DNA from: Amoebophrya sp. A120 | Taxonomy: Eukaryota; Protista; Dinoflagellata | DNA length: 64,000 nucleotides | Direction of reading: 5' to 3' | Assembly: GCA_905178155.1 (NCBI GenBank) | Contig: CAJINV010000006.1 | Location: 4,092,130-4,156,129 of the forward strand | Shown: in pieces, positions 1 through 64,000 of the stretch | How positions within the stretch are numbered: the first letter of the stretch is position 1 | How the letters are laid out: each line of letters starts with the position of its first letter | Notes under the pieces: model-generated | Databases searched by the model: none | What the model saw: the letters and a program-made list of their open reading frames with translations, nothing else | What the model was told of the DNA's origin: nothing | Program-made: the position numbers and the translations under genes

Positions 1-137
1 GTCTGTAATGCCGCTGCACTAGCTAAACACGACTACACTGCGAGCCCAAATTTGTCATGCGCGATAGCGAAAGCTTAGGGATTTGTCTAGCAGATTTCTC
101 ATCTTGACTATGGGGGGGGACGTTTTTACTCAGGATA
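1..137. mobile_element. Introner family C, partial at window edge
   Basis: Right TIR ggggacgtttttactcaggata. Confidence 0.8.
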
Positions 138-920
138 CGCCATCCGATGTGATCACCTTTCTCGGTAACAACACCGTCGCATATCCAAGGAAAAAACTGT
201 GTTAGTAGGAGGAATAGCATCACAAGTTTGCTCTGCATGACAGAGAGAGCCTGTCATGCGCGGCTAGTACTACGTGAAAACACGTACGGAATTATATATA
301 AAGAGGCTCTGACGCATGTGTCTAGCATGACAAGTGTAAACTGTTTTGCATTTTCTGCATCACAGACTTGCACTTACACAGTTTTTTTCTTGCATATCGC
401 AGCCTGACCGTGCAGTGCTTTGGCCTCGTGCTCCCTCGTGAATCCGAATTGCAGATAGAGGACCGCAAACGTGACCTCGCAGGGGATAAAAACCAGCAGG
501 AGACCGAGCAGCACAATGAGCATCGCCCGTCTGTGTCCGCTGGTTGCCGTCACCGACGCCGCTCTCGTCCGGGCCGCTATCAAATGCAAATATCCCTGGA
601 TGTCTGGAAACTTGTGATGCTGGCTTGGCAATGGTGGACACACTGCGATACGAAGCCAAGCATGGCAAGTTCTTGAGCTGCTATAAATGTGTTGCGACTT
701 CTGCACGGCAAACTGCGCTTTTGCATGACAGGCAGGCGACTCTCATCCTGCTCATGCATCACAGGGTGAGAAGTCATGAGAGACAAGCATGACAAACTTC
801 CATTCTTCCAGACCCAGATCGATATTTGCAATGCATAGCCGCCTCCACCTGCTGAAACGCTTGAGACGCCTTCTTGGCGGCGGTTAGCCGCGAACTCGGG
901 TCGTCGGCAGTCGCGTCCAT
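138..920 (-). CDS. Hypothetical membrane protein, 3'-partial (continues through the introner at 1-137 and off the window)
   Basis: Removing introners 578-837 and 182-396 (plus one TSD each) gives MDATADDPSSRLTAAKKASQAFQQVEAARTRAASVTATSGHRRAMLIVLLGLLLVFIPCEVTFAVLYLQFG...ATVLLPRKVITSDG, with a hydrophobic segment. Confidence 0.65.
182..396. mobile_element. Introner family D
   Basis: TIR tatccaaggaaaaaactgtgt; TSD tcgca. Confidence 0.85.
578..837. mobile_element. Introner family A
   Basis: TIR of tatcaaatgcaaa...tctggaa type; TSD gccgc. Confidence 0.9.
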
Positions 921-2059
921 TGTGTTGAAGATGTTCTATCAATTTCTTTTGCGACGTGTAGTATTCACAATGATCAGGTGAATTTTTATCGTAAGGTTCG
1001 TCGTGTAGAAAGCAAGATGAGGTGGCACCTTGATTTTTGGCGTACAACTTCGAAGATACTGTCGTCTTCCGTAATACAAGAACAACCTCCGAGGTCGTAA
1101 AGCAAACACTATAACACACACCTCCCCGCCTACGGAGGTGTTTCTAGTCTGTTACCAGCCAAACAAACTATAACTACCTTTGTACAACGGGACGGAACAA
1201 CATTCATGTAGAGACGAGGACGGATGCGTAGTACTTTGCACCACAACATATTATCAAATATCTATGTTGAAGAGCGACGAGTGGGCTCAGACTCGATGTT
1301 GGTGACTACGACAGAGATCGAACGGGCAACGAAAGGTAGCCGCAGTAGAGCTCGTGCGGAACGAAGATGCGAAAGTGGAGCTGTGTTCCCTTCCTTCGCG
1401 GAAGCCCAACATCACGACACTGTACAGATACAAAACTGCTTCTGATGGCGACAGATGTGATGGGTACATATCAGATCACACTGTACAGATACGACGTAGC
1501 CCCATAGATTTATAGTTTTGCAACGACCACGAATAGTACTACATTCACGACCAAGAGATCGAGAAACGAAATCGAAAAGCGAATTTCCGACCTCCCACGA
1601 CGATCGTACGTTCTCCTAGAAGATTATAGGTTTTCACGCTAATTCTTGCCCGGCCTGTCCTTTAGCTCAGATCTCATCTTCATCGAAGCTTGCAAATTGA
1701 AATTCGCTCACGAAACACATATGATGTGAATAAGAATACCTCGCAAAAATAAAGGCAAATCAAAAAGAAAAAATCTTTTATTGTTCCTCGTTTCAAGAAA
1801 CTTCTACCCTGGTACCGGTCCTCACCAGACCGTCCGGTAAAGCAGAATTCCTCTGCGACAAAAGTTCTTCGAAGTAGATGTGGCCCGAAGAGAAAATAGA
1901 CCACAGCGAATTTTTGCCTAAATAACCACTTTTGCAAAAAAGTAAATCTGGAGGGGGTAAGTATCATTTTCTTGTCTTCCGCTCGAAGATCAGAATCGCA
2001 AAATCTGAATCAATCGTACAAACTCTTGGAGAAACATTTTTCCTCCTGTTATATAAAAT

Positions 2060-5000
2060 TTACTCCGATGTGAGATCCACCATTTCCGTTTCTCTCTCTG
2101 GAATCCGGCCCCGCTTGGCAGTTCTAGGTCTTGCACTACAATCATCGTCTTCACTATCACTGACCACGATAGCAGATTCTTGTTCTCCTTGTTCTACTCT
2201 TGTCTGATTCAGCATCTCCACGTTAGCCCCAACACTGATTTCCGGCAGCCGAAACTTCGTACTGGTGCATCCAACACTGATTTCCGGCAGCCGAAACTTC
2301 GTAGAGATAGAAGTTGTCCTGGTGCATCTACTATTAGCTGCTGCCGCGGCACCGCTCCCGGGGTTTTTGTACTTTAGTTGTTCTTCTTGTTGCGCCGCCG
2401 CGGTCGTGGGAAATGAACCGAAGTTTTGGTTTTCATCGCACACGACCCCAGGCAGACGGAAAAAGGACGCGTGCGCATCACTGTCGTCGTTTTTGTTGCA
2501 ATAAGCCAGCTTCTTTTTCTCACTCGCATCCCCTACTTCCTCGGTGAGATCGATAACACCAGTGCTGTTGCCGTTTATTCCTGTGGGTTCTTGTTGTACC
2601 ATCTCGACGTCGCGAGTAGAGTCTGCTTCTTGTTCCCCAACATCAAAGTGCTGCTGTTCCCCGAAGTAAAAACGACCAGGGCCCTCCCGAAAGTGGGCCA
2701 CCTTGTTGTTCTTATTCAAAATTTCGCCACTGTAGTTCTGGTTCACAAAGAACTTTTTCAAACCAAATGAATTATCTCCATCGTCACGACCCATTTGCTC
2801 CACCGCTGAACCACTGCTGCGGTCCCCGTCGGAAGAAAAAACGTCAACGTCTTCCTCGTCCGAGCCCGCAAACAGCACGTGATCCGGGATTTTTTCTCGC
2901 GCTCCTCGCGGTTGTTGAAAATAATGGCTGCTGTGGCCTGCTGCTCTGTTGTGATCCGACCCTGATGATGAAGAAGTCGACGATGGTACCGGGCCCTCCT
3001 GCTGCATCAGGCCCGCGAAGAGGGTGAGACTGCTATCTTCTTCCAATCTTTCTCCTAGAAGTTGCGCCTGTAGTTCCTTCTCATCATCCAGATAGTTGCC
3101 GTTGCAGGCGAGTTGGTCACTCACTTGATGTAGTTCCTGGTCATCCACCAGAACCATTGCCATGTCCTCCGCGTGGTCCACCTCTCCTGTTTGTTCCAAA
3201 GGAGAAGTGCTTCTTCTACCGTCATTTGTGATGCAGTTCAGCAGCTGCTTCTTGTTCATCTGCAGTTTATCCGTTTGTTCCAGTTTTTTCCTAATCGTCT
3301 TGTGAATTGCAAAAATGTGTGGGTCTGGAAGAATGCAAGTTTGTCATGCTTGTCTGGCATGACTCGAGAATCTGTGTTGCATAGGCACGAAAAGGCCCTC
3401 TTACCTGTCACGCAACGACGCAGTTTGCCATGCATAATACGTAAGACACGGCAGCCAAAAAATTTGTCATGCATAGCTGGTATTCCAGTGCGCCTATCAT
3501 TCACTTTTAGCATTACAAGCTTCCAGACCCAGATATTTTTGCAATCCATACGCCTCCTCCACCCGCAACTGGTCCCGTTCCAGCTCATATCAAAAGGAAA
3601 AATCCCCCCTCCCCATATCGAACCCGAAATTTGTGATGCTGTATTTGAGTACACAAATCGACTTGTATTGCTAGAAGGCCAAGAAACGTAGTCGCGGCCT
3701 TAATTGCAGGCAATAATTTGTCATGCTGTTTCCCACTTCCAGTTGCTCTCTGTCATGTTGAAGATGCAAGGCTTTCCTATGTCGCCCAGCACTACAGTCC
3801 GCTTCTTTTGCCTTCTAGCATCATGACAACAGTATTTGTGGTCACAAATCATGCTACACAAATCTCCGCTCCAGTATGGGGAGGGGGCATTTTTCATTTT
3901 GATATCTCATCCCTGACATTCATCGCCCCCACCCCCAGTCCGCCCTGCTTATGCAGGAACCGGTCGAACAAGCATGCGTAGGAATGCAGGTTCGCGACCT
4001 CCTCCTCCTCCGTCGCCGCCTTGATCCACTTGTGGCCGTAGAAGTGCCGAATGGGGAGATCTTTTTTCTCCACGAGGGTCCAGCCCGTGGTCTTTTTGCT
4101 CGCAGTGCTGGAGGTTGCTGATGTTTCTTGGGAATTTGCCGGGAGATGATGAACGCCGGCTTCTTTGATATCCTCTCCGACTTGGACTTCACGGAGGACC
4201 AGATCAGTAGCTCCTGACGACGTTCCTCGTCCACCCGTCGTAGTTGTCTTGCGCGGTGGAAAATAAGGTACTAAATTTTCATTTGCCGACGCCTTCAGGG
4301 TCAGGTCGCTGTTATTGTTGTTCTCCTCCTCCGCCAGCACGATAGCAGATGTTCCGCCACCAACAGAAGCGGTTGTCGAAACTTTTTTATTTCCTTGCTC
4401 GTCCACTAGGTGCTGCAACAACCTCTTCGGAACCCTTGTACTCACATGCGGACAGACCCTGCGGAGGTGGTGAATCGCTTTGTGGTGGATGGAACAGGAG
4501 GCGGTGTTCTTGCGAAAAGCAGCGCCTCCATTATGCAGCTGCGCTCCTTTATGATTTTTCAACCCGATCCTTCCGATGTCAAACTGGATTCTCTTCTTCA
4601 TCCTCCGCTGCTTCTCTCTGTCTTCAAATTGTTTCTGCAAAAGCAGCCTCGCCTGCTGTTTCCGTTCCTTGTTCTGCAAGGCGTTTTTGGACGCACCAGG
4701 CTGGTTGTCGATAGTTTGTTCTTTCCTATCCACCATGCGGGAAGAAGATGAGGAGGACGATAATTGAGCACGGGGAACAGCAGCAGCAGCGGGTCCACCT
4801 GCAGTTGTATTTTTCGCAGCGGATTTGTCCGCGCTCTTGTTCTCCTCGTCGGCAGCCGGGAAGAAGTTTTTAAAGTCGGAAAGTTCCAAATCGGAATCGT
4901 TGGACGAAAGGTCATTTTTCTCTGACCCGCTGCCGAACTCGTTGTCATAAAAATTGTCAGAAGATGTACCATCACCGTCGTTCCTCAATTCTTCCTGATC

Positions 5001-5147
5001 CAAGGCGATGTCCTCCTGGCCCCAAGTTTCCGCTCCCTGCATGAAATAATCTTCAGAGAGCAGCAGTTTTTCCGTCTGGCGGTGTTCCTCCTGAAGAATG
5101 CTCAGGACTTGTCCGGACCTGGGGGAAGGCGCAGATGTTGGCATCAT
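2060..5147 (-). CDS. Hypothetical low-complexity protein (~836 aa), 2 introners
   Basis: ORFs 3894-5147 and 2060-3259 join in frame (...VRDELERDQLRVEEAIRKKLEQTDKLQMNKK...) after removing 3588-3904 and 3301-3550; spliced length 2511 nt. Confidence 0.75.
3301..3550. mobile_element. Introner family A
   Basis: TIRs; TSD cgtct/cgcct. Confidence 0.9.
3588..3904. mobile_element. Introner family B
   Basis: TIR tatcaaaaggaaaaatcccccctccccata; TSD gctca/tctca. Confidence 0.9.
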
Positions 5148-7433
5148 GATGATTTTGGGCGCGCAGTAGATGTAAAGGCTGTTGAAGATAAAGCGTGCTG
5201 CCGTGTGCTCTTACCGTCGTATCGGGATGATATTCTAATTCTGGTCGCGCAAGTTTGTACTACTTTTTCAACTTAAGTAACATTTTTCTACCGCGGTGTA
5301 GATCTACTTCTTCCCATCTTTATAATGGAAAGGGCGCTTTCAACATCGCAGTCACATTTGCACGCACTACCCTCAGAAACGAACTCTCTTTAGGAAACTA
5401 TGCACACAACGCTCCGTCTCTACTCAAGTTCACTCGTCACAACAAAAACTCCTAGCTACGACATCTTGTTTGGACACGATTTGCAGACTTGCTCTTTTGC
5501 GGGGTTTGTCTTGTCGAAAGATGAGACCGGTGGAGTCAGTTTTGCTTGCTGCTACTTTCACTTGCCATTCGTTGCAGCATTCCGCTCAAGGAATAATCGC
5601 GCCGCGCGACCGAGGTTTTTTTTCAGAGGACCGCCCTCTCGCACCACATGCGCCCAGCATTGGCGCTTCGATGCTAAACACGACACGCCGGGCGTTGGGC
5701 TGAGTGCGAACGGAGCACGGAGCCGCCGTGTGACATTGCTTGCCCGAGGCGCTGCAGGTGTGCCAACGAGCAGAAGAGCCCGGGTGGCGTCCTCGAACCA
5801 ACGCGGGCGCACCGTTGCCGGCCGCCAGAGCGGGGATCGCGCGCGCGCAATCGCCACCGACGCGGGCGCGCAGGCAACTTCGAGAATACGGCCCGCCCGT
5901 ACCCAGGAAGCGCGGGCCCCGCGCAGGCGCAACGACGAAGAAATCGGGCGGCCTAGAGCCACCGCCGGGGGGGCCAGCTCCGCCCCCCGGCAATGGCTTC
6001 GGCGCGCGCCCGAAATGCGGCCCAACCAGGCGCGGCCGGGGGGCCGGCAGAGGCCCGGCGGGCGGGCGGGCGGGCTAAAGGCGGAGCCGTTCACGAAGAA
6101 GCGAGGGGCTTGGAGCCCTCTGCTGAGCCATCTGCGCTTGAACTTGGAAAGTCCGCCGGTGGCTCTATCGCATTTAATTGCGATAACCACTCTGCTCGTC
6201 ATTGCTCGGCTTGCCGGCTTCGCTGTTCGGAGGTTCTCCAGAACCGTCCGCGCCATGCCTGCGGGGGCCGGCGCTGACTCCGTCCGGCGGGGGGATGTCA
6301 CAGACGCGTGGCCCGCCAGCGCCCCAAGGCGGCCGAAACACCGCCAAGGGCAAACCGGCACACCCGCCCGCGCCCCGGCGCCGTCCGGTCCGTCCGCCCC
6401 CCCCCGAAGGCGCCCGACCCGCTACCGCCGGCCGCCCCGGCGCGTCGGCGGATGTCTGCCGCGAACGTGTGGCCCGGGGGCCCGTTGCGTCCCGGAAGTC
6501 TGGCACATGCCTGGCCCACTTCGCCCCCCCCGCGTTTGCGTAGCTGATTCCGGGGCTGGCCGTTGTAGCTTCCCCGGTCGCCGTTGGTCTGCGGATGCGC
6601 GGGCGCGCGGCGAAGGGCGGCGGTATAGAATAGGCCAAAGCGCTGCGGCCGCGCAGGGCTTTCCTGGCGCCAAACGGGGGGCCGGCGAGGCCTTTGGACG
6701 TGTGCGGGCCCGCCCAAAACCATCACCATCGCACTGCACTGGTTTCCAGGTCGCGGAGTCGCAGTAAGCCACAGCCGGGAGGTTGTCGGCGCCGGCACGC
6801 GGCCGAGGGCCTGGCAGCCAAGGGCCCACCCGCGGCCCCGGCTCCGGCGAGCGGGCGGAGCGACCGAGCCCGCCTAAGCGGCGGCCGCGCGCCCGCACCG
6901 CCGTGCCTGGCGGGGGGCGCACTGCTGGCGGTGCTGATGCCGCCCGGCAAGTAGATCAGCGGCGCCAGGGCGAACATCTGAACCGGGCCCGCCATGGAGG
7001 AATTGGCCAGCCCGTTCGCTGACAGAGGCTGGCGCGCCGGGCATGTAGGTTCCGGACTTCGGGGCCCGGGTTCCCCACGCCTGAGGCCGCGACCCGCTTG
7101 CGCGACTGGTGCGCGGAGGCTCCTGTTTTGTTGTGCGCCCGTGGTATTGGGTATGATTTTCCGGACCCGCTGACCACTAGCACGCGGGCACACGACAGCA
7201 CGCACTCACAAACACACACAACACAACGGATAGAAAAACAGCCCGCGGCCTCCTTTCTCGAAGCCCGGCTCCCCACGGCTTTCTCAAAGCCCGGCTACCT
7301 CAAAGCCCGGCAGGAACAGGATAAAGCAGCTGCTCATACACATTTGCGTCAACTTTCGCGGAAGTCGCTTCATGAACTTCGAAGAAGAACTGCTGAAAAA
7401 TTCAAATCTTACACAACTGCGAGCAAGTTCATT

Positions 7434-10400
7434 TCATTTCAAAACCGTCGTGTAAGTGACGCGACAGAAGTGGTCAAGAATACGATTATTCAACAGCTCT
7501 GAATCATACAAGGGCTTCGCCCTACTTTCATCCACCCCTTCTCTACCATCCTGTTTCCTACCCGTCGCTTTCCCGCCTTTAAACGTCTTCCAAATCCACT
7601 CCGGGTGTTCATTCTCAACTACAGCTGCTGTGGTTTTGCCTTTATTGTTCATCTTCCCTGCTTCCTCTTTAGAAGTACTTGCTGACCCCACGGCACTACT
7701 TCTAGTATTCCCCGTTCCACCACCTCCCCCCTTCGCAGGAGCAGCGCCAGACTCACCACAACTCGTCATGCTACTTCCGCCCGTGCTCCTCGTCATGCTT
7801 GACGCAACTGCCAACGACGTCGTGGTTGTTTCATGTCGGGGAGCCGATGTTTCATGTTCGCCAGCATGAAGATCTGCTGCTACTTCATTCCCGCCTCCAC
7901 CTCCGGTAATAAACATTGTTGCACCAGCACTCGCCGAGGTAGTTGAACTGGGAACGCAGGAACTCATCGACCCACCGCGGCCATGAAAATCCTCACTAGT
8001 GCCGGAACTATCCTTTTCAACTTTTGCCACATGCCCCGACACGTGTTCCTCATCCAAAACGTAGTTGACGTAGTGGAAAAACCTCTGCGAGTCCTTCAAC
8101 TCCCGTTCCTCGTCTATCCTGTGTAAAAAGAACGTCCCCGCCTCAGCGTCAATGATTGCGAACTTAGCATGCCACGAAGTTATCATGGGAGTGGTCACGC
8201 ATGAGAAGATTTTCCTCGCGGTACTATTGTAGTGACAAAGCCAGTTGTTGAAAGCGTTACAAATTCCAAGAAACGACTGGAAATGAGTCCCATGGGGAGG
8301 CGCATTAGAACAAGTGCTCGCTCCTGTAATTGCAAATCTGCATGAAGACAACTCCCGGGTGGGGACGTTTCTGCGCAGGATATCGTCGTAGAAGTAACTC
8401 TGCTTGATGTCCGCGAGCATCGCGTGCAAGCTTTTGTTGGCCGCCTGCCGCCGCTTTTTGTCTTTCCGCATGGTCTGCAGGATTTCCCCCTTCCGCAAGT
8501 ATCCTGAGGAAAAACGTCCCCGCCCCATTTGCATATAATACGGAAACGTTTGTAATGCGCATCCGCATGTGAGGGATTTCTAGTGGAGTTTTCGTATTTG
8601 CAATCCTGCAACCAGGATAAGCAGATGGATTTGTGATGCGGCTGTACCCGCTAAGAACGCGCACTAAACTACAGAAACAAGCTTGCCATGCGTGACCCCC
8701 AAAACTTCTGGATCTGTGTTGTAAGATTATCAACTTTTACGCTGGGGAGGTGGGGACATTTTTTTCCCCAGGATAGCGAGTTCGGGTTCGTTAATTCCCG
8801 CAGAGCCTTCGCATACTTGTTCGACCGCCACCGCTTCACGATCTTGTTCTTCGCATTGATCTGTCGCTCTAGCTCCTCCTGTTCCAATATGACAGCGCGC
8901 AACCCCCCTTCTCCCTCATTTGTCATGCAAAATACCCAATCCACCCTTTGCCTCTTGGCACTGTTTGCATGACAAGTTCTGGTAGCCCAAAAAGCACTCA
9001 AATGATCGAGTGCAAATTTGTTATGCAAAACCGGCACTCTTGCTGATGCCTGTATTGCCGTTCATGCTACACAAATGAGGGGAAGAAGAAGTTGCGCACT
9101 GTCATATCCAACCGACGCTGTTCCTGGACCAAGCGGATATCTGCGATCACAAGAAAAAGTGCTAGAACATTTACGGTTTTCACAGATTGCAGCCATGCAT
9201 CACAAATCTAGCCTAGTATGCATGCTATGCATGACAAATTTGGGCACGTTTTGTGATGCATTGCCGCATCACAAATTCCGTAAACGCTAAAGCACCTTTT
9301 CCTGTGATATCTGCCTCCGCAAATGCATCTTGGAGTTGCTGTTCCGGGGATTCGGGATTCGCACTGTACCTCCGGTTGGTCGGGATCCGCGTGTTTTCAG
9401 CGTTAAAATAAGAAGTAGATGCGCTAGTATCTACTTCGTAGTTCCCAACAGCAGCAGCACCAGCAGCAGCACGAGAAGTAGAGGTGGACGTAGATGAAAA
9501 GGTTGTTCCCGCGATTCGTGATTTGTCTTTTGAAACGGGAGCTGAACTACTTGCGCCAGACGGTTTAGTTGTATTTCGTGGCACAGAAGTACCAGTTGCT
9601 TCATCGAAGTTGTTCTTTCTTGTGTGAAAATCTTCGAACGAAACTGCGGAATGAGCCTTGCTGGGGGCTCGGTAGTTGCTGTAGGGTGCTTGTTTTGGGT
9701 TTTGGCTGCTAGTCTGGCTCAGCGGGGGGTGGTCGTGTGCAACAGCGGCCACTCCGGCTCGAGACGCTGATTCTGCAAGATGAACCGCGGGCGGTGGTGC
9801 GGTCGTCGTCCGCGCAGGTTGTTGTACTCCTACACCTACATTTGCTGGTGCAGCTTTCATCATCATTCCGGGTTCTGTTTTATATTCCTGCTGCCGTCCA
9901 CTCGTCCTCTCCGTCACTTGTTCATGCTGCACATCGGCGACTTCGTCCGCCGTAGACCCGGAATCACCTGTGCCACTGACAACTCTGACGTGCGTTACCA
10001 CGGCTGGTAGTGGAGGGTGGAACATGGTCTCATCTCCTCGTGGTTGTGGTTCTCCTTCATGCGCCACGAAAGATGAACTCGTCACGGGAGTCGCCTTCTG
10101 ATCCTCGTCCTTGTTTTTCTGTGCGCTGTCTTGTACCGTGCCAGGGTGGCGTGCGTGTGCCCCCGGTGGTTGTTCTTGCTGCTCTTTGGTGAAACTACTA
10201 CTGTCTCGCCTCCCCACCATGGAAGAAGATGTGGCTTTACCTGCACCAGTAAGGAGTCCCGCGGCTGGAGGAACGACAAACGGTTCGTTTTTCAAAGTGA
10301 CATTCTGGCTGTCAACAGGATCGATTTGACCATAATGGTCCGCCGCGTTTCGTCCATCTTCCCTCGCTGCTGCCTCTTCCTCTTTGCTCAACACAATCAC

Positions 10401-13400
10401 CTCAGTTCCCGTGGCGTTCAAAGGCAATGACTGCAAGGACCGGGCACTGAACTGCGGTTCTTTGCATGCGACGTCATTTGTTCCCGGTCCTGTTCCTGGC
10501 GGAGGTTCTTCTAGTACTTCTTCCCGCCTGCCAGCTGATCTTTGTCGTTCCTGGCGCTTGCTATTCTTGTTGTTCTCCTTTGCGCTAGTATTTGAGTCCT
10601 GCTGTCGCCGAGTGGGGCGTCCGGGAGGTAGTCCAGGCCTGAGCAACCGCTCGGAGCCTTTCTTGCTGTCGCCCAGTGGGGCGTCGGGGAGGTAGTCCAG
10701 GTGGCCCAGCTCAAGTATTGTTCTGCTTCCCGCCTCTACGGGAGCAGGAGTACTAGTCGCAGGAACACCGGTGTTGGCCCTGCTGTCGAGCAGCATTTGC
10801 TGCTGTGACGGAAGGCGAGTAACCAGGCTTGGCACGACAGCAGGTGGCTGCGCAATGGCAACTGCTGGTCGTTCTTCTAGTTCCATTTCATCTTTGAAGC
10901 CCTGCTGCAGAAATTCTTCTTGTACCCCTCTTTCCCCTGCAGGATCTTCTTCCGCCACTAGCACCAATCCATTTTGTTCCTCATCTTCCAGCCGTTCCAA
11001 GTCTTCTTTCAGCATCTCCAGCACAGAGGACGAGGATTTCTTTCGCAATTTCTCTTTCGGAAAATCATCATGCTGTAATTTCTGCTGCTGCTGCTGCTGT
11101 TGTTTTTGAAACAGTGTGGTAAATGCGCTCTCCGCGATCTTTCCGGGTTCTTGTTTCATCGGTTTAATATTGTTCCTGACAACTGCAGGCGCATAATCCC
11201 TCGACCGCATGGCTAACTTCCTAGCCATCAGACCGGAAACGAGAGACAATTCTTCCAGATAGGCAGCCTCGAAACTCGTGCTATGGGGGGCGTCTTCATG
11301 ACGAAGAAGTTCTTGTGACAAACCTTCCTCGTCGTTCTTCCCTTGCAATGCCTGTAATGATGTTCCTAGTCCTACCTGCGCGCCAACAGTACTAGCCGCG
11401 TGTCGCGCAGCACGCTCGGTTCTTTTCTCCGAGCCGCTTCTGGTCAATCGCAAAACGGATTTCAACATGTGAACCGTTCGGGAGAATTTGCTCCTTTTCC
11501 GCTTCGGAGGGGAAGAAGTAGGAGAAGCTTTTGCAATTTCTCCTGCAGCTGCTGTTCTACTTCTATCAAGATCATACCGCCCAACATTCAGAAACTCTTG
11601 GTGGATCAAGGAGGTGAGTGAAGCCGTGGAACTCGAGGAGGAAAAGGCGATTTGGTTAGAGGCATCGTGGTCAACATCGTACTTCCGACTGGTGCTGGAA
11701 GATGCGCTACTAGAGAGGACGCCTGCACCTGTTCTACTCGCGGAGGATGCTTTGCTGGTCGAACGGGACAGGATTTTCCCTTGATGCTGTACGCTACTCT
11801 GCATGTCGAATGATCTTCCCTGCGAGTGCTGCTGCCCAGTATCGTAGTCATTTTCAACGTCCTCACCTCCACCTCCCGGCGCAACCTTCGCTGTCACTTT
11901 TCCCCGTCTTGAAGAAGAGGAGTTCTTTTTCCGTAGCAGTTTCGCAACCACCCGCGCAACTCTCTCCGTCGTGGAGGAGGATCTTGATCTGGGTAATTTC
12001 GGTGGTTGTTCTACCTGTTTTGGAGATGGTTCTTGCTTCCCCTGCCCAAAGGCCACCTCGTCCTGTTGGTCCAGGGTAATAGTATTCCGATGCTCGTCCC
12101 CAACTTCCCCACGAGTAAGCAACCTTGAAGTCGTCTGTAGTTGTTGTGCCGTAGTAGTTTTTGCCCGCTTAGCAGAAGGTTTCTTTAGTTCAGAAGTTCT
12201 CGTCGTCTCCCGCTGGTCTTCCTTTTCCTGCCCTGCAGCGCGCCTAACAGGACGCACCGGCGCTGTGGCAGATTTACTGAACTTCTTCTTTGCTTGAACC
12301 TTTTCTTCGGTTGCGGTGACTAAAGGGGCTCGCTGTACGTCAACTTCTTGTAGTTCTGAAGGGCGGCCGAGAAAAGGTTCAGTTGCAGTTGGGTTTTGTG
12401 CAGCGGAATTGTTGCTGTTGAATACGTCCATCAAATTGTCGGCTTCCTCCTCCTCTTCCTCCGTGCCCGTCTGTTGGTCGAGGAGGAAAGAGGTCTTGTT
12501 ATCCAATGATACAACGCCGCGGTCACTTGTTTTCTTATTGTTCTCACCAGCCAGCTGCACGACCGTGTCAACAACATCATGATCATCTTCAGCAGGATAC
12601 TGATTTTCCAGCCCTCGTTCTTCGTCCACTGGTGATATGATCGCACCCGCTGGCACCGTATCAACTGTAAAAATGTCTGGGTCTGGAAGATTCTGACACT
12701 TGTCATGCACGTTTTGCATGAGCCATGATGTCTGTGATGCATACCCTAGCAATGCAGATTTTTTGAGGGCTTCCTGATGCCTATTCCGCATGACAAATGC
12801 CTTCTCAGCGTAGCAAACATTGCATTCCCTTTGGTACTCATGCAATACAGATTTTTTTTAGAATACAAAAATAGCACTACAAGTTGCATCCTTCCAGACC
12901 CAGACACTTTTACATTTGATACACTGGCGGTGGTAGCGGGACCTTCACTTTCGGCGCTTGTAGCGGGACGGGATTTGCTGGTGGCGCAGAAGTTCTTGTT
13001 CCGGAGGACGACTTCTTTGGGGCTTGCATCTTCGTATTCTCTTGGTCATCAACACTGCTTGTTATTTTTCCGCCAGTAGAAAAATCTTCTTGTTCAATAG
13101 AACTAGAAGTTCTTGTGTTCGCCTGTGGTTCTTGCAGCATGGCAGCATTCTGGCTGTCGCCAATAGAACTAGAGGACTTCGCTTTTTTCCTCAGGCCATC
13201 GTCCTTCCGCGTTGAAACGTTCGAATTGGAAGGTGAGGACGTTCTTGCGTGTTTGACTTTGATTTTATCCACCTTCCGCGGCGGTGGCGGAGGAGGAGGT
13301 GGTGAAACAAGTCGACTGGAGCCGGAGCCAGAACCGCCGGAGATCTCGCCGCTGCTAGCCGTATGCTCCTGTGGTCCTCCACCACGGTCGTGAAAAAGAC

Positions 13401-13803
13401 TACTTTGCTTATGTGAAGAGCTGCCAAAAGACAGCTTTTGTTCGTCAAGAAGCTCTTCCTGTTCCTCGTCTGGTGGTTTATTAGAAGATGCAGCAGCAGC
13501 AGCTCCACCTCCGGTTGTATTTTGATCATCCTCTGCAGTTTCAACTTGATTGCCCTGTGTGCCTGCTTCTGACGAAGATTTAGATTTCTTGTCCGAGATA
13601 GAATTAAACGAGTGCTCCGACATCAAGGATTCCTCCTCCCGCTCCCTCGCCAACGCGCCCCAGGAGTCCTCACTCGGGTCGGGGAAGCTTTTGGCGTCTG
13701 CTTCGTTGTCGGTTGGGTTGGCGGGATGGCGTTGTTGGTCCGGCAGGTCGGGGCGTTCAGGCTCTTCAAGATGATCGCTGTCTTCTTCACTGGAGGACAT
13801 CAT
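7434..13803 (-). CDS. Hypothetical low-complexity protein (~1717 aa), 5 introners
   Basis: Five introners removed give one 5154-nt frame joining ORFs 12910-13803, 9225-12845, 8669-9037 and 7434-8534. Confidence 0.75.
8115..8382. mobile_element. Introner family C (in-frame, stop-free)
   Basis: TIRs; TSD tcgtc. Confidence 0.9.
8500..8775. mobile_element. Introner family C
   Basis: TIR tatcctgaggaaaaacgtcccc; TSD gcaag/gcgag. Confidence 0.9.
8888..9106. mobile_element. Introner family F
   Basis: TIR tatgacagcgcgcaac...ccctcatt; TSD tccaa. Confidence 0.9.
9145..9309. mobile_element. Introner family D-like (short)
   Basis: TIR atcacaagaaaaagtgc; TSD tctgc. Confidence 0.85.
12659..12921. mobile_element. 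Introner family A
   Basis: TIRs; TSD caccg/cactg. Confidence 0.9.
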
Positions 13804-15530
13804 TGTAGGTTCTGATAATGCAAGAGCGACAAGAAGATGTAGCGCTTTCGTAGGAGATTCTGGCGCGATTGACGCTGTGACTCACTGCATAAGCGGTTCT
13901 AAGAGCTGCGTGGACTCTCTTGAAACTGGGATACGATCTCCAATTTGCAAAGCAGAACCGGAATAACGACTTTGCCACCACGAGACCGACAAGAACAAAA
14001 ATCGCGACGAGGCACCTGTTACGGCAGCCGTGCCGGCACGGTAGCTGCCACAGACAATGAACGCCTGAGGGCCGGCGGATAGCAAAGAAATATGAGAACG
14101 CGGGCCGGCAATGGGGCTAGCGCACGCCCTGCCCCCGAAGGCCGACGGGGGCGGGCCCGGGCGTGGCGGAGGCCGGAACGCCGAATAGTAATACTAGCGC
14201 GCTAAAGTGCGCGCTCGCAGACCACCGGGCGCAATTAGCCACACCCACACCGCGCGGGCCTTGGCTTTGCCTTCCGTCGCGGCGGGTGTGCGAGGCACTG
14301 CCGGGCGGCTAACCTCGGCCGCAGTTAATGAACCAGCCGCCCCCTCGCTCCCAAACAGAGAAGACGGGCGGGCGATAACGTAAGGAAGCCACAAGGAGGC
14401 GGCGGGCGCCCATGGGGGGAGGCGCGCGGGTGCGGGGCGGCGCCCGCGCACGTCCTGAAAAACTTCAACAAGACCAAAGGCCGGCGGAGCTGGATCGCCG
14501 TCCGCGCGTAGGCCAGCAGGACCCGCGACGGCTCCGACGGTGGCGGGCCGAAAAGCTCGCCGGAAGCCGGCGCGCCCGCAAGCAAACGCCATGGCCAGGG
14601 CGCCAAGGCTATCCCGGTGCGGCGCATCGAAGTAGACGCGGACGCTGCGCCCGGCCAGCATCAGCGAAGCCCAGGACCTCCCCTGCGCAGCCCCGGCGTT
14701 CGTCGGTCGCACCAATGGCCGCAGCGAGGCGGCTGGCTCGCAGTACGACTGGCCTGCAACTCGCAAAAAGCATGCCACCGCGGCGGGGCGGTGGCTGGGT
14801 TGCACCGCGTGGCCGGAAGAGCGGCCGCCAACCAACTAGCGCCGCACCCTACGCCACGAAGCGAGTGGCCGCCACATCCCTAGCGCAGCCGCACTCGTTC
14901 GCCGAACGCTCCAGGACATGCTTCAACGCATCGAGGGGGCCCACGCCCGCGCGCGGCGCGTTGCTGCGGCCGGCCGGCGGGCGCAGCCTCTTCGCGGCCC
15001 GGCCCAGGGCCGTCGGTCCTTCCTTCGGCCCCGCGCTGTCTTGCTGAGCGACAGGCGCCGCGGCCTTCTCCAAGGTGGCACGAGGCTGCTACTGTGCTTA
15101 GCACTATATTTCGAACAAACGAACAGAAACAGTCAGCCTCGAGATTCGTGTCCACTCGGGCCCCAAACTTCTCTCGAACAACCTCCGCTATGTCGAGGCC
15201 GCCCTCGTCGGAGAGCGATCTTCGAACAAAATTCATGTCCTTCAAACGAACACTCTGACTACACAGCGTCTTGCAATACCCATCGCTGGTCAACACAGTT
15301 GTCATTTACATCAGCGAGAAAACTGTTGTAGCAGCTTCATTGAAAAGCCATTATTTCCTTTTCCATCATACAGGACGCGTCCGAAGCAAAGAAGGTGCGT
15401 GTCGGTCCATTTCGAACGGATCGTCAAAAATCATACAAGTCGGCCATTTGTAAAAGTACTTAATCCTTCATCCTTACCACGGAAGATCCTGATCTAAAAG
15501 GGCAAAAACCCCGATCTCCATGATCATCTC

Positions 15531-18016
15531 CTACCAAAACACCTCCGCCACCATACATCTCACACCCCCACCGCCGATTTTCTCGATGGTTGAAACGTCG
15601 CAACAAACCAGCATGTACCCGCTCTCTGACAGAGTTCTCTTCTGCTCCTCCGTAAAAGCTTTTTCTGCTGTTGTGGACAGCAGCCAGAGGAATTCGAGTT
15701 CTTCGTCTTGCTTGTTCATGTTTTCTTTTTCATCAACATCGCCAGCACCGAAATGAGTTGTTGCGGTTGTACTAGTGCTCGCACTTTTATTACTCCGTGC
15801 AGCCAGTTCCAAGCAATTCCCCGCGAAATTCTCAACTTGAGCGAACGAGATGTCAATGATATCGAGTGCCAATGTGTCTGGGTCTGGAAGGTTGAACCTG
15901 TATTGCATGTCTCGCATTCCTAAAAAACCTGTATTGCAGAAGCAGCAAATGAAGCGCCACACTTTCGTCATGCAGAAGCGCAGTTTGTGTTTGTAATGCG
16001 TTCTGCGCATGAGAAAGCGATTGAAACATTTGTCATGCTGCACTGCACTTACAGGCACACTCAATCTCAATCATGACACTTCAGCATTACAAGTTTCCAG
16101 ACCCAGACATATTTGCAATCCATAAATGACTTTCTTCAACAATTTCTGTTCCAGCAACTCCTGCAGTTCTTGTTTCGAAGAGATAAAGCAGGTGGTTTTG
16201 GTAGTTTTTCTGTGTCGAGTAGAAGCTTTAATCTTTTGCTTTTCATCGGTCGTCTCGTCTCCATTTTGCTGCTGCTGCTGCTCTACTGCGCGTGCAATTT
16301 TTTCATCATAATCCCCCGCGGCCACGCCCTTCACCTGCTCCAAACAAACCACTGCGACGCTTTTCCCGACCGTCATAATCACGTTTGTGTGGTATCCTGA
16401 GTGAAAACGGCCCCGCCCATTAGCTCCTGTCATGCAGATTTGCATCTACAAAATCATCTGTAATGCAGATCCGCACGACAGTTATTTGTAGTCGTGTTCT
16501 GGGATTTGTGATGCTGTAAACAGCATACACAGGCGTTTTTGTGATGCGGCTGTCCTTGCTAATTAGGACTACAGTGCAGATCGAAACTTGTAATGCTCAA
16601 CTCCCAAAACTTGGAAATTTGTGTTGCAGATTTACCAACTTGACTATGGGGTGGTCACCTTTTTACACAGGATATGTGGTAGATGTTGTTCACCGTTTCA
16701 AAAACCACCAAATCGTAGCCCATCCGGTCATATGAAATGCAAATATGTCTGGGTCTGGGAACTTGTGATGCAAAGAAGAAAATAGGCAGCGCACTGTCAA
16801 GCATGATAAGTCTCTCCATGGGTCGCAGTTGCGCACTTCGCATGAGAAACTGCGTTTTCGCATGACACGCAAGAGACGCTCTTATTTGCGGCCACGCAAT
16901 ACAGAGTTCAGAGCCCATGCCAGGCTCGCATGACAAATTTCACAATGAATCTCCCAGACCCAAACATATATGCAGTTGATAGGTCGCAGACGAGAGATTC
17001 CGCCAGCGCGACGGAGTTCGCCCTCGGGGAGAGCGCGAGAAAACTATCCGAGAAAAAAAGTGTTACAGTTACACACCTGTTCTTTGGCAATCAGCAACAC
17101 AAACTTGGTCTGCATTTGACAGCGGAAACTTGCGATGCAGAGATCATAAGGGAAATAAACACGTGCGAAGAATAAACTAAGCCCCCAAGCTGCATATCGG
17201 GCATGACAGACCTTCTCTGTCTTGCTTGATTTGCAACACAACGACCATGTGTAACTGTAACACTTTTTTTTTCGCATAAAAACAGGTTCGCGTCCAGTGG
17301 TCGAAGACGAGACAGCCCGTGCCTTCCAGGAAGACCTTGCTGGAACGAGAGGTAGATCCCGCTGTTTTTGCGCCCTCTTCAACATCTCCCCGTAAGTCCA
17401 CAATTTCTGTTGTGGATTTGTCTTGCTGGAGCTGCTGCTGCGACTCTGACTCACGAACTTGTTCTGCATAATCATTATTCCACCCTATCAGCTGTACCAG
17501 ACTTTCGATCTTCACTTCCCTCTGCCGGGATGGACACAGCATCGGGTAGATGGCAATCTTCTTCGACATCAATGGGTGATCTTCTCTTGCTGAAGTTCCA
17601 TCACAATTGATGGTTGACGTTTTGTCATGCTGATGAAGATGATCACCTCCTCCCCCTCCACGCGGAGACGAAACGAAGGTCGAGAACCAGTTGTTGGGAA
17701 AGACGGCGTCGGGAAGAAAATCTGGTTTGTCATGCTGTTCCCCCATCAAAACGGACACTTTCACCCCAAAGGCCTCTAACTTCGATTTCACGTTGTGCCA
17801 CTCGATAGACGCCTGCTGCTGTACTATTTTTGCGGAAGTAGCCGCATGATCTGGTGAAGCGGTTCTTGTCCCGGGTGCGTTGCTGATGCTGTTGGACGTC
17901 GAGAGATTGGCATGCATGAACTCGTTCGTGCCAGCGGTCTCCTCGTTGAAGCCAAAAGACGTCGGCGGAACCATCACCACATGGTTGGCGACGCATCTTT
18001 GTCGACCTGTTGACAT
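15531..18016 (-). CDS. Amidinotransferase / arginine deiminase-related hydrolase (CtlX-like), ~477 aa, 4 introners
   Basis: Family motifs MVPPTSFGFNEET, PDAVFPNNWFST, YPMLCPSRQRE, FLEGTGCLVFD, IYHTNVIM, FAGNCLEL, IEKIGGGGVRCMVAE; spliced 1434 nt in frame. Confidence 0.88.
15860..16124. mobile_element. Introner family A
   Basis: TIRs; TSD aatga. Confidence 0.9.
16393..16674. mobile_element. Introner family C
   Basis: TIRs; TSD tgtgg; splits the YHTN motif. Confidence 0.92.
16731..16981. mobile_element. Introner family A
   Basis: TIRs; TSD ggtca/ggtcg. Confidence 0.9.
17045..17278. mobile_element. Introner family D
   Basis: TIR tatccgagaaaaaaagtgttacagttacac; TSD aaaac. Confidence 0.9.
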
Positions 18017-18938
18017 GGTTATTTAGTATCAAGCGCCAGCTGTTTCTGTTGCGCGACAGTGGGTGCAGCGACGTCGAGGTAGAATCTCTAAAAATGGCGA
18101 CAGTGCGGCGTCGAGGTCGAGTCTTTATAACAAAACCAGTGTAGTCCGCAATGGCTGAACGCCACCCACAAAACGGCACCGGCCTGCGTGCCACAGGTCG
18201 GTGGCAATTACGGGGGCCGGCATTTATTTTTCCCTGGGGCGGGCGAGCCTACGGGGGGGAGGCGCTAGTACCGGCATCGCTTCGCCGACCTGTTACAGCC
18301 GAGGCCCGAACCCCGGCACGAATCTACGCCACTGTGTTGTTCGGTGCCTTCAAAGAACCTCTGCCGCCGCTCGTCTCTGCCTTCTTGCGTCGCTCTGATT
18401 CATCAGACAAGTCGCAGTAGAACCAAGCAACCCCCGCAAGTGTTTTTCTCTCGGCGGGATGAAACAAGCGCTGCTTACCGAAACAGAACACTTGTGACTG
18501 GTTGAAATATTTTTAGCTGCGGAGTACTTCCACTCTGACCAGGATTCTGTGTTCAAATTTGTGTCAAAGTGAACGACGACAAAGCGTCAGCAGGGTGTGT
18601 GTTTTTTGTTTTCAATTGTTCAGCCCAATAAAGTAGGTGCGGTAGTTGCGTTCTTACCCGGGAAATGGAAATGCACTAGACTGTTCATCAGTTCTTCATC
18701 ACATATGGAGTTAAAATTTTTATCACGTTTCCCCTGCGTCCTCAAGTCAGTGCTTCACTCAACACCACGACTTCTTTTATTGCAACTTCCTATTTAGATC
18801 CACTTCGACTTCATCCACAGCAACCCTAGTCATTGCACCACAAAAAACCCACAGTGTTCGTGTTCAACTTCCGTGTAAAGGTGCGGAAAAATAAAACAGC
18901 ACGAGCACTCACGAATAATCCGCCTAACTAAGTGAAAT

Positions 18939-21900
18939 CTAAAAACTGAACAGATTCCCCACCTCGGTCGGGACAGGAGAAAGCCCCGCACCAGACCTTC
19001 CCCCCGCACCACTCGAGAGTCCACCCATACTCCGTATTCTGGCGAAAATCATGACTGCTGCAATGACCGCATGGTAGGCGTGCCAAATTTGCAACGGGCC
19101 GAGGTTCAGAACCAGAGAAATATCCTGTGCAAAACCATCGTACTAGTATAACTCGCATGACAAATTTCCTCAGCATGAGAAAAACAATTTGTAATGCGGT
19201 TTTACCTATAGAAAAAGAATTTGTAATGCATGACTGCGATTACTACTAGTACGAAGATACTTTTGCAATGCATAAGAAATCCCGCAAATCACAAACAGGT
19301 CGTAGTTTCTCAGTAGCACGTGCCGCATGTTCCAATACAGGTAGAAATACCCCGGAATGATCACATCGTAGGCAACCATCGCCGTCATCGGCCCAATGTA
19401 GTTTTTGAATTTCAGGGTGTGGATGAAAATGCTGATGGTACATGCGTACGCGCCGATCACCTGAATCCCGTACAGCAAATACCGGTCCTCCTCCGTGATG
19501 CGGTATCCTCTGTAAAAACGTCCCCACCCCAGAGGTGTAATGCAGAATTACAATCACAGGAAAACTTGTAATGCGCATTTCCATGAGAGGTGGCATTTTC
19601 AATCGTGTTATGCAATTTGTGATACTGTAAACAGGATACCAGGATGGATTTGTGATGCGGTTGTCCTTGCTAACCCGCGGCATTACAGTACAGAGAAAGA
19701 CTTGTCATGCGTGACTCCCAAAACTTCTAGATCCGTGTTGCAGAGTCCCCATTTTGACTCTGGGGTGGGGACGTTTTTACACAGGATATGCGGCCGAGAA
19801 AAATCAAGTAATTCGGGAAGTAGGACACGAAATGCTTCTTTCGCAAGAAAAAACTGCTTCACTGCGAACTTGTGATGCAGAGAACGAAGCACCAAGGTGT
19901 TTGTGTTGCTACACCTGCATAGAACATTGGAGTTTCAGCCGTGTTTTCCCCTATTGGAAATGCCCGCATGGCAAATTTTCCGTGTCATGTGTAACAAACT
20001 TGCGATGCGGATCTTGCAAAATCACCACAGTGAAACAGTTTTTTCGTGGGATAGCTTCGCGAACAGGTAGAATACTTTGATGGCGTAGGCGGACGCGGTG
20101 AGGCTCCAGGCGTTCTCGGGAGATTTGTATCAAAGTGAAAAATCCCCCCTCCCCAGATTGAAAAGGAAATTTCTGTTGCTGGATTTGTGTACACAAATCA
20201 GCTCTGTCTTGCAGTGAGGCACTGCAAGAAAAGGAGCCTCAGCCTGTGTAGGTGTGTTTTGCTGTAGGTGCTTAGCATCGCAGAGGCCTACCATGTAGCC
20301 GCAACAGCATTACAAATCGCCTGCAGAGGCCGGCGGATGCTTTGGATTTGCCATCTTGCAAGAGAAACAGGATTTGTGGTCACAAATCAGCATGACAAAT
20401 TTTTAGGAACATGCCTATTCAATATGGGGAGGGGAGATTTTTCCTCACAATAACTTGTTTTTCGCGTTTTTGACCGCGTTCCGGATCCGGGACACCGGCC
20501 AGAACACCGATCGGAAATAGAAGACGAAAAAGACGAAGATGGGTTCCAACAGGAAAAAGAAAACGCGCTGGAATACCGGTTTGAAGCTGTTGTTCTGAAA
20601 GAAGAAGAACTTGTTTCCACCTGTTCCGAGGACATCATGATAAGAACCGGCTCTTGCGGTATCAACTTCTACACTTGATGTCATGCTAAAAACGCTTGAT
20701 TCGTCCGACAGAACAACAAGTCCTCCTGGTGGTGGTACCGTTTCCGTTGAAAAAAGCGTTGCTGCGTGCGGGTCTATTTCTATTTGCGGTGCTATTCCTA
20801 AATTCTTCACCACCTTCTCGTCGTAAAATCCCCTCCAAAACCCGTCTGGACACTGCAAATAGCAGCAGATCCACAGCAGTTGCATATAAAATGCAAATAT
20901 GTCTGGGTCTGGAAGGTGGTAACTTGTCATGGTAAATCTGAAGCGTCCAAAAATGTGTGTTGCATGAGTGCTACAAGCTGGTGTCCACTTTCGACCAATT
21001 ATTTGGGAGGGAGTTTCTCATGCAGGATAGGCACGGCAGAGACCTCGCAGAGTCTGTCATGCTAAGTCCCGCATTCCAGACCTCAGGCATCGTGGAAAAT
21101 CTGCATGACAAGTTTACACCCCTCCAGACCCAGACACTTTTGCACTCGATATTGCATCGCGTAAAACGAATTCTCCCGCACCGTGTAGTAACTCAGCACG
21201 CTTTTGTATCGTGGGAAAAAAGTAGTGCTTACAGTTACACACTCTAATCGGAGACATCAAGCAAGACAGACAACCTCTGTCATGCAGGAAATGCTGTCCA
21301 GCCTCATTTCGTTTGTGTTTTCCCTTATAGTCTGCGCATCACAGCAGGTTTTCTTATTGCCATGTCGAACAACTTTGTGATGCAGAAACTCCAACAATTT
21401 GTGTATTACACAAATTGTATTACGGTTTAAAACCGTAACACTTTTCTCCTGTGATATTTTGTCCGCAACGGCCGCGAACCCCGGGTCTTCCTTCCGCGGG
21501 AGAAAACGGAAGGTTAGAGCCGCGTTTAAAGACTGCACAAACCCGGTTAAAGGGACAGACCAGACGAGAATGGAAGATTTGAATTTCTCGTAGTCCGTGA
21601 AGTACAGGTACACTTCAGCCGCGTATTGAACTAGGAAGAGAAACCCGAGGAGCCGGTGGGACAAAAATTTCTTCTGTAGGAAAAACAGGTTGGTAATTGT
21701 GTACGGAAAGCGGAGAACCATGCGAAGGATGTTTTTAGAAGTTGTACCAGAGCTGCTAGAAGTGGAAGATGTAGTTGTTGAGGACCTCCCTAGTGCCGCT
21801 GGTTTCGAGTTGGTTACTTGCTCTGCGTCGTCCTCGACTTTACAGCTACTTCCAACGGTTGATGTAGCACAACTGCGGTCGACCAGACCATCTTCTTGTG

Positions 21901-22060
21901 TGCAGTTCCTCGGTGTGCTCAAGGTCGAGTTTGCGGCACTGGAGGCTGTCGTGCTGGGGTATTTTTGTTCCACGGTGTCTACTACTAGGCCGGCTCCTTC
22001 CGCCTTGCCGCGGGGCGCGGCTGCGGAGGGAGAAGTAGAGGTGGATGCGAGGACAGTCAT
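18939..22060 (-). CDS. Conserved-looking hypothetical multipass membrane protein (~531 aa), 6 introners
   Basis: Spliced 1596-nt frame: HRLLGFLFLVQY...TFRFLPRKEDPGFAAVADKSVLSYYTVRENSFY...FYLFAKHFVSYFPNYL...SIFIHTLKFKNYI; several hydrophobic helices. Confidence 0.8.
19121..19274. mobile_element. Introner family E
   Basis: TIR tatcctgtgcaaaa..tcgtactagta; TSD agaaa. Confidence 0.9.
19504..19788. mobile_element. Introner family C
   Basis: TIRs; TSD tgcgg. Confidence 0.9.
19839..20053. mobile_element. Introner family D-like
   Basis: TIR gaaaaaactg.ttcactg; TSD gcttc. Confidence 0.85.
20128..20452. mobile_element. Introner family B
   Basis: TIRs; TSD atttg/acttg. Confidence 0.9.
20885..21151. 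mobile_element. Introner family A
   Basis: TIRs; TSD ttgca. Confidence 0.9.
21207..21456. mobile_element. Introner family D
   Basis: TIRs; TSD ttttg. Confidence 0.88.
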
Positions 22061-23901
22061 TGCAGCTTTATTTGTGTTGTGGTCCTAGTGGTACGGCTTC
22101 TATGGACGTCGAAATTCCCAGCCAACTGTATGTTGGTGGTTTTGTAGAATGCGGCGCAATTCCTCCATACACAAGTGCTGCAAATTTTTTCAAAAAGCTC
22201 GCGCCCTTCAGCAAAGAAATTCATCATCTCCAGGCGACCTCTCCGTCACTCGCGGCTCAAAATCGTGAGTGGTCGGCTCAGATCTAACCAATGATCAGGA
22301 TCTATAACTCGCTCCAAACCTCGCCTCTCGTGTTATTTCCTTGTGCTCGGCGGGGACAGATTTCCCTTGCTCCGACGGCCCGCCGACACACGACGGAGCC
22401 AACTATATGGCGCAGGACCCTCACTCCGAACAGGAACAACGGGAACGGCAGCAGGCGCCCAAAGTAAGTAAAAAAGCGACTGCCGCCCGAGCATCTTCTA
22501 CTTCTTCAGTCCGTGAGCCTCCAACTTGGGTGCGTAAGTTTCTTTGCGTCGTCCGTTCCGCCGAGACTGGCGGCCGCGTGCCTTCTTGCATGCAGCGCCA
22601 CCACCGGCCACTCAGCCCGGCGGGCCAACCAAAGGGCCGCCGGCCGACAAGCCAGAGCGGCCAAAACCAACCGCGCGCCCTGGCGGGCCAAGTAGGAACG
22701 AGTCCGCGCGCCCGCAGCACAGCCTGGTGGCGCGGGGGCCCCACGAAACCGGGCAGGGAACAGGGGCCACAACCCCGCGCCCAAAGGGCTGCAAGGAGGG
22801 CCATGCGCGCGGCCCCTGCCCCCCACGCTGCATTATGCGAAAAGGGGCGGCAAACGAACGCGGGCGCGTGGGGAGCGAGCACACAGGCCCGGCCGCGCCG
22901 GCCCGCCGTGCTGCGGCGCACTGAATTCTTCCAGCTCTGGGCGTCCTCGCGTCCCCCGCGTCCTCGTGCGGCAATAGGGCTGAGCGCCGGCGCGTTCGCC
23001 GGCGGCAGACGCGGGCCTGGTGCTGGCGCCGGCGCGTCCAGACAGGCTGGCCGCTGCAGCAGTCGAAGACAGAGAGCGCCGCCGCCGGCCAGCCCGGCGC
23101 CGTCACTGACAGAGGACAACACCCCGGCCGCGCCGTTCCTTTCGCCTTGCCGCGCAGGTCTCCCACGGGGGAAAACGGAGGACGGGGAAGCAGCCACTTT
23201 CCTTGTGTTTGTGACAGAAGAGCTGCAACGAAATTAAAGTACCCCAATCGGCCTAACAATGAAAATCCCGCCTTGTTTCGTCTTCATGGAACCTGTCTTC
23301 CTTCAGCCTGGTCGAGTAGAAAAGACGCAACTAGACCCAAGACTACTACATCATCACCCTGCACTCTCCGAATAAAACCATAACTTTATCTCAGCACAGT
23401 GACAGCCCGGCGGCGAGTGAAAATAAGTACGCGTCTCTCTACTTCGTTCTGCCAAAATTGTATACAGACAAAACCAAACGGTCACAAAGCTGAAACGAGC
23501 AACCATTATTGCCTGCAAGACTTATCCGGCCCTGCAGGAGTGGCAACATGTCGCCCAGGAGACCACTCAGTGGACGTCTGCCGTTCTACGAAAAAGAAAA
23601 ACGCCAGTCCGTCCGACCGGCCACACTCTCACCAGACAGCAGCCGCGCACCAGATTTCAACACATTTTTGCGTAGCACACGAAAAAGGCCGGCGCCGGCT
23701 TAAGGCGTTCCGCCACATCTACTTCAATGGGAGAAGCATAGTACACTGCGCGGGGGCCTCTACTGCTTCATTGCATTTGCATTCTAATATTCTTATAAAC
23801 CTACGACTATATTAGCGGTGTAAAAAAAAAGTCACTGCGTGATCCCGCCTGAAATGATGACTTAAATCTATTCGAGGCAGTAGTCCCCTCATGATTGCAC
23901 T

Positions 23902-26900
23902 CTAGGTAGTAGTCCCCCCTAGGATTAATATCCTCTTCCGTCTTGCACTTCGTTGCTTGGATTGTTTTCCGTAACCGCCCCAGATATCGGGCTTGTCCAA
24001 GCAGGCCTCCACAAGTTTCACATAGTCTTCGTCCCCCTCCACCGTCATGATATCTCTCCAGGACCTCAAATCCTGCTTGAACCGTTCGCACTTATCAAAC
24101 ATGAACTCCACATCTTTCAACTTCGCCACATATGAACTGCAAAAGTATCGTAGAAGTAGTACAAATTGCATTACAAATTTGCTCAGCATTACAAATGGAA
24201 TTTGTAATGCGGATTTGCCTATAAGCAAAAAATTTGTGATGCATAAAAGCAATTAGTACGAGTACGATACTTTTGCACAGGATACCACATTCCAATCTTT
24301 GATATCCTGATTGAAATTCTCGCACCCCGCAAACATCCCCTATCAAAATGAAAAATTCCCCCTCCCCACATCAAAAAGGGAAATTTGTGATGCTGATTTG
24401 TGGCCACAAATCAGCTTTGTCATGCTAGAAGGCAAATAAAGATGCGGACTGTAGTGCTGGGTTGCGTGGGAAACAAGCCTTGCATCTTCAGCATGACAGG
24501 AGGCAGCTGGAACAAGTGGGAAACAGCGTGACAAATTGCCTGCAGACGAGACCACGACTGCGCCTCTTTGCCTTCTAGCAATACAAGTCGATGTATGCAC
24601 TCAGATACAGCATGACAAGTTTCGTTTTCGATATGGGGAGGGAAGATTTTTCCTCACGATATCCCCCGCATCGTGGTCACGTTGGAAACGTCCCAATGCT
24701 TCAGCTTATGGAAGCGTCAGGACTGAAATCGTCAAAGTTGAAATAGTTTGTGATGCATGAAATGCAACCCACAAAATGCCTCTCTTGCAGAGTAGGCTAG
24801 GGAAGCAGATTGCAAGCCTGTTGAGGGGTAGAAATAGAGCTGCTAAAGTTGCATGACGAAAGGCGTCTTCCTTACCGAAACAGCATGACAAACTGGATGT
24901 AGGCACCACCAAAATTTATCATGCACCACTTGAGAGCTGGGCTGTGACTGGACTCCATTTTATGCATGGCAAATTATTTCAACTCGGTCGATTTCAAACC
25001 TGACAGATCCATACAGCTTCCGGTCGAAATACGCACACCCGAGAAACATGCCGGCCATGTTCGTAGCACCCGAAACGTCCCACGCACTGTATGACCTGCT
25101 CAAACGTTACAATCTCAAACGTTACAATAGAGTCGGGAAATCTGTGATGCAAGAAATGCATGATCTAGCCAACTCTCATAGGACTGCGCATGACAAGTTC
25201 CGGAGTCCCACACCGCACTACAATCTGGCGAAATTTGTATTGCAGAAAGTGGAACGGTCTACGAGTCTGTAATGCTCATGATGCAAGACAAGTCCCAGAT
25301 TCTATTGTAACGTTTGAGATTGTAACACCTGAGCGGGTTATACACTGATATCGCTGTTGAAGTAGCTCGTTTCAACATCATCGGGATTATTCAAACGGGG
25401 ATACCAGCGAGCAGTAGAACTGAAGTTGGGAAAGCGCGAGAAGAGAGCGGAAAAATCTTGTATCAAATGTAAAAATGTCTGGGTCTGGAAGATTGTGAGA
25501 CTTGTCATGCATATTTCGGATCACGCAAATGGCGTCTGATGCAGGCAAAAGCATCACAGGTTCTGGGCACGTCTCATGATGCCTGTCCCGCATGAGAGAC
25601 TTCCTGCTTCCGTGCGAAGAAGTGGACAGCTTTTGGCGCTCATGCAACACAAATTTTTGTGTGTTCCAGAGTTTGCATCGCAAGTTCCAACTCTTCCAGA
25701 CCCAGACATTTTTGCAATCCATATCTTGGATGGCACTGCAATCCCAAATTCGAATCGGCCCGTAGAGCTCTTCGGCTTCCATATCAAATGCAAAAATGTC
25801 TGGGTCTGGAAGATTTCTAGAGTTGTCATGCATATTTCCCATGATCCGTGTCGTCTGGAATGCAGGACCTAGCATGACAGATTCTGCCAGATCCCTATCA
25901 TGCTTACCCTGCATGAGAGACTGCCTCGCGATTAGGTCAAAAGTGGACAGCTTTTGATAATCATGCAACACAGATTTTTACATGATTCAGATTTAGCATG
26001 ACAAGTTGCTTTGTTCCAGACCCAGACATTTTTACAGTCGATATTCCAATTGCGTTCGCGAAACTTCTTTGGAACGGTGAAAAGTCCGGTTTCGCGTGTC
26101 CAGGTAGGGGAGTAGGATCCGGTTTAGAATATTCCGACTGGGAACCGGATATCACACCAAAGAGTGTTAACGTTAACGAAATTTGGCATGCAGGAATGCA
26201 GGATAAATGATGCCCAAATACAAATTTGTATTGCATAGCATGCATGATAGCGAAAATTTGTCATGCATGACTGCAGTGCCCCAAAACCGTTAACGTTAAC
26301 ACTTTTTTGCTCGATACCGGATCAAAGGTCTTGATGAAGAATTTCAGATTGAAATAATGAACAACTACTTGTTCATCTACATCCGCACTGTTCATCTTCC
26401 GCTCCTCCTGATCGACGACGTGTGCTGGCCTACTTTCGTTATGATTTGTTCCCACGTGGGCGGAAGTACTAGATGTAGAAAACGTAGAAGAAGATGGTGG
26501 AGAATTTTCAAAAACGTAGTTCCGCTTCTTGTTTTCCCGGTCGATGTTCTCTGAATAGTTAGCCAAGTACCGTTTCACCGTTTCCGCTACCACAGAGTCT
26601 ATTTTTTCCTGGTCTACCTTGGTCCTCGAAGCTGATGAAGATGAACACGTAGTTTCCCTCACCACGCGCATGATTTCTTTGTCCTGCTTCATTTCCTGTT
26701 CGAGGAGAAAGCTCAACGCGTTTTGGCTCGGCGTGGCGGTAACGACATCTGGGTTTGCTTCATCCACAGTCCGAACAGCGTGGTTGTATCAAATGTAAAA
26801 GTATCTGGGTCTGGAAGAATGTCATGCTAAAAATGAAGCAAGCAAAAATCTGTGTTGCATGAGTACCAAAAGTCGTCCAGTTTTGACCAAGTCGGGCGGG

Positions 26901-29900
26901 AGTTTCTCATGCAGAATAAGCATGAGAGAGATTGATCGCACAGAATGTGTCATGCTAGGTCCTGCATTCCAGACCTCATGGGTCATGGAAAAGCTGCATG
27001 ACAAGTCGCCTTCTTTCCAGACCCAGACATTTTTGCATTTGATAGGTTGTTAGCCGCGACGATTTTCCAGGAGGTTCTTGTCGACTCCTGTTTCGCTGCA
27101 CAGTTAATCTCCCCGGTCGTGCTACTGCTACAACTACCCGCTGAAAATAAATCTTCAGGTCGTCGTGGAGAGGACAACATCACGCCTTCTACGTCTTCGG
27201 AGTGAACATTCGTCCCGTTCTTGGATGTTGAACGATGGTTGGAATAAACAGATGAGTTGCATGCTTGTTCGGCTGCATTTCTTGTCGTCGCGGCCACGGT
27301 AGAAGAAGAAGTACTTGAAGCAGTTGCTCTTATCGTAAGGAAAAACCCCCCCTCCCCATATCAAGAAGCTACTTCTCAGAAAATTTGCAATGCTGATTTG
27401 TGGCCACAAATCTTTTTGTCTTGCAAGCAGGCAACTCTACAGTCTCCGCCGCATTATGCGGACGGTTTGTGATGCTGCTTGGGCTAAAGCATAGACATTT
27501 GTGATGCTAAGCGTCCACGTCAGAAGCTCGGTACTCAGGCACGGCATATGCCTGCAGTCCTCTACTGCAAGACAGCTCTGATTTGTGTACGGAAATCCAG
27601 CATCAGAAACTTCGTTTTGATATGGGGAGGGGGGATTTTTCCTCTCAATAGTTCTGCCGCTATCATCAGACTCGATCATCAAAATGACGTTTTCCCAGAA
27701 TATCAAATTTAAAAATATCTGGGTCTGGAAGATTGCAACTTGTCATGCTAAATCTGCAGCATGCAAAAATCTGTGTTGCATGATTACCAAAAGTAGTCCA
27801 GTTTTGACCAAGTCGGGAGGTAGTTTCTCATGCAGGATAGGCATTAGAAAGGTCTCGCAGAATCTGTCATGCTGGGTCTCGCATTCCAGACCTCATTGGT
27901 CATGAAAAACCTGCATCACAAATCTTGCATTCTTCCAGACCCAGACATTTTCACATTTGATACAGAACACGGGCCGCCGACGGTGGGACAGCTCTCGCGG
28001 AGGTCGGGCGGGTTGTAATTCTTCAACACTAGAACAAATGACACCAGGCGTGGCCGTGGTCCCGCGACCTCCATGGTCTGGTACAGCAGTGCGGAGTTTT
28101 CCGGATCGTCCGCCGGGGAGATCTCGGTCAAGCCCTTCTGCACGTTGTTGATGAAGCCCATCAGCTGCACAATCCGCTCCTCGACGTAGCTGTGCAGGTA
28201 CATCGAGTACTTCTCCTCCCACTTCGCGACGTACTGCACCAGGTTGATCTTCACGGGCTGCGAGTTGATGCGCAGCCAGTGGATGTCCACCGGGGTTTTC
28301 GTCCCCGCAATTTCCTCTTTCAACCGCTTGAATCGCGTGATCTGCTCGTCGAACCTATGCAATGTAAATTTCCCGGACATGTACAAAATGCATGACAAAT
28401 TCCGCTAACTTGCAGTGTCCAACTTGTCATGCTAGACTAGGATTGAAGGCAAGTTTTGTCATGCAGAGACTTCTGCATTTGTACGTGTACGAGAAATTTC
28501 CTGTGGATAGAACCGCTCGAACGGCGGGATCTTGGGGCCCATGTCGATGCCGGCCGTGTCCATCAGCGTGTGGAAGTCCATGCCGTCCTCCACTTCCGGG
28601 TTCACCAAGTCCTTCGCGCCGTCCAGCAAAAAGTCGGCGAAGGTCTCTTCGAGGGATTCCTTCCACAAAAAGCTGTGCTGCATGAACGTCTGCCGGTAGT
28701 CGATGCACTTCATCTCCGTGTTGTCGATCAGCTCGAACACGAGAGACAACAAGCATTGCATCTGAAATATCAAATGTAAAAATGTCTGGGTCTGGAAGGT
28801 TGGAACTTGTGATGCTAACTTTACACTCTAAAAAAATCTGTATTGCATGACCAGCAAGAGAGGTCTCGTTTCTGCTACGCGGGGAGGGCATTTGTCATGC
28901 GGAGTAAGCAGCAGGAAGCCCTCTAAAAATCTGTGATGCTAGGTCGTGCATTACAGACATCCTGGGTCGTGCACAATATGCATGACAAGTTTCAGAATCT
29001 TCCAGACCCAGACATTTTTGCATTTGATATGAAAGTGCTCCTTCATCTCGTTCAGGTAATCCCCGGTACCGGTGTCCAAACGTGGCATGGTGACCGCCGC
29101 CATGGCGAAGAATTCAGAACAAATGACACCAGGCGTGGCCGTGGTCCCGCGACCTCCATCTTCTTCCTCTTCTCTTCCAAGTAGCTCATTAGATGAATTC
29201 TGCCTTCCGTAGGAGCCATCCTCTACTTCGGTCCTCCGCAGTTCCGTCACCCGCCGGGCGATGGCTTTTCGCAAGGCCAAAATCGTGGTCCTTTCCGCGT
29301 CGAAGGCGATAGAGTCGTCGTCGAGGGCCGAAGGAGTAGTATGATCGTCTTCTGCCCCGGGAGACGGCCCGGCACAAGAACCTAGTACCGCGGGGACACC
29401 TTCCTTATAATTTTTATTTCCTCGTACTACGATTGATTCTTTATCCTCGTGCGGGAACGGGAACCGTAGCGGCTCTCCCGACAGCGCGTTGCGGATGGAT
29501 AAGTAAAACACGAGTTTCCTCCTGTCGCGACTCTGCACGCTGTCTGTTCTCTCCTTTGTTTGTTCTTGTTCCCGCCCTGCGGGCCGCTTCTTGAATGCAG
29601 TAATTATGCTCCTTTTTTTTTCCTGCTTTTTCGGATCACTATTTTTCAGAACTTCTTGATCGTGGTCCACTTTTTCTTCATCCTCTGCTACCAACCTTCG
29701 GAACGAGAGAGGCGTGAAATAAACTGAGGAAAATGCCTGTCTTGCAGAGTAGGCAAGGGAAGCAGATTACAAGCCTGTTTCGGGGTAGAAATAGAGCTGC
29801 TAGAGTAGCATGACAAATGGCGTCTTCCTTACCCAAACAGCATTACAGACTGGATTTCGGCTCTAGTTACATTTGCCATGCGCCGCTTAGAAATTGGGCT

Positions 29901-32630
29901 TCCATCTGGTATCGATTTTATGCATTACAAGTTATTTCAACTTTGTCGATCTCCTAGGCAGCATGATCTCGCGAGGAGGAGGAACAGGAAAGATCTAGTA
30001 TGCAACCACTGCTACCAACCTTCGGAACGAGGGAGGCGTGAAATGAACTGAGGAAAATGCCTGTCTTGCAGAGTAGGCAAGGGATGCAGATTTTAAGCCT
30101 GTTTCGGGGTAGAAATAGAGCTGCTAGAGTAGCATGACAAATGGCGTCTTCCTTACCCAAACAGCATTACAGACTGGATTTCGGCTCTAGTTACATTTGC
30201 CATGCGCCGCTTAGAAATTGGGCTTCCATCTGGTATCGATTTTATGCATTACAAGTTATTTCAACTTTGTCGATCTCCTAGGCAGCATGATCTCGCGAGG
30301 AGGAGGAACAGGAAAGACCTAGTATGCAACCACTGCTACCAACCTTCGGAACGAGGGAGGCGTGAAATGAACTGAGGAAAATGCCTGTCTTGCAGAGTAG
30401 GCAAGGGAAGCAGATTACAAGCCTGTTTCGGGGTAGAAATAGAGCTGCTAGAGTAGCATGACAAATGGCGTCTTCCTTACCCAAACAGCATTACAGACTG
30501 GATTTCGGCTCTAGTTACATTTGCCATGCGCCGCTTAGAAATTGGGCTTCCATCTGGTATCGATTTTATGCATTACAAGTTATTTCAACTTTGTCGATCT
30601 CCTAGGCAGCATGATCTCGCGAGGAGGAGGAACAGGAAAGAACTAGTATGCAACCACTGCTACCAACCTTCGGAACGAGGGAGGCGTGAAATGAACAGAG
30701 GGTTCTTGTCGACTCCTGTTTCGTTGCAATATTGATCTCCCCGGTCGTGCTACTGCTACAACTACCCGCTGAAAACAAATCTTAAGGTCCGGGTCCCCCG
30801 ACAGGAAACGTTGTTCCGGGCCTCCCGCACAGGAAAATTGTAGGCCTCTCTGAGCCGCGGAAAGTTTCGGGCCGAGAGGCCAGCTAAGGTGCATCCGGGA
30901 CCCTTGCATGAGAAACGGCAGGCCCCCCGTGGCGTGGGAAAGTTCAAGGCGAAGGCGAAACAGAGCCCAGGGCGCAGTATTTCTCTCTCTTGCCAGGAGC
31001 TCGACAACCCCAGGGCCGCCCCCCCGGCGTGCCAGTCCCTGCCTCCCGAAGGTGAAGAAAACTCTGGAGCCCCCGCCGAGGCGGGAAAACATAAGCCTCC
31101 CGTGGGGAGAAAATTGTGGCCCGGCCGGCAGGGGAATCCAATTGGTTCCTGGATTCCGGGAAGACAATGCCCCGGGCCTTCCGGAAGGGCAAATTCCGGG
31201 CCTCCCGGGCATGAATGTGACGGCGCCCCAGGACGCAAAAGCCTCGGGGCTCCCCGGCGCAAAGGCTGTAGACGTCCCCAACCCCTCAATCCATCACTGT
31301 GCATCAGTCGTTCGGTGCGCCTGCCTTGGTCCAACAACATCACGAGCGATAGATTTTTGCTCGATGAACTCTACTCGCGAGAATGGAAGAACGCACGGCC
31401 GGTGATGCGTGGACGCGCCGAATATGCATGGCAATGTTGCGCGGGCTATGCGTGGCGCAACATATTTTTACTCATGTTTACGCGGGCTACGCGTGGCATT
31501 TAGCTACCAACCTTCGGAACGAGGGAGGCATGAAATGAATTGACGCCCCATTCCAGAGTTGTATATGCAAAATGGCATGCCTAAAATGTTTCTCATGCGC
31601 AGCCCCATGGGAGACATTTTGTCATGCTATCTGGAAGTTTGTGATGCTGCAATCAGGATAAGGTAGTCGATTTGTCATGCGGCTGCACTACCTGCCCAAA
31701 CAGCACTGCACTACGAGTCTAAACTTGTTATGCGAAACAGCCAAAACTTGTTTTTTTGTGTAGCAAAATCACCATCTTGACTCTGGGGTGGGGACGTTTT
31801 TCCATATGATACTGTCTGTTCTCTCCTGTGTTTCTTGTTCCTGTGGTCCTGAGAGGAGCTTCTTCTTGGATGCAGCTGCAATCATGCTCCTTTTTTCTTC
31901 CTGCTTTTTTGGGTCAACAGTTTTAACAGCTTCTTCGTCGTGATCCGCTTCTCCTTCTCTTTCTTCTTGCGTCTGCGCGTCCAACTTGCCATAATTTGAT
32001 GTGCCTCGGGGGCCCAGCACTGCAGCTTCCTCTTTCGTTGGTTTGGACACTCCTTCTCTTCTGCTCGCATGCCGCGATAGTATCCGGTCGCTTTTCTTGC
32101 TTCCTCGATTTTGCTCTGCACTTCTACCGAAGAACCGCGATCTTTCTGATGGCGTTCTTGGTTCGCCAATGTTCTTCTTCCCAATTCCGATCCACTCTAG
32201 TGCAACTTCTGGTTCTGCTCTGTCCCTGTCCGCTGTGATCATGTAAGAATAATCGCCGGCTTCTTCATCTTCATCCTCTGCTACCAACCTTCGGGACGAG
32301 GGAGGCGTGAAATGAACTGAGGTTCTTTTTTATCAAATGTAAAAATCCCTGGATGTCTGGAAAAGTGTAGACTTGTCATGCAGATTTTCCATGACCCATG
32401 AGGTCTGGAATGCGGGACTTAGCATGACAGACTCTGCGAGGTCTCCGCCATGCCTGTCCTGCATGAGAAACTCCCTTCCAACTTGGTGAAAAGTGGACAG
32501 CTTTTGGCACTCATGCAACACAGATTTTTGCATGCTTCAGATTCACCATGACAAGTTGCAATCTTCCAGACCCAGACATTTTTGCAATTCATATTTTTTC
32601 GCAACGGTGCGCAGTAGATGAGCGATTCAT
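23902..32630 (-). CDS. DUF285/BspA-like repeat protein (~721 aa if all insertions are removed); may be disrupted
   Basis: C-terminal YGPIRIWDCSAIQDFSALF...FNSDISAWDVSGATNMAGMFLGCAYFDRKLKHWDVSNVTTMRGMFAGCENFNQDIKDWNV is the DUF285 repeat pattern; the full frame (2166 nt) needs removal of 11 introners plus 28075-29159 and 29730-32322. Confidence 0.7.
24131..24284. mobile_element. Introner family E
   Basis: TIR tgcaaaagtatcgta; TSD ccaca. Confidence 0.9.
24341..24661. mobile_element. Introner family B
   Basis: TIRs; TSD tcccc. Confidence 0.9.
24707..25013. mobile_element. Introner family I
   Basis: TIR tatggaagcgtcaggactgaaatcg; TSD cagct. Confidence 0.9.
25090..25342. mobile_element. Introner family H
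   Basis: TIR with gttacaatctcaaacgttacaataga; TSD cactg. Confidence 0.9.
25461..25723. mobile_element. Introner family A
   Basis: TIRs; TSD tcttg. Confidence 0.9.
25782..26043. mobile_element. Introner family A
   Basis: TIRs; TSD ttcca. Confidence 0.9.
26150..26316. mobile_element. Introner family G
   Basis: TIR with agtgttaacgttaacg; TSD ccgga. Confidence 0.9.
26787..27044. mobile_element. Introner family A
   Basis: TIRs; TSD ggttg. Confidence 0.9.
27331..27650. mobile_element. Introner family B
   Basis: TIRs; TSD gctct/gttct. Confidence 0.9.
27701..27962. mobile_element. Introner family A
   Basis: TIRs; TSD cagaa. Confidence 0.9.
28356..28509. mobile_element. Introner family J (inside dynein fragment)
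   Basis: Imperfect TIR aaatttc..gtacaaa.tgca; TSD gaacc. Confidence 0.85.
28768..29029. mobile_element. Introner family A (inside dynein fragment)
   Basis: TIRs; TSD tgaaa. Confidence 0.9.
29687..32322. repeat. Six copies of a ~43-bp exon-derived repeat separated by captured DNA; first three units form a 324-bp tandem repeat
   Basis: gctaccaaccttcggaacgagggaggcgtgaaatgaactgagg-like copies at 29687, 30011, 30335, 30659, 31503, 32280. Confidence 0.92.
31544..31811. mobile_element. Introner family C, left TIR truncated
   Basis: Right TIR ggggtggggacgttttttccatatgata; left end replaced by the 43-bp repeat. Confidence 0.75.
32331..32593. mobile_element. Introner family A
   Basis: TIRs; TSD ttttt. 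Confidence 0.9.
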
Positions 32631-33905
32631 TTTTTCATGTGGACAACGACAAGCAATAAGACGCGGAAAAATAAAAAATTGAAGTTATTGTATATTTTGC
32701 GTCAAACGTGGAGTACTATATATTTTGTGTTGAGTACTCGCTTGTCGTAGTGGGTTTTCCTAGAGAAGATGACGTAGTATCCGATTCCAAGTTGATGCGA
32801 AGAATTCTGTTTTTATTTACATTTACTCCCCCCATAATAACACTTTTTCATGATAGATTAAGATTTTTAAATCAACGTGGCGGAACAAATAGATTGGAGA
32901 AAGCTTGAGAAGATGTAGTTGCTTGCGTACTATCAGAATAGTACCATTAACAGGACCTGATCAATGATCATGGAGTTATCACATCATCAACCGACAGGTG
33001 AGTGAAGATCTGGTGAGAGCAGCTGCTTCCGCCTTGACAAAGACATCAGTCAAGCTTGTCTACAGTGCCACCTCCAGGAGCCGCACGACGACAGACATGG
33101 CATCGACAGATGAATTTTTACCGTCTGCTCTACAACCGATACAGTGGCGAAGAAACCGACTAGACGTAGTTCTTGAAAGCGGCACTCTATGACACATGCG
33201 CCCAGAAGTACCGGCAAAACCGCTTGAGAGCTGTTTTCCCTTTCACTTCCCCCTCCTAGCCTAAACCGATACCTCGGTCCAGGCACGTGCCTCGATTTTA
33301 CTGTTCTCCCGGACCTCGGCAAGCCTCGGCTTCAGGCCGGGTAGAGTCTCTCCGGTTGTCGTTAGTGTATATAGAGCTGTAAAGACAAGGCAGAAACAAC
33401 TTTCGATCATTTATTCTGCCAAAAATGTCTCCTACCGATCAAGAGATTGTTGGGATTCGTTTTGATTCCTAGTACGCAAATTGCTCATACACGGTGTTTC
33501 TTTTTCATGTCGAGTTGAAAAAAAGAATGTAGAATCAAAAGAAGGCCGTGTTGCTACGTTCGCGCCATCCGTCCCCGGTAGATGACTCCTGAAAGCAAGT
33601 GCTCGGGTCTCCATGAAAGAACAAGTGAAACGGCAAATAGGAAGAAGAATGGAAAGTAAGATATGAAAGTGGAAAACCTAAACTGAACAGAAAAAAAACG
33701 TGAAAAAAAGCGTAGCGTTTAAACAATCGATGACGAACCATGCTCGCAAGACGTCCAACAAGAACTACCTTATGCACAAGTGCTGCTTTCGACATGTTGA
33801 TGATAAGGATGGCACTAGAGATATTGTAATTTTAAAGACATGATTGGCACATGTGATTTATGTCTGATATTATTTCGTCCTCCCGCTTCTACTACCAATG
33901 GCCCA

Positions 33906-36900
33906 TCATGTAACTCTATCAAGTGCAAAAGTGTCTGGGTCTGGAAGATTGCCAGGTTTGTCATGCATATTTTTTTTTTTTTTTTTATTGGCTCGCAAAT
34001 TTTTCAGTTTCAGTTCAGTTTCAGTGGAGCGCCCCACCGGTCGAACACTTCTGATGGTGAACGAGGACCTGGGATTTGCGGCTTCGCGCCGCGACGACTT
34101 GATGGGGGTCCCGCACCCACCCTCCGTTTCCAAAAATGCAGCTTGTGCGTGAATGCTGCAAAACCTCCGACACCGCGGCACTAAAAAGGAGCAAGCTCCT
34201 TATTCACCATACACAAACCCAAAGAAGGAAATCATCGGGAAGAGATTTTGTCGACCACAATCAATGACACCAATGGCAACTACAACCCGAAGTAGGGGAG
34301 GGGTAGCTACTCCCGCACAACGCGCGAGATTCGTTTTCTACGTGTCGAGCCGGTAGCAGCGGCACACGTCCGATAAAGCTTTTTCCACGTCGACGAAGAG
34401 CTTGCTTTTTTTTTGCTGAATCGGAAAACCCTAAGCCCGTAAACCCATCTAATTACAACGGGAGGAAGCAGCCCCGGTCTTTTCACGAAGTTCGTAAAAC
34501 GGTCAAAAATGATTAAGCTAGTGCGCTACGCTACTGACTGTGTGCACGCTTCAGAAAACTTAAGCCCACACAGGTCCGCATTTAGCTACCGCCCGCCCTG
34601 AATGAGGCACGTCCTAACCCCGGTAGCAGCGAGGCAGATCTTGTTTTTTGAAAATTACACCGGGCGTTTGCAGAGTGGCGATAGCCGCAGATGCAAGCCT
34701 GCGGCTGTTAAGACGGTTGTAAAAAACTAGCGTACTTGTTTTTGCAAAGCTAATAGCACCCCCCAAGCAACAATCCGCTGGCTAGGCGGAAAAAAAAAGA
34801 GAAGCCCCTGCGAGGATGCGGGGTCCGCGGAACGCCTAGCGCTACAAGACGTGGATCAAGCAAGACTAAGTGCGAAGGCCACAAGACTGTAAAAGGGTAG
34901 AGACCTACATATACGTGGGACAACACCGGGCACAGGGAAGATCTAATTTTTCAAAGGCGAAGGAGCGCACGAATTTGCGATCTAGCTCCTTGGACAAAAC
35001 GAACGAAGAGCGGCAAAGACAAAGTGCTGAATAACGACTACAAGGCGGCAGGAAACATACAAAGCATACATAGCAGCAGCAAGCAAATCGGATTCACATT
35101 GCTGTGCACCGGCAGAAACTTCAATCACAACGAAACCCAGCCCCTCAGCCGCGAGGCCTTAAACTTATGCGAGGCCCAGCATATAAATTCATCATTTTTT
35201 TTAAGCTAGGAGCCGGCGTGCGTTACTTACTTACTTTTCATCATTCACTATTTAATTTTTTGCGCGAGCGGGTGCGATCTCTGAAATGTGAAGAGTGTAG
35301 CACAATTCACATACCAGGTTACGCGGGTATACGGCATTTTTTCCCGATTTGTACCTTTTCGGCTCTCGTCCTCTGGTCCTGCACTTCGTTGTCGATTCCT
35401 GTTTAGTTCCCTCACCCACTCTGCTGGCAAGACAGAAAAAAAAAACGTAGCCCCTGTCAGATTAATTAAGCAGGAAGAAGCCCACACAAAAAATTCCCTC
35501 ATCTACCTAGGGGCGACTAGGCAGATGGGGTGCGCCGAAGCAGGAAGGGGATGTTTCTAGTTGCAATGAGTTTACTCGGGAAAAGCATGAGGGTATTTTG
35601 GCGGGGTCCGCTAAAAATATCGCAAAAGCGGCAATTGCAATAAAATCAGCTCTACTTCTACTCGACGGCAAGCTAGTAAGGGGCACAGCATAGACTAGAA
35701 AAACTACTGGATCTTTCACGATACGGATCCCGCCCCGCAATGCGTGGGTCCTTTTGCTTGTACGATACGGATCTTCATGATCTTTCTCTTTCTTTATAGG
35801 TCAGCATTGCAACAGGGGCCACTCTCCCCTGTGCATGCTACCTTTTTATCTATCAGTGCTCCCCAACTTACATCCCGCCGGGTGAGGCGATTTGTATTGC
35901 TAGATTCCACCCAACTTGACTACGGGGTCGTGGGGACGTTTTTGCTTAGGATATGCGCTCTGTCATCTTCACCCCCACCGCAACAGGAATCCTCGACAAT
36001 GTCCTGGACGATTTGCTGTTGTTGTTTCTCCACCTGCTGCCGCGCAGCGGCCGCCGATGAAGCAGCAGCTGCAACTTGAAGGGTCGTTGCAGCTGGTGTG
36101 CCCGCTTCTACGTGCTGGTCCGCAACTACGTCTTCTTGAAATGCTGATGCTGCGCCTCCAGGAGAGGCAACATGATCCTCGTCATGATCTTCCATGATCT
36201 TGTTTACAGGAATAACTTCTTCTTGCACGAACTTCTGGGCAACTGGTGTCCTTCCTTTACTGTGAAGAGCAGCATGTTGACCCCCGGCACCGCCTCCACC
36301 CGTAGTCAAGCTGGTGATGGCAATCTTCCGCCTCTTGGTCGCACTTTGTCCTTCTCGCTTCTCCTTGTTGCGGCTTTTCTGTGCCGTGAAAGACAGGGCG
36401 TTCGCGAAGATTGTGATTTTGCCATGGTCTTCTTGGCCGTTGATATTAATACAACTACTTCCTAGAAATAGAAAGCGACAGTAGAAAGAACAGCCTGAAA
36501 AAGACAATACCAAGAAGGTCAACATCTTTTCCAACAAATTGAAGTTTTTAATACTCGCTCCCCGCCGCGCGGCCAGGTTCATGACCAACAAGTCCGGCGG
36601 GAAACGAAGAAAGAAGAATTTCTTGTGGACAAACAGCGACATCAATTTGTTCTGATTTTTCGAGGGGTCGTGGTAAGAACAACCTTAACCTTTCGGGAAC
36701 AAGATGGCGCTTGAGCCAAAATGGTTTGTCATGCATATTTTGCACAAGTAATCTGTGATGCTAGGTCATGCATTACAAGTAATGCATGACCTAGCACCGC
36801 AGATTTTTAAAGGGCCTTCTGATGCGTATTCCGAATGAGAAACGCCCGCTCCGCGTAGCACAAACTGAACTCCTGTTGCTGGTCATGCAATACAGATTTT

Positions 36901-39900
36901 TTTTACCTTCCAATCACAAGTTGCAACGTTCCAGACCCAGACATTTGTGCATTTGGTAAACTCGACGGAGAGCTCTCGCCGCGCCACTTTCCCCCTTTGC
37001 ACCGGGGTACGCGGCACCGGGGTACGCGGCACCGGGGTACGCGGCACCGGGGTACGCGGCACCGGGGTACGCGGCACCGGGCGGGCCCCCCTTGTTTCCT
37101 TTCGGCCCAGCATGGGGACCTCCTCCTCCTGGGCTAGTACTAGCGCTCTTCCCCCAGGCGGCCGCTGGTGCGCTCGGGGAGGTCGGACGGCCCGCTTTGT
37201 TCCACGAACCGCTTTGTGGCGCAGCCGCAGCCCCCTTGCTGCTCCAATGGCCATACGAGCCGCCGCCCTTTCGCGGGCCCGCCCACGAGGAGCCTTTTCC
37301 CGCCTGCGACCAGGACGACTGCGCCCAGCCTCCGCCGGCATATCGTAAGGAAAAATCCCCCCTCCCCATACTGAACAGGTACGCTTACGGAGATTTGTGT
37401 TGCTGATTTGAGGGCACAAATCGCATTTGTCTTGCAAGAAGGCAACTCCACAGGTTCCGCCGCATTATGCAGGCGGTTTATCATGCTGTTGGGCCTACAG
37501 CACGGACGTTTTTCATGCTAAGCGACTAGGCCAAAGCCTCTCTACTCTGGCTTGCTATGGGTCTGCAGTCCTCTCCAGCAAGACAAAGCTGATTTGTGTA
37601 CGCAAATCCAGCATCAGAAGCATCGTTTTGATATGGGGAGGGGGGATTTTTTCTTTTGATACGGCACGGCCAGACTTCACGTACGATCCCCCGAAGAAGG
37701 CGAGCACGACCACGACGATCACGAGCACCGCCACCCACCACGCGTTGTCCTCGTCCACGTAGACGGTTCCGTCGTCAGTGGCTGCTGGTGCAACCACCGC
37801 CGGTTCCGTGGTGGTGCTCGTCGTGGACGACGACGTCGATGCCGGGTTCGCGCTCTCGACTTCCCGCGGTGGAGCCACCCGAGTCGGGAGGGAGGTCACG
37901 CTCGCCGCCGCGACCTCGGTATTGCGAAAGGTGTTACTGCTGTCCGCGGCAAACGCGTCGCTTAAAGCCTCCGCCACGCCGGCGGCAGTTAACTGATTCT
38001 CGAAGCGCTCCAAGGCCGCTTCCAACTCTGCCGTCGAGGAAGCCACTCCGTCCTCAAGGTACAGGCCGTACGACGAAATGCGCACTGCGTAGGACGACGA
38101 CGCACTGGCCGCAGAAAGCCCACGATCTGCGTGGAGCAGGTTCCTCGATCGGCTGCGCGTCCGCGACGAATCGGACGCCGGAAATGTTTGAACCACCTCG
38201 GACTGGCTGCCCGTGATCTTGACCAAGTTGGCTTGCTGCATCAGGAACGCCGTTGGAACGCCGGCGTCAGTAAGCCACGGCACCACGACCTCCGGCTGTT
38301 TGTGCAGGGTGCGAACCCCGTTCTCAACGAGCCGGAAAAACGTTGCTGCGGTGGCCTCGTTGGTGCCGACTTCGTCCATGAGGGTCGCGAATCTCTCTGG
38401 AGACAAAGTAGATGACATATGCATTGCAAAGATCCCTGGATGTCTGGAAACTTGTGACGCAAGGAAGGGAATAGTAAGCTCACCACAATGCGCTGCCAGG
38501 CATGACAAGCTTTTTCATGCAGCTTCTGAGTTGCGCATTCCGCACGAGAAACGGCGTCTTTGCATGACAGGGACGAGGAGATCTTCGCGGCCATGCAATA
38601 CAGAGCTCAGAGCCATGCCAGACTAGCACGACAAATCTCGCGATCTCCCAGAAGACCCAGACATCTTTGCAGTTGATATGACAGGGCGACATACAAGTTC
38701 TGCATCCGTGCGCGCAGATCCTCACTGGCTCCCTCTTCGGCCGTGACGCAGCAATGCTCGGCAGAGTCGCAAGCACTGCCGTCCGCGGGACACAACTTCC
38801 ACTGCGCGAACCCCCGGATTTTTATACCGGCTCCCGCACTACTCTCTGCAGCTTCCCGGCAAGCTTCCCGGACAGAGGAGTCCGCGTCTGCCTCTTCGCA
38901 CGTCGACTGGCAGCACTCTGCTTTGGTGCACGCTTCGGCATCTGCACACATTTGTGAGCCGAGAAGAGCGGCCTGCGTAGGGCAACCGTCATGGAACCCG
39001 CTACCGCAGCTGCCGATGAGCTGGCAGCAAGTGGCCGCGTCAGCAGCGACTGTGCAACTCGTACCGGCGCAGCGTGCGGAGGCATCCGGTGTCAAGGCCT
39101 TGCCAACTGGACAACTCAGCTGGCCGCTGGCGCCGCCAAATGCCGCAGCGCACAGCTGTTTTGGGGAACAGGCTGGGCTGTCGCTTTCCGCACCGATCAG
39201 AACGAAGTTTGGATGGCACTCACGGCACCCAGAAAGGCCGTCTCCCTTGCAAATCTCGCCGCTTGACGCACCGGTGACAAGCGGATCTCCATTCGTGCAG
39301 GTGCACACATTGGGGTAGCACTTCTTTTGCTGCCCTTCCAGAGAGTGCTCCCCGGTCGCACACTGAACCGCCGGAGGGGCATACACTTCGATTTCGTCAA
39401 CATAACGGATCGTGCGGAGCTTAGCCGGATTTGTTTCGAGGACGCCATCAGTATCCTTGGTCTCCTGTTCCTCGGCCTCCTTTTGCGTAACGCCGGGGAA
39501 CTCCACGATTACGTAGTTTGCTTCCTTTCCCTGGTTGTGATGCAATGCAAATACCCCTTTTTCAGGTCCCGGTAGGCTGTCCGAGTTTGTCATGCTCATG
39601 CCAAATCTGAATCGTACCGCATCAAAAGGTGCCCACTTCCTACCACTCAACAGGTAAACTTCTCATACGGAGTGGGCGTTGAGATAAGAAGCTCTTTCAA
39701 AATTTCTGATGCTTCTGGGTGCACTGAATAATGCCAACTTTGTACAATATATATCGTAAAGGTAAAGAACCACGAGACGCGTGACAAGTCTTCCAGTCTT
39801 CCAGGCGAACAAGATTATTTGCACTGGATAGCAGTCGACGTCGACATAAAACATTTCCCGGCTGCACAGCCACCATGCGGCTCCATATGCCTTGAACGTT

Positions 39901-42900
39901 GAGGACTGAATATCACAAGGAAAGACCCCCCCTCCCCATCTCAAAAGGAAGTTTCTGATGCTGGGCTTGCGTATATAAATCAGGGCTGTCTTGCAGTAGA
40001 GGGCTGCAGGCTCCTGCCGAGCCTGAGTAGAGAGGTTCTGGCCTAGGCGCTTAACATGGGAAACGTCTATGCTGTAGGCCCAACAGCATCACAAACCGCC
40101 TGCATAATGCGGCAGAGTCTGCGGCGTTGTCTTCTTGCAAGACAGACGTGATCCGTGGTCTCAAATCAGCAACGCAAATTTTCGGAAACATACCTTTTCG
40201 ATATGGGGAGGGGGGATTTTTCCTCTCAATACTGAACGGGGTGCACCGGATCAAAATACTTTGCCAAGAAGCCGCCTTTATCAAATGCAAAAATGTCTGG
40301 GTCTGGAAGATTCTAAACTTGTGATGCTGTCTCTGGATTCGAAAAAAATTTGTATATGTATGACCAGTAAGAGGAGTAGATTTTGTGCTCCGCGGAGATG
40401 GCATTTGTCATGCGGAATAGGCATGAGGAGGCGCTCTAAACATCTGTGATGCTAGGCCATGCATCAAAGGCATTATGGATCATGCAAAATATGCATGGCA
40501 AATCTTGCAATCTCCCAGACCCAGACATTTTTGCATTTGATAGTCTTCTGTTTGGCCCGTCTCCGACAGGTCGCGAGTGCCCACGAAGGCCGCTTGCGCT
40601 TTGTGCCGTGCTTTCGCGTGATCGTATAGTGGCTTAAAAAGGTCGCCCATTTTGACGCCCCCGGATCCGGAAGCGGCGCTCTTAATATGCATTGCCAAAA
40701 TAAGAAACAGCGACCAGCCCTTTATTGAAAGCGCGAAAGCGGCGACGCCCGGAACGTCAGCACTACACGTGTGCTGCGAAAGCTGCAAAACCAAGCCAAG
40801 AAAACAGGCTGGCGACCACTGAAAAGGTTTCGCGTTTTGGCTAGAATTTATTGAACGCTTTGCAGTATACATGTTGCAGATCTTCATCATGCGCGCCGAC
40901 TACTTCCGTTGTCCCGTTTTCGCCATCGCAAAAAGCTGGTAGCTGTTTGTTATAATTTTGCCCATGAATAATCGACAGGCATTGACTGAATTGCGATTCC
41001 TTCAGGGTCTGCTGCTGTTCCGGGAAGGGTTACAATGCCGCAGACTTTTTCATCGTCCCCGACGTCTGGATCCGGACAGGTTTCATAGCTTCGCTCCCCG
41101 TTTTTTTCCGTTGACATCCTCGCCCGCTGAGTATCAAAAGGGAAAATCCCCCCTCCCCATACATTTTCCGAGGGAAATCTGTGCTCATGCGCGATTCGTG
41201 TACAGGAGTCGGCTTTGCCTTGTAGCGAGAGACAGCAGGCCGCAGGTGGTCCTACGCCTGCATAGAAGTGCCTGGCATAGGTGCTTCGTTGTTACTTAGC
41301 ATGGCAGTGGCCTGCCCTGTGCGCACCCGCACAAGAACAGCTGCAGATATATAATGGCGGATCAGCTGCGTAAAAATGCGGCGGGCTCTCTGGATTTGCT
41401 CTCTTGCAGGACACCAGACGCGGTCTGTGAAGATTACAAATCAGCAGCACAGATTTTCAGAGGCACGCATGTCTTTTCGATACGGGTAGGGGGATTTCGC
41501 CTCATGATACGGAGCGTTTGCGACCTTGACCCGAAGCCCGCCCTTCTCGAACAAAGACGTCAAATGGTCCAGTTTTGGCCTCAAGTCCTGTTCGTTTGTA
41601 TACGTAGATGGCGTGCCCCACCCGGGCACCCAATCCCCACCCGTGAACCATATCAAAATGAAAGAACCCCCTCCCCATTAGATCAAGAGCGAAGACTTCT
41701 CTTGCTGGATTTGCGTACACAAATAGGCTCTGTCTTGCAGCAGAGGACTGCAGTCAGATACAGATCCTCGGCCTGTTTAGGAGAGTAAGTGTCTGACAAG
41801 CCATATGCCAAAGGCCAAACGCCTTCCCCGGATGCCATACAGCATGAGAAGTTCCTTTCGTAAAGCGGCGCGGCAGCCCTCTGCGCTTGCCTTTTTGCAC
41901 GACAAAGGTCACTTGTCCTCACATATCAGCATGGTCACAGATCTCGCTTTTGAGCATAAATAGGGGAAGGAGGGATCTTTCCTTGCGATAAGCCAGACCC
42001 GCACTTTTCCAACTGACACGGGAGAGGACTGTGGCGAGGGCACCAGCTGCATTTGGTACCAGGGACACGCCTATCAAATGCAAAAATGTCTGGGTCTGCA
42101 AGATTCTGAGACTTGTCGTTGTCATGCACGGTTTGCATGAGCCATGATGTCTGTGATGCATGCTCTAGCGTCACAGGTTTTTTGCAGGATTCTTGATGCC
42201 TATTCCGCATGAAAAATGCCCTTTCCGCGTAGCAAAATCAAAAATTAGAATCCTTTATGCTTCTCATGCAACACAAATTTTTTAGACATCCAAATGCAGC
42301 ATCACAGGTTGCATTCTTCCAGACCCAGACATTTTTGCATTTGATAACGCCGAGGTCGCGTGCTCCAGCCCGTTGAATATCGCCAGGAAAAACTGTTTCA
42401 CTGTAAACTTGTGATGCAGAAATTGGAACACAGAACTACTTATTTGTCTTGCTACACGACCTGCAAGACCTTGGATCATTTCCAAGCGTGTTTTATCCCC
42501 TTGGGACGTGCGCATGGCAAGTTTTCGTTGTCATGTTTGTAGAGCGAACTTGTGATGCGAAACTCGCAAAATCGTTACAGTGGAACACTTTATTTTTCCC
42601 GTGATATTGAACGTAGTCTGGCTGCTGGTTCCATCGTAACCATCCCCCCACTATGGATTGCAAAAGTGTCTGAGTATGGAAGAGTGCCAGACTTGTCATG
42701 CAGGTTTTCCATGACCCGTGAGGTCTGGTATGAAGGACATAGCATGACAGATTCTGTGGCAGAAGTTCTATCATGCCTATCCTGCATGAGAAACTGCCTC
42801 TCGATTAGGTCAAAAGTGGACAGCTTTTGGTAAACATGCAACACAGATTTTTACATGATTCAGATTTAGCATGACAAGACTGCACTCTTCCAGACCCAGA

Positions 42901-43948
42901 CATTTTTGCATTTGATACCCACCGACCCAGCAGACCATCGTAAAGCTGCGGGTAGTCAGGGCCCGGTTGTATCCTGAGTAAAAACGTCCCCACCCCAGAG
43001 TCAAGATGGGGATTTTGCAACACAAACCTGGAAGTCTTGGGACTCATGCATCACAAGTTGCAGTCCGTAGTGTAGTGCAGGCTAGCACAGGCAAACGCAT
43101 CAGAAACCCATCTGCTTATCCTGGTTACAGCATTACAAATGCCAAAACACGACTAGAAATTCAAATTCCTCTCATGGAGATGCCCATTACCAATGTTCCT
43201 GTCGTTGCAAATCTGCATGACAACTCTGGGGTGGGGACGTTTTTACAAATGATAGGTTGTGCGCTTTGCACAGCGACAGCGTGCGCGGTCGCTCCGTACA
43301 CCTGCAGTTTTCCCGCGCCGGGAGTCGTCGTGATAAGTCGCGACGTAGGGCCTACGCGTACAACAACATCCTGACAAGCGTCGTCATCAGGATCTGCTAT
43401 CTCACATGTTCGCTCCTATCAAAATGAAAAATCCCCCCGCCCCATCTTGAAAAGGAAATTTCTGTTGCTGCATTTGTGTACACAAATCAGCTCTGTCCTG
43501 CAGTGACGTACTGCAGGCAAAGCCTCAGCCTTCGTAGGGGTGTTTTGGTGTAGGTGCGTAGCAACGCAGAGGCCTGCCGTGTAGACGTAGCAGCATTACA
43601 AACCGCCTGCATAAAAAAGCAGCATTACAAACCGCCTGCACTCTTTGGATTTGCCCTCTTGCAAGAGAAAGAGGATTTGTGGTCGCTTTTAGAAGCATTC
43701 CGTTCCCTTTTAGTATGGGGAGGGGGGATTTTTCCTCACAGTAGCTCCTCCTGCATGTTCAAGTCGTAGGCTCCGTAGAAGTCGAAGGCGGCGTTTCGCT
43801 CACTCTCTAATATGTCGCTCCCATCCGCTTTTTTGCGGTCCTGTTTTCCGTACCATGGTGGACAGGTTGTGGTTACTGTCGCCTTCACCGGTAAAACAGC
43901 TGTGCCCGTGACGAGACACAGCAACCGCAGGACGCGCCCGGTGATCAT
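33906..43948 (-). CDS. Cys-rich type I membrane/surface protein (~1028 aa): signal peptide, F5/8-lectin-like motifs, Cys-rich repeats, TM helix, Gly/Pro/Tyr-rich tail; 14 introners
   Basis: Spliced 3087-nt frame; N-term MITGRVLRLLCLVTGTAVLPVKA; CPWYQMQL and VDCQGKEANYVIVEFPG...VDEIEVY; TM WWVAVLVIVVVVLAFFGG; start codon choice uncertain. Confidence 0.75.
35889..35953. mobile_element. Introner family C terminal fragment inside the retrocopy
   Basis: caacttgactacggggtcgtggggacgtttttgcttaggata; no partner TIR found. Confidence 0.7.
35954..36645 (-). pseudogene. 5' ORF fragment carried by the retrocopy (hypothetical protein)
   Basis: ORF 35920-36645 starts ~65 nt after the SL and runs into an introner fragment. 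Confidence 0.5.
36710..36724 (-). other. Relic dinoflagellate spliced leader (3' 15 nt)
   Basis: Minus strand CCATTTTGGCTCAAG equals the 3' end of DinoSL DCCGTAGCCATTTTGGCTCAAG. Confidence 0.9.
36999..37081. repeat. 15-bp coding minisatellite x5 (PGAAY)
   Basis: (gcaccggggtacgcg)5. Confidence 0.9.
37341..37661. mobile_element. Introner family B
   Basis: TIRs; TSD cggca. Confidence 0.9.
38418..38678. mobile_element. Introner family A
   Basis: TIRs; TSD tgaca. Confidence 0.9.
39539..39830. mobile_element. Highly degenerate family A introner
   Basis: Ends gatgcaatgcaaata / tatttgcactggata; TSD gttgt/gcagt; removal deletes an in-frame TGA. Confidence 0.7.
39911..40231. mobile_element. Introner family B
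   Basis: TIRs; TSD ctgaa. Confidence 0.9.
40279..40542. mobile_element. Introner family A
   Basis: TIRs; TSD gcctt/gtctt. Confidence 0.9.
40686..40970. mobile_element. Degenerate introner
   Basis: Imperfect TIR tatgcattgccaaaa..aaacagcgaccagc; TSD eroded (cttaa/atcga); removal restores frame. Confidence 0.65.
41132..41509. mobile_element. Introner family B (diverged)
   Basis: TIRs; TSD ctgag/cggag. Confidence 0.85.
41651..41990. mobile_element. Introner family B (diverged)
   Basis: TIRs; TSD aacca/agcca. Confidence 0.85.
42072..42346. mobile_element. Introner family A
   Basis: TIRs; TSD acgcc. Confidence 0.9.
42378..42606. mobile_element. Introner family D-like
   Basis: TIRs; TSD ttgaa. 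Confidence 0.85.
42652..42917. mobile_element. Introner family A
   Basis: TIRs; TSD cccac. Confidence 0.9.
42970..43254. mobile_element. Introner family C
   Basis: TIRs; TSD ggttg. Confidence 0.9.
43417..43743. mobile_element. Introner family B
   Basis: TIRs; TSD gctcc. Confidence 0.9.
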
Positions 43949-44318
43949 GTCCAGCCACATACTCTGCTTACTCGGAAAAATTAGCAGGAGCTGACAGAAA
44001 TTTATAATTTCTTTTTCAATACGAACCACGATCATAAAATTGCGAAACGTCTTCACATAGTAGACCAGCAGTTCAGATCGGAGGTCGTGTAAGAGGTGAT
44101 CCAGGTTCATCCGATCTTTGTTTCGTTCATCGCGGAAAAAGTTCACTTTTTGTTTGACATCGAGATGGAGATCGGCTTCGAAGAACATGAAAAAATAAAC
44201 AAAAAAAAATGTATACCTCTCGGCCTAGTCCACCGTGGTGAAGATTGTCTCCAGCGAACAAGGAAGAGTCAGCTTGCGCTTAGCCTCAAGGATCAGGACA
44301 GGCGGAATTGGAGCAGAG

Positions 44319-44590
44319 TATGCATTTTGCAAAAATGTTTGGGTCTGGAAGAGTAAAAGGTTGTGTTGCTCTACTTGCATGTTGACTCCCAAATCTGTCA
44401 TGCAGGATACAACCCAAAAGCTCCGATTTTCTGTCATTCAAAAACTACGCAGTTTGTCAACATGCTGAATAGACAACACCTTGCAAGAACTCAGAAACTT
44501 GTCATGCTGCGCCGTCATTTGTGGCGTCTTCACGCTTCGCCGGCCAGCATCACAAGTTCTTTCCAGACCCAGACATATTTGCATTTGATA
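44319..44590. mobile_element. Introner family A, outside any modelled CDS
   Basis: TIRs; TSD cagag. Confidence 0.9.
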
Positions 44591-45596
44591 CAGAGCTAAT
44601 CGAGAGACAGTGAAGTTGTAGACAAGGACGACACTGACACTGCTGCTGCTTTTCTTCGACTACACAAAAATGAAACGAGAAGGGGAAATAAGTGTTCTAC
44701 TTCGTGCAGTTCTGGGTATTATTAACTTAACAAAAGGTCCTGAAATAAGAAAGTGGTCCGGAAAGGTAGTGAATAAAGGTTGTTTATTATTATCCTACGG
44801 TGCAAATAATCGCAACTGCGGATTTTTCCAACATTTCTCAATAAAGGGGTGGTAACTAGAAAATGGAGGACGAAGTCGTGGACGATGAAGTTGCTGTTTC
44901 ATAGCGAAAGGACGAGGATGGAAGAACGAACAACTTTTCTTTGAATATTCATTTTGAACGAAACGTAAACCGACAACGACACTACGGTACAAATCTCGAG
45001 TACTATCATGTCGAATGATATTATTCGACATCATGCAACTGCACGAAAAACGTTCAACATCTCCTCGTCGTTTTTAACTGGGATTTCTATTTATTGTTGA
45101 CCGATCATCAAACAACTTTCTCTTTTTCGACGACCACGCACGAGGAAATAAATAATAACCCGCGGCTGCGCTAGTTGTTGCGTAACAAGACGACGACCTT
45201 ACAAAATAAATTCACACGAGCTCCGATTGGTCGCGAACAACAGCAGGGCGACCTTTGGAAGTTGTTGTATATTCAAAAGGAACATCTTGCGGGTGGTCGC
45301 ACCCCTTTCTTGCTCGCATTTATTTTGCCAAAAATCTCTTTTCTACAGATCAAGAGAATGTTGAGATTCGTTTTGAAGATTCCTACGCAAAGTCCTCGAA
45401 ATAAATCTCAAACAAAGTTCGGCACCTCCGCAGAATCTGTCGATAAAACGAAGTACTAGTTTATCGCTTTGTCAAAATGTTGAGCAAATAAATGGTAGCT
45501 CACCAGCACTGCAAATTTCTGTATTCTAATGCTATTAACGCACAAGTTGTCAGGCTAGTAAATGCAAGACTGCTGTAGATGTCCTAGAAGAACCCT

Positions 45597-48238
45597 TCAG
45601 AAAAATTGTCGAAAATCATCCCTTCTCCTCGTCCGACCGGGCTCGGTTCTATCCGGGACCTCCCCCGCCCGGACTCCCGGGCTAGCGGTCCCGACGAGCT
45701 GCGGCTCGCCTATGGAAGTGTCAGAATCGAAATTGGCAAAATCGAAAAATTTGTGATGCACAAAATCGATGCCAGTTGGAGCCTCAGTTTCCACGTGGCG
45801 CATGACAAATTTCGGGAGCACCCAAATCCAGTCTGTCATGCTGTTTGGGCAAAGAACGCTGCTCCTGTCATGCTACTCTGGCAGCACATTGCGTACCCCT
45901 AAACAGGCTTACAATCGGCCTCATATGCCTGCTCCCCAATACAGGCCTTCAGTGCTCTACATTTTACGCATCACAAATTTTTCGATTTTCTCGATTTCGA
46001 TCCTGACACATCCATATCGTCATCTGCACTAGAACTTTTCGCCGTGGTTAAAAAAACCGCTCCCAGAACTGCCGGCAATGGCTATCAGAAGGAAACATCC
46101 CCCCTCCCCATATCGAAAACGAAATTTGTGTTGCTGTATTTGAGTACACAAATCACATTTGTCTGGCAGTAAAGGACTGCACGCAGATCGTAAGCCGAAG
46201 GGGGGCCCCTTGGTCTAGGGGACTAGCATGGCAGACGTCTGCCCTATAGGCCTTGCAGCATTACAGATCGCCTGCATATCGTGGCGGAGTCTCTGAGTTT
46301 GCGCTCTTGCAAGAGAGACAGGATTTGTGGTCACAAATCAGCATCACAAACTTTTAGAAACATACCTTTTCAGTATGGGGAGGGGGGATTTTTCCTTTTG
46401 ATAATGGCATACCCGCAGCCGTTACCCCGTCTATCCACTGCAAATGTCGATCAGATCTGGGTCTGCAACAAACTTCAGATGCAGGCTGGACAAAAATCAT
46501 GAGCACCCCGCACTTGAAGACCAAGGAGCATACGTCGTTTCTCTAACTGCATGCCAGAAAATCAAAATTGGGGTGTAGGTGTAGAAGTTCGGGTACTTTT
46601 TATACGTGCATGATACACTTGAGTGTGGTCATGCTGGTCGAGCATGACAGACCTGGAATCATTCCAGAGCCAGATCGATATTTGCAATACATACCGTCCA
46701 ACGCGTGGCAGAGTATCCTATCGTAATTCCCAATACAGAAATATGGAATAGGACAGTTGTGTTCCTTCTTGCCATGCACTTTATCATTATTTCCACTTTC
46801 AAACTATTCTAGATCGAATTTGCTAAAAGTAATTGTGCATGACAAAGACCACTTCTGTCAATTCCATAATTCGAAGTGGGACACGCAGCCGGGATGTCCC
46901 GGCCGGACTTCGTCAAAATCGAACACCTATGCACTGCAAATATGTTTGTCTGGGTCTGGAAACCTGTGATGCTGAATTGAGCATGAAAGAAGCGCTTCCA
47001 ATGGCAGCCAAGCACGACAAGTTTTTGAGACAGTTCTGTTGATGCCTAGCACGCATCACAAATTGACTTTTTGCATGACAAAGGAACCTGCTCTTTTGCT
47101 GCTCATGCAACACAGATTTTCCAGGAATGCAAGACACGCATCACAAGTTCCACTTTTCCAGACCCAGACATTTTTGCATTTAATAACACCAAACCTGAGC
47201 CGTTTTCAAAACAGAGTCTGTGAAGATGCACACCTGGTGGACAGTCCGAGCCCTATCTGTGGTCAAGGTCAACATGCACTCAAACCTAATAAGTACCAAT
47301 AAATAGAAGCACAATATATTATACCTTGTTTCAGCACGTTCTGGGGACATTGCCCCTGGCAAGTGGACCAGCAGCGATATGACAGTGCACAACTCCCCCT
47401 CCCCCTCATCTGGATGTTGGCATCCACAGCAACACGAGCGCTGGCACAGATGCGGCTTTTGCATCACAAATTGTTCACGACCGACTCTAGTGCTGTCTTG
47501 GCTTCGAGAATCTGTGCTGGAAGCAGTGTCACAGGGCGAAGGGTGGGTTTGGCATTTTGCATGACAAATGAGGGGGAGGGGGAGTTGTGCACTCTGGTAA
47601 GCGATCACCCGCCGATAAAACCCCGTCCTCCAAATCTTCACACAGCGGCGCGACCGGCGACTCCGGGTGCGCCTGCATGGTGGACGCCTCCTTCCAGTCC
47701 AGCGTTTCGTCTTGCTTTGCCGCGGTCGCTATGCAAACGAAAAAGTGTTTAGACTCACACATGATTCTGGCGCAGGCCAAGCAAGACAAAAAAGGCTAGC
47801 CAACTACATGCCGGATATGCATAGGCGCTGCGAGCCTTGTTCTTCTTTTATACGTAGGCTGGTATAATTTCTATTTTTTTCTCATAGAAGCTGAAGCATC
47901 TCTGCGTTTTACAAATTTTCTCTTTCTTCCTTCAGACAAAATCTGTGTTGCTGCATTGACCACAGCAAATGTCGTGTATTAAATAAACTGTAACACTTTT
48001 TTCGTGCGATAGCCGCCGCGTCTTCCACACTGTCGAAGGCGGTTTTTACGACTGCGGGGTGAAGAACTGTGTGGTGCAAGAAGGGCACGGCACGACTGGA
48101 TGTACTGATGGCTCTCGCAAAAGAACCGCTCGCAGATGAAGCTGCATTTCCGGCCGGTCGAGCAGCTACAAGGCTGTCGAAAAACGACGTCGCGTGGATT
48201 TGGATCGGTGTCGTGGTGGAGCCCCCGTGGTCGAACAT
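45597..48238 (-). CDS. Hypothetical protein (~254 aa), 7 introner-type introns plus one canonical GT-AG intron (47257-47324)
   Basis: Spliced 765-nt frame: MFDHGG...DETLDWKEAST...DRCWSTCQGQCPQNVLKQ/DRARTVHQVC...CPTSNFCIGNYDRILCHALDG...; the canonical acceptor is inferred. Confidence 0.55.
45711..46016. mobile_element. Introner family I
   Basis: TIR tatggaagtgtcagaatcgaaat; TSD tcgcc/tcgtc. Confidence 0.88.
46083..46403. mobile_element. Introner family B
   Basis: TIRs; TSD atggc. Confidence 0.9.
46432..46693. mobile_element. Introner family A (diverged)
   Basis: TIRs; TSD ccgtc. Confidence 0.85.
46743..46867. mobile_element. Short introner with apparent 3-bp duplication (aat)
   Basis: atggaataggacag / ctgtcaattccat; removing 128 nt restores frame. 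Confidence 0.6.
46928..47185. mobile_element. Introner family A
   Basis: TIRs; TSD acacc. Confidence 0.9.
47378..47599. mobile_element. Introner family F
   Basis: TIR agtgcacaactccccctccccctcat; TSD agcga. Confidence 0.9.
47730..48011. mobile_element. Introner family D
   Basis: TIRs; TSD gtcgc/gccgc. Confidence 0.85.
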
Positions 48239-49774
48239 TTTGTGCTGCTGAAACAAGCGGCGCTTTCTTCAAAACGCGCAAGAATGGATGAAAGAAATAG
48301 AAAATACTAGCCTCGCAGTACAACTCATCCTGAATAAAGCCAATAAGTTATTTTTGGCTTTCTACACATACTCAGGCTCTTCAGGTAAAAAAGAATGCTT
48401 TCTGAATATAGCTCCTTTCCTAGTTATTCGCAACGAAAGTTCTTGTTTTTGATCTCTATCCCTCCTCGTTCAACCACTAAGCGCGACCGCACTTTTTCGA
48501 GCGATGGTTGCGAAGACCAGACTATCACTCTGAAACTCTCTCGAAGAAGAGGAAAATGCTCCGATTCATTTTTCTGGTGGAATCACGAGGGCGATAAGCA
48601 AGAACTCCGCTCAAAAGCATCAAATATACGACAAACGAAAAATTGTAAGAACGCGACTCACCTGTAATCAGACTTGTACCGTGCTGTGCAGAACTCAATT
48701 TTTTGGCCTCCGATAGACTACAACAGAAGGAGGCGAAACGTAACGAAGGCGCTTTTTTGGTAAAAATTTTCTCGTGCCAGAGTTGCGATGTTGAGGATTT
48801 TGCGATTTTGCAGCCAGCTTCTTGCGCTTCTAATTTTCTCTTCTTCTTTAAGATTAAGAAAATCCGCCACTAGTACTTGCAGCCAACCCTTCACGTACTT
48901 GTCTTTGAAGCCGAAGGGTGCGACCACCTCGGTGTTCCAATCTTCATCCGTTGCACACGAATAGAAACAGAATCGCGATACAGGTTGTCAAAGCTTAAGA
49001 AATTGAAATTATACTAAAACGATAGACCTCTCGACCCTAGAATTTCAGCTTGGCCACGGTTGATAGCTGTCATCAAGGATAGTTTTCAACAATCAAATCG
49101 AGAGACTAGAATATACTCCTCGAGGACACCAGTACTCGAGGCAACTGCGCTAAACAAAGTAATCATAATTCGAAAAGGTACTGAGTAAAAATAAAAATGG
49201 TAAACAACAAATACAATGTTCTGAAAAAACTTAAAAACAATGGTGAAAAAAATTATGATATCAAATGTAAAAATGTCTGGGTCTGGAAGATTCTGAGACT
49301 TGTCATGCATGTTTTGCATTGGCCATGATATCTGTGATGCATGCCCTAGCGTCACAGATTTTCTGAGGGCTTCGCGATGCCTATTCCGCATGACAAACAA
49401 GGTCCACGCGTGGGGACAGGGTCCCCACGCTGGGGCCTTGTGCGCATCCCTAGTGGCGCGAGTGGGAGAACATTGCTCGGCATCGCGGCGGACAGAGTCC
49501 GCCCTCGCCTCACATCAGGCGCGCGCGCAGTGGCTTAGTTCGCAAAGCGGTAGTGGGGGAAGGGTGTTCGGCATCAGTGCGGACAGTGTCCGCCCCTCGG
49601 CCTCGCCTCGCATCAGGCGCGCGCATAGTGGCTTAGTGCGCGAAGCGCTACAACCGGGCGCAGGGTGTTCCTTCGGCAGCGGGGCGGGCAATTCGAAACC
49701 ACCCCGGGAAAAGCAGTCCGGTCTCAAAGTTAAAGCTGCCTTTGTGCATCACAGGTCGGAGACTTCCCTCTCAT

Positions 49775-52700
49775 AGCGGTATGGAATTTCTAAGCCGCCG
49801 CTGAAAATGAAACTCGATTGCAGCATTGCTTTTGTGCAATACAGATCGGAGACTTCGTCTTCAGGATGGTAGGGAATTTCTACGCCGCCTCCTGCAGGAG
49901 CCAAGTCGATGGCGTAGAAATTCCATACCGCCCGGAAAAAGTAATGTCCGCTCTGTATTCCACAATCGCAGCCTTGCGAGGGGATATCTTTTCCAGGGGC
50001 GGCGCGGAATTTCTACACCCTCGCCTGGGCTCCCGCAGGACGCGGCGTAGAAAGTCCATACCGCCCGGGGAAAGAAATCTCTGCTCTGTGTTGCGCAAAA
50101 GCAACTTCGGGGCCGGATTTCTTTTCCGGGGCGGTATGGAATTTCTACGCCCCTTCCTTGGCTCCCGCAGGACGCGGCGCGGAATGTCCATACCGCCCGG
50201 GAAAAGAAATCTCCGATCTGTGTTGCGCGAAAGCAACTTCGGGGCCGGATTCCTTTCCCAGGACGGTATGGAATTTCTACGCTCCTGCCCCGGCTCCCGC
50301 AGGACGCGGCGTAGAAAGTCCATACCGCCCGGGGAAAGAAATCTCCGATCTGTGTTGCGCAAAAGCAACTTTGGGACGGGATTTCTTTTCCAGGGCGGTA
50401 TGGAATTTCTACGCCCCTTCCCTGGCTCCCGCAGGACGCGGCGTAGAAAGTCCATACCGCCCGGGAAAAGAAATCTCCGATCTGTGTTGCGCGAAAGCAA
50501 CTTCGGGGCCGGATTCCTTTCCCAGGACGGTATGGAATTTCTACGCTCCTGCCCCGGCTCCCGCAGGACGCGGCGTAGAAAGTCCATACCGCCCGGGGAA
50601 AGAAATCTCCGATCTGTGTTGCGCAAAAGCAACTTTGGGACGGGATTTCTTTTCCAGGGCGGTATGGAATTTCTACGCCCCTTCCCTGGCTCCCGCAGGA
50701 CGCGGCGTAGAAAGTCCATACCGCCCGGGAAAAGAAATCTCCGATCTGTGTTGCGCGAAAGCAACTTCGGGGCCGGATTCCTTTCCCAGGACGGTATGGA
50801 ATTTCTACGCTCCTGCCCCGGCTCCCGCAGGACGCGGCGTAGAAAGTCCATACCGCCCGGGGAAAGAAATCTCCGATCTGTGTTGCGCAAAAGCAACTTT
50901 GGGACGGGATTTCTTTTCCAGGGCGGTATGGAATTTCTACGCCCCTTCCCTGGCTCCCGCAGGACGCGGCGTAGAAAGTCCATACCGCCCGGGAAAAGAA
51001 ATCTCCGATCTGTGTTGCGCGAAAGCAACTTCGGGGCCGGATTCCTTTCCCAGGACGGTATGGAATTTCTACGCTCCTGCCCCGGCTCCCGCAGGACGCG
51101 GCGTAGAAAGTCCATACCGCCCGGGGAAAGAAATCTCCGATCTGTGTTGCGCAAAAGCAACTTTGGGACGGGATTTCTTTTCCAGGGCGGTATGGAATTT
51201 CTACGCCCCTTCCCTGGCTCCCGCAGGACGCGGCGTAGAAAGTCCATACCGCCCGGGAAAAGAAATCTCCGATCTGTGTTGCGCGAAAGCAACTTCGGGG
51301 CCGGATTCCTTTCCCAGGACGGTATGGAATTTCTACGCTCCTGCCCCGGCTCCCGCAGGACGCGGCGTAGAAAGTCCATACCGCCCGGGGAAAGAAATCT
51401 CCGATCTGTGTTGCGCAAAAGCAACTTTGGGACGGGATTTCTTTTCCAGGGCGGTATGGAATTTCTACGCCCCTTCCCTGGCTCCCGCAGGACGCGGCGT
51501 AGAAAGTCCATACCGCCCGGGAAAAGAAATCTCCGATCTGTGTTGCGCGAAAGCAACTTCGGGGCCGGATTCCTTTCCCAGGACGGTATGGAATTTCTAC
51601 GCTCCTGCCCCGGCTCCCGCAGGACGCGGCGTAGAAAGTCCATACCGCCCGGGGAAAGAAATCTCCGATCTGTGTTGCGCAAAAGCAACTTTGGGACGGG
51701 ATTTCTTTTCCAGGGCGGTATGGAATTTCTACGCCCCTTCCCTGGCTCCCGCAGGACGCGGCGTAGAAAGTCCATACCGCCCGGGAAAAGAAATCTCCGA
51801 TCTGTGTTGCGCGAAAGCAACTTCGGGGCCGGATTCCTTTCCCAGGATGGTATGGAATTTCTACGCTCCTGCCCCGGCTCCCGCAGGACGCGGCGTAGAA
51901 AGTCCATACCGCCCGGGGAAAGAAATCTCCGATCTGTGTTGCGCAAAAGCAACTTTGGGACGGGATTTCTTTTCCAGGGCGGTAGGGAAGTTCTACGCCC
52001 CTTCCCTGGCTCCCGCAGGACGCGGCGTAGAAAGTCCACACCGCCCGGGAAAAGAAATCTCCGATCTGTGTTGCGCGGAAGCAACTTCGGGGCCGGATTC
52101 CTTTCCCAGGATGGTATGGAGTTTCTACGCTCCTGCCCCGGCTCCCGCAGGACGCGGCGTAGAAAGTCCATACGGCCCGGGGAAAGAAGTCTCCGCTCTG
52201 TGTTGCGCAAAAGCAACTTTGGGACGGGATTTCTTTTCCGGGGCGGTATGGAATTTCTACGCCCCTTCCCTGGCTCCCGCAGGACGCGGCGTAGAAAGTC
52301 CATACCGCCCGGGAAAAGAAATCTCCGATCTGTGTCGCGCGCAAGCAACTTCGGGGCCGGATTCCTTTCCCAGGACGGTATGGAGTTTCTACGCTCCTGC
52401 CCCGGCTCCCGCAGGAGGCGGCGTAGGAAGCCCATACCGCCCGGGGAAAGAAATCTCCGATCTGTGTTGCGCAAAAGCAACTTTGGGACGGGATTTCTTT
52501 TCCAGGGCGATATGGAATTTCTACGCCCCTTCCCTGGCTCCCGCAGGGCGCGGCGTAGAAAGTCCATACCGCCCGGGAAAAGACATCGCCGATCTGTGTT
52601 GCGCGAAAGCAACTTCGGGACCGGATTCCTTTCCCGGGACGATATGGAATTTCTACGCTCCTGCCCCGGCCCCCGCAGGAGGCGGCGTAGAAAGCCCATA

Positions 52701-53777
52701 CCGCCCGGGGAGAGAAATCTCCGATCAATCTCTGTTGCGCAAAAGCAACTTTGGGACGGGATTTCTTTTCCAGGGCGATATGGAATTTCTACGCCCCTTC
52801 CCTGGCTCCCGCAGGGCGCGGCGTAGAAAGTCCATACCGCCCGGGAAAAGAAATCCCCGATCTGTGTTGCGCGCAAGCAACTTCGGGACCGGATTCCTTC
52901 CCCGGGACGGTATGGAATTTCTACGCTCCTGCCCCGGGCGGCAGGCTCCCGCAGGACGCGGCGTAGGAAGTCCATACCGCCCGGGGGAAGAAATCTCCGA
53001 TCTGTGTTGCGCAAAAGAAACTTTGGGGCGGGGTCTCGTTTCCAGGGCGGTATGGAATTTCTACGCCCCTTCCCTGGCTCCCGCAGGACGCGGCGCAGAG
53101 AGTCCATACCACCCGGGGAAAGAAATCTCCGATCTGTGTTGCGCAGCAGCAACGCTGGGACGGGATTTCTTTTCGAGGGCGGTATGGAATTTCTACGCCC
53201 CTTCCCTGGCTCCCGCAGGACGCGGCGTAGAAAGTCCATACCGCGGCCCGGGAAAAGAAATCTCCGATCTGTGTTGCGATGCGCGGAAGCAACTTTGGGG
53301 CCGGATTTCTCTTCCAGGGCGGCATTGAATTTCTACGCCCCTGCCTCGGCTCCCGCAGGACGCGGCGCAGAAAGTCCATACGAACCGCCCGGGGAAAAAA
53401 ATCTCCGATCTGTGTTGCGCAAAAGCAACTTTGAGACCGGGCTCCTTTTCCAGGATGGCATGGAATTTCTACGCCCCTGCCTTGGCTCCCGCAGGGCGCG
53501 GCGTAGAAAGTCCATACCGCCCGGGGAAAGACATACCCGATCTGTGTTGCGCAAAAGCAACTTTGGGGCCGGATTTCTTTTCCGGGGCGGTATGGAGTTT
53601 CTACGCCCCTACCCTGGAGCCCGCAGGACGCGGCGTAGAAAGTACATACCGCCCGGGGGAAGAAATCTCCGATCTGTGTTGCGCAAAAGCAACCTTGGGA
53701 CCGGATTTCTTTTCCAGGGCGGTATGGAATTTCTACGCCCCTGCCTTGGCTCCCGCAGGACGCGGCGTAGGAATTCT
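49775..53777. repeat. Satellite: ~30 monomers of 132 bp in a 264-bp A/B higher-order unit
   Basis: cggtatggaatttctac recurs at 50132, 50264, 50396, 50528 and onward; centre near-perfect, edges degenerate. Confidence 0.95.
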
Positions 53778-54139
53778 TCGCCAGGAACGTCCGCCCCCCG
53801 CCTCACACCAGGCGCGGCGCGCGTAGCTAGTGACTTAGTTCGCGGCGCGCTAGTGGGGGGAGGGTGTTTGCCTGTCGTGGCCACCTGCCGCAGACAAATG
53901 TCGCGGCCACCTCTCGCGGCCACCTGTCGCGGTCACCCTGTGTGTCGGAGGGTATGCGTTACCAGAACCCGGAAGGCTTTTCTATTTTTGAAAAATAGAG
54001 AGCTGCGCAAAAAGTTACTCTTTGCGTTTGCGCATGGCGATGGCAAACATGCTCGAAATAAATTCGAACTTCTTTGCTGCAGCGGAGGTCGCAGCTTTAT
54101 GGTTTATTTCTGAGAAGGAAAAACGAATCTGACGAGGCG

Positions 54140-54787
54140 CCCGGGTTCTGTAACTGTAATCAGACACCCCAGGCGACAGGGGGCGGCGACATGTGGAGGC
54201 GACAGGCGACGGCGACAGGTGTGGCGACAGGTGAGGCGACAGGCAGAACGACAGGCAAAACGACAGGCGAAGGGACAGGCGGCGGCAACAGGCCAACAGT
54301 GCCAGCTTTTATTTCTTTGACGCGGTTCCGCACCAGCAGCAGCAACAAAAAAACCAAGAGCCCTTTTTATTTCCGAGAAGAAAAAAGCAGCTCTTTCATT
54401 TTTATTCACACGCAAAAAATAACTTATTTCCGAGAAGAAAAAAGCAGCTCTTTTATTTCTATTCACACGCAAAAAAAAGCTATCACGCTTCGGATATTAT
54501 GAGTAAATTAATTATTTTTTGCGCGTGAATATTTTTGAAAATAACAGAGATGCTTTTTTCTTCTCGGAAATGAATGACTTTTTGCTTTTTTGTTGTTGCT
54601 GCTGCTGGCGCTGAACCGCATGAGAAGTTGCCGCTTTTGGCCTGTCGTCGGCGCCTGTCGTTTCGCCTCTCCTTTCGCCTGTCGCTTGGCCTCTCCTTTC
54701 GCCTGTCGTTTCGCCTGTCGCCGTCACCTCTCGGCGTCACCTGTCGCCGTCACCTGTCGTCTGGGGTATGTGATCACAGAACCCGGA
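54140..54787. repeat. Imperfect foldback (large inverted repeat) with gcgacagg subrepeats
   Basis: ccgggttctg...cgacaggcga...gagaagaaaaaagc mirrored by gcttttttcttctcgg...tcgcctgtcg...cagaacccgg; internal ~52-bp tandem duplication 54368-54477. Confidence 0.7.
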
Positions 54788-54979
54788 AGTCAAGCAATAT
54801 AAATATTAATGCCCTCTCCGCGTAGCCAAAATTGCATTGCCTTTGCTGCTCATGCAATACAAATTTTTTTGGAATCCAAATTCAGCATCACAAGTTGCAT
54901 TCTTCATCCAGACCCAGACATTTTTACATTTCATATATGAAAAAGCCAACCAGTGGCTTCATCAGCCCGCCTGTTCCAA

Positions 54980-55232
54980 TATCAAATGTAAAAATGTCTG
55001 GGTCTGGAAACTTGTGATGCTGGCTGGCGTCTCAAGATGAGGCCACAAATGCTGGCTCAGCATGACAAGCTTCTGAGCTTCTAGGTGTTGCCTCTTCTGC
55101 ATGACAAACTGCGTTCCTGCATCACAGAAAAATGGAGCTCTTGGGTTAACGTGCATGACAGATCTAAGGGTAATGCCAGACAAGCATGACAAACATGCAT
55201 TCTTCCAGACCCAGACATTTTTACATTTGATA
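54980..55232. mobile_element. Introner family A, outside any modelled CDS
   Basis: TIRs; TSD tccaa. Confidence 0.9.
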
Positions 55233-55821
55233 TCCAAATTATGGTTTGAACCGCCCCGAGTTGTGCTCGTATCCTGCCCGGGATACAATTTGTTTTCGCC
55301 GTGTGCTTCTGCTTCTCTTTTATTTAGCATTAGCAATCAAATTCTCTAAGTAATTGTAATCCGTCTCCCATGTAGTTCATCATCGAGATGTCGCTTTGAA
55401 AAAATAGGGCAGCTACGTACACCCTGTATCTTTAATACTTTTGAAAAAAAACCGGCAAAAAAGTAGTGGTAAACAAAATCATGACGTGGGCAAGGATAAT
55501 TCAAGCGGTGGTCCATTTCAAAATCATCATACACTGCCACTAGAATATCAGCTTGCACCACGCCAATCACGATAAGAGGCTGAGTACAGGTATAGTCAAA
55601 ATGTCGTCGGCATAAAAAAAAAAGTGGATTTTATTCTCAAGGGGCGGGGGTTAGTCTTAGTACGGTGGAGAAAGGCAAACAATAACTACAAAAACGAATT
55701 GGCAAGAACAATGAAACTCCTTGTAAAAAGGAGTAGCGAGCTCGTCCTCTAGTGCTATAAAATAAGTGTACAAATAAATCCTGCACGTCGCAGCAGACAC
55801 AGGAGTACAGCACAAACCGCT

Positions 55822-58243
55822 TTACAATTCCGAATAGTCGTAGCGCAGCATTTATGAACTGCAAAAGTATCGCACTCGTATAAATGCATTACAAATTTCC
55901 TCAGCATGAGAAATAAAATTTGTAATGCTGATTTACCTGAAAAACAAGATTTGTAATGCAGGATTGCAATACGAGCACGATACTTTTGCAGGGGATAGCA
56001 TCTTGTCCAGTTGTCGCAAAGCCCGGACATCATTCTCCTCCGGGGACAGTAGTTCCCCGTTCGTTCCGTAACCCACTTATCGAAAGGAAAAACCCCCCCT
56101 CCCCATATCACAACGAAATTTCTGATGCTGGATTTGTGTATACGAATGCGCTTTGCTTTGCAGGACGGCACTGCGGCCAGATCCCCAGCCTGGGTAGGGG
56201 CGTCTGGGTCTGGTTGTTCAGCATGGCAAATGGCTCCCCCTTAGGCCCAACAGCATGACAAATCGCTTCCATAATGGGGCGGAAGCTTCTGCCCTTGTCT
56301 TCTTGCAAGACAAATGCGATCTGTGACCTCAAATCAGCAACACAAATTTTCGAAAACATACCTTTTCAATATGGGGAGGGGGACTCTTTCCTTTCAATAC
56401 CATTAACCGGATCTTTTTGTCCTTTTTCTTCTTCTTCTCGGTCTTTTTCGAAGTAATCACCTGTATGCATGGCAAAAGCAACGCACAACTAGTATAAATT
56501 GCATTACAAATTTGATCAGCACGATAAATGGAATTTGTCATGCTGATTTGCTTTGGGAACAAGATTTGTAATGCAAGACTTGCATTTATACGAGTGCGAT
56601 ACTTTTGCAATGGCATAATCTCCTCCACGTCCTGATTTTTCCTTCTCTCCTCGGAAATCTCCCGCGCCCGCTTCGCCTCATATCAACTACAAATACGTCT
56701 GGGTCTGGAAGATAATTCCGAGACTTGTCATGCAGTTTTCCCAAGCTCCGCCAAGTCTGGAATGCAGGGCCTGGCGTCACAGGTTCTGCAGCCCGCCCTT
56801 GGTGATGCCTATTCTGCATGAGAAAAGCCCTCTCAGAAATGGCCAGAATAAATGGGGACCACTTGCAAGTCATGCAACACAGATTTTTGTATGATCCGCG
56901 ACACGCATCACAAGTTCGCATCCTTCCAGACCCAGACACTTTTGCAGTTGATACCTCATCGGACTGAAACAAACCGGCAAGCTGGCGCATGGAGTCCTTC
57001 TGCGCGTTCGCTAGCCGTTATCAAAAGGAAAAACGTCCCCACCCCATAGTTGTCATGCAGATCTGCATGGTAAAAATGTGCCTCATGCGGAGACCTATGC
57101 GAAGCATTTTCTATTCGCGTTTTGACGTTTGTGATGCTAAAATCAGCATGCTATGCTAGATCTGTTATGATTCTTAAGTAGCTAAACAGGATTACACTAC
57201 GCGGACAAACTTGTCATGCCAAACAACCAAAGCTGGCCGATTTGTCTAGCAGATTCCCCATCTTGACTCTGATGCGAGGACGTTTTTCCTCGCGATAGCC
57301 GTTCCTTGTAACTCATGCTGCTCATCGGGTTGTGGTAGGTCGCGGGATCCAGTTTGTTGTAGCCATAAGCATCCGCTGTCGTGAATTTTTTCTCCAAAGC
57401 CTCCGCGTCGATCTGGATGGGGATTTCCTCCGGGATATTCGACCGCTGATGCTGAATTTTCCCTTTCAGGGTTGCTTGGATCCCGGCTGCAGAAGAGTTG
57501 TCGACGTCTTGACTGCTGTAGATCCCGGCGACGGCATCGTAGACTTTTTTGTTGCCCTTGCTCCCCGACTCCGGTAAAACTGGCGAATCGTAGGGGAAGA
57601 GCGAGTTTTTCTCTTCCTTTTCTTTTTTCTTCTTCTTCTCCTTCTTCTCCTTTGTCCGCGGGGTTTCGGATTGGGGTTGCGAAGTGGAGGTTGGTGTGGA
57701 TAGTTGTAGTACTTGTTCCTGATAATGATCATGATGCCCTACTGCCACACCGGGTTGCGCGGAGGCGAGAATTTGGCTTGCGGTGGTGGAGAAATCAACG
57801 GCGAAATGCTCCGTCGCTGGACTGTTTTGTTGGTTATGGTTTTGTTGGTTTTGCTGCTGCTGCTGCTGCTGCTGCTGCTGAGATTTTCGCGTTTGCTGTT
57901 CGTAAGTGAGTTCTTGCTGGTCTTGCTGCTGCTGAGAGAATCGCACTACATCATTTTGAAGATCATTTTTGCCTCCAGGAGACGGAAGCTGCTGCTGCAT
58001 TGACGCAGACGCTCGCGCTCCTGGGATTACAGTGTTAGAAAAGTTCTGGTCTTGGTCAGCAACCCCAGTTTGGTGTAGTTGACTTTTTCTCTTTGTCGCT
58101 GTGGTCGTCGTCGCAGTACTATCTACACGGTCGCTGGGGTCTTGGGGGTTAAGGTTGGTGGTGTCTGGTGGAAGAGCTGTCGGAGTTTTCTTGACTTGTT
58201 GTTCCGTTGAACTTGTAGAAGTTGTATTTTTTGATGTTGCCAT
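55822..58243 (-). CDS. Hypothetical Gln/Lys-rich protein (~407 aa), 5 introners
   Basis: Spliced 1224-nt frame ending YKERLANAQKDSMRQLAGLFQSDEAKR...DVRALRQLDKMLRYDYSEL*. Confidence 0.7.
55853..55997. mobile_element. Introner family E
   Basis: TIRs; TSD gcatt/gcatc. Confidence 0.88.
56078..56399. mobile_element. Introner family B
   Basis: TIRs; TSD ccact/ccatt. Confidence 0.9.
56464..56617. mobile_element. Introner family E
   Basis: TIRs; TSD acctg/atctc (eroded). Confidence 0.8.
56681..56953. mobile_element. Introner family A
   Basis: TIRs; TSD cctca. Confidence 0.9.
57019..57297. mobile_element. Introner family C
   Basis: TIRs; TSD gccgt. Confidence 0.9.
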
Positions 58244-58276
58244 TGATTTCTGGTACTCGACAGTCTCTCCCTTTTG

Positions 58277-61200
58277 TCATGCGGAGTAGATGTCGGAAAC
58301 CTCCGTTTTCAGTTTTTTCGTGGTCAAATCTATCAACTGCAAAAATGTCTGGGTCTGGAAGATGCGAGATTTGTCATGCTAGTTTGGTATGAGTCTGCAC
58401 TCTGTATTGCGTGGCCACCAAGAGCAGGTCCTCTTGCCTGTCATGCAAAGTCGCAGTTTCTCATGCGAAATACGCAGCACAGAAGCACGAAAAAACTTCT
58501 CATGCTTGGTGGCGCATTCCAGAGCTCTTATTGTTCACGGACTTGCATCACAAATTTCCAGACCCAGACATTTTTGCATTTGATAAAATCCAGGGAACAA
58601 ACAAACTGCGTCGGGATGGTATCCCACGAAAAAAGTGTTACAGTTTACACATTTGTTAGCATAAGTAACAATTCAGCAACACAAATTTAGTTCTCTGCAT
58701 GAGTAGAGAGAAAACTTGCATCAATGCAGAAATTTTATAAGGGAAATAAACACGAATGGAATGAGGCTGGAATTGGAAAGCATTTTATGCATGACAGAGC
58801 TTGTCTCTGATGCTTGGTCTGCCTAGACTATGTATATAGAACTGTATACTCTTTTTTCTTTGCATAGATGGGCATCTCTTTCCAGTCGTCGTTCTGCATG
58901 ATGTTCAAGTTCAGGTTCTGCGACTATCAATTGCAAAAATGTCTGGGTCTGGAAGATTTGTCATGCAATTTTTGCATGACCCGTGAGATCTGTGATGCAA
59001 GTCCTAGCATCACAGATCATTTTTTGAGAGCTTCTTGATGCTTGTCACGCATGAGAAATGCTCTCTCCGCGTCGTGCCAAGAACTGGACTCCTCTTGCTG
59101 CTCATGCAACACAGATACTTTTAGAATCCGCAGAGAGCATTACAGGCTCCGCTCTTCCAGTAGACCCAGACATTTTTTCATTTGATAGCGACAGGCTGTG
59201 CACAATCTTCGCGTTTTGGGCGCTCTCGGTGTGGAGGTACACGTTCAACCCGTCGACTTTGTCGGACTATCAAAGTGAACAAAGCCCCCACCCCATACTA
59301 AAACGGAGATTTGTGTAGCATGATTTGCCACCACAAATCTGGTTGTCATGCTAGAAGGCAAAAGATGCGGACTGTAGTGCTGGGTGGCGTGGCAAAGCCT
59401 TGCACTTTCAGCATGAGAGGAGGCAACTGGAAGTGGGAAACAGCATGACAAACTGCCTGCAGTCCAGGCCACAGCTGCGTCTCTTGGCATTCTAGCAATA
59501 CAAGTCGATTTGTGTACGCAAATCTAGCATCACAAGTTTCGTTTTCGATATGGGGAGGGGGGATTTTTCCTCGCAATACGGACTGAATGGTGTTCACGGA
59601 GCCCTGGCAGTGGAGGTAAATCGTCTTGCAGTTGATGATATCAAATGCAAATATGTCTGGGTCTGGAAGGTGGCAACTTGTCATGGTAAATCTGAAGCAT
59701 GCAAAAATCTGTGTTGCATGAGTGCCAAACGTTGTCCACTTTTGACCAAAGTGGACGGGAGTTTCTCATGCAGGGGAGACATGGCAGAGACCTCGCAGAG
59801 TCTGTCATGCTATGTCCCGCATTCCGGACCTCATGGGTCAAGGTCATGGAAAATCTGCATGACAAGTTTACACTTTTCCAGACCCAGACATATTTGCAAT
59901 CCATAGATCACTTCCACCGCAGATAAGACGTCGTTGATGGCCAGCCCAACCTTCTCGCAGTTGTTATCAAATGCAAATATGTCTGGGTCTGGAAACTTGT
60001 GATGCAAGTCCGTGAACAATAAGTGCCCTGTAATGCGCCGCCAAGCATGACAAGTTTTTTCGTGCTTCTGTGATGCGTATTTCGCATGAGAAGCTGCGCT
60101 TTTGCATGACAGGCAAGAGGACCTCTTGGTGGCCGCGCAATTATACAGAGTGCAGAGTCATGCCAGACTAGCATGACAATCTTCCAGACCCAGACATTTT
60201 TGCATTTGATAGTTGTCAACCGTGATTGATTTGATTTTGTTGTCGATTTTAAACGTGGTGCCGTTGCTGTTGGAAATGTACCTGATTTTTTATTTGCAGT
60301 CGGGAAAAATCAAAATGTGCAACATGTACTAGAGACCTTTACTTTATTTACCTATCGTGGTTTTATTCATCCAGTCTTTTACGAAAATTCATCGGACATG
60401 ACGATGACCATGAGCAGTAGGTACTTAGCACGACAAAATAAAGGCGTCTCAGATGATGTTGTTTGCCCGCAGAGAGCCTCAAACCTAGATCTCAGTAAAA
60501 AAAATAGTACGCGCTCTGCTTCTGGTTTGTGTCCGGCAACTCGACCATACCGCCGTTTTCGTAGTTTTCCACGATCCAATTCGCATCCCGCTCCAGTTCC
60601 TTCTTCGGTTCGCCCTTTGGTTGTCCAATCTTCTTCACTGCCTTTTGCTGGGCGGCGGCGCCTATCCAGTGCAAAAAATATGTCTGGGTCTAGAAGGCAT
60701 CAAGCTTGTATTGCAGAATTCCCATGCCCCATTGTGTCTGTGATGCACTACATGCCCTAGCGTCACAAATTTATTTCTGAGGCCACTTTGAATTTGATGC
60801 CTATCCCGCATGAGAAACTCCCTCCCCCCGCGTAAGTGGTACAAACTGGACTATTTATCTTGCTGGTCACGCAATACAGATTTTTCCACCATCCTGAGAC
60901 AGCATCACAAGCTGCAACCTTCCAGACCTAGACACATTTGCATTGCATAGCCCCGCCGCCTCCACCGCTACCCTTGGCCGGAACGACGGACGACTGTTTT
61001 GATCAGAGAAAACGGTTTTGCTTTTGTACTAATTGCAATATATGCATGACAAATCTTGTCCTGAAGGTCAAACAGCATGACAAATTCGATTTGTCATGCT
61101 GAGGTAATTTGTAATGCGATTACTACTAGTACGATGCTTTTGCAATTCATAGGAGGACTGTTTTGATCCGAAACCGGTTTTGCTTTTGGTTGCTGTTCTT

Positions 61201-61426
61201 TCTGCATCACGTCAATTTTTATATCGCAGCTTTCTTTGCGTACTACTTTGTACTTAGTTTATGCATCGATGACAAAAAAAATATCATAAACGTACATTAT
61301 TACCGTGCTCGCATCTTTGTTTTTGTAATTTTTCTCCGAGTCGTTGACTTTTCTCAACTTCCCCGCCGCACCCTCCTGGATGCCGGAGAGCAGGCCGCTT
61401 TGCGGCGCGCTTGGTGACTCTGTCAT
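58277..61426 (-). CDS. CAP: Cyclase-associated protein, short WH2 + C-CAP/CARP form (~232 aa); 7 introners and 2 canonical introns (60282-60510, 60994-61303)
   Basis: LLSGIQEGAAGKLRKV (WH2); WIVENY...KIKSITVDNCEKVGLAINDVLSAVEVINCK...SDKVDGLNVYL...DWKEMPIPTQF...EVSDIYSA*; spliced 699 nt. Confidence 0.9.
58331..58585. mobile_element. Introner family A
   Basis: TIRs; TSD aaatc. Confidence 0.9.
58620..58866. mobile_element. Introner family D
   Basis: TIRs; TSD gatgg. Confidence 0.9.
58925..59187. mobile_element. Introner family A
   Basis: TIRs; TSD gcgac. Confidence 0.9.
59268..59578. mobile_element. Introner family B
   Basis: TIRs; TSD cggac. Confidence 0.9.
59639..59905. mobile_element. Introner family A
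   Basis: TIRs; TSD gatga/gatca. Confidence 0.9.
59965..60211. mobile_element. Introner family A
   Basis: TIRs; TSD gttgt. Confidence 0.9.
60663..60949. mobile_element. Introner family A
   Basis: TIRs; TSD gcgcc/gcccc. Confidence 0.9.
61027..61151. mobile_element. Introner family E lacking its left TIR, inside a canonical intron
   Basis: Right TIR tactagtacgatgcttttgcaattcata; left end replaced by a duplicated splice-acceptor region. Confidence 0.75.
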
Positions 61427-62441
61427 GGTGAAAAGCTACCTACGTTTATTTTGCCCCACAGAGTAGATAATGATATTAAATTTAAACTCACGAATGCTTA
61501 TTTCTCAATAATACTTCTAACTAGAGCGGCTATAATTTTTATGCGAGTTCGTCATGCAAAACGTGTAGTGTTGTGGTACTTGTTTGGAAGTGTAGTACAC
61601 AATGTGCTGTCCACTTCAAACTCTTTGTATTCTTAACCAGGCTTATCTTGCAGTCACAAGAATCTTTATGCTGTACTTACTTACTACTCCGATAGAAATG
61701 CTCGCATGGCAACAGACAAATTGAAGCGAAAAAAATGTTGCGAACTTTTCATTCGCAAACAGGAGACCACGTTTCATGTAGTGGAGCAGATCTTGCTTGC
61801 GGAAATAAAATTTTCTGATTTTTTTCAGAAAAAACTATGAGAGCCCGAAGATTTTTCTTGGAGGTGAACGCGAATGCTTTATTTTTCTTGTCGTTCACTA
61901 GCTTTTGGTTGTCTGAGTATTTCATACGTACTTGTCTGGAATAGGGAGCTGCATCACTGGAACACGACCGAACTACAACTCGACCTGGAATAAGGCACTT
62001 ATATTTCATTTCATCAGTACAGCAGGACCACAAGTGGACATGGAGCAGGAGGTGATACTACTAGAATTACCATAGCACAGCTCCAATAGAAGGTGCATTT
62101 TTACCTACGAGAACCGATCGTGGAGGCAGCTCTATCATAAGGCAAGACACGAGCGACGTGTTGTTCCAGGCAGGAGCTACCTCCCGTGAGCATGGGCTTC
62201 ACCTCGCCTAGCTAGCTTTTAGGTAGAAGTACTGTTGACGTATGCGCCAGGAGCCTATATGATGTCTAGAGCCTCGCGCGATGAACGTCGATTCTTTTCA
62301 GAACGTAAGTCGTACCCAGGGATGTGGGTTCGTCCCCATCAACTACGCATATAATGCAACAACCCTGCTTGCATAATATGATCGCGAAGACCTCCTGCTC
62401 CATACGTCGCACTTTACTCGTCCCTTCTGTAGTTGCAAAGT

Positions 62442-62951
62442 TTAGTACATCCTTCCTCGTGGTGCCGCGCATTTATATGTAATGGTAATCTGAATCTCCC
62501 ATAGGGCAAAAAGAAGTACATAACTTTTCACAAATTGGATAGCTGTTGGTGGCGCTGGGATCTTTTTCTCCTTCTTTTCCACCTTCTTGCTCGTCCCGCT
62601 ACTCCGCTCTTCCGGTGCCGCCATTGCCGGCCCAGCTGATCCTTCTTCCTGCGCCCCCGCGGGCGCTGGTGCTTCTCCTCCTGACGGGGTAGGAGCAGCG
62701 GGTGCAGCGGCTTTCTGGGTCGTCGTGACAGGAGCGGAAGCGATCGCGAGCTCTGGGTCCGGCCGCGAATTCCACTTGATTCCCATGCCGAGGTTGGTTT
62801 ATGGATTGATAAAAGCTGCCATATCGTACTTCGGTTCTCGTATGAAGAAAACTCGGCGCATGATAATCAATTTACAAGAGTGCTCGTCCGCATGGAAGAA
62901 GATGGAGTTCTTGGCATGGTACGGAATAGGTGCAGTTCCATCGTGTTTCAT
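62442..62951 (-). pseudogene. Possible degraded or partial gene
   Basis: Protein-like frame with an in-frame TAA just upstream of ORF 62442-62786; no recognisable family. Confidence 0.25.
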
Positions 62952-63047
62952 GTTTTTGCTTTAAAAGGAATTGAAAAAGTAACAACAGAAGATCTTAAAG
63001 GCAACTCATTTAGAGTAACGCACTCCATAAAATGGTAGACATTTGAC

Positions 63048-63333
63048 ACACATAAAGAGGAGGTTGTTGGTCTCCGGTCCTCGGTCCTCAGTCCGTCGCG
63101 AGGTAATATATGAGGAGATAAGAAGGGAGAAGCGCCAGGCACATAAGAAGGAGGTTGTTGGTCTCCGGTCCTCGGTCCTCACTCCATCGCGAGGGAGTAG
63201 ATGAGGAGAGAAGAAGGGAGAGGCACCAGACACATAAGAAGGAGGCTGCTGGTCTCCGGTCCTCGGTCCTCACTCCATTACGAGGTAGGACGTGAGGAGA
63301 TAAGAAGGTAGAAACACCAGACACATAAGAAGG
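63048..63333. repeat. ~91-bp tandem repeat, 3 copies plus a partial
   Basis: acataagaaggaggttgttggtctccggtcctcggtcctca... repeated. Confidence 0.9.
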
Positions 63334-64000
63334 AGTCAGGCAGACAGCCCCGGGCGGTTTCTGTTTCTAATTATTTCCTAAAAGTTGGCTAATTGGGGAG
63401 CTCGATGGGTGTCTTGTTGGCAGCAGGGGGGCCGCGTTTGGCCGCCCCCGGGGCAATGGCGTGGCGCCGGTTTTTGTGTGTGTTTTGTGGGTACCGGGAA
63501 CGCCCCGGACGGTGTGGCGCGTCGACAATCGGAGGCCCGCCGCATCCTCTCTGTGGATCCTCACCGGCCCCGAGGTGCAGGCTTCGCATTTGGGGCCGTT
63601 GCCGTTTTGTCATTCCCCTCGGGAGGGCGCCAGGGTTCCCGGATTTCGGTCTGTGTGTGGTGCCCTCTGCCGCGCGGGGCCCGCGCCCTGACTCCGGGGT
63701 CGGGGCGACAGGGGATCGCGCCATTGGTCTGTGTTCTCCATCTTTTCCCGGGGCGGCCGTCCGGTATTCTCCCCCGGGAAGAATCGGCGGGGCCTCGGGA
63801 AAAAGGCCCGCTTTTGCTTGCTAAAACACCTCCCGGAAAATTCTAATTTGAAATTCTAAAACGCCGCTAATCTGTTTCGGGCCCAATTCTGGACCCGAAA
63901 AATGCCCTGGCTAATTGTTACCTAATTTGTTGCTAATTGATTGCTAATTGGCTGGCTAATTTGCATCGGGTGGGAATTTCGTGTGTGATTTCGCCTATAC

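Follow-up and report, generated by a model that had tools for sequence, protein, structure and literature searches.

An exon of a C6 gene in Amoebophrya sp. A120 is interrupted by about 1 kb of dynein heavy-chain sequence, which is probably not an intron but the product of a recent templated insertion that duplicated a long stretch of the target. The fragment (1,041 bp, positions 28075 to 29115, three exon pieces and two introners, identified by its match to genomic dynein genes) lies on the minus strand of the window, the 64-kb stretch of DNA that was analyzed, as do all features described here. It is bracketed by an exact 44-bp direct repeat (family D8). The upstream copy, R1 (29116 to 29159), is host exon sequence and reads DGGRGTTATPGVICS; the downstream copy, R2 (28031 to 28074), is read in the dynein frame in the message as MEVAGPRPRLVSFVL. 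Such an exact duplication of host exon around a dynein-like fragment had been proposed in a sequence-only reading of this DNA and was indeed found: all 44 positions agree, and the edges of the repeat are abrupt, the unrelated flanks matching at the chance level of 11/40 and 12/40 positions. No other clean long direct repeat was found in the window when introner ends, tandem arrays and one array of a 43- to 45-nt motif were set aside.

R2 begins with ATG, and the dynein source continues with these same three bases beyond the captured piece, so the length of the true target duplication lies between 41 and 44 bp. The insert thus has 0 nt of microhomology at one junction and 3 nt (ATG) at the other. 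On the sense dynein strand, the ATG lies at the 3' end and the junction without homology, together with a miscopied base, at the 5' end. The earlier statement that terminal inverted repeats and poly(A) are lacking also holds, since neither an inverted repeat joining the two insert ends nor an A-run was found at these ends, which read GAATTCTTCGCC... and ...CTGTACCAGACC(ATG). GAATTC at the 5' junction was considered as a linker and rejected; it differs by one base from GACTTC.

The insert is 98% identical to a full-length dynein gene on C18 and 86 to 92% identical to a second one on C3; on this C3 paralogue, the corresponding place is between the DHC_N1 and DHC_N2 regions. A Pfam search with the short dynein pieces gave no match, and the dynein identity was taken from PDB sequences and the full genes: the third exon piece matches residues 1047 to 1131 of the Tetrahymena outer-arm dynein beta heavy chain (E = 1.3e-12), in line with the coding nature first ascribed to the 1,041 bp. 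Exon piece E1 (86 nt, 29030 to 29115) appears in the published model P0004, which passes from GVICS of the host into EFFAMAAV and, further on, from KEHF into QMQ. E2 (253 nt, 28510 to 28762) and E3 (276 nt, 28075 to 28350) were delimited by an RNA contig and by the matches to the genomic dyneins. With 205 codons only, the insert does not have the full-length tail, linker and six AAA modules of a functional dynein heavy chain. Its ends carry no element termini and its exon parts occur in only three copies in the genome, which does not fit capture by a Pack-MULE, Helitron or CACTA element.

The source locus could be traced in part. Two related genes exist, those on C18 and C3; the assembly lacks the exact donor. 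A third full dynein copy was found neither in the assembly nor by DNA k-mer depth, where a two-copy model predicts 42 for DNA record 5 and a three-copy model about 65, against 41.1 observed. A search for donor-like open reading frames returned only distant dynein fragments of 52 to 74% identity, and a metagenome scan for the junction of dynein exon and introner 2 gave 0 hits. Codon differences between the insert and the C18 gene, tallied column by column across exon borders after the exons had been searched and translated singly, are synonymous in 15 of 16 cases, with at most one nonsynonymous change in 205 codons; this sole change is the first codon of E1, GAA in place of GAC in both genomic dyneins. 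Since both genes lack the introners of the insert, the differences are almost all synonymous and there is no third copy, the donor was probably a functional dynein copy that this strain no longer has. The capture itself appears recent, at or below about 1% neutral divergence, because the repeats are exact (0 differences over 2 × 44 nt), at most one nonsynonymous change occurred in 205 codons and the downstream host frame is intact.

Two introners lie inside the fragment. Introner 1 (28763 to 29029; 267 nt, one copy of the TTTCA target counted in) has the terminal inverted repeat TATCAAATG... (I3) and belongs to a family with more than 100 genomic copies at 90 to 96% identity. Introner 2 (159 nt, 28351 to 28509) is of a high-copy family with 792 candidates, the best at 95%. 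TTTCA and GGTTC, read by eye, are their respective 5-nt target duplications. Both are spliced out in RNA, introner 1 in RNA contig record 11 and in P0004 and introner 2 in record 11, which joins 28350 to 28510. Multicopy families, terminal inverted repeats, short target duplications and splicing are what characterizes introners, and the two elements are ordinary introners in these respects. A further member of the introner 1 family, flanked by a TTCTG target duplication, sits in the host gene next to the insertion (27701 to 27962; inverted repeat I2, direct repeat D3). Introners 1 and 2 are absent from the dynein genes on both C18 and C3, and the C18 gene in turn carries two other introners within the E3 stretch, both of which the insert lacks. 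The presence of two introners agrees with what had been noted at the outset, and both are repeated in the genome and spliced; that they are the fragment's own, copied together with it from DNA or unspliced RNA, is supported indirectly. Private differences are 3/267 in introner 1 and 2/159 in introner 2, and these ages overlap the upper bound on the age of the capture. Recent capture, an introner age of about 1% and the local introner density argue that they were carried in with the fragment.

The host exon upstream of the insertion (29160 to 29684), where P0004 maps at 100%, corresponds to the second exon of published model GSA120T00014456001. It is an orphan, low-complexity coding region: genome and protein searches for a homologue returned only the sequence itself, the protein match being the published model. 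In the same way, neither an empty site nor an exon paralogous to the host exon turned up when the genome was searched, the locus itself being the only match, and a metagenome scan for the empty-site sequence gave 0 hits. The same gene contains, upstream, an array in which a 43- to 45-nt motif is repeated around a mosaic of copied pieces. A mosaic insert from several donors lies 1.5 kb upstream and includes a duplicate of an exon that the gene has further downstream; the upstream mosaic also contains an internal piece of the GC-rich mobile element described below, not a 5'-truncated copy.

The reading frame bears the mark of the insertion. As predicted from sequence, the open reading frame and P0004 enter the dynein piece in frame, and the frame is shifted on exit, the spliced insert adding 615 + 44 = 659 nt (2 modulo 3). 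From there, the chimeric frame continues to a TGA at 27679 to 27681, 42 codons past the dynein piece, and ends in GGPCSGKTSF. The second part of the prediction, a host frame that is restored by removal of the insert, was confirmed by reading exon by exon: without the insert, the frame passes through the remainder of the interrupted exon (27963 to 28030) into intact DUF285 exons. These downstream exons (23905 to 27180 in the original host frame) are published as separate models, P0007, which starts at an ATG at 27180, and P0008, a 243-amino-acid DUF285 protein, and are covered by a spliced RNA contig (record 9) with a depth of 28.7. Since the chimeric frame stops early, translation of the DUF285 part would have to begin at start codons farther downstream.

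Is the fragment removed from the message? In RNA run X6, record 11 (28045 to 28350 joined to 28510 to 28762) matches the insert with 0 mismatches and a depth of 11.6, compared with 12.7 for the contig of the upstream exon (29130 to 29670) and 11.5 for the downstream contig; contig depths are averages, and retention was read from contigs. Within the insert, the RNA contigs splice out the two introners only. The published RNA-guided model P0004, built on the same assembly and possibly leaning on protein evidence, runs from the host exon into E1 and E2. DNA run X1 covers 28045 to 28250, 28288 to 28406 (depth 28.8) and 29130 to 29670 (depth 24.5) at single-copy depth, and both RNA and DNA contigs extend past the insert and cover 30 nt of R2. 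The sequence-only reading had suggested that the 1,085-nt unit of insert plus one repeat copy might be an intron defined by direct repeats only, and had named retention of the fragment in transcripts as the result that would speak against this; retention is what the X6 contigs and the published model display. Because the RNA keeps the dynein piece, we regard it as an insertion scar that truncates the frame and not as a newborn intron. A minor isoform in which the unit is skipped may exist at up to about 10%, since 31-mer contigs cannot span the 44-nt repeat and the raw RNA runs X10 and X11 gave no coverage.

Long target duplications were also found elsewhere in the genome. When long direct repeats were surveyed in 109 kb of loci, a GC-rich mobile element was flanked by target duplications of 39 to 57 bp at three other loci (L022 to L024): 39-bp repeats stand 1,660 bp apart at L022, a 57-bp duplication surrounds 1,254 bp at L023, and three copies of a 52- to 55-bp duplication surround 742 and 1,572 bp at L024. 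The dynein insert, with 44 bp and 1,041 bp, falls into this class of 0.7- to 1.6-kb inserts with exact or near-exact duplications of 39 to 57 bp. Because other DNA, including the GC-rich mobile element, has such duplications, we infer that the dynein insert shares one insertion route with these loci, the tie to the mobile element being a resemblance in duplication length and insert size only. The GC-rich element has terminal repeats of the AACTTGATTCC type. Its assignment to the Replitrons was considered and rejected, since the published short, variable duplications and TAAAGG ends do not match. We found no description in the literature of gene-fragment insertion with long target duplications in Amoebophrya.

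Taken in order, the events may have been as follows. A break or stall in the exon would have been repaired with about 1 kb copied from a dynein heavy-chain gene as filler, the template most likely being DNA that carried the two introners. One end would have been joined without homology, with a base miscopied 3 nt from the junction, and the other through the 3-nt ATG microhomology; fill-in of a 41- to 44-nt stagger would then have duplicated the target. Break repair with a stagger of about 44 nt had been put forward before, and the templated copy, the long duplication and the 0- and 3-nt microhomologies agree with repair or a similar route, the stagger being deduced and its length 41 to 44 nt. 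The staggered break, the DNA template, the carried-in introners and the shared route are inferred steps; the choice of DNA over RNA and the carry-in of the introners are argued from rates. Today the locus is transcribed, the two introners are precisely removed and the dynein piece stays in the message, whose reading frame is in phase on entry, out of phase on exit and stopped after 42 codons.

Filler DNA at chromosome breaks is known from the capture of cDNA and mitochondrial DNA in yeast, from plants and from human templated-sequence insertion polymorphisms. The insert resembles these in being copied sequence (98% identical to C18, its exact donor outside the assembly) without transposon ends, joined with 0 to 3 nt of microhomology, as by a process that leaves the donor in place. 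It differs from them in its far longer target duplication (41 to 44 bp), its size of about 1 kb, the introns inside and the recurrence of the long-duplication signature at other loci of the A120 genome. The way in which a target of tens of bases is copied again with each insertion, stacked inserts included, works like CRISPR spacer or casposase-type integration; however, the setting here is a eukaryotic nuclear exon receiving kilobase copies of resident genes and elements, and we found no evidence for an enzyme of that type.

The copy may also have been made from RNA. In this case, the reverse transcriptase and endonuclease of a resident retroelement would have nicked the exon, primed inside an unspliced dynein pre-mRNA via the ATG, copied about 1 kb and cut the second strand 41 to 44 nt away, in a LINE-like, target-primed route. 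Long, variable target duplications are a mark of target-primed reverse transcription, and a microhomology at the 3' end of the sense strand is likewise shared with non-LTR retroposition, including that of trans-mobilized cellular RNAs (processed pseudogenes). The homology-free, miscopied junction is at the 5' end, and the two introners that the C18 gene carries are missing from the insert. We nevertheless consider this route unlikely: beside the exact 41- to 44-bp duplication there is neither poly(A) nor an element tail, the fragment corresponds to the interior of a message of about 14 kb, and the two introners that it holds, absent from C18 and C3, would require an unspliced RNA. Moreover, the event is not tied here to any reverse transcriptase, and the internal mobile-element piece in the upstream mosaic looks like fragment capture rather than transposition. 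A replication template switch of the FoSTeS/MMBIR type, in which a stalled nascent strand jumped to dynein, copied 1 kb and returned 41 to 44 nt behind its point of departure, would explain the flanking duplication without a staggered cut and would fit a templated insert with 0 to 3 nt of microhomology at the switch points, as well as the multidonor mosaic 1.5 kb upstream with its copy of the gene's downstream exon. Yet the donor is either absent or situated on a different chromosome, and duplications of 39 to 57 bp recur at unrelated loci and around a mobile element, which suggests a defined stagger and makes a switch improbable.

An old capture as coding sequence from a C18 ancestor, about 5% divergence ago, with introners gained later and purifying selection since, would do without a missing donor, and the fragment is indeed transcribed, in frame on entry, free of stops and separated from C18 by almost only synonymous differences. 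This history is very unlikely, since an exact 44/44 repeat is improbable at that age (P ~0.009 if neutral), the downstream host frame has stayed intact though the chimeric message cannot reach it in phase, the upstream "gene" is an orphan patchwork of copied pieces, and strong selection on 205 out-of-context residues of a dynein tail is implausible. Hardly more credible is removal of the 1,085-nt unit from some transcripts by direct repeats alone, as a new kind of intron. Over 60% of the introns in this species do without GT-AG and have short direct repeats that span their borders (PMC7789003). With the unit removed, a long frame would be intact again, and a minor isoform is compatible with the contigs. 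However, the insert and both flanks are covered by RNA at equal depth, the published model keeps the fragment, and a cDNA junction, were one seen, could be a jump of reverse transcriptase across the 44-nt repeat. Amoebophrya introns also have terminal inverted repeats of 8 to 20 nt and a direct repeat of 3 to 5 nt across their borders (Farhat et al. 2021, PMC7789003); the unit shares direct repeats at both borders with these introners and non-canonical introns, but it is kept in RNA, its repeat is 44 nt, it has no terminal inverted repeat to pair the ends and it is not multicopy. Finally, a chimeric read or mis-join could in general put dynein into an exon, and the short-read runs may be from the assembly's own culture; the chance of such an artifact is negligible, given that the insert-specific synonymous variants and the two introner junctions are unique in the genome, DNA contigs cover the introner junctions at single-copy depth and RNA contigs of another study pass the edge of the insert and enter the repeat with 0 mismatches.

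Retention of the fragment in RNA takes away the tempting claim of intron birth through direct repeats alone, by the criterion that the sequence-only reading had itself set. In its place stands a clean, dated, single-hit case of the reshuffling of coding DNA in Amoebophrya, in which kilobase gene fragments are inserted with unusually long target duplications. If the introners came with the fragment, the locus is a natural transplant in which introners are precisely excised from an unrelated transcript with only 86 to 276 nt of their original exon context, and this would bear on how non-GT-AG introns are recognized in A120. The missing donor and the synonymous-only divergence (dS ~0.11) suggest that these parasites harbor deep diversity of alleles or paralogues, or that gene flow occurs among them. 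As a long shot, the fragment might stem not from the strain's own genes but from a different Amoebophrya genotype, be it a mating partner, a coinfecting parasite or a lineage that has introgressed. A dedicated machinery would have acquired this DNA, cutting targets with a stagger of about 40 to 57 nt and inserting kilobase pieces throughout the genome; if true, this would be a eukaryotic route of DNA acquisition whose repeat-duplicating chemistry is formally like spacer integration. Insertions of this kind disrupt reading frames or join them to others, and they may partly account for the many orphan genes and fragmentary published gene models of A120.

The 1,041 bp of dynein-like DNA at 28075-29115 lie between two exact copies of a 44-nt direct repeat (family D8), R1 upstream at 29116-29159 and R2 downstream at 28031-28074, both on the minus strand like the genes in this neighborhood of the window (A120 genome, 115.5 Mb in 401 contigs; window, C6:4092130-4156129). 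Identity between the copies ends abruptly on both sides; in the flanks, 11/40 and 12/40 positions agree, which is the chance level. When the 64-kb window was scanned for exact repeats (minimum, 25 nt), R1/R2 was the sole clean long repeat once introner termini, tandem arrays, and one 43- to 45-nt motif array just upstream were set aside. The borders within the insert follow the published gene model together with an RNA contig. On the minus strand, it consists of exon piece E1 (29115-29030, 86 nt), introner 1 (29029-28763, 267 nt), E2 (28762-28510, 253 nt), introner 2 (28509-28351, 159 nt), and E3 (28350-28075, 276 nt). In this strain, more than 60% of the introns lack GT-AG, and introner elements are the subset with 3- to 5-nt direct repeats and 8- to 20-nt inverted repeats, whose splicing mechanism is unknown (Farhat et al. 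2021, PMC7789003). Introners 1 and 2 both come from high-copy families (792 candidates were listed for introner 2) and carry terminal inverted repeats and 5-nt target duplications (TTTCA and GGTTC, respectively). The ends of the insert itself sit within dynein exons and not on intron borders; no inverted repeat joining them and no A-run at either end was found. The repeat analysis (44/44 identity), the reading of the ends, and the dynein match of E3 thus confirm what had been read from the sequence alone, i.e., about 1 kb of dynein-like DNA between exact 44-bp repeats, with neither terminal inverted repeats nor poly(A).

Misassembly is very unlikely. The insert has private variants and two exon/introner junctions without a match elsewhere in the genome, and these are covered by contigs of sequencing run X1, which hold introner sequence and therefore derive from DNA. 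One X1 contig runs from the insert into R2 (28045-28250), one spans the E3/introner 2 border (28288-28406; depth, 28.8), and one covers the upstream host exon (29130-29670; depth, 24.5); nearby unique sequence has a depth of 23 to 36. Since the insert-specific depth equals that of the flanking exon, an empty allele is not a major component of the culture.

E3 aligns with the Tetrahymena outer-arm dynein beta heavy chain at residues 1047 to 1131 (E = 1.3e-12). The fragment lies in the interval that separates the DHC_N1 and DHC_N2 regions, which explains why Pfam gave no match with the short exon pieces. In the whole assembly, the exon parts have only three copies: the insert, C18:630841-632083 (98% identical, with two other introners inside E3), and C3:6440515-6441129 (86 to 92% identical, with no introns across the stretch), the last two belonging to full-length dynein heavy-chain genes on other contigs. 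Introners 1 and 2 are absent from both genes, and the two E3 introners of C18 are absent from the insert. Between the insert and C18, 16 of 205 codons differ, 15 of them synonymously; the single nonsynonymous difference lies in codon 1, which reads GAA in place of GAC at 3 nt from the junction, and none of the 205 codons is a stop. With C3 as the outgroup, 6 changes are insert specific, 7 are C18 specific, and 3 are ambiguous. Random changes to the insert sequence are expected to be nonsynonymous in 76 to 79% of cases, and the probability of at most one nonsynonymous change is 4e-3 if 6 changes are counted and 8e-5 if 9 are. This almost purely synonymous divergence (dS ~0.11) argues that the insert lineage split from C18 while it was a working dynein gene under purifying selection.

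A third dynein copy was not found in the assembly. Indeed, the X1 k-mer depth fits two copies: 41.1 was observed for contig record 5, with 42 predicted for the window plus C18 and ~65 predicted for three copies, and record 6, which spans the E3/introner 2 border, is single copy. The donor dynein copy was functional but is missing from the sequenced strain; candidates are a deep allele, a paralogue that has been lost, and a different genotype. Metagenome scans for the empty site and for the dynein-exon/introner 2 junction were both blank. Of the source dynein locus that the sequence-only reading had proposed to look for, relatives are thus located on C18 and C3, but the actual donor is not in the assembly.

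The C18 (612000-642000) and C3 (6422000-6452000) genes are two full-length outer-arm-type dynein heavy-chain paralogues (fetched loci L011, L012, and L025 to L028) that encode nearly identical proteins (2 nonsynonymous versus 54 synonymous codon differences in 205 compared codons). They differ strongly in intron load: open reading frames of 840 to 1,276 codons are found in the C3 gene, whereas introners break up the C18 gene. The E3-region introners of C18 (L002:~1100-1411 and ~772-1079) are of families other than those of introners 1 and 2. The element at window 27331-27650 shares the GGGGAGGGG-type ends of one of them. The second is similar to the 324-bp tandem unit found at 29687-30660, and the window's tandem array would therefore be built from an introner-like unit.

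The insert together with one repeat copy (1,085 nt) had been proposed as a possible intron defined only by direct repeats. Four runs, among them the RNA run X6, were mapped to 24700-29670. The X6 contigs joined exons precisely, with the introners removed and without mismatches; record 9 (27147-27045, 26781-26316, 26143-26044, ..., 25454-25343) has borders identical to those of the published gene models P0007 and P0008. The insert is represented by record 11 (28045-28350 + 28510-28762 + ~50 nt; depth, 11.6; 0 mismatches), which enters R2 by 30 nt and hence derives from this locus and not from a dynein gene. Record 12 covers the upstream host exon (29670-29130; depth, 12.7), and record 10 reaches from downstream back toward R2 (27325-27118; depth, 11.5). 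Every contig ends exactly 30 nt into a repeat copy, as expected of a 31-mer graph at a 44-nt repeat. Skipping (exon-R-exon) would add nothing to the set of 31-mers and could therefore show up in depth alone, with both flanks deeper than the insert. They are not, and skipped transcripts amount to at most about a tenth of the total. The gene model P0004, recovered by protein search as GSA120T00014456001.1 ("unnamed protein product, partial [Amoebophrya sp. A120]"), is separate from the X6 contigs, yet built on the same assembly; it reads ...GVICS/EFFAMAAV...KEHF/QMQCLL..., i.e., host exon, R1, E1, and, with introner 1 removed, E2. The fragment is retained in the X6 RNA contigs at flank depth and in P0004. 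Retention in transcripts had been named beforehand as an outcome that would refute the intron, and this evidence does not support a new route of intron birth. The raw-read RNA-seq runs X10 and X11 (2026, same organism label) had essentially no reads on 24700-29670, the same 5 kb that is transcribed in X6; they may be host dominated or come from another strain or another life stage.

Retention has consequences for the reading frame, which had been read correctly. The host frame passes into the insert in phase, but the spliced insert (615 nt) plus R2 (44 nt) comes to 659 nt, or 2 modulo 3; therefore, the dynein frame carries on through R2 and the remaining host exon (MEVAGPRPRLVSFVLVLKNYNPPDLRESCPTVGGPCS). 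After splicing of the following introner (27962-27701, TTCTG duplication), this frame closes with GKTSF and TGA at 27681-27679. Without the insert, the host frame reads, exon by exon, ...GVICS/SVEELQ...HRRRPV/FWENVILMIESDDSGRT/ASSTSSS.../HAVRTVDE... and goes on into intact DUF285 exons (P0008 versus DUF285, 1.1e-33). The annotation cuts the stretch into three fragmentary models, P0004, P0007 (from the ATG at 27180), and P0008. At ~27147 (27118-27147), the X6 depth rises from 11.5 to 28.7, coinciding with a 41-nt stretch identical to upstream 30735-30775; this step may reflect a merge in the graph or else a distinct transcript downstream.

R1 and R2 do not differ over 2 × 44 nt, and the insert has at most one nonsynonymous change in 615 nt, which limits the capture to about 1% neutral divergence or less. 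At most one nonsynonymous change has a probability of 0.001 at 2% divergence, and exact repeats have one of 0.009 at the whole per-lineage divergence from C18 (5.4%). That the host frame downstream is still intact fits a recent event. If the fragment had instead been captured long ago and kept by selection within a chimeric protein, no missing donor would be required, but this fits poorly with the exact repeat, with a downstream frame that is preserved yet unreachable, and with an orphan, patchwork upstream "gene." Against 20 family copies, introner 1 shows 3 private differences over 267 nt, and introner 2 shows 2 over 159 nt against only 3 copies, suggesting that they, too, are about 1% old. 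These ages overlap the bound on a recent capture, and the introners could in principle have arrived before or after it. A rough comparison of likelihoods, and the two independent hits in 615 bp in a short time that would otherwise be needed, make it rather probable that both introners were already in the donor. The insert does hold two introners, but that they are its own, as first read, is not demonstrable, with C18 and C3 lacking both; the proposed DNA or pre-mRNA template agrees, by inference, with their presence in the donor.

At the 5′ junction (minus strand, ...TTGTTCT/GAATTCTTCGCC), dynein homology starts from 29115 with zero shared bases, and the third insert base is A (C in both genomic dyneins). 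At the 3′ junction (...CAGACC(ATG)GAGGTCGC), the ATG is common to the host repeat and the dynein sequence (...ACCATGACG... in C18 and C3), so that the true duplication is 41 to 44 bp and one junction has 3 nt of microhomology. Such ends are typical of end joining or template switching and not of a transposase. A plausible model, and the one we prefer, is that a break with a 41- to 44-nt stagger opened the host exon, the overhangs would have been filled in, and a dynein DNA fragment would have been captured during repair. Repair of a break with a stagger of ~44 nt had been proposed before and matches a wider genome pattern (see below), but two rivals stay live: a template switch during replication, and target-primed reverse transcription with unspliced dynein RNA as the template.

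The same transcript has, 1.5 kb upstream of the insert, six copies of a 43- to 45-nt motif (29685-32322, minus strand). This motif, CCTCAGTTCATTTCACGCCTCCCTCGTTCCGAAGGTTGGTAGCAG, is pyrimidine rich and ends in CAG, the flanks differ between its copies, and it looks like a duplicated 3′ splice-site region. Two copies flank an 801-bp GC-rich mosaic (30702-31502) made of an internal 500-bp piece of a GC-rich mobile element (96 to 100% identical to copies on contigs C13 and C3) and a 92% copy of 88 nt from the gene's own downstream exon (27161-27074). The start codon and first 170 residues of P0004 derive from this mosaic. P0004 also has a 1,017-nt CC..AG intron (30701-29685) with a motif copy at its start and another at its end, which takes out three 324-bp tandem units.

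Long target duplications were also sought in loci fetched for another purpose. The GC-rich mobile element at L022, L023, and L024 is ~1.25 to 1.6 kb long, with copies 98 to 99% alike and ends made of short AACTTGATTCC-type tandem repeats that are inverted at the two ends of L024; Replitrons do not fit as its class. All three loci have long target duplications: a 57-bp exact duplication around a 1,254-bp insert at L023:1438-2805, three stacked copies of a 52- to 55-bp target with inserts of 742 and 1,572 bp at L024:115-2589, and a 39-bp repeat (87% identical) with copies 1,660 bp apart at L022:1086-2784. We found no paper describing long target duplications in Amoebophrya. The insertion at 28075-29115 is the simplest form of this long-duplication signature, a single hit with exact repeats and a cargo that can be dated.

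Follow-up and report, generated by a model that had tools for sequence, protein, structure and literature searches.

The window analysed here is a stretch of 64,000 nucleotides of DNA from Amoebophrya sp. A120. It includes a host gene, probably on the minus strand to judge from ORF lengths, interrupted by an introner that has itself received an insert of 2.72 kb. The host element is an introner by its terminal inverted repeats (TIRs), its short target-site duplication (TSD), its many copies (thousands of first-look candidates for the family in the genome) and its removal at its ends in a probable RNA contig. This contig, from run X3, whose RNA nature is guessed, joins 33911 to 36959 with a 5-nt ambiguity in the splice position, and the 3,047-nt introner plus insert is removed exactly. 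In run X3 the unique part of the insert has no coverage, and the raw RNA reads of runs X9 and X10 include only 1-2 that fall on the stretch. The intron, 274 nt long before the insert, is 3,047 nt long with it, and the host gene still removes it because the landing site is an introner; this bears out the claim of a preliminary description of the locus that the gene must lose an intron of about 3 kb. Following the minus strand from 5′ to 3′, the features are:

36959-36963 and 33912-33916: 5-bp TSD of the host introner, aactc (read directly)
36923-36958 and 33917-33952: TIRs of the host introner, 36 nt, 83% complementary (I1), the second arm lying beside the retroposon poly(A)
36723-36741 (5′ copy) and 33955-33973 (3′ copy), minus strand: 19-bp TSD of the insert, GGTTTGTCATGCATATTTT, 19/19 identical (direct-repeat family D6)
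36724-36710, minus strand: relic of the dinoflagellate spliced leader (DinoSL), its 3′ 15 nt, CCATTTTGGCTCAAG (read directly); bases 36723-36724 are common to the relic and the TSD
35954-36709, minus strand: exon 1 of the putative source gene, 756 nt, 5′ UTR plus ORF from the ATG at 36642; sole other match 87%, at C14:681477-682273
35889-35953, minus strand: first 65 nt of an unspliced introner of the putative source gene, starting TATCCTAAGC; at least 38 genomic copies at 84-91%
35235-35888, minus strand: body of the retroposon called R here, with full-length 5′ end (GCCTCACCCGGCGGGATGTAAG...); 99% to C2:11385600-11386246, 95% to C3:5988754-5989401, 82% to C5:5295833-5296540
35179-35234, minus strand: conserved R 3′ block (TAAGTAACGCAC...GATGAATTTATATGC); at least 15 separate copies at 88-98% identity
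34004-35158, minus strand: Module 3 (M3), a repeat placed within the R tail region; 97-99% identical to C2:4858170-4859323 and C1:1683767-1684459
33987-34000, minus strand: R-family 3′ tail, variant ATTTGCGAGCCAAT; 5 genome copies versus 0 for the control
33986-33970, minus strand: poly(A), a pure run of 17 A, of which the last 4 overlap the TSD and 13 (33974-33986) lie outside it
33955-33973, minus strand: target motif TGCATGACAA, inside the 3′ TSD copy (motif match)

The insert is a mosaic whose separate pieces match separate loci: on the minus strand, a spliced-leader (SL) relic comes first, then exon 1 of an orphan gene (756 nt), then 65 nt from the start of the introner in that gene, and last a complete non-autonomous R. 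The SL relic, the poly(A), the exact TSD and the 2-nt microhomology at the SL junction, all reported in the preliminary description, were re-read in the sequence, the microhomology consisting of CC, the last two minus-strand bases of the TSD and the first two of the SL 15-mer. The introner halves were also as described, with both TIRs and the aactc duplication kept and the element otherwise intact. Chance does not account for any of these features; a search of the window for A8 + 0-5 nt + GCATKACAA gave a single hit, with 0.00 expected. The exactness of the TSD and the purity of the A-run agree with the earlier view that the insertion is recent. The exon-1 ORF continues into the introner piece and meets a stop at 35920-35922, and this piece terminates in a target-like motif, AGCAATACAAATC. 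Pfam found no domain in the exon-1 ORF or in the ORFs of the host gene, and an Rfam scan of 33800-37100 gave a single sub-threshold snoRNA-like match and no Pol III or snRNA head. Within R, the 3′ block is conserved across R subfamilies (alignment A2), and the body begins where independent full-length copies begin in the alignment. The ATTTGCGAGCCAAT tail aligns with the common R tail ...GCGAATGGGGCCCAATC, and the idea that it is foreign to R was rejected.

There are at least 52 copies of R in the genome, 47 found by the tail GGGGCCYAATS+A7 and 5 by the ATTTGCGAGCCAAT variant, each with none in the control. Full length is about 700 nt, and longer mosaic forms are also present. The copies share a 3′ end and are truncated to varying degrees at the 5′ end; among the short ones are L013 (about 14 nt), L014 (about 40 nt) and L081 (50 nt), and the longest reach 2.7 kb. 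Severely shortened copies of about 40 and about 14 nt lie at C25:186392 and C6:2246823. Thirty-five copies have their own TSDs of 12-18 nt, and R stands alone in other introners, flanked by a TSD of its own and ending in poly(A), at C2:11385600 (TSD AAAATG(T/C)GCATGACAAACC), C3:5988754 and C5:5295833. The poly(A) followed by a TSD and the variable 5′ truncation make R a retroposon of the target-primed reverse transcription (non-LTR) type. It is not a classical SINE by the Rfam scan, in which no tRNA, 7SL, 5S or snRNA head with a Pol III promoter was seen, and RNAalifold of the R 3′ end in 15 copies returned 14 pairs with zero compensatory changes, giving no support for a structured recognition element there. 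R copies sit in at least four introner families and differ in truncation point, TSD and introner family, so they are independent insertions, and spread as one insertion at the DNA level was rejected on the same three grounds. Four long ‘elements’ from the TSD finder (L040, L066, L067 and L082) are probably false, pairing motifs of neighbouring introners, and were left out.

The independent insertions share one target. Directly 3′ of R, the motif TGC[AG]T[GTC]ACA was present in 38 of 50 copies examined (counted as a match within 14 nt after the poly(A)), against 0.22 expected (P about 4e-79), and 47 of the 50 fit a looser form. The consensus of 35 reconstructed empty sites is gt.at.GcAAAt.TGCATGACAAaTCTgg, and after it come four different kinds of introner end. 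The target, GCAAA(T/C)|N-TGCAT(G/T)ACAA, sits just inside one TIR of several introner families; exact empty motifs number 1,930 in the genome versus none in the control, and the window itself holds 39 copies of the motif 10-mer (0.29 expected), one of them occupied. The TSD of our insert matches the uninterrupted motif of empty introners. Judged by the sequences of its copies, R is thus a target-specific retroposon, with independent insertions at one motif in one orientation, in this one genome. A chance landing in the introner as a safe harbour is not compatible with the use of one motif by about 50 independent insertions of the family. For an endonuclease target carrying GCAAATCTGCATGACAA, a bottom-strand nick is predicted at ATTT^GC.

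Where did the exon come from? The C14 locus is a paralog of exon 1 at 87%, with seven indels, all multiples of 3. It reads ...cccccAG directly before the base homologous to the first exon base, shares the exon/introner junction and continues as an empty introner with an unoccupied site. By DNA depth exon 1 is single-copy, and searches of the assembly, run with the entire insert and separately with exon 1, gave no identical parent, the best match being the 87% one. The preliminary description looked to a parent gene and its SL addition site: the site stands, the paralog having its AG acceptor exactly where the SL is joined, but an identical parent is absent.

A second SL-capped copy, at C25:210804-212320, has the same layout of 15-nt TSD, 21-nt SL, exons 1-3, the 5′ part of an introner, R and poly(A). 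Its exons derive from the gene C1:4613724-4615335 (99.35%) with two introners spliced out, and the 21-nt SL is joined at the AG acceptor of this parent. The copy then keeps 216 nt of the introner 5′ part, followed by an R that is 5′-truncated at a target-like motif, and the boundary between exon and introner coincides exactly with the introner terminus. The C1 parent has no introner at the junction position; the predicted source would have one after ...GAGATCGAGA in exon 3. Both copies therefore carry an SL remnant at a genuine acceptor, in the insert by way of the C14 paralog and in the C25 copy by way of the C1 parent. No source locus combining exon 1, introner and R was found in the assembly, nor, for either copy, a locus with the flank directly upstream of the element as in 5′ transduction; the empty site at C14 supports transduction indirectly. 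Because neither colinear source is in the assembly, the predicted sources of both copies must be lost, polymorphic or unassembled.

We consider it likely that the insert records an R event that copied an RNA longer than R, by 5′ transduction, into the target motif of an introner. The source would have been a paralog of the C14 orphan gene with a sense-oriented R inside its introner. Its transcript, started at the host promoter and SL-trans-spliced, would have ended at the R poly(A) and so have kept exon 1 together with the initial 65 nt of the introner; this introner piece would be retained because the introner 3′ end is missing from the RNA, making splicing impossible. The arrangement of the pieces suggests such a read-through origin for the insert RNA. 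The R machinery would then recognise the R 3′ end, and the whole RNA would be copied by target-primed reverse transcription at GCAAA(T/C)|N-TGCAT(G/T)ACAA, which at this locus is the usual site within the introner 33917-36958. Synthesis of the cDNA would stop 7-9 nt short of the cap, and the product would be joined through the CC microhomology.

The main competitor is a chimera made in one event by template switching of the reverse transcriptase, from R RNA to M3 RNA, back to R and on to an SL-capped unrelated pre-mRNA, so that no such genomic source ever existed. The best matches of the insert pieces do differ widely (87%, 99% and 97-99%), and the colinear source is absent from the assembly for both SL-capped copies. 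M3 also behaves as switching would suggest: other R copies (L073, L026/L062) have shorter 3′ fragments of it at the corresponding position, inside R tails and between short direct repeats such as TATATG...ATATGC; free-standing copies, 97-99% identical to the M3 of the insert, exist, one of them outside any introner; and R deletion variants are bounded by TGAAAA repeats. For M3 itself, recurrence at the same spot between short repeats speaks against transduction and points to template switching there. As an account of the whole insert we nevertheless find template switching unlikely, since it meets three precise coincidences unexpected from random jumps: the exon/introner junction at 35953/35954 is genomic, being common to the C14 paralog; the full-length R 5′ end stands directly after the target-like motif, so that the internal junction 35888/35889 resembles the ordinary 5′ junction of an independent full-length insertion; and the C25 copy combines an R truncated at a target-like motif with an exon/introner junction exactly at the introner terminus. 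The M3 part may still be explained in this way.

An ordinary retrocopy, the earlier reading of the locus, would be a processed host mRNA, copied by a non-specific LINE, that fell by chance into an introner and was tolerated there. Part of that reading stands, as an SL-capped polyadenylated RNA was copied, and the poly(A) and long TSD support its target-primed reverse transcription into the introner; SL-relic retrogenes are well known in dinoflagellates (PMC5585692), and the A-rich start of the TSD suits an L1-like nick. What fails is the mRNA. Only 36709-35954, or 756 of about 2,720 nt, is exonic, and it is followed by 65 nt of unspliced introner and about 1.9 kb of a retroposon known free-standing elsewhere, so that the insert is not colinear with a mature, fully spliced mRNA of an identifiable parent, the nearest being 87% identical. 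With an identical target motif in 38-47 of 50 family members as well, a plain mRNA retrocopy is very improbable. Hardly credible, finally, is a DNA-level origin (introner and insert transposed as a unit) or an assembly mis-join of repeats: introners are very numerous, some R-bearing ones resemble each other (e.g. C2:5122689 and C4:10712932), and neither insertion junction is spanned by a contig of the DNA run, whose short-read contigs break in the repeats, but the 19-bp TSD flanks the insert inside the introner and matches the uninterrupted motif of empty ones, other copies vary in truncation point, TSD and introner family, DNA depth is 28-36 over the unique part of the insert versus 31-35 over the flanking unique exons, and a mis-join would not yield an exact TSD beside SL and poly(A).

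On our preferred reading, transduction by R, the enzymes would come from elsewhere. Neither the insert in the window nor the fetched R copies contain RT or endonuclease ORFs, and ORFs neighbouring R copies are host exons (e.g. PDEase, exportin-7); the family is non-autonomous. A search for LINE reverse transcriptases, proposed earlier, did find LINE-type frames in the genome, with 106 RVT_1 and 32 APE matches and at least 14 loci with both in one intact-looking frame, most of 1,245-1,481 aa. A comparison by eye of the RT, APE and junction coordinates placed no RT or APE match within 3.2 kb upstream of an R tail and brought out no autonomous LINE with the same target as R; the sole RT near an R-type junction, at C1:518468, is 4.2 kb from C1:514218, a weak association with a chance of coincidence of about 0.14 by our own estimate. 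The shared motif would fit a LINE that provides a sequence-specific endonuclease in trans. It is possible, and we put it forward tentatively, that a LINE-driven system almost confined to introners repeatedly moves SL-capped host exons into the introns of other genes, the exons being picked up through premature 3′-end formation in sense-oriented copies, and that this system is a likely cause of A120 hybrid introners.

Introners are the best-supported current source of new introns, and Amoebophrya A120 is among their richest hosts. A retroposon that homes to introners makes them a niche in which a further layer of mobile DNA can live, its insertions hidden from selection by splicing. It also offers a simple reading of A120 introners in the literature in which TIRs occur together with homology to retroelements (PMC12130899), as these may be nested insertions. 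If true, the introner-confined system would be a parasite of a parasite and an exon-shuffling route specific to trans-splicing organisms. The target of 17 nt is sharply defined and about 1,900 copies of it are empty, which makes the endonuclease specificity directly testable.

The closest known behaviour is that of the Tx1-Mar LINEs and SINEU in the crocodilian transposon Mariner-N4_AMi and of Xenopus Tx1 in the piggyBac-type Tx1D (Kojima 2015, PMC4494074). These systems resemble R in that non-autonomous retroposons enter a multicopy DNA transposon independently, with 5′ truncation, at defined positions and in fixed orientation, and some copies carry 5′ extensions from co-transcription with flanking sequence (PMC4494074). 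R differs in that its target is an introner, so that each insertion lies within a spliceable intron of a host gene, in its syndinean dinoflagellate host, in having no Pol III or snRNA head by the Rfam scan, and in 5′ extensions that consist of a trans-spliced leader plus host exons. The comparison is one of behaviour only and does not assign R to the Tx1 or L1 clade. Human L1 and SVA elements also undergo 5′ transduction, in which an upstream host promoter is used and flanking sequence, including spliced exons, is carried ahead of the element within one TSD. Our insert likewise has host flank ahead of the element within a single TSD, but unlike theirs this flank opens with a trans-spliced leader and closes with a piece of the introner in which the source element would have sat. 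R2 in 28S rDNA, Utopia/Keno in U2 and NeSL/SLACS/CZAR in SL genes are mostly of the RLE type, with small TSDs or none and poly(A) often missing. R shares with such site-specific non-LTR elements of multicopy genes (PMC4640811) a confinement to abundant, dispensable sequence, but with TSDs of 12-19 bp and poly(A) it looks more APE-type, and its target is a mobile element and not an RNA gene.

To our knowledge, intact TSDs and poly(A) are rarely documented for dinoflagellate retrogenes. Retrogenes with DinoSL relics were reportedly described in dinoflagellates by Slamovits and Keeling in 2008. The RNA of our insert, in contrast to these, is a truncated, partly unspliced host transcript plus a retroposon, not a mature mRNA, and it sits at a specific motif with TSD and poly(A) intact. 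SL relics of this kind are rare and datable evidence that host transcripts which were incompletely spliced and ended prematurely get reverse-transcribed, and they reveal one way in which 5′ exons pass from gene to gene in a eukaryote with trans-splicing. The likeness to DinoSL-relic retrogenes (Song et al., 2017; PMC5585692) lies in a retroposed RNA that begins with a remnant of the 22-nt spliced leader, now encoded in the DNA, and in the enrichment of the SL 15-mer, which occurs 73 times in the 115.5-Mb genome versus 0 for the reversed control, some of these copies standing back to back.

All of the elements that the preliminary description had listed for the insert are present in the window sequence where it placed them. 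The CC of the 19-bp target-site duplication (TSD) overlaps the spliced-leader (SL) relic, and in the genome searched (115,520,608 bp; 115.5 Mb for Amoebophrya sp. A120 in Farhat et al., 2021, PMC7789003) the SL 15-mer occurs 73 times, against 0 for the reversed control. Both A120 transcripts with a truncated DinoSL and introner elements bearing inverted repeats and 3–5-nt direct repeats have been described (Farhat et al., 2021, PMC7789003). The genome search returned no second full copy of the 2,720 nt from SL to poly(A); separate segments of the insert match separate loci (on contigs denoted C1, C2 and so on), and it is thus a mosaic.

Elements of the insert and its landing introner (window coordinates)
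33912-33916 and 36959-36963: 5-bp repeat aactc of the host introner
33917-33952 and 36923-36958: inverted arms of the host introner, 36 nt (repeat search)
33955-33973 = 36723-36741: TSD, 19 bp, exact (repeat search)
36724-36710, minus: SL relic CCATTTTGGCTCAAG (window sequence)
36709-35954, minus: (a) gene-like segment, 5′ UTR and ORF from the ATG at 36642
35953-35889, minus: (b) introner start, first 65 nt (TATCCTAAGCAAAAACGTCCCCAC...) (genome search)
35888-33987, minus: (c) retroposon R
35888-35235, minus: R 5′ body (genome search)
35234-35179, minus: conserved R 3′ block, at least 15 copies
35158-34004, minus: repeat module M3, 1.15 kb
34000-33987, minus: R tail ATTTGCGAGCCAAT
33986-33970, minus: poly(A), a pure 17-A run (window sequence)

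The expectation of a parent gene with an SL addition site was borne out for the site only: the sole relative of 35954-36709 in the genome is a paralog of 87% identity (C14:681477-682273), in which ...cccccAG directly precedes the homologous first base, a trans-splice acceptor in the right position. All seven indels between segment (a) and this paralog are multiples of three, substitutions are spread evenly across codon positions (26/23/22) and the ORF has no Pfam match; we read the source of segment (a) as a fast-evolving orphan coding gene. The exon/introner junction of segments (a) and (b) is also found in the C14 paralog, where the introner extends ~290 nt further, as far as ...GTGGGGACGTTTTTACTCAGGATA, and its TSD is gcgca; the 65-nt stretch itself occurs in at least 38 genomic repeats. 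The R 5′ body matches C2:11385600-11386246 at 99% identity, C3:5988754-5989401 at 95% and C5:5295833-5296540 at 82%, and M3 is 97–99% identical to C2:4858170-4859323 and C1:1683767-1684459.

R forms a family of retroposons with a specific target; every one of the standalone copies carries a poly(A) and a TSD of its own and lies inside an introner. The common tail, GGGGCC(C/T)AAT(C/G)+A7, occurs 47 times in the genome (0 in the control) and a rare variant five times; two of these five copies, shortened to ~40 and ~14 nt, have 16-nt TSDs and lie inside introners. All tail-bearing copies were extracted and oriented by the tail, and 50 were examined for the motif: TGC[AG]T[GTC]ACA begins within 14 nt past the poly(A) in 38, where 0.22 would be expected from the motif density of the introner-rich window (P = 4e-79), and all but three of the 50 fit a looser motif. 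TSDs of 12–18 nt were found for 35 copies and element lengths in the TSD analysis span 50 nt to 2.7 kb, a spread that marks independent, variably 5′-truncated events of target-primed reverse transcription. Full-length copies share a 5′ end, (CCC)CTCCCCGGGGGGGATATAAATTCGG or the variant CCCGGCGGGATATAAGTTGGGG. Rebuilt empty sites have the consensus gt.at.GcAAAt.TGCATGACAAaTCTgg, after which at least four kinds of introner end follow, for example TTCCAGACCCAGAC...GATA, GGGGTGGGGACGTTTTTACTCAGGATA and GATATGGGGAGGGGG...TTTTC. Genome-wide there are 1,930 exact matches to the empty motif GCAAAYNTGCATKACAA (0 in the control); in the window, the target 10-mer TGCAT(G/T)ACAA is present 39 times (0.29 expected, ~130 times chance), and the insert's own site is the only one occupied. 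These 39 sites mark introner subterminal regions on both strands, and the introners themselves may use the 10-mer as a repeat for transposase binding. A motif-anchored genome search (A10, 0–4 nt, TGCATKACAA) gave 90 matches at ~45 loci (0 in the control); the R tail is missing from ~18 of these loci, and R's target may thus be shared with other families.

Retroposons with a specific target inside a DNA transposon have precedents: Tx1 inserts into Tx1D, and SINEU, mobilised by Tx1-Mar, into Mariner-N4_AMi, where 5′ extensions arise via co-transcription (PMC4494074); R shares with both pairs its landing in a DNA transposon. Our full-text literature search (introners with site-specific or non-LTR) returned no description of introner-targeting retroposons. 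Dinoflagellates are already known to have SL-relic retrogenes (PMC5585692). In Gozashti et al. (2025, PMC12130899), A120 introners are ‘attributed to’ retrotransposons of the non-LTR and LTR types, and elements are reported that have retroelement homology despite their terminal inverted repeats; nested insertions like the one in the window are a possible explanation of such introners.

No extracted R copy encodes a reverse transcriptase (RT) or endonuclease, and the ORFs neighbouring R copies are host exons (e.g., phosphodiesterase, an exportin-7-like protein). Candidates for the LINE-type machinery suspected in the preliminary description were found elsewhere in the genome, which has 106 matches to RVT_1 and 32 to APE (PF03372). 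The two domains share a single open frame, in most cases 1,245–1,481 aa long, at 14 loci or more, and intact-looking L1-like ORF2s therefore exist; no R tail is linked to any of these loci. An APE-type nick (bottom strand, ATTT^GC) is suggested by the length of the TSD, its A-rich 5′ edge and the poly(A). Conservation of the R 3′ ~130 nt across subfamilies with unrelated 5′ parts (alignment A2) suggests that this end is recognised by the retroposition machinery; no covarying structure was found in the R 3′ end alignment. In a comparison of coordinates only, the RVT_1 matches tabulated below, in open frames of 1,306–2,121 aa, are preceded at 2–6.5 kb by SL relics of like strand; these may be retroelement copies retaining the spliced leader.

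SL relics and downstream RVT_1 matches
C5:5697877(+): relic; C5:5700009-5700740(+): RVT_1
C1:4723984(+): relic; C1:4730492(+): RVT_1
C1:5840453(+): relic; C1:5846143(+): RVT_1

At the key junction, 35889/35888, a target-like motif, ...GGAATCTAGCAATACAAATC, stands upstream in the source introner and a full-length R 5′ end downstream. The junction aligns with the 5′ junctions of independent R insertions, and the C14 paralog has the same introner site, unoccupied (alignment A1); thus exon 1, introner start and R match a gene with a sense-oriented R in its introner. We propose that such an R was received by the introner of the source gene, whose RNA would start at the gene's SL acceptor and end at R's poly(A). 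Having no introner 3′ end, this RNA would keep the introner unspliceable and, carrying the R 3′ end used by the retroposition machinery, would be copied into another introner, giving exactly the observed layout.

The pattern is repeated at C25:210804-212320, with a 15-nt TSD, 21 nt of SL, exons 1–3, part of an introner, R and poly(A). The exons come from the gene C1:4613724-4615335 (99.35%), with the SL at that gene's AG, and are followed by 216 nt of introner from its exact terminus, a 5′-truncated R at a target-like motif, and poly(A). The parent gene (extracted locus C1:4612914-4616835, minus strand) contains one introner from each of two families (277 and 279 nt), with 5-bp direct repeats TCGCC and AGCTG; both are precisely missing from the retrocopy, evidence from the genome itself that these introners are spliced at their own ends. 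The predicted source loci of the window insert and the C25 copy are absent from the assembly, the C1 gene having no introner at the junction, and exon 1 of the insert is single-copy (DNA depth 28–36 vs 31–35 in flanks). Under the read-through model the source loci are therefore lost, polymorphic or unassembled; loss is plausible, as a conjecture, if a sense-oriented R truncates host transcripts.

M3 differs little from its free-standing counterparts, which have other tails and of which one lies outside any introner, and short M3 3′ fragments recur in other R tails, flanked by short direct repeats. Template switching by the RT is, for this module, no less likely than descent from a source copy. 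One free-standing element (L016:5135-6690, minus strand; L016 is C2:4853000-4862500) differs in its tail (GGAACTTACAGGATCC), carries 24 A and is flanked by A/T-rich sequence, AATAATAA on both sides; it lies outside introners, and M3 is therefore also mobilised without the introner motif. L016 and L017 (C1:1680000-1689500) have in common 1,241 bp at 99.4% and a further 224 bp, but 1.2 kb is missing from L017 precisely where one N stands (L017:3773); an assembly gap would account for this, as would segmental duplication plus a deletion. R-body-like pieces of 75–95 nt (78–80%) at C13:1968314-1968409(+) and C4:10014823-10014901(+) lie, by coordinates, ~400–500 nt downstream of SL relics (C13:1967911, C4:10014310), and R may owe part of its sequence to an SL-capped transcript, or such a transcript may have acquired that part. 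SL 15-mers are also stacked back-to-back or 22–29 nt apart (C1:5840453-5840482(+), C3:6453581/6453610(+), C14:388183/388205(-); coordinates only), as expected of repeated retroposition and re-trans-splicing.

The host introner measures 274 nt without the insert and 3,047 nt to be removed with it, a removal that the preliminary description held necessary for the host gene. In X3, a run labelled as the same organism and guessed to be RNA, a 624-nt contig connects 33911 directly with 36959, the 5-nt ambiguity being as expected, and depth is ~53 on the flanks and zero over the insert's unique part. The 3,047-nt introner thus appears to be precisely spliced out if X3 is RNA; were X3 DNA, the same contig would represent an allele without the introner. 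ORF lengths suggest a minus-strand orientation for the host gene, an orphan with no Pfam match; read by eye, the frame that ends ...RALRRV reaches a stop two codons past the junction. In the last coding exon of the host gene, a 15-nt unit (window 36999-37081; GCACCGGGGTACGCG, plus strand) stands in tandem five times without a mismatch and reads as PGAAY repeats on the minus strand.
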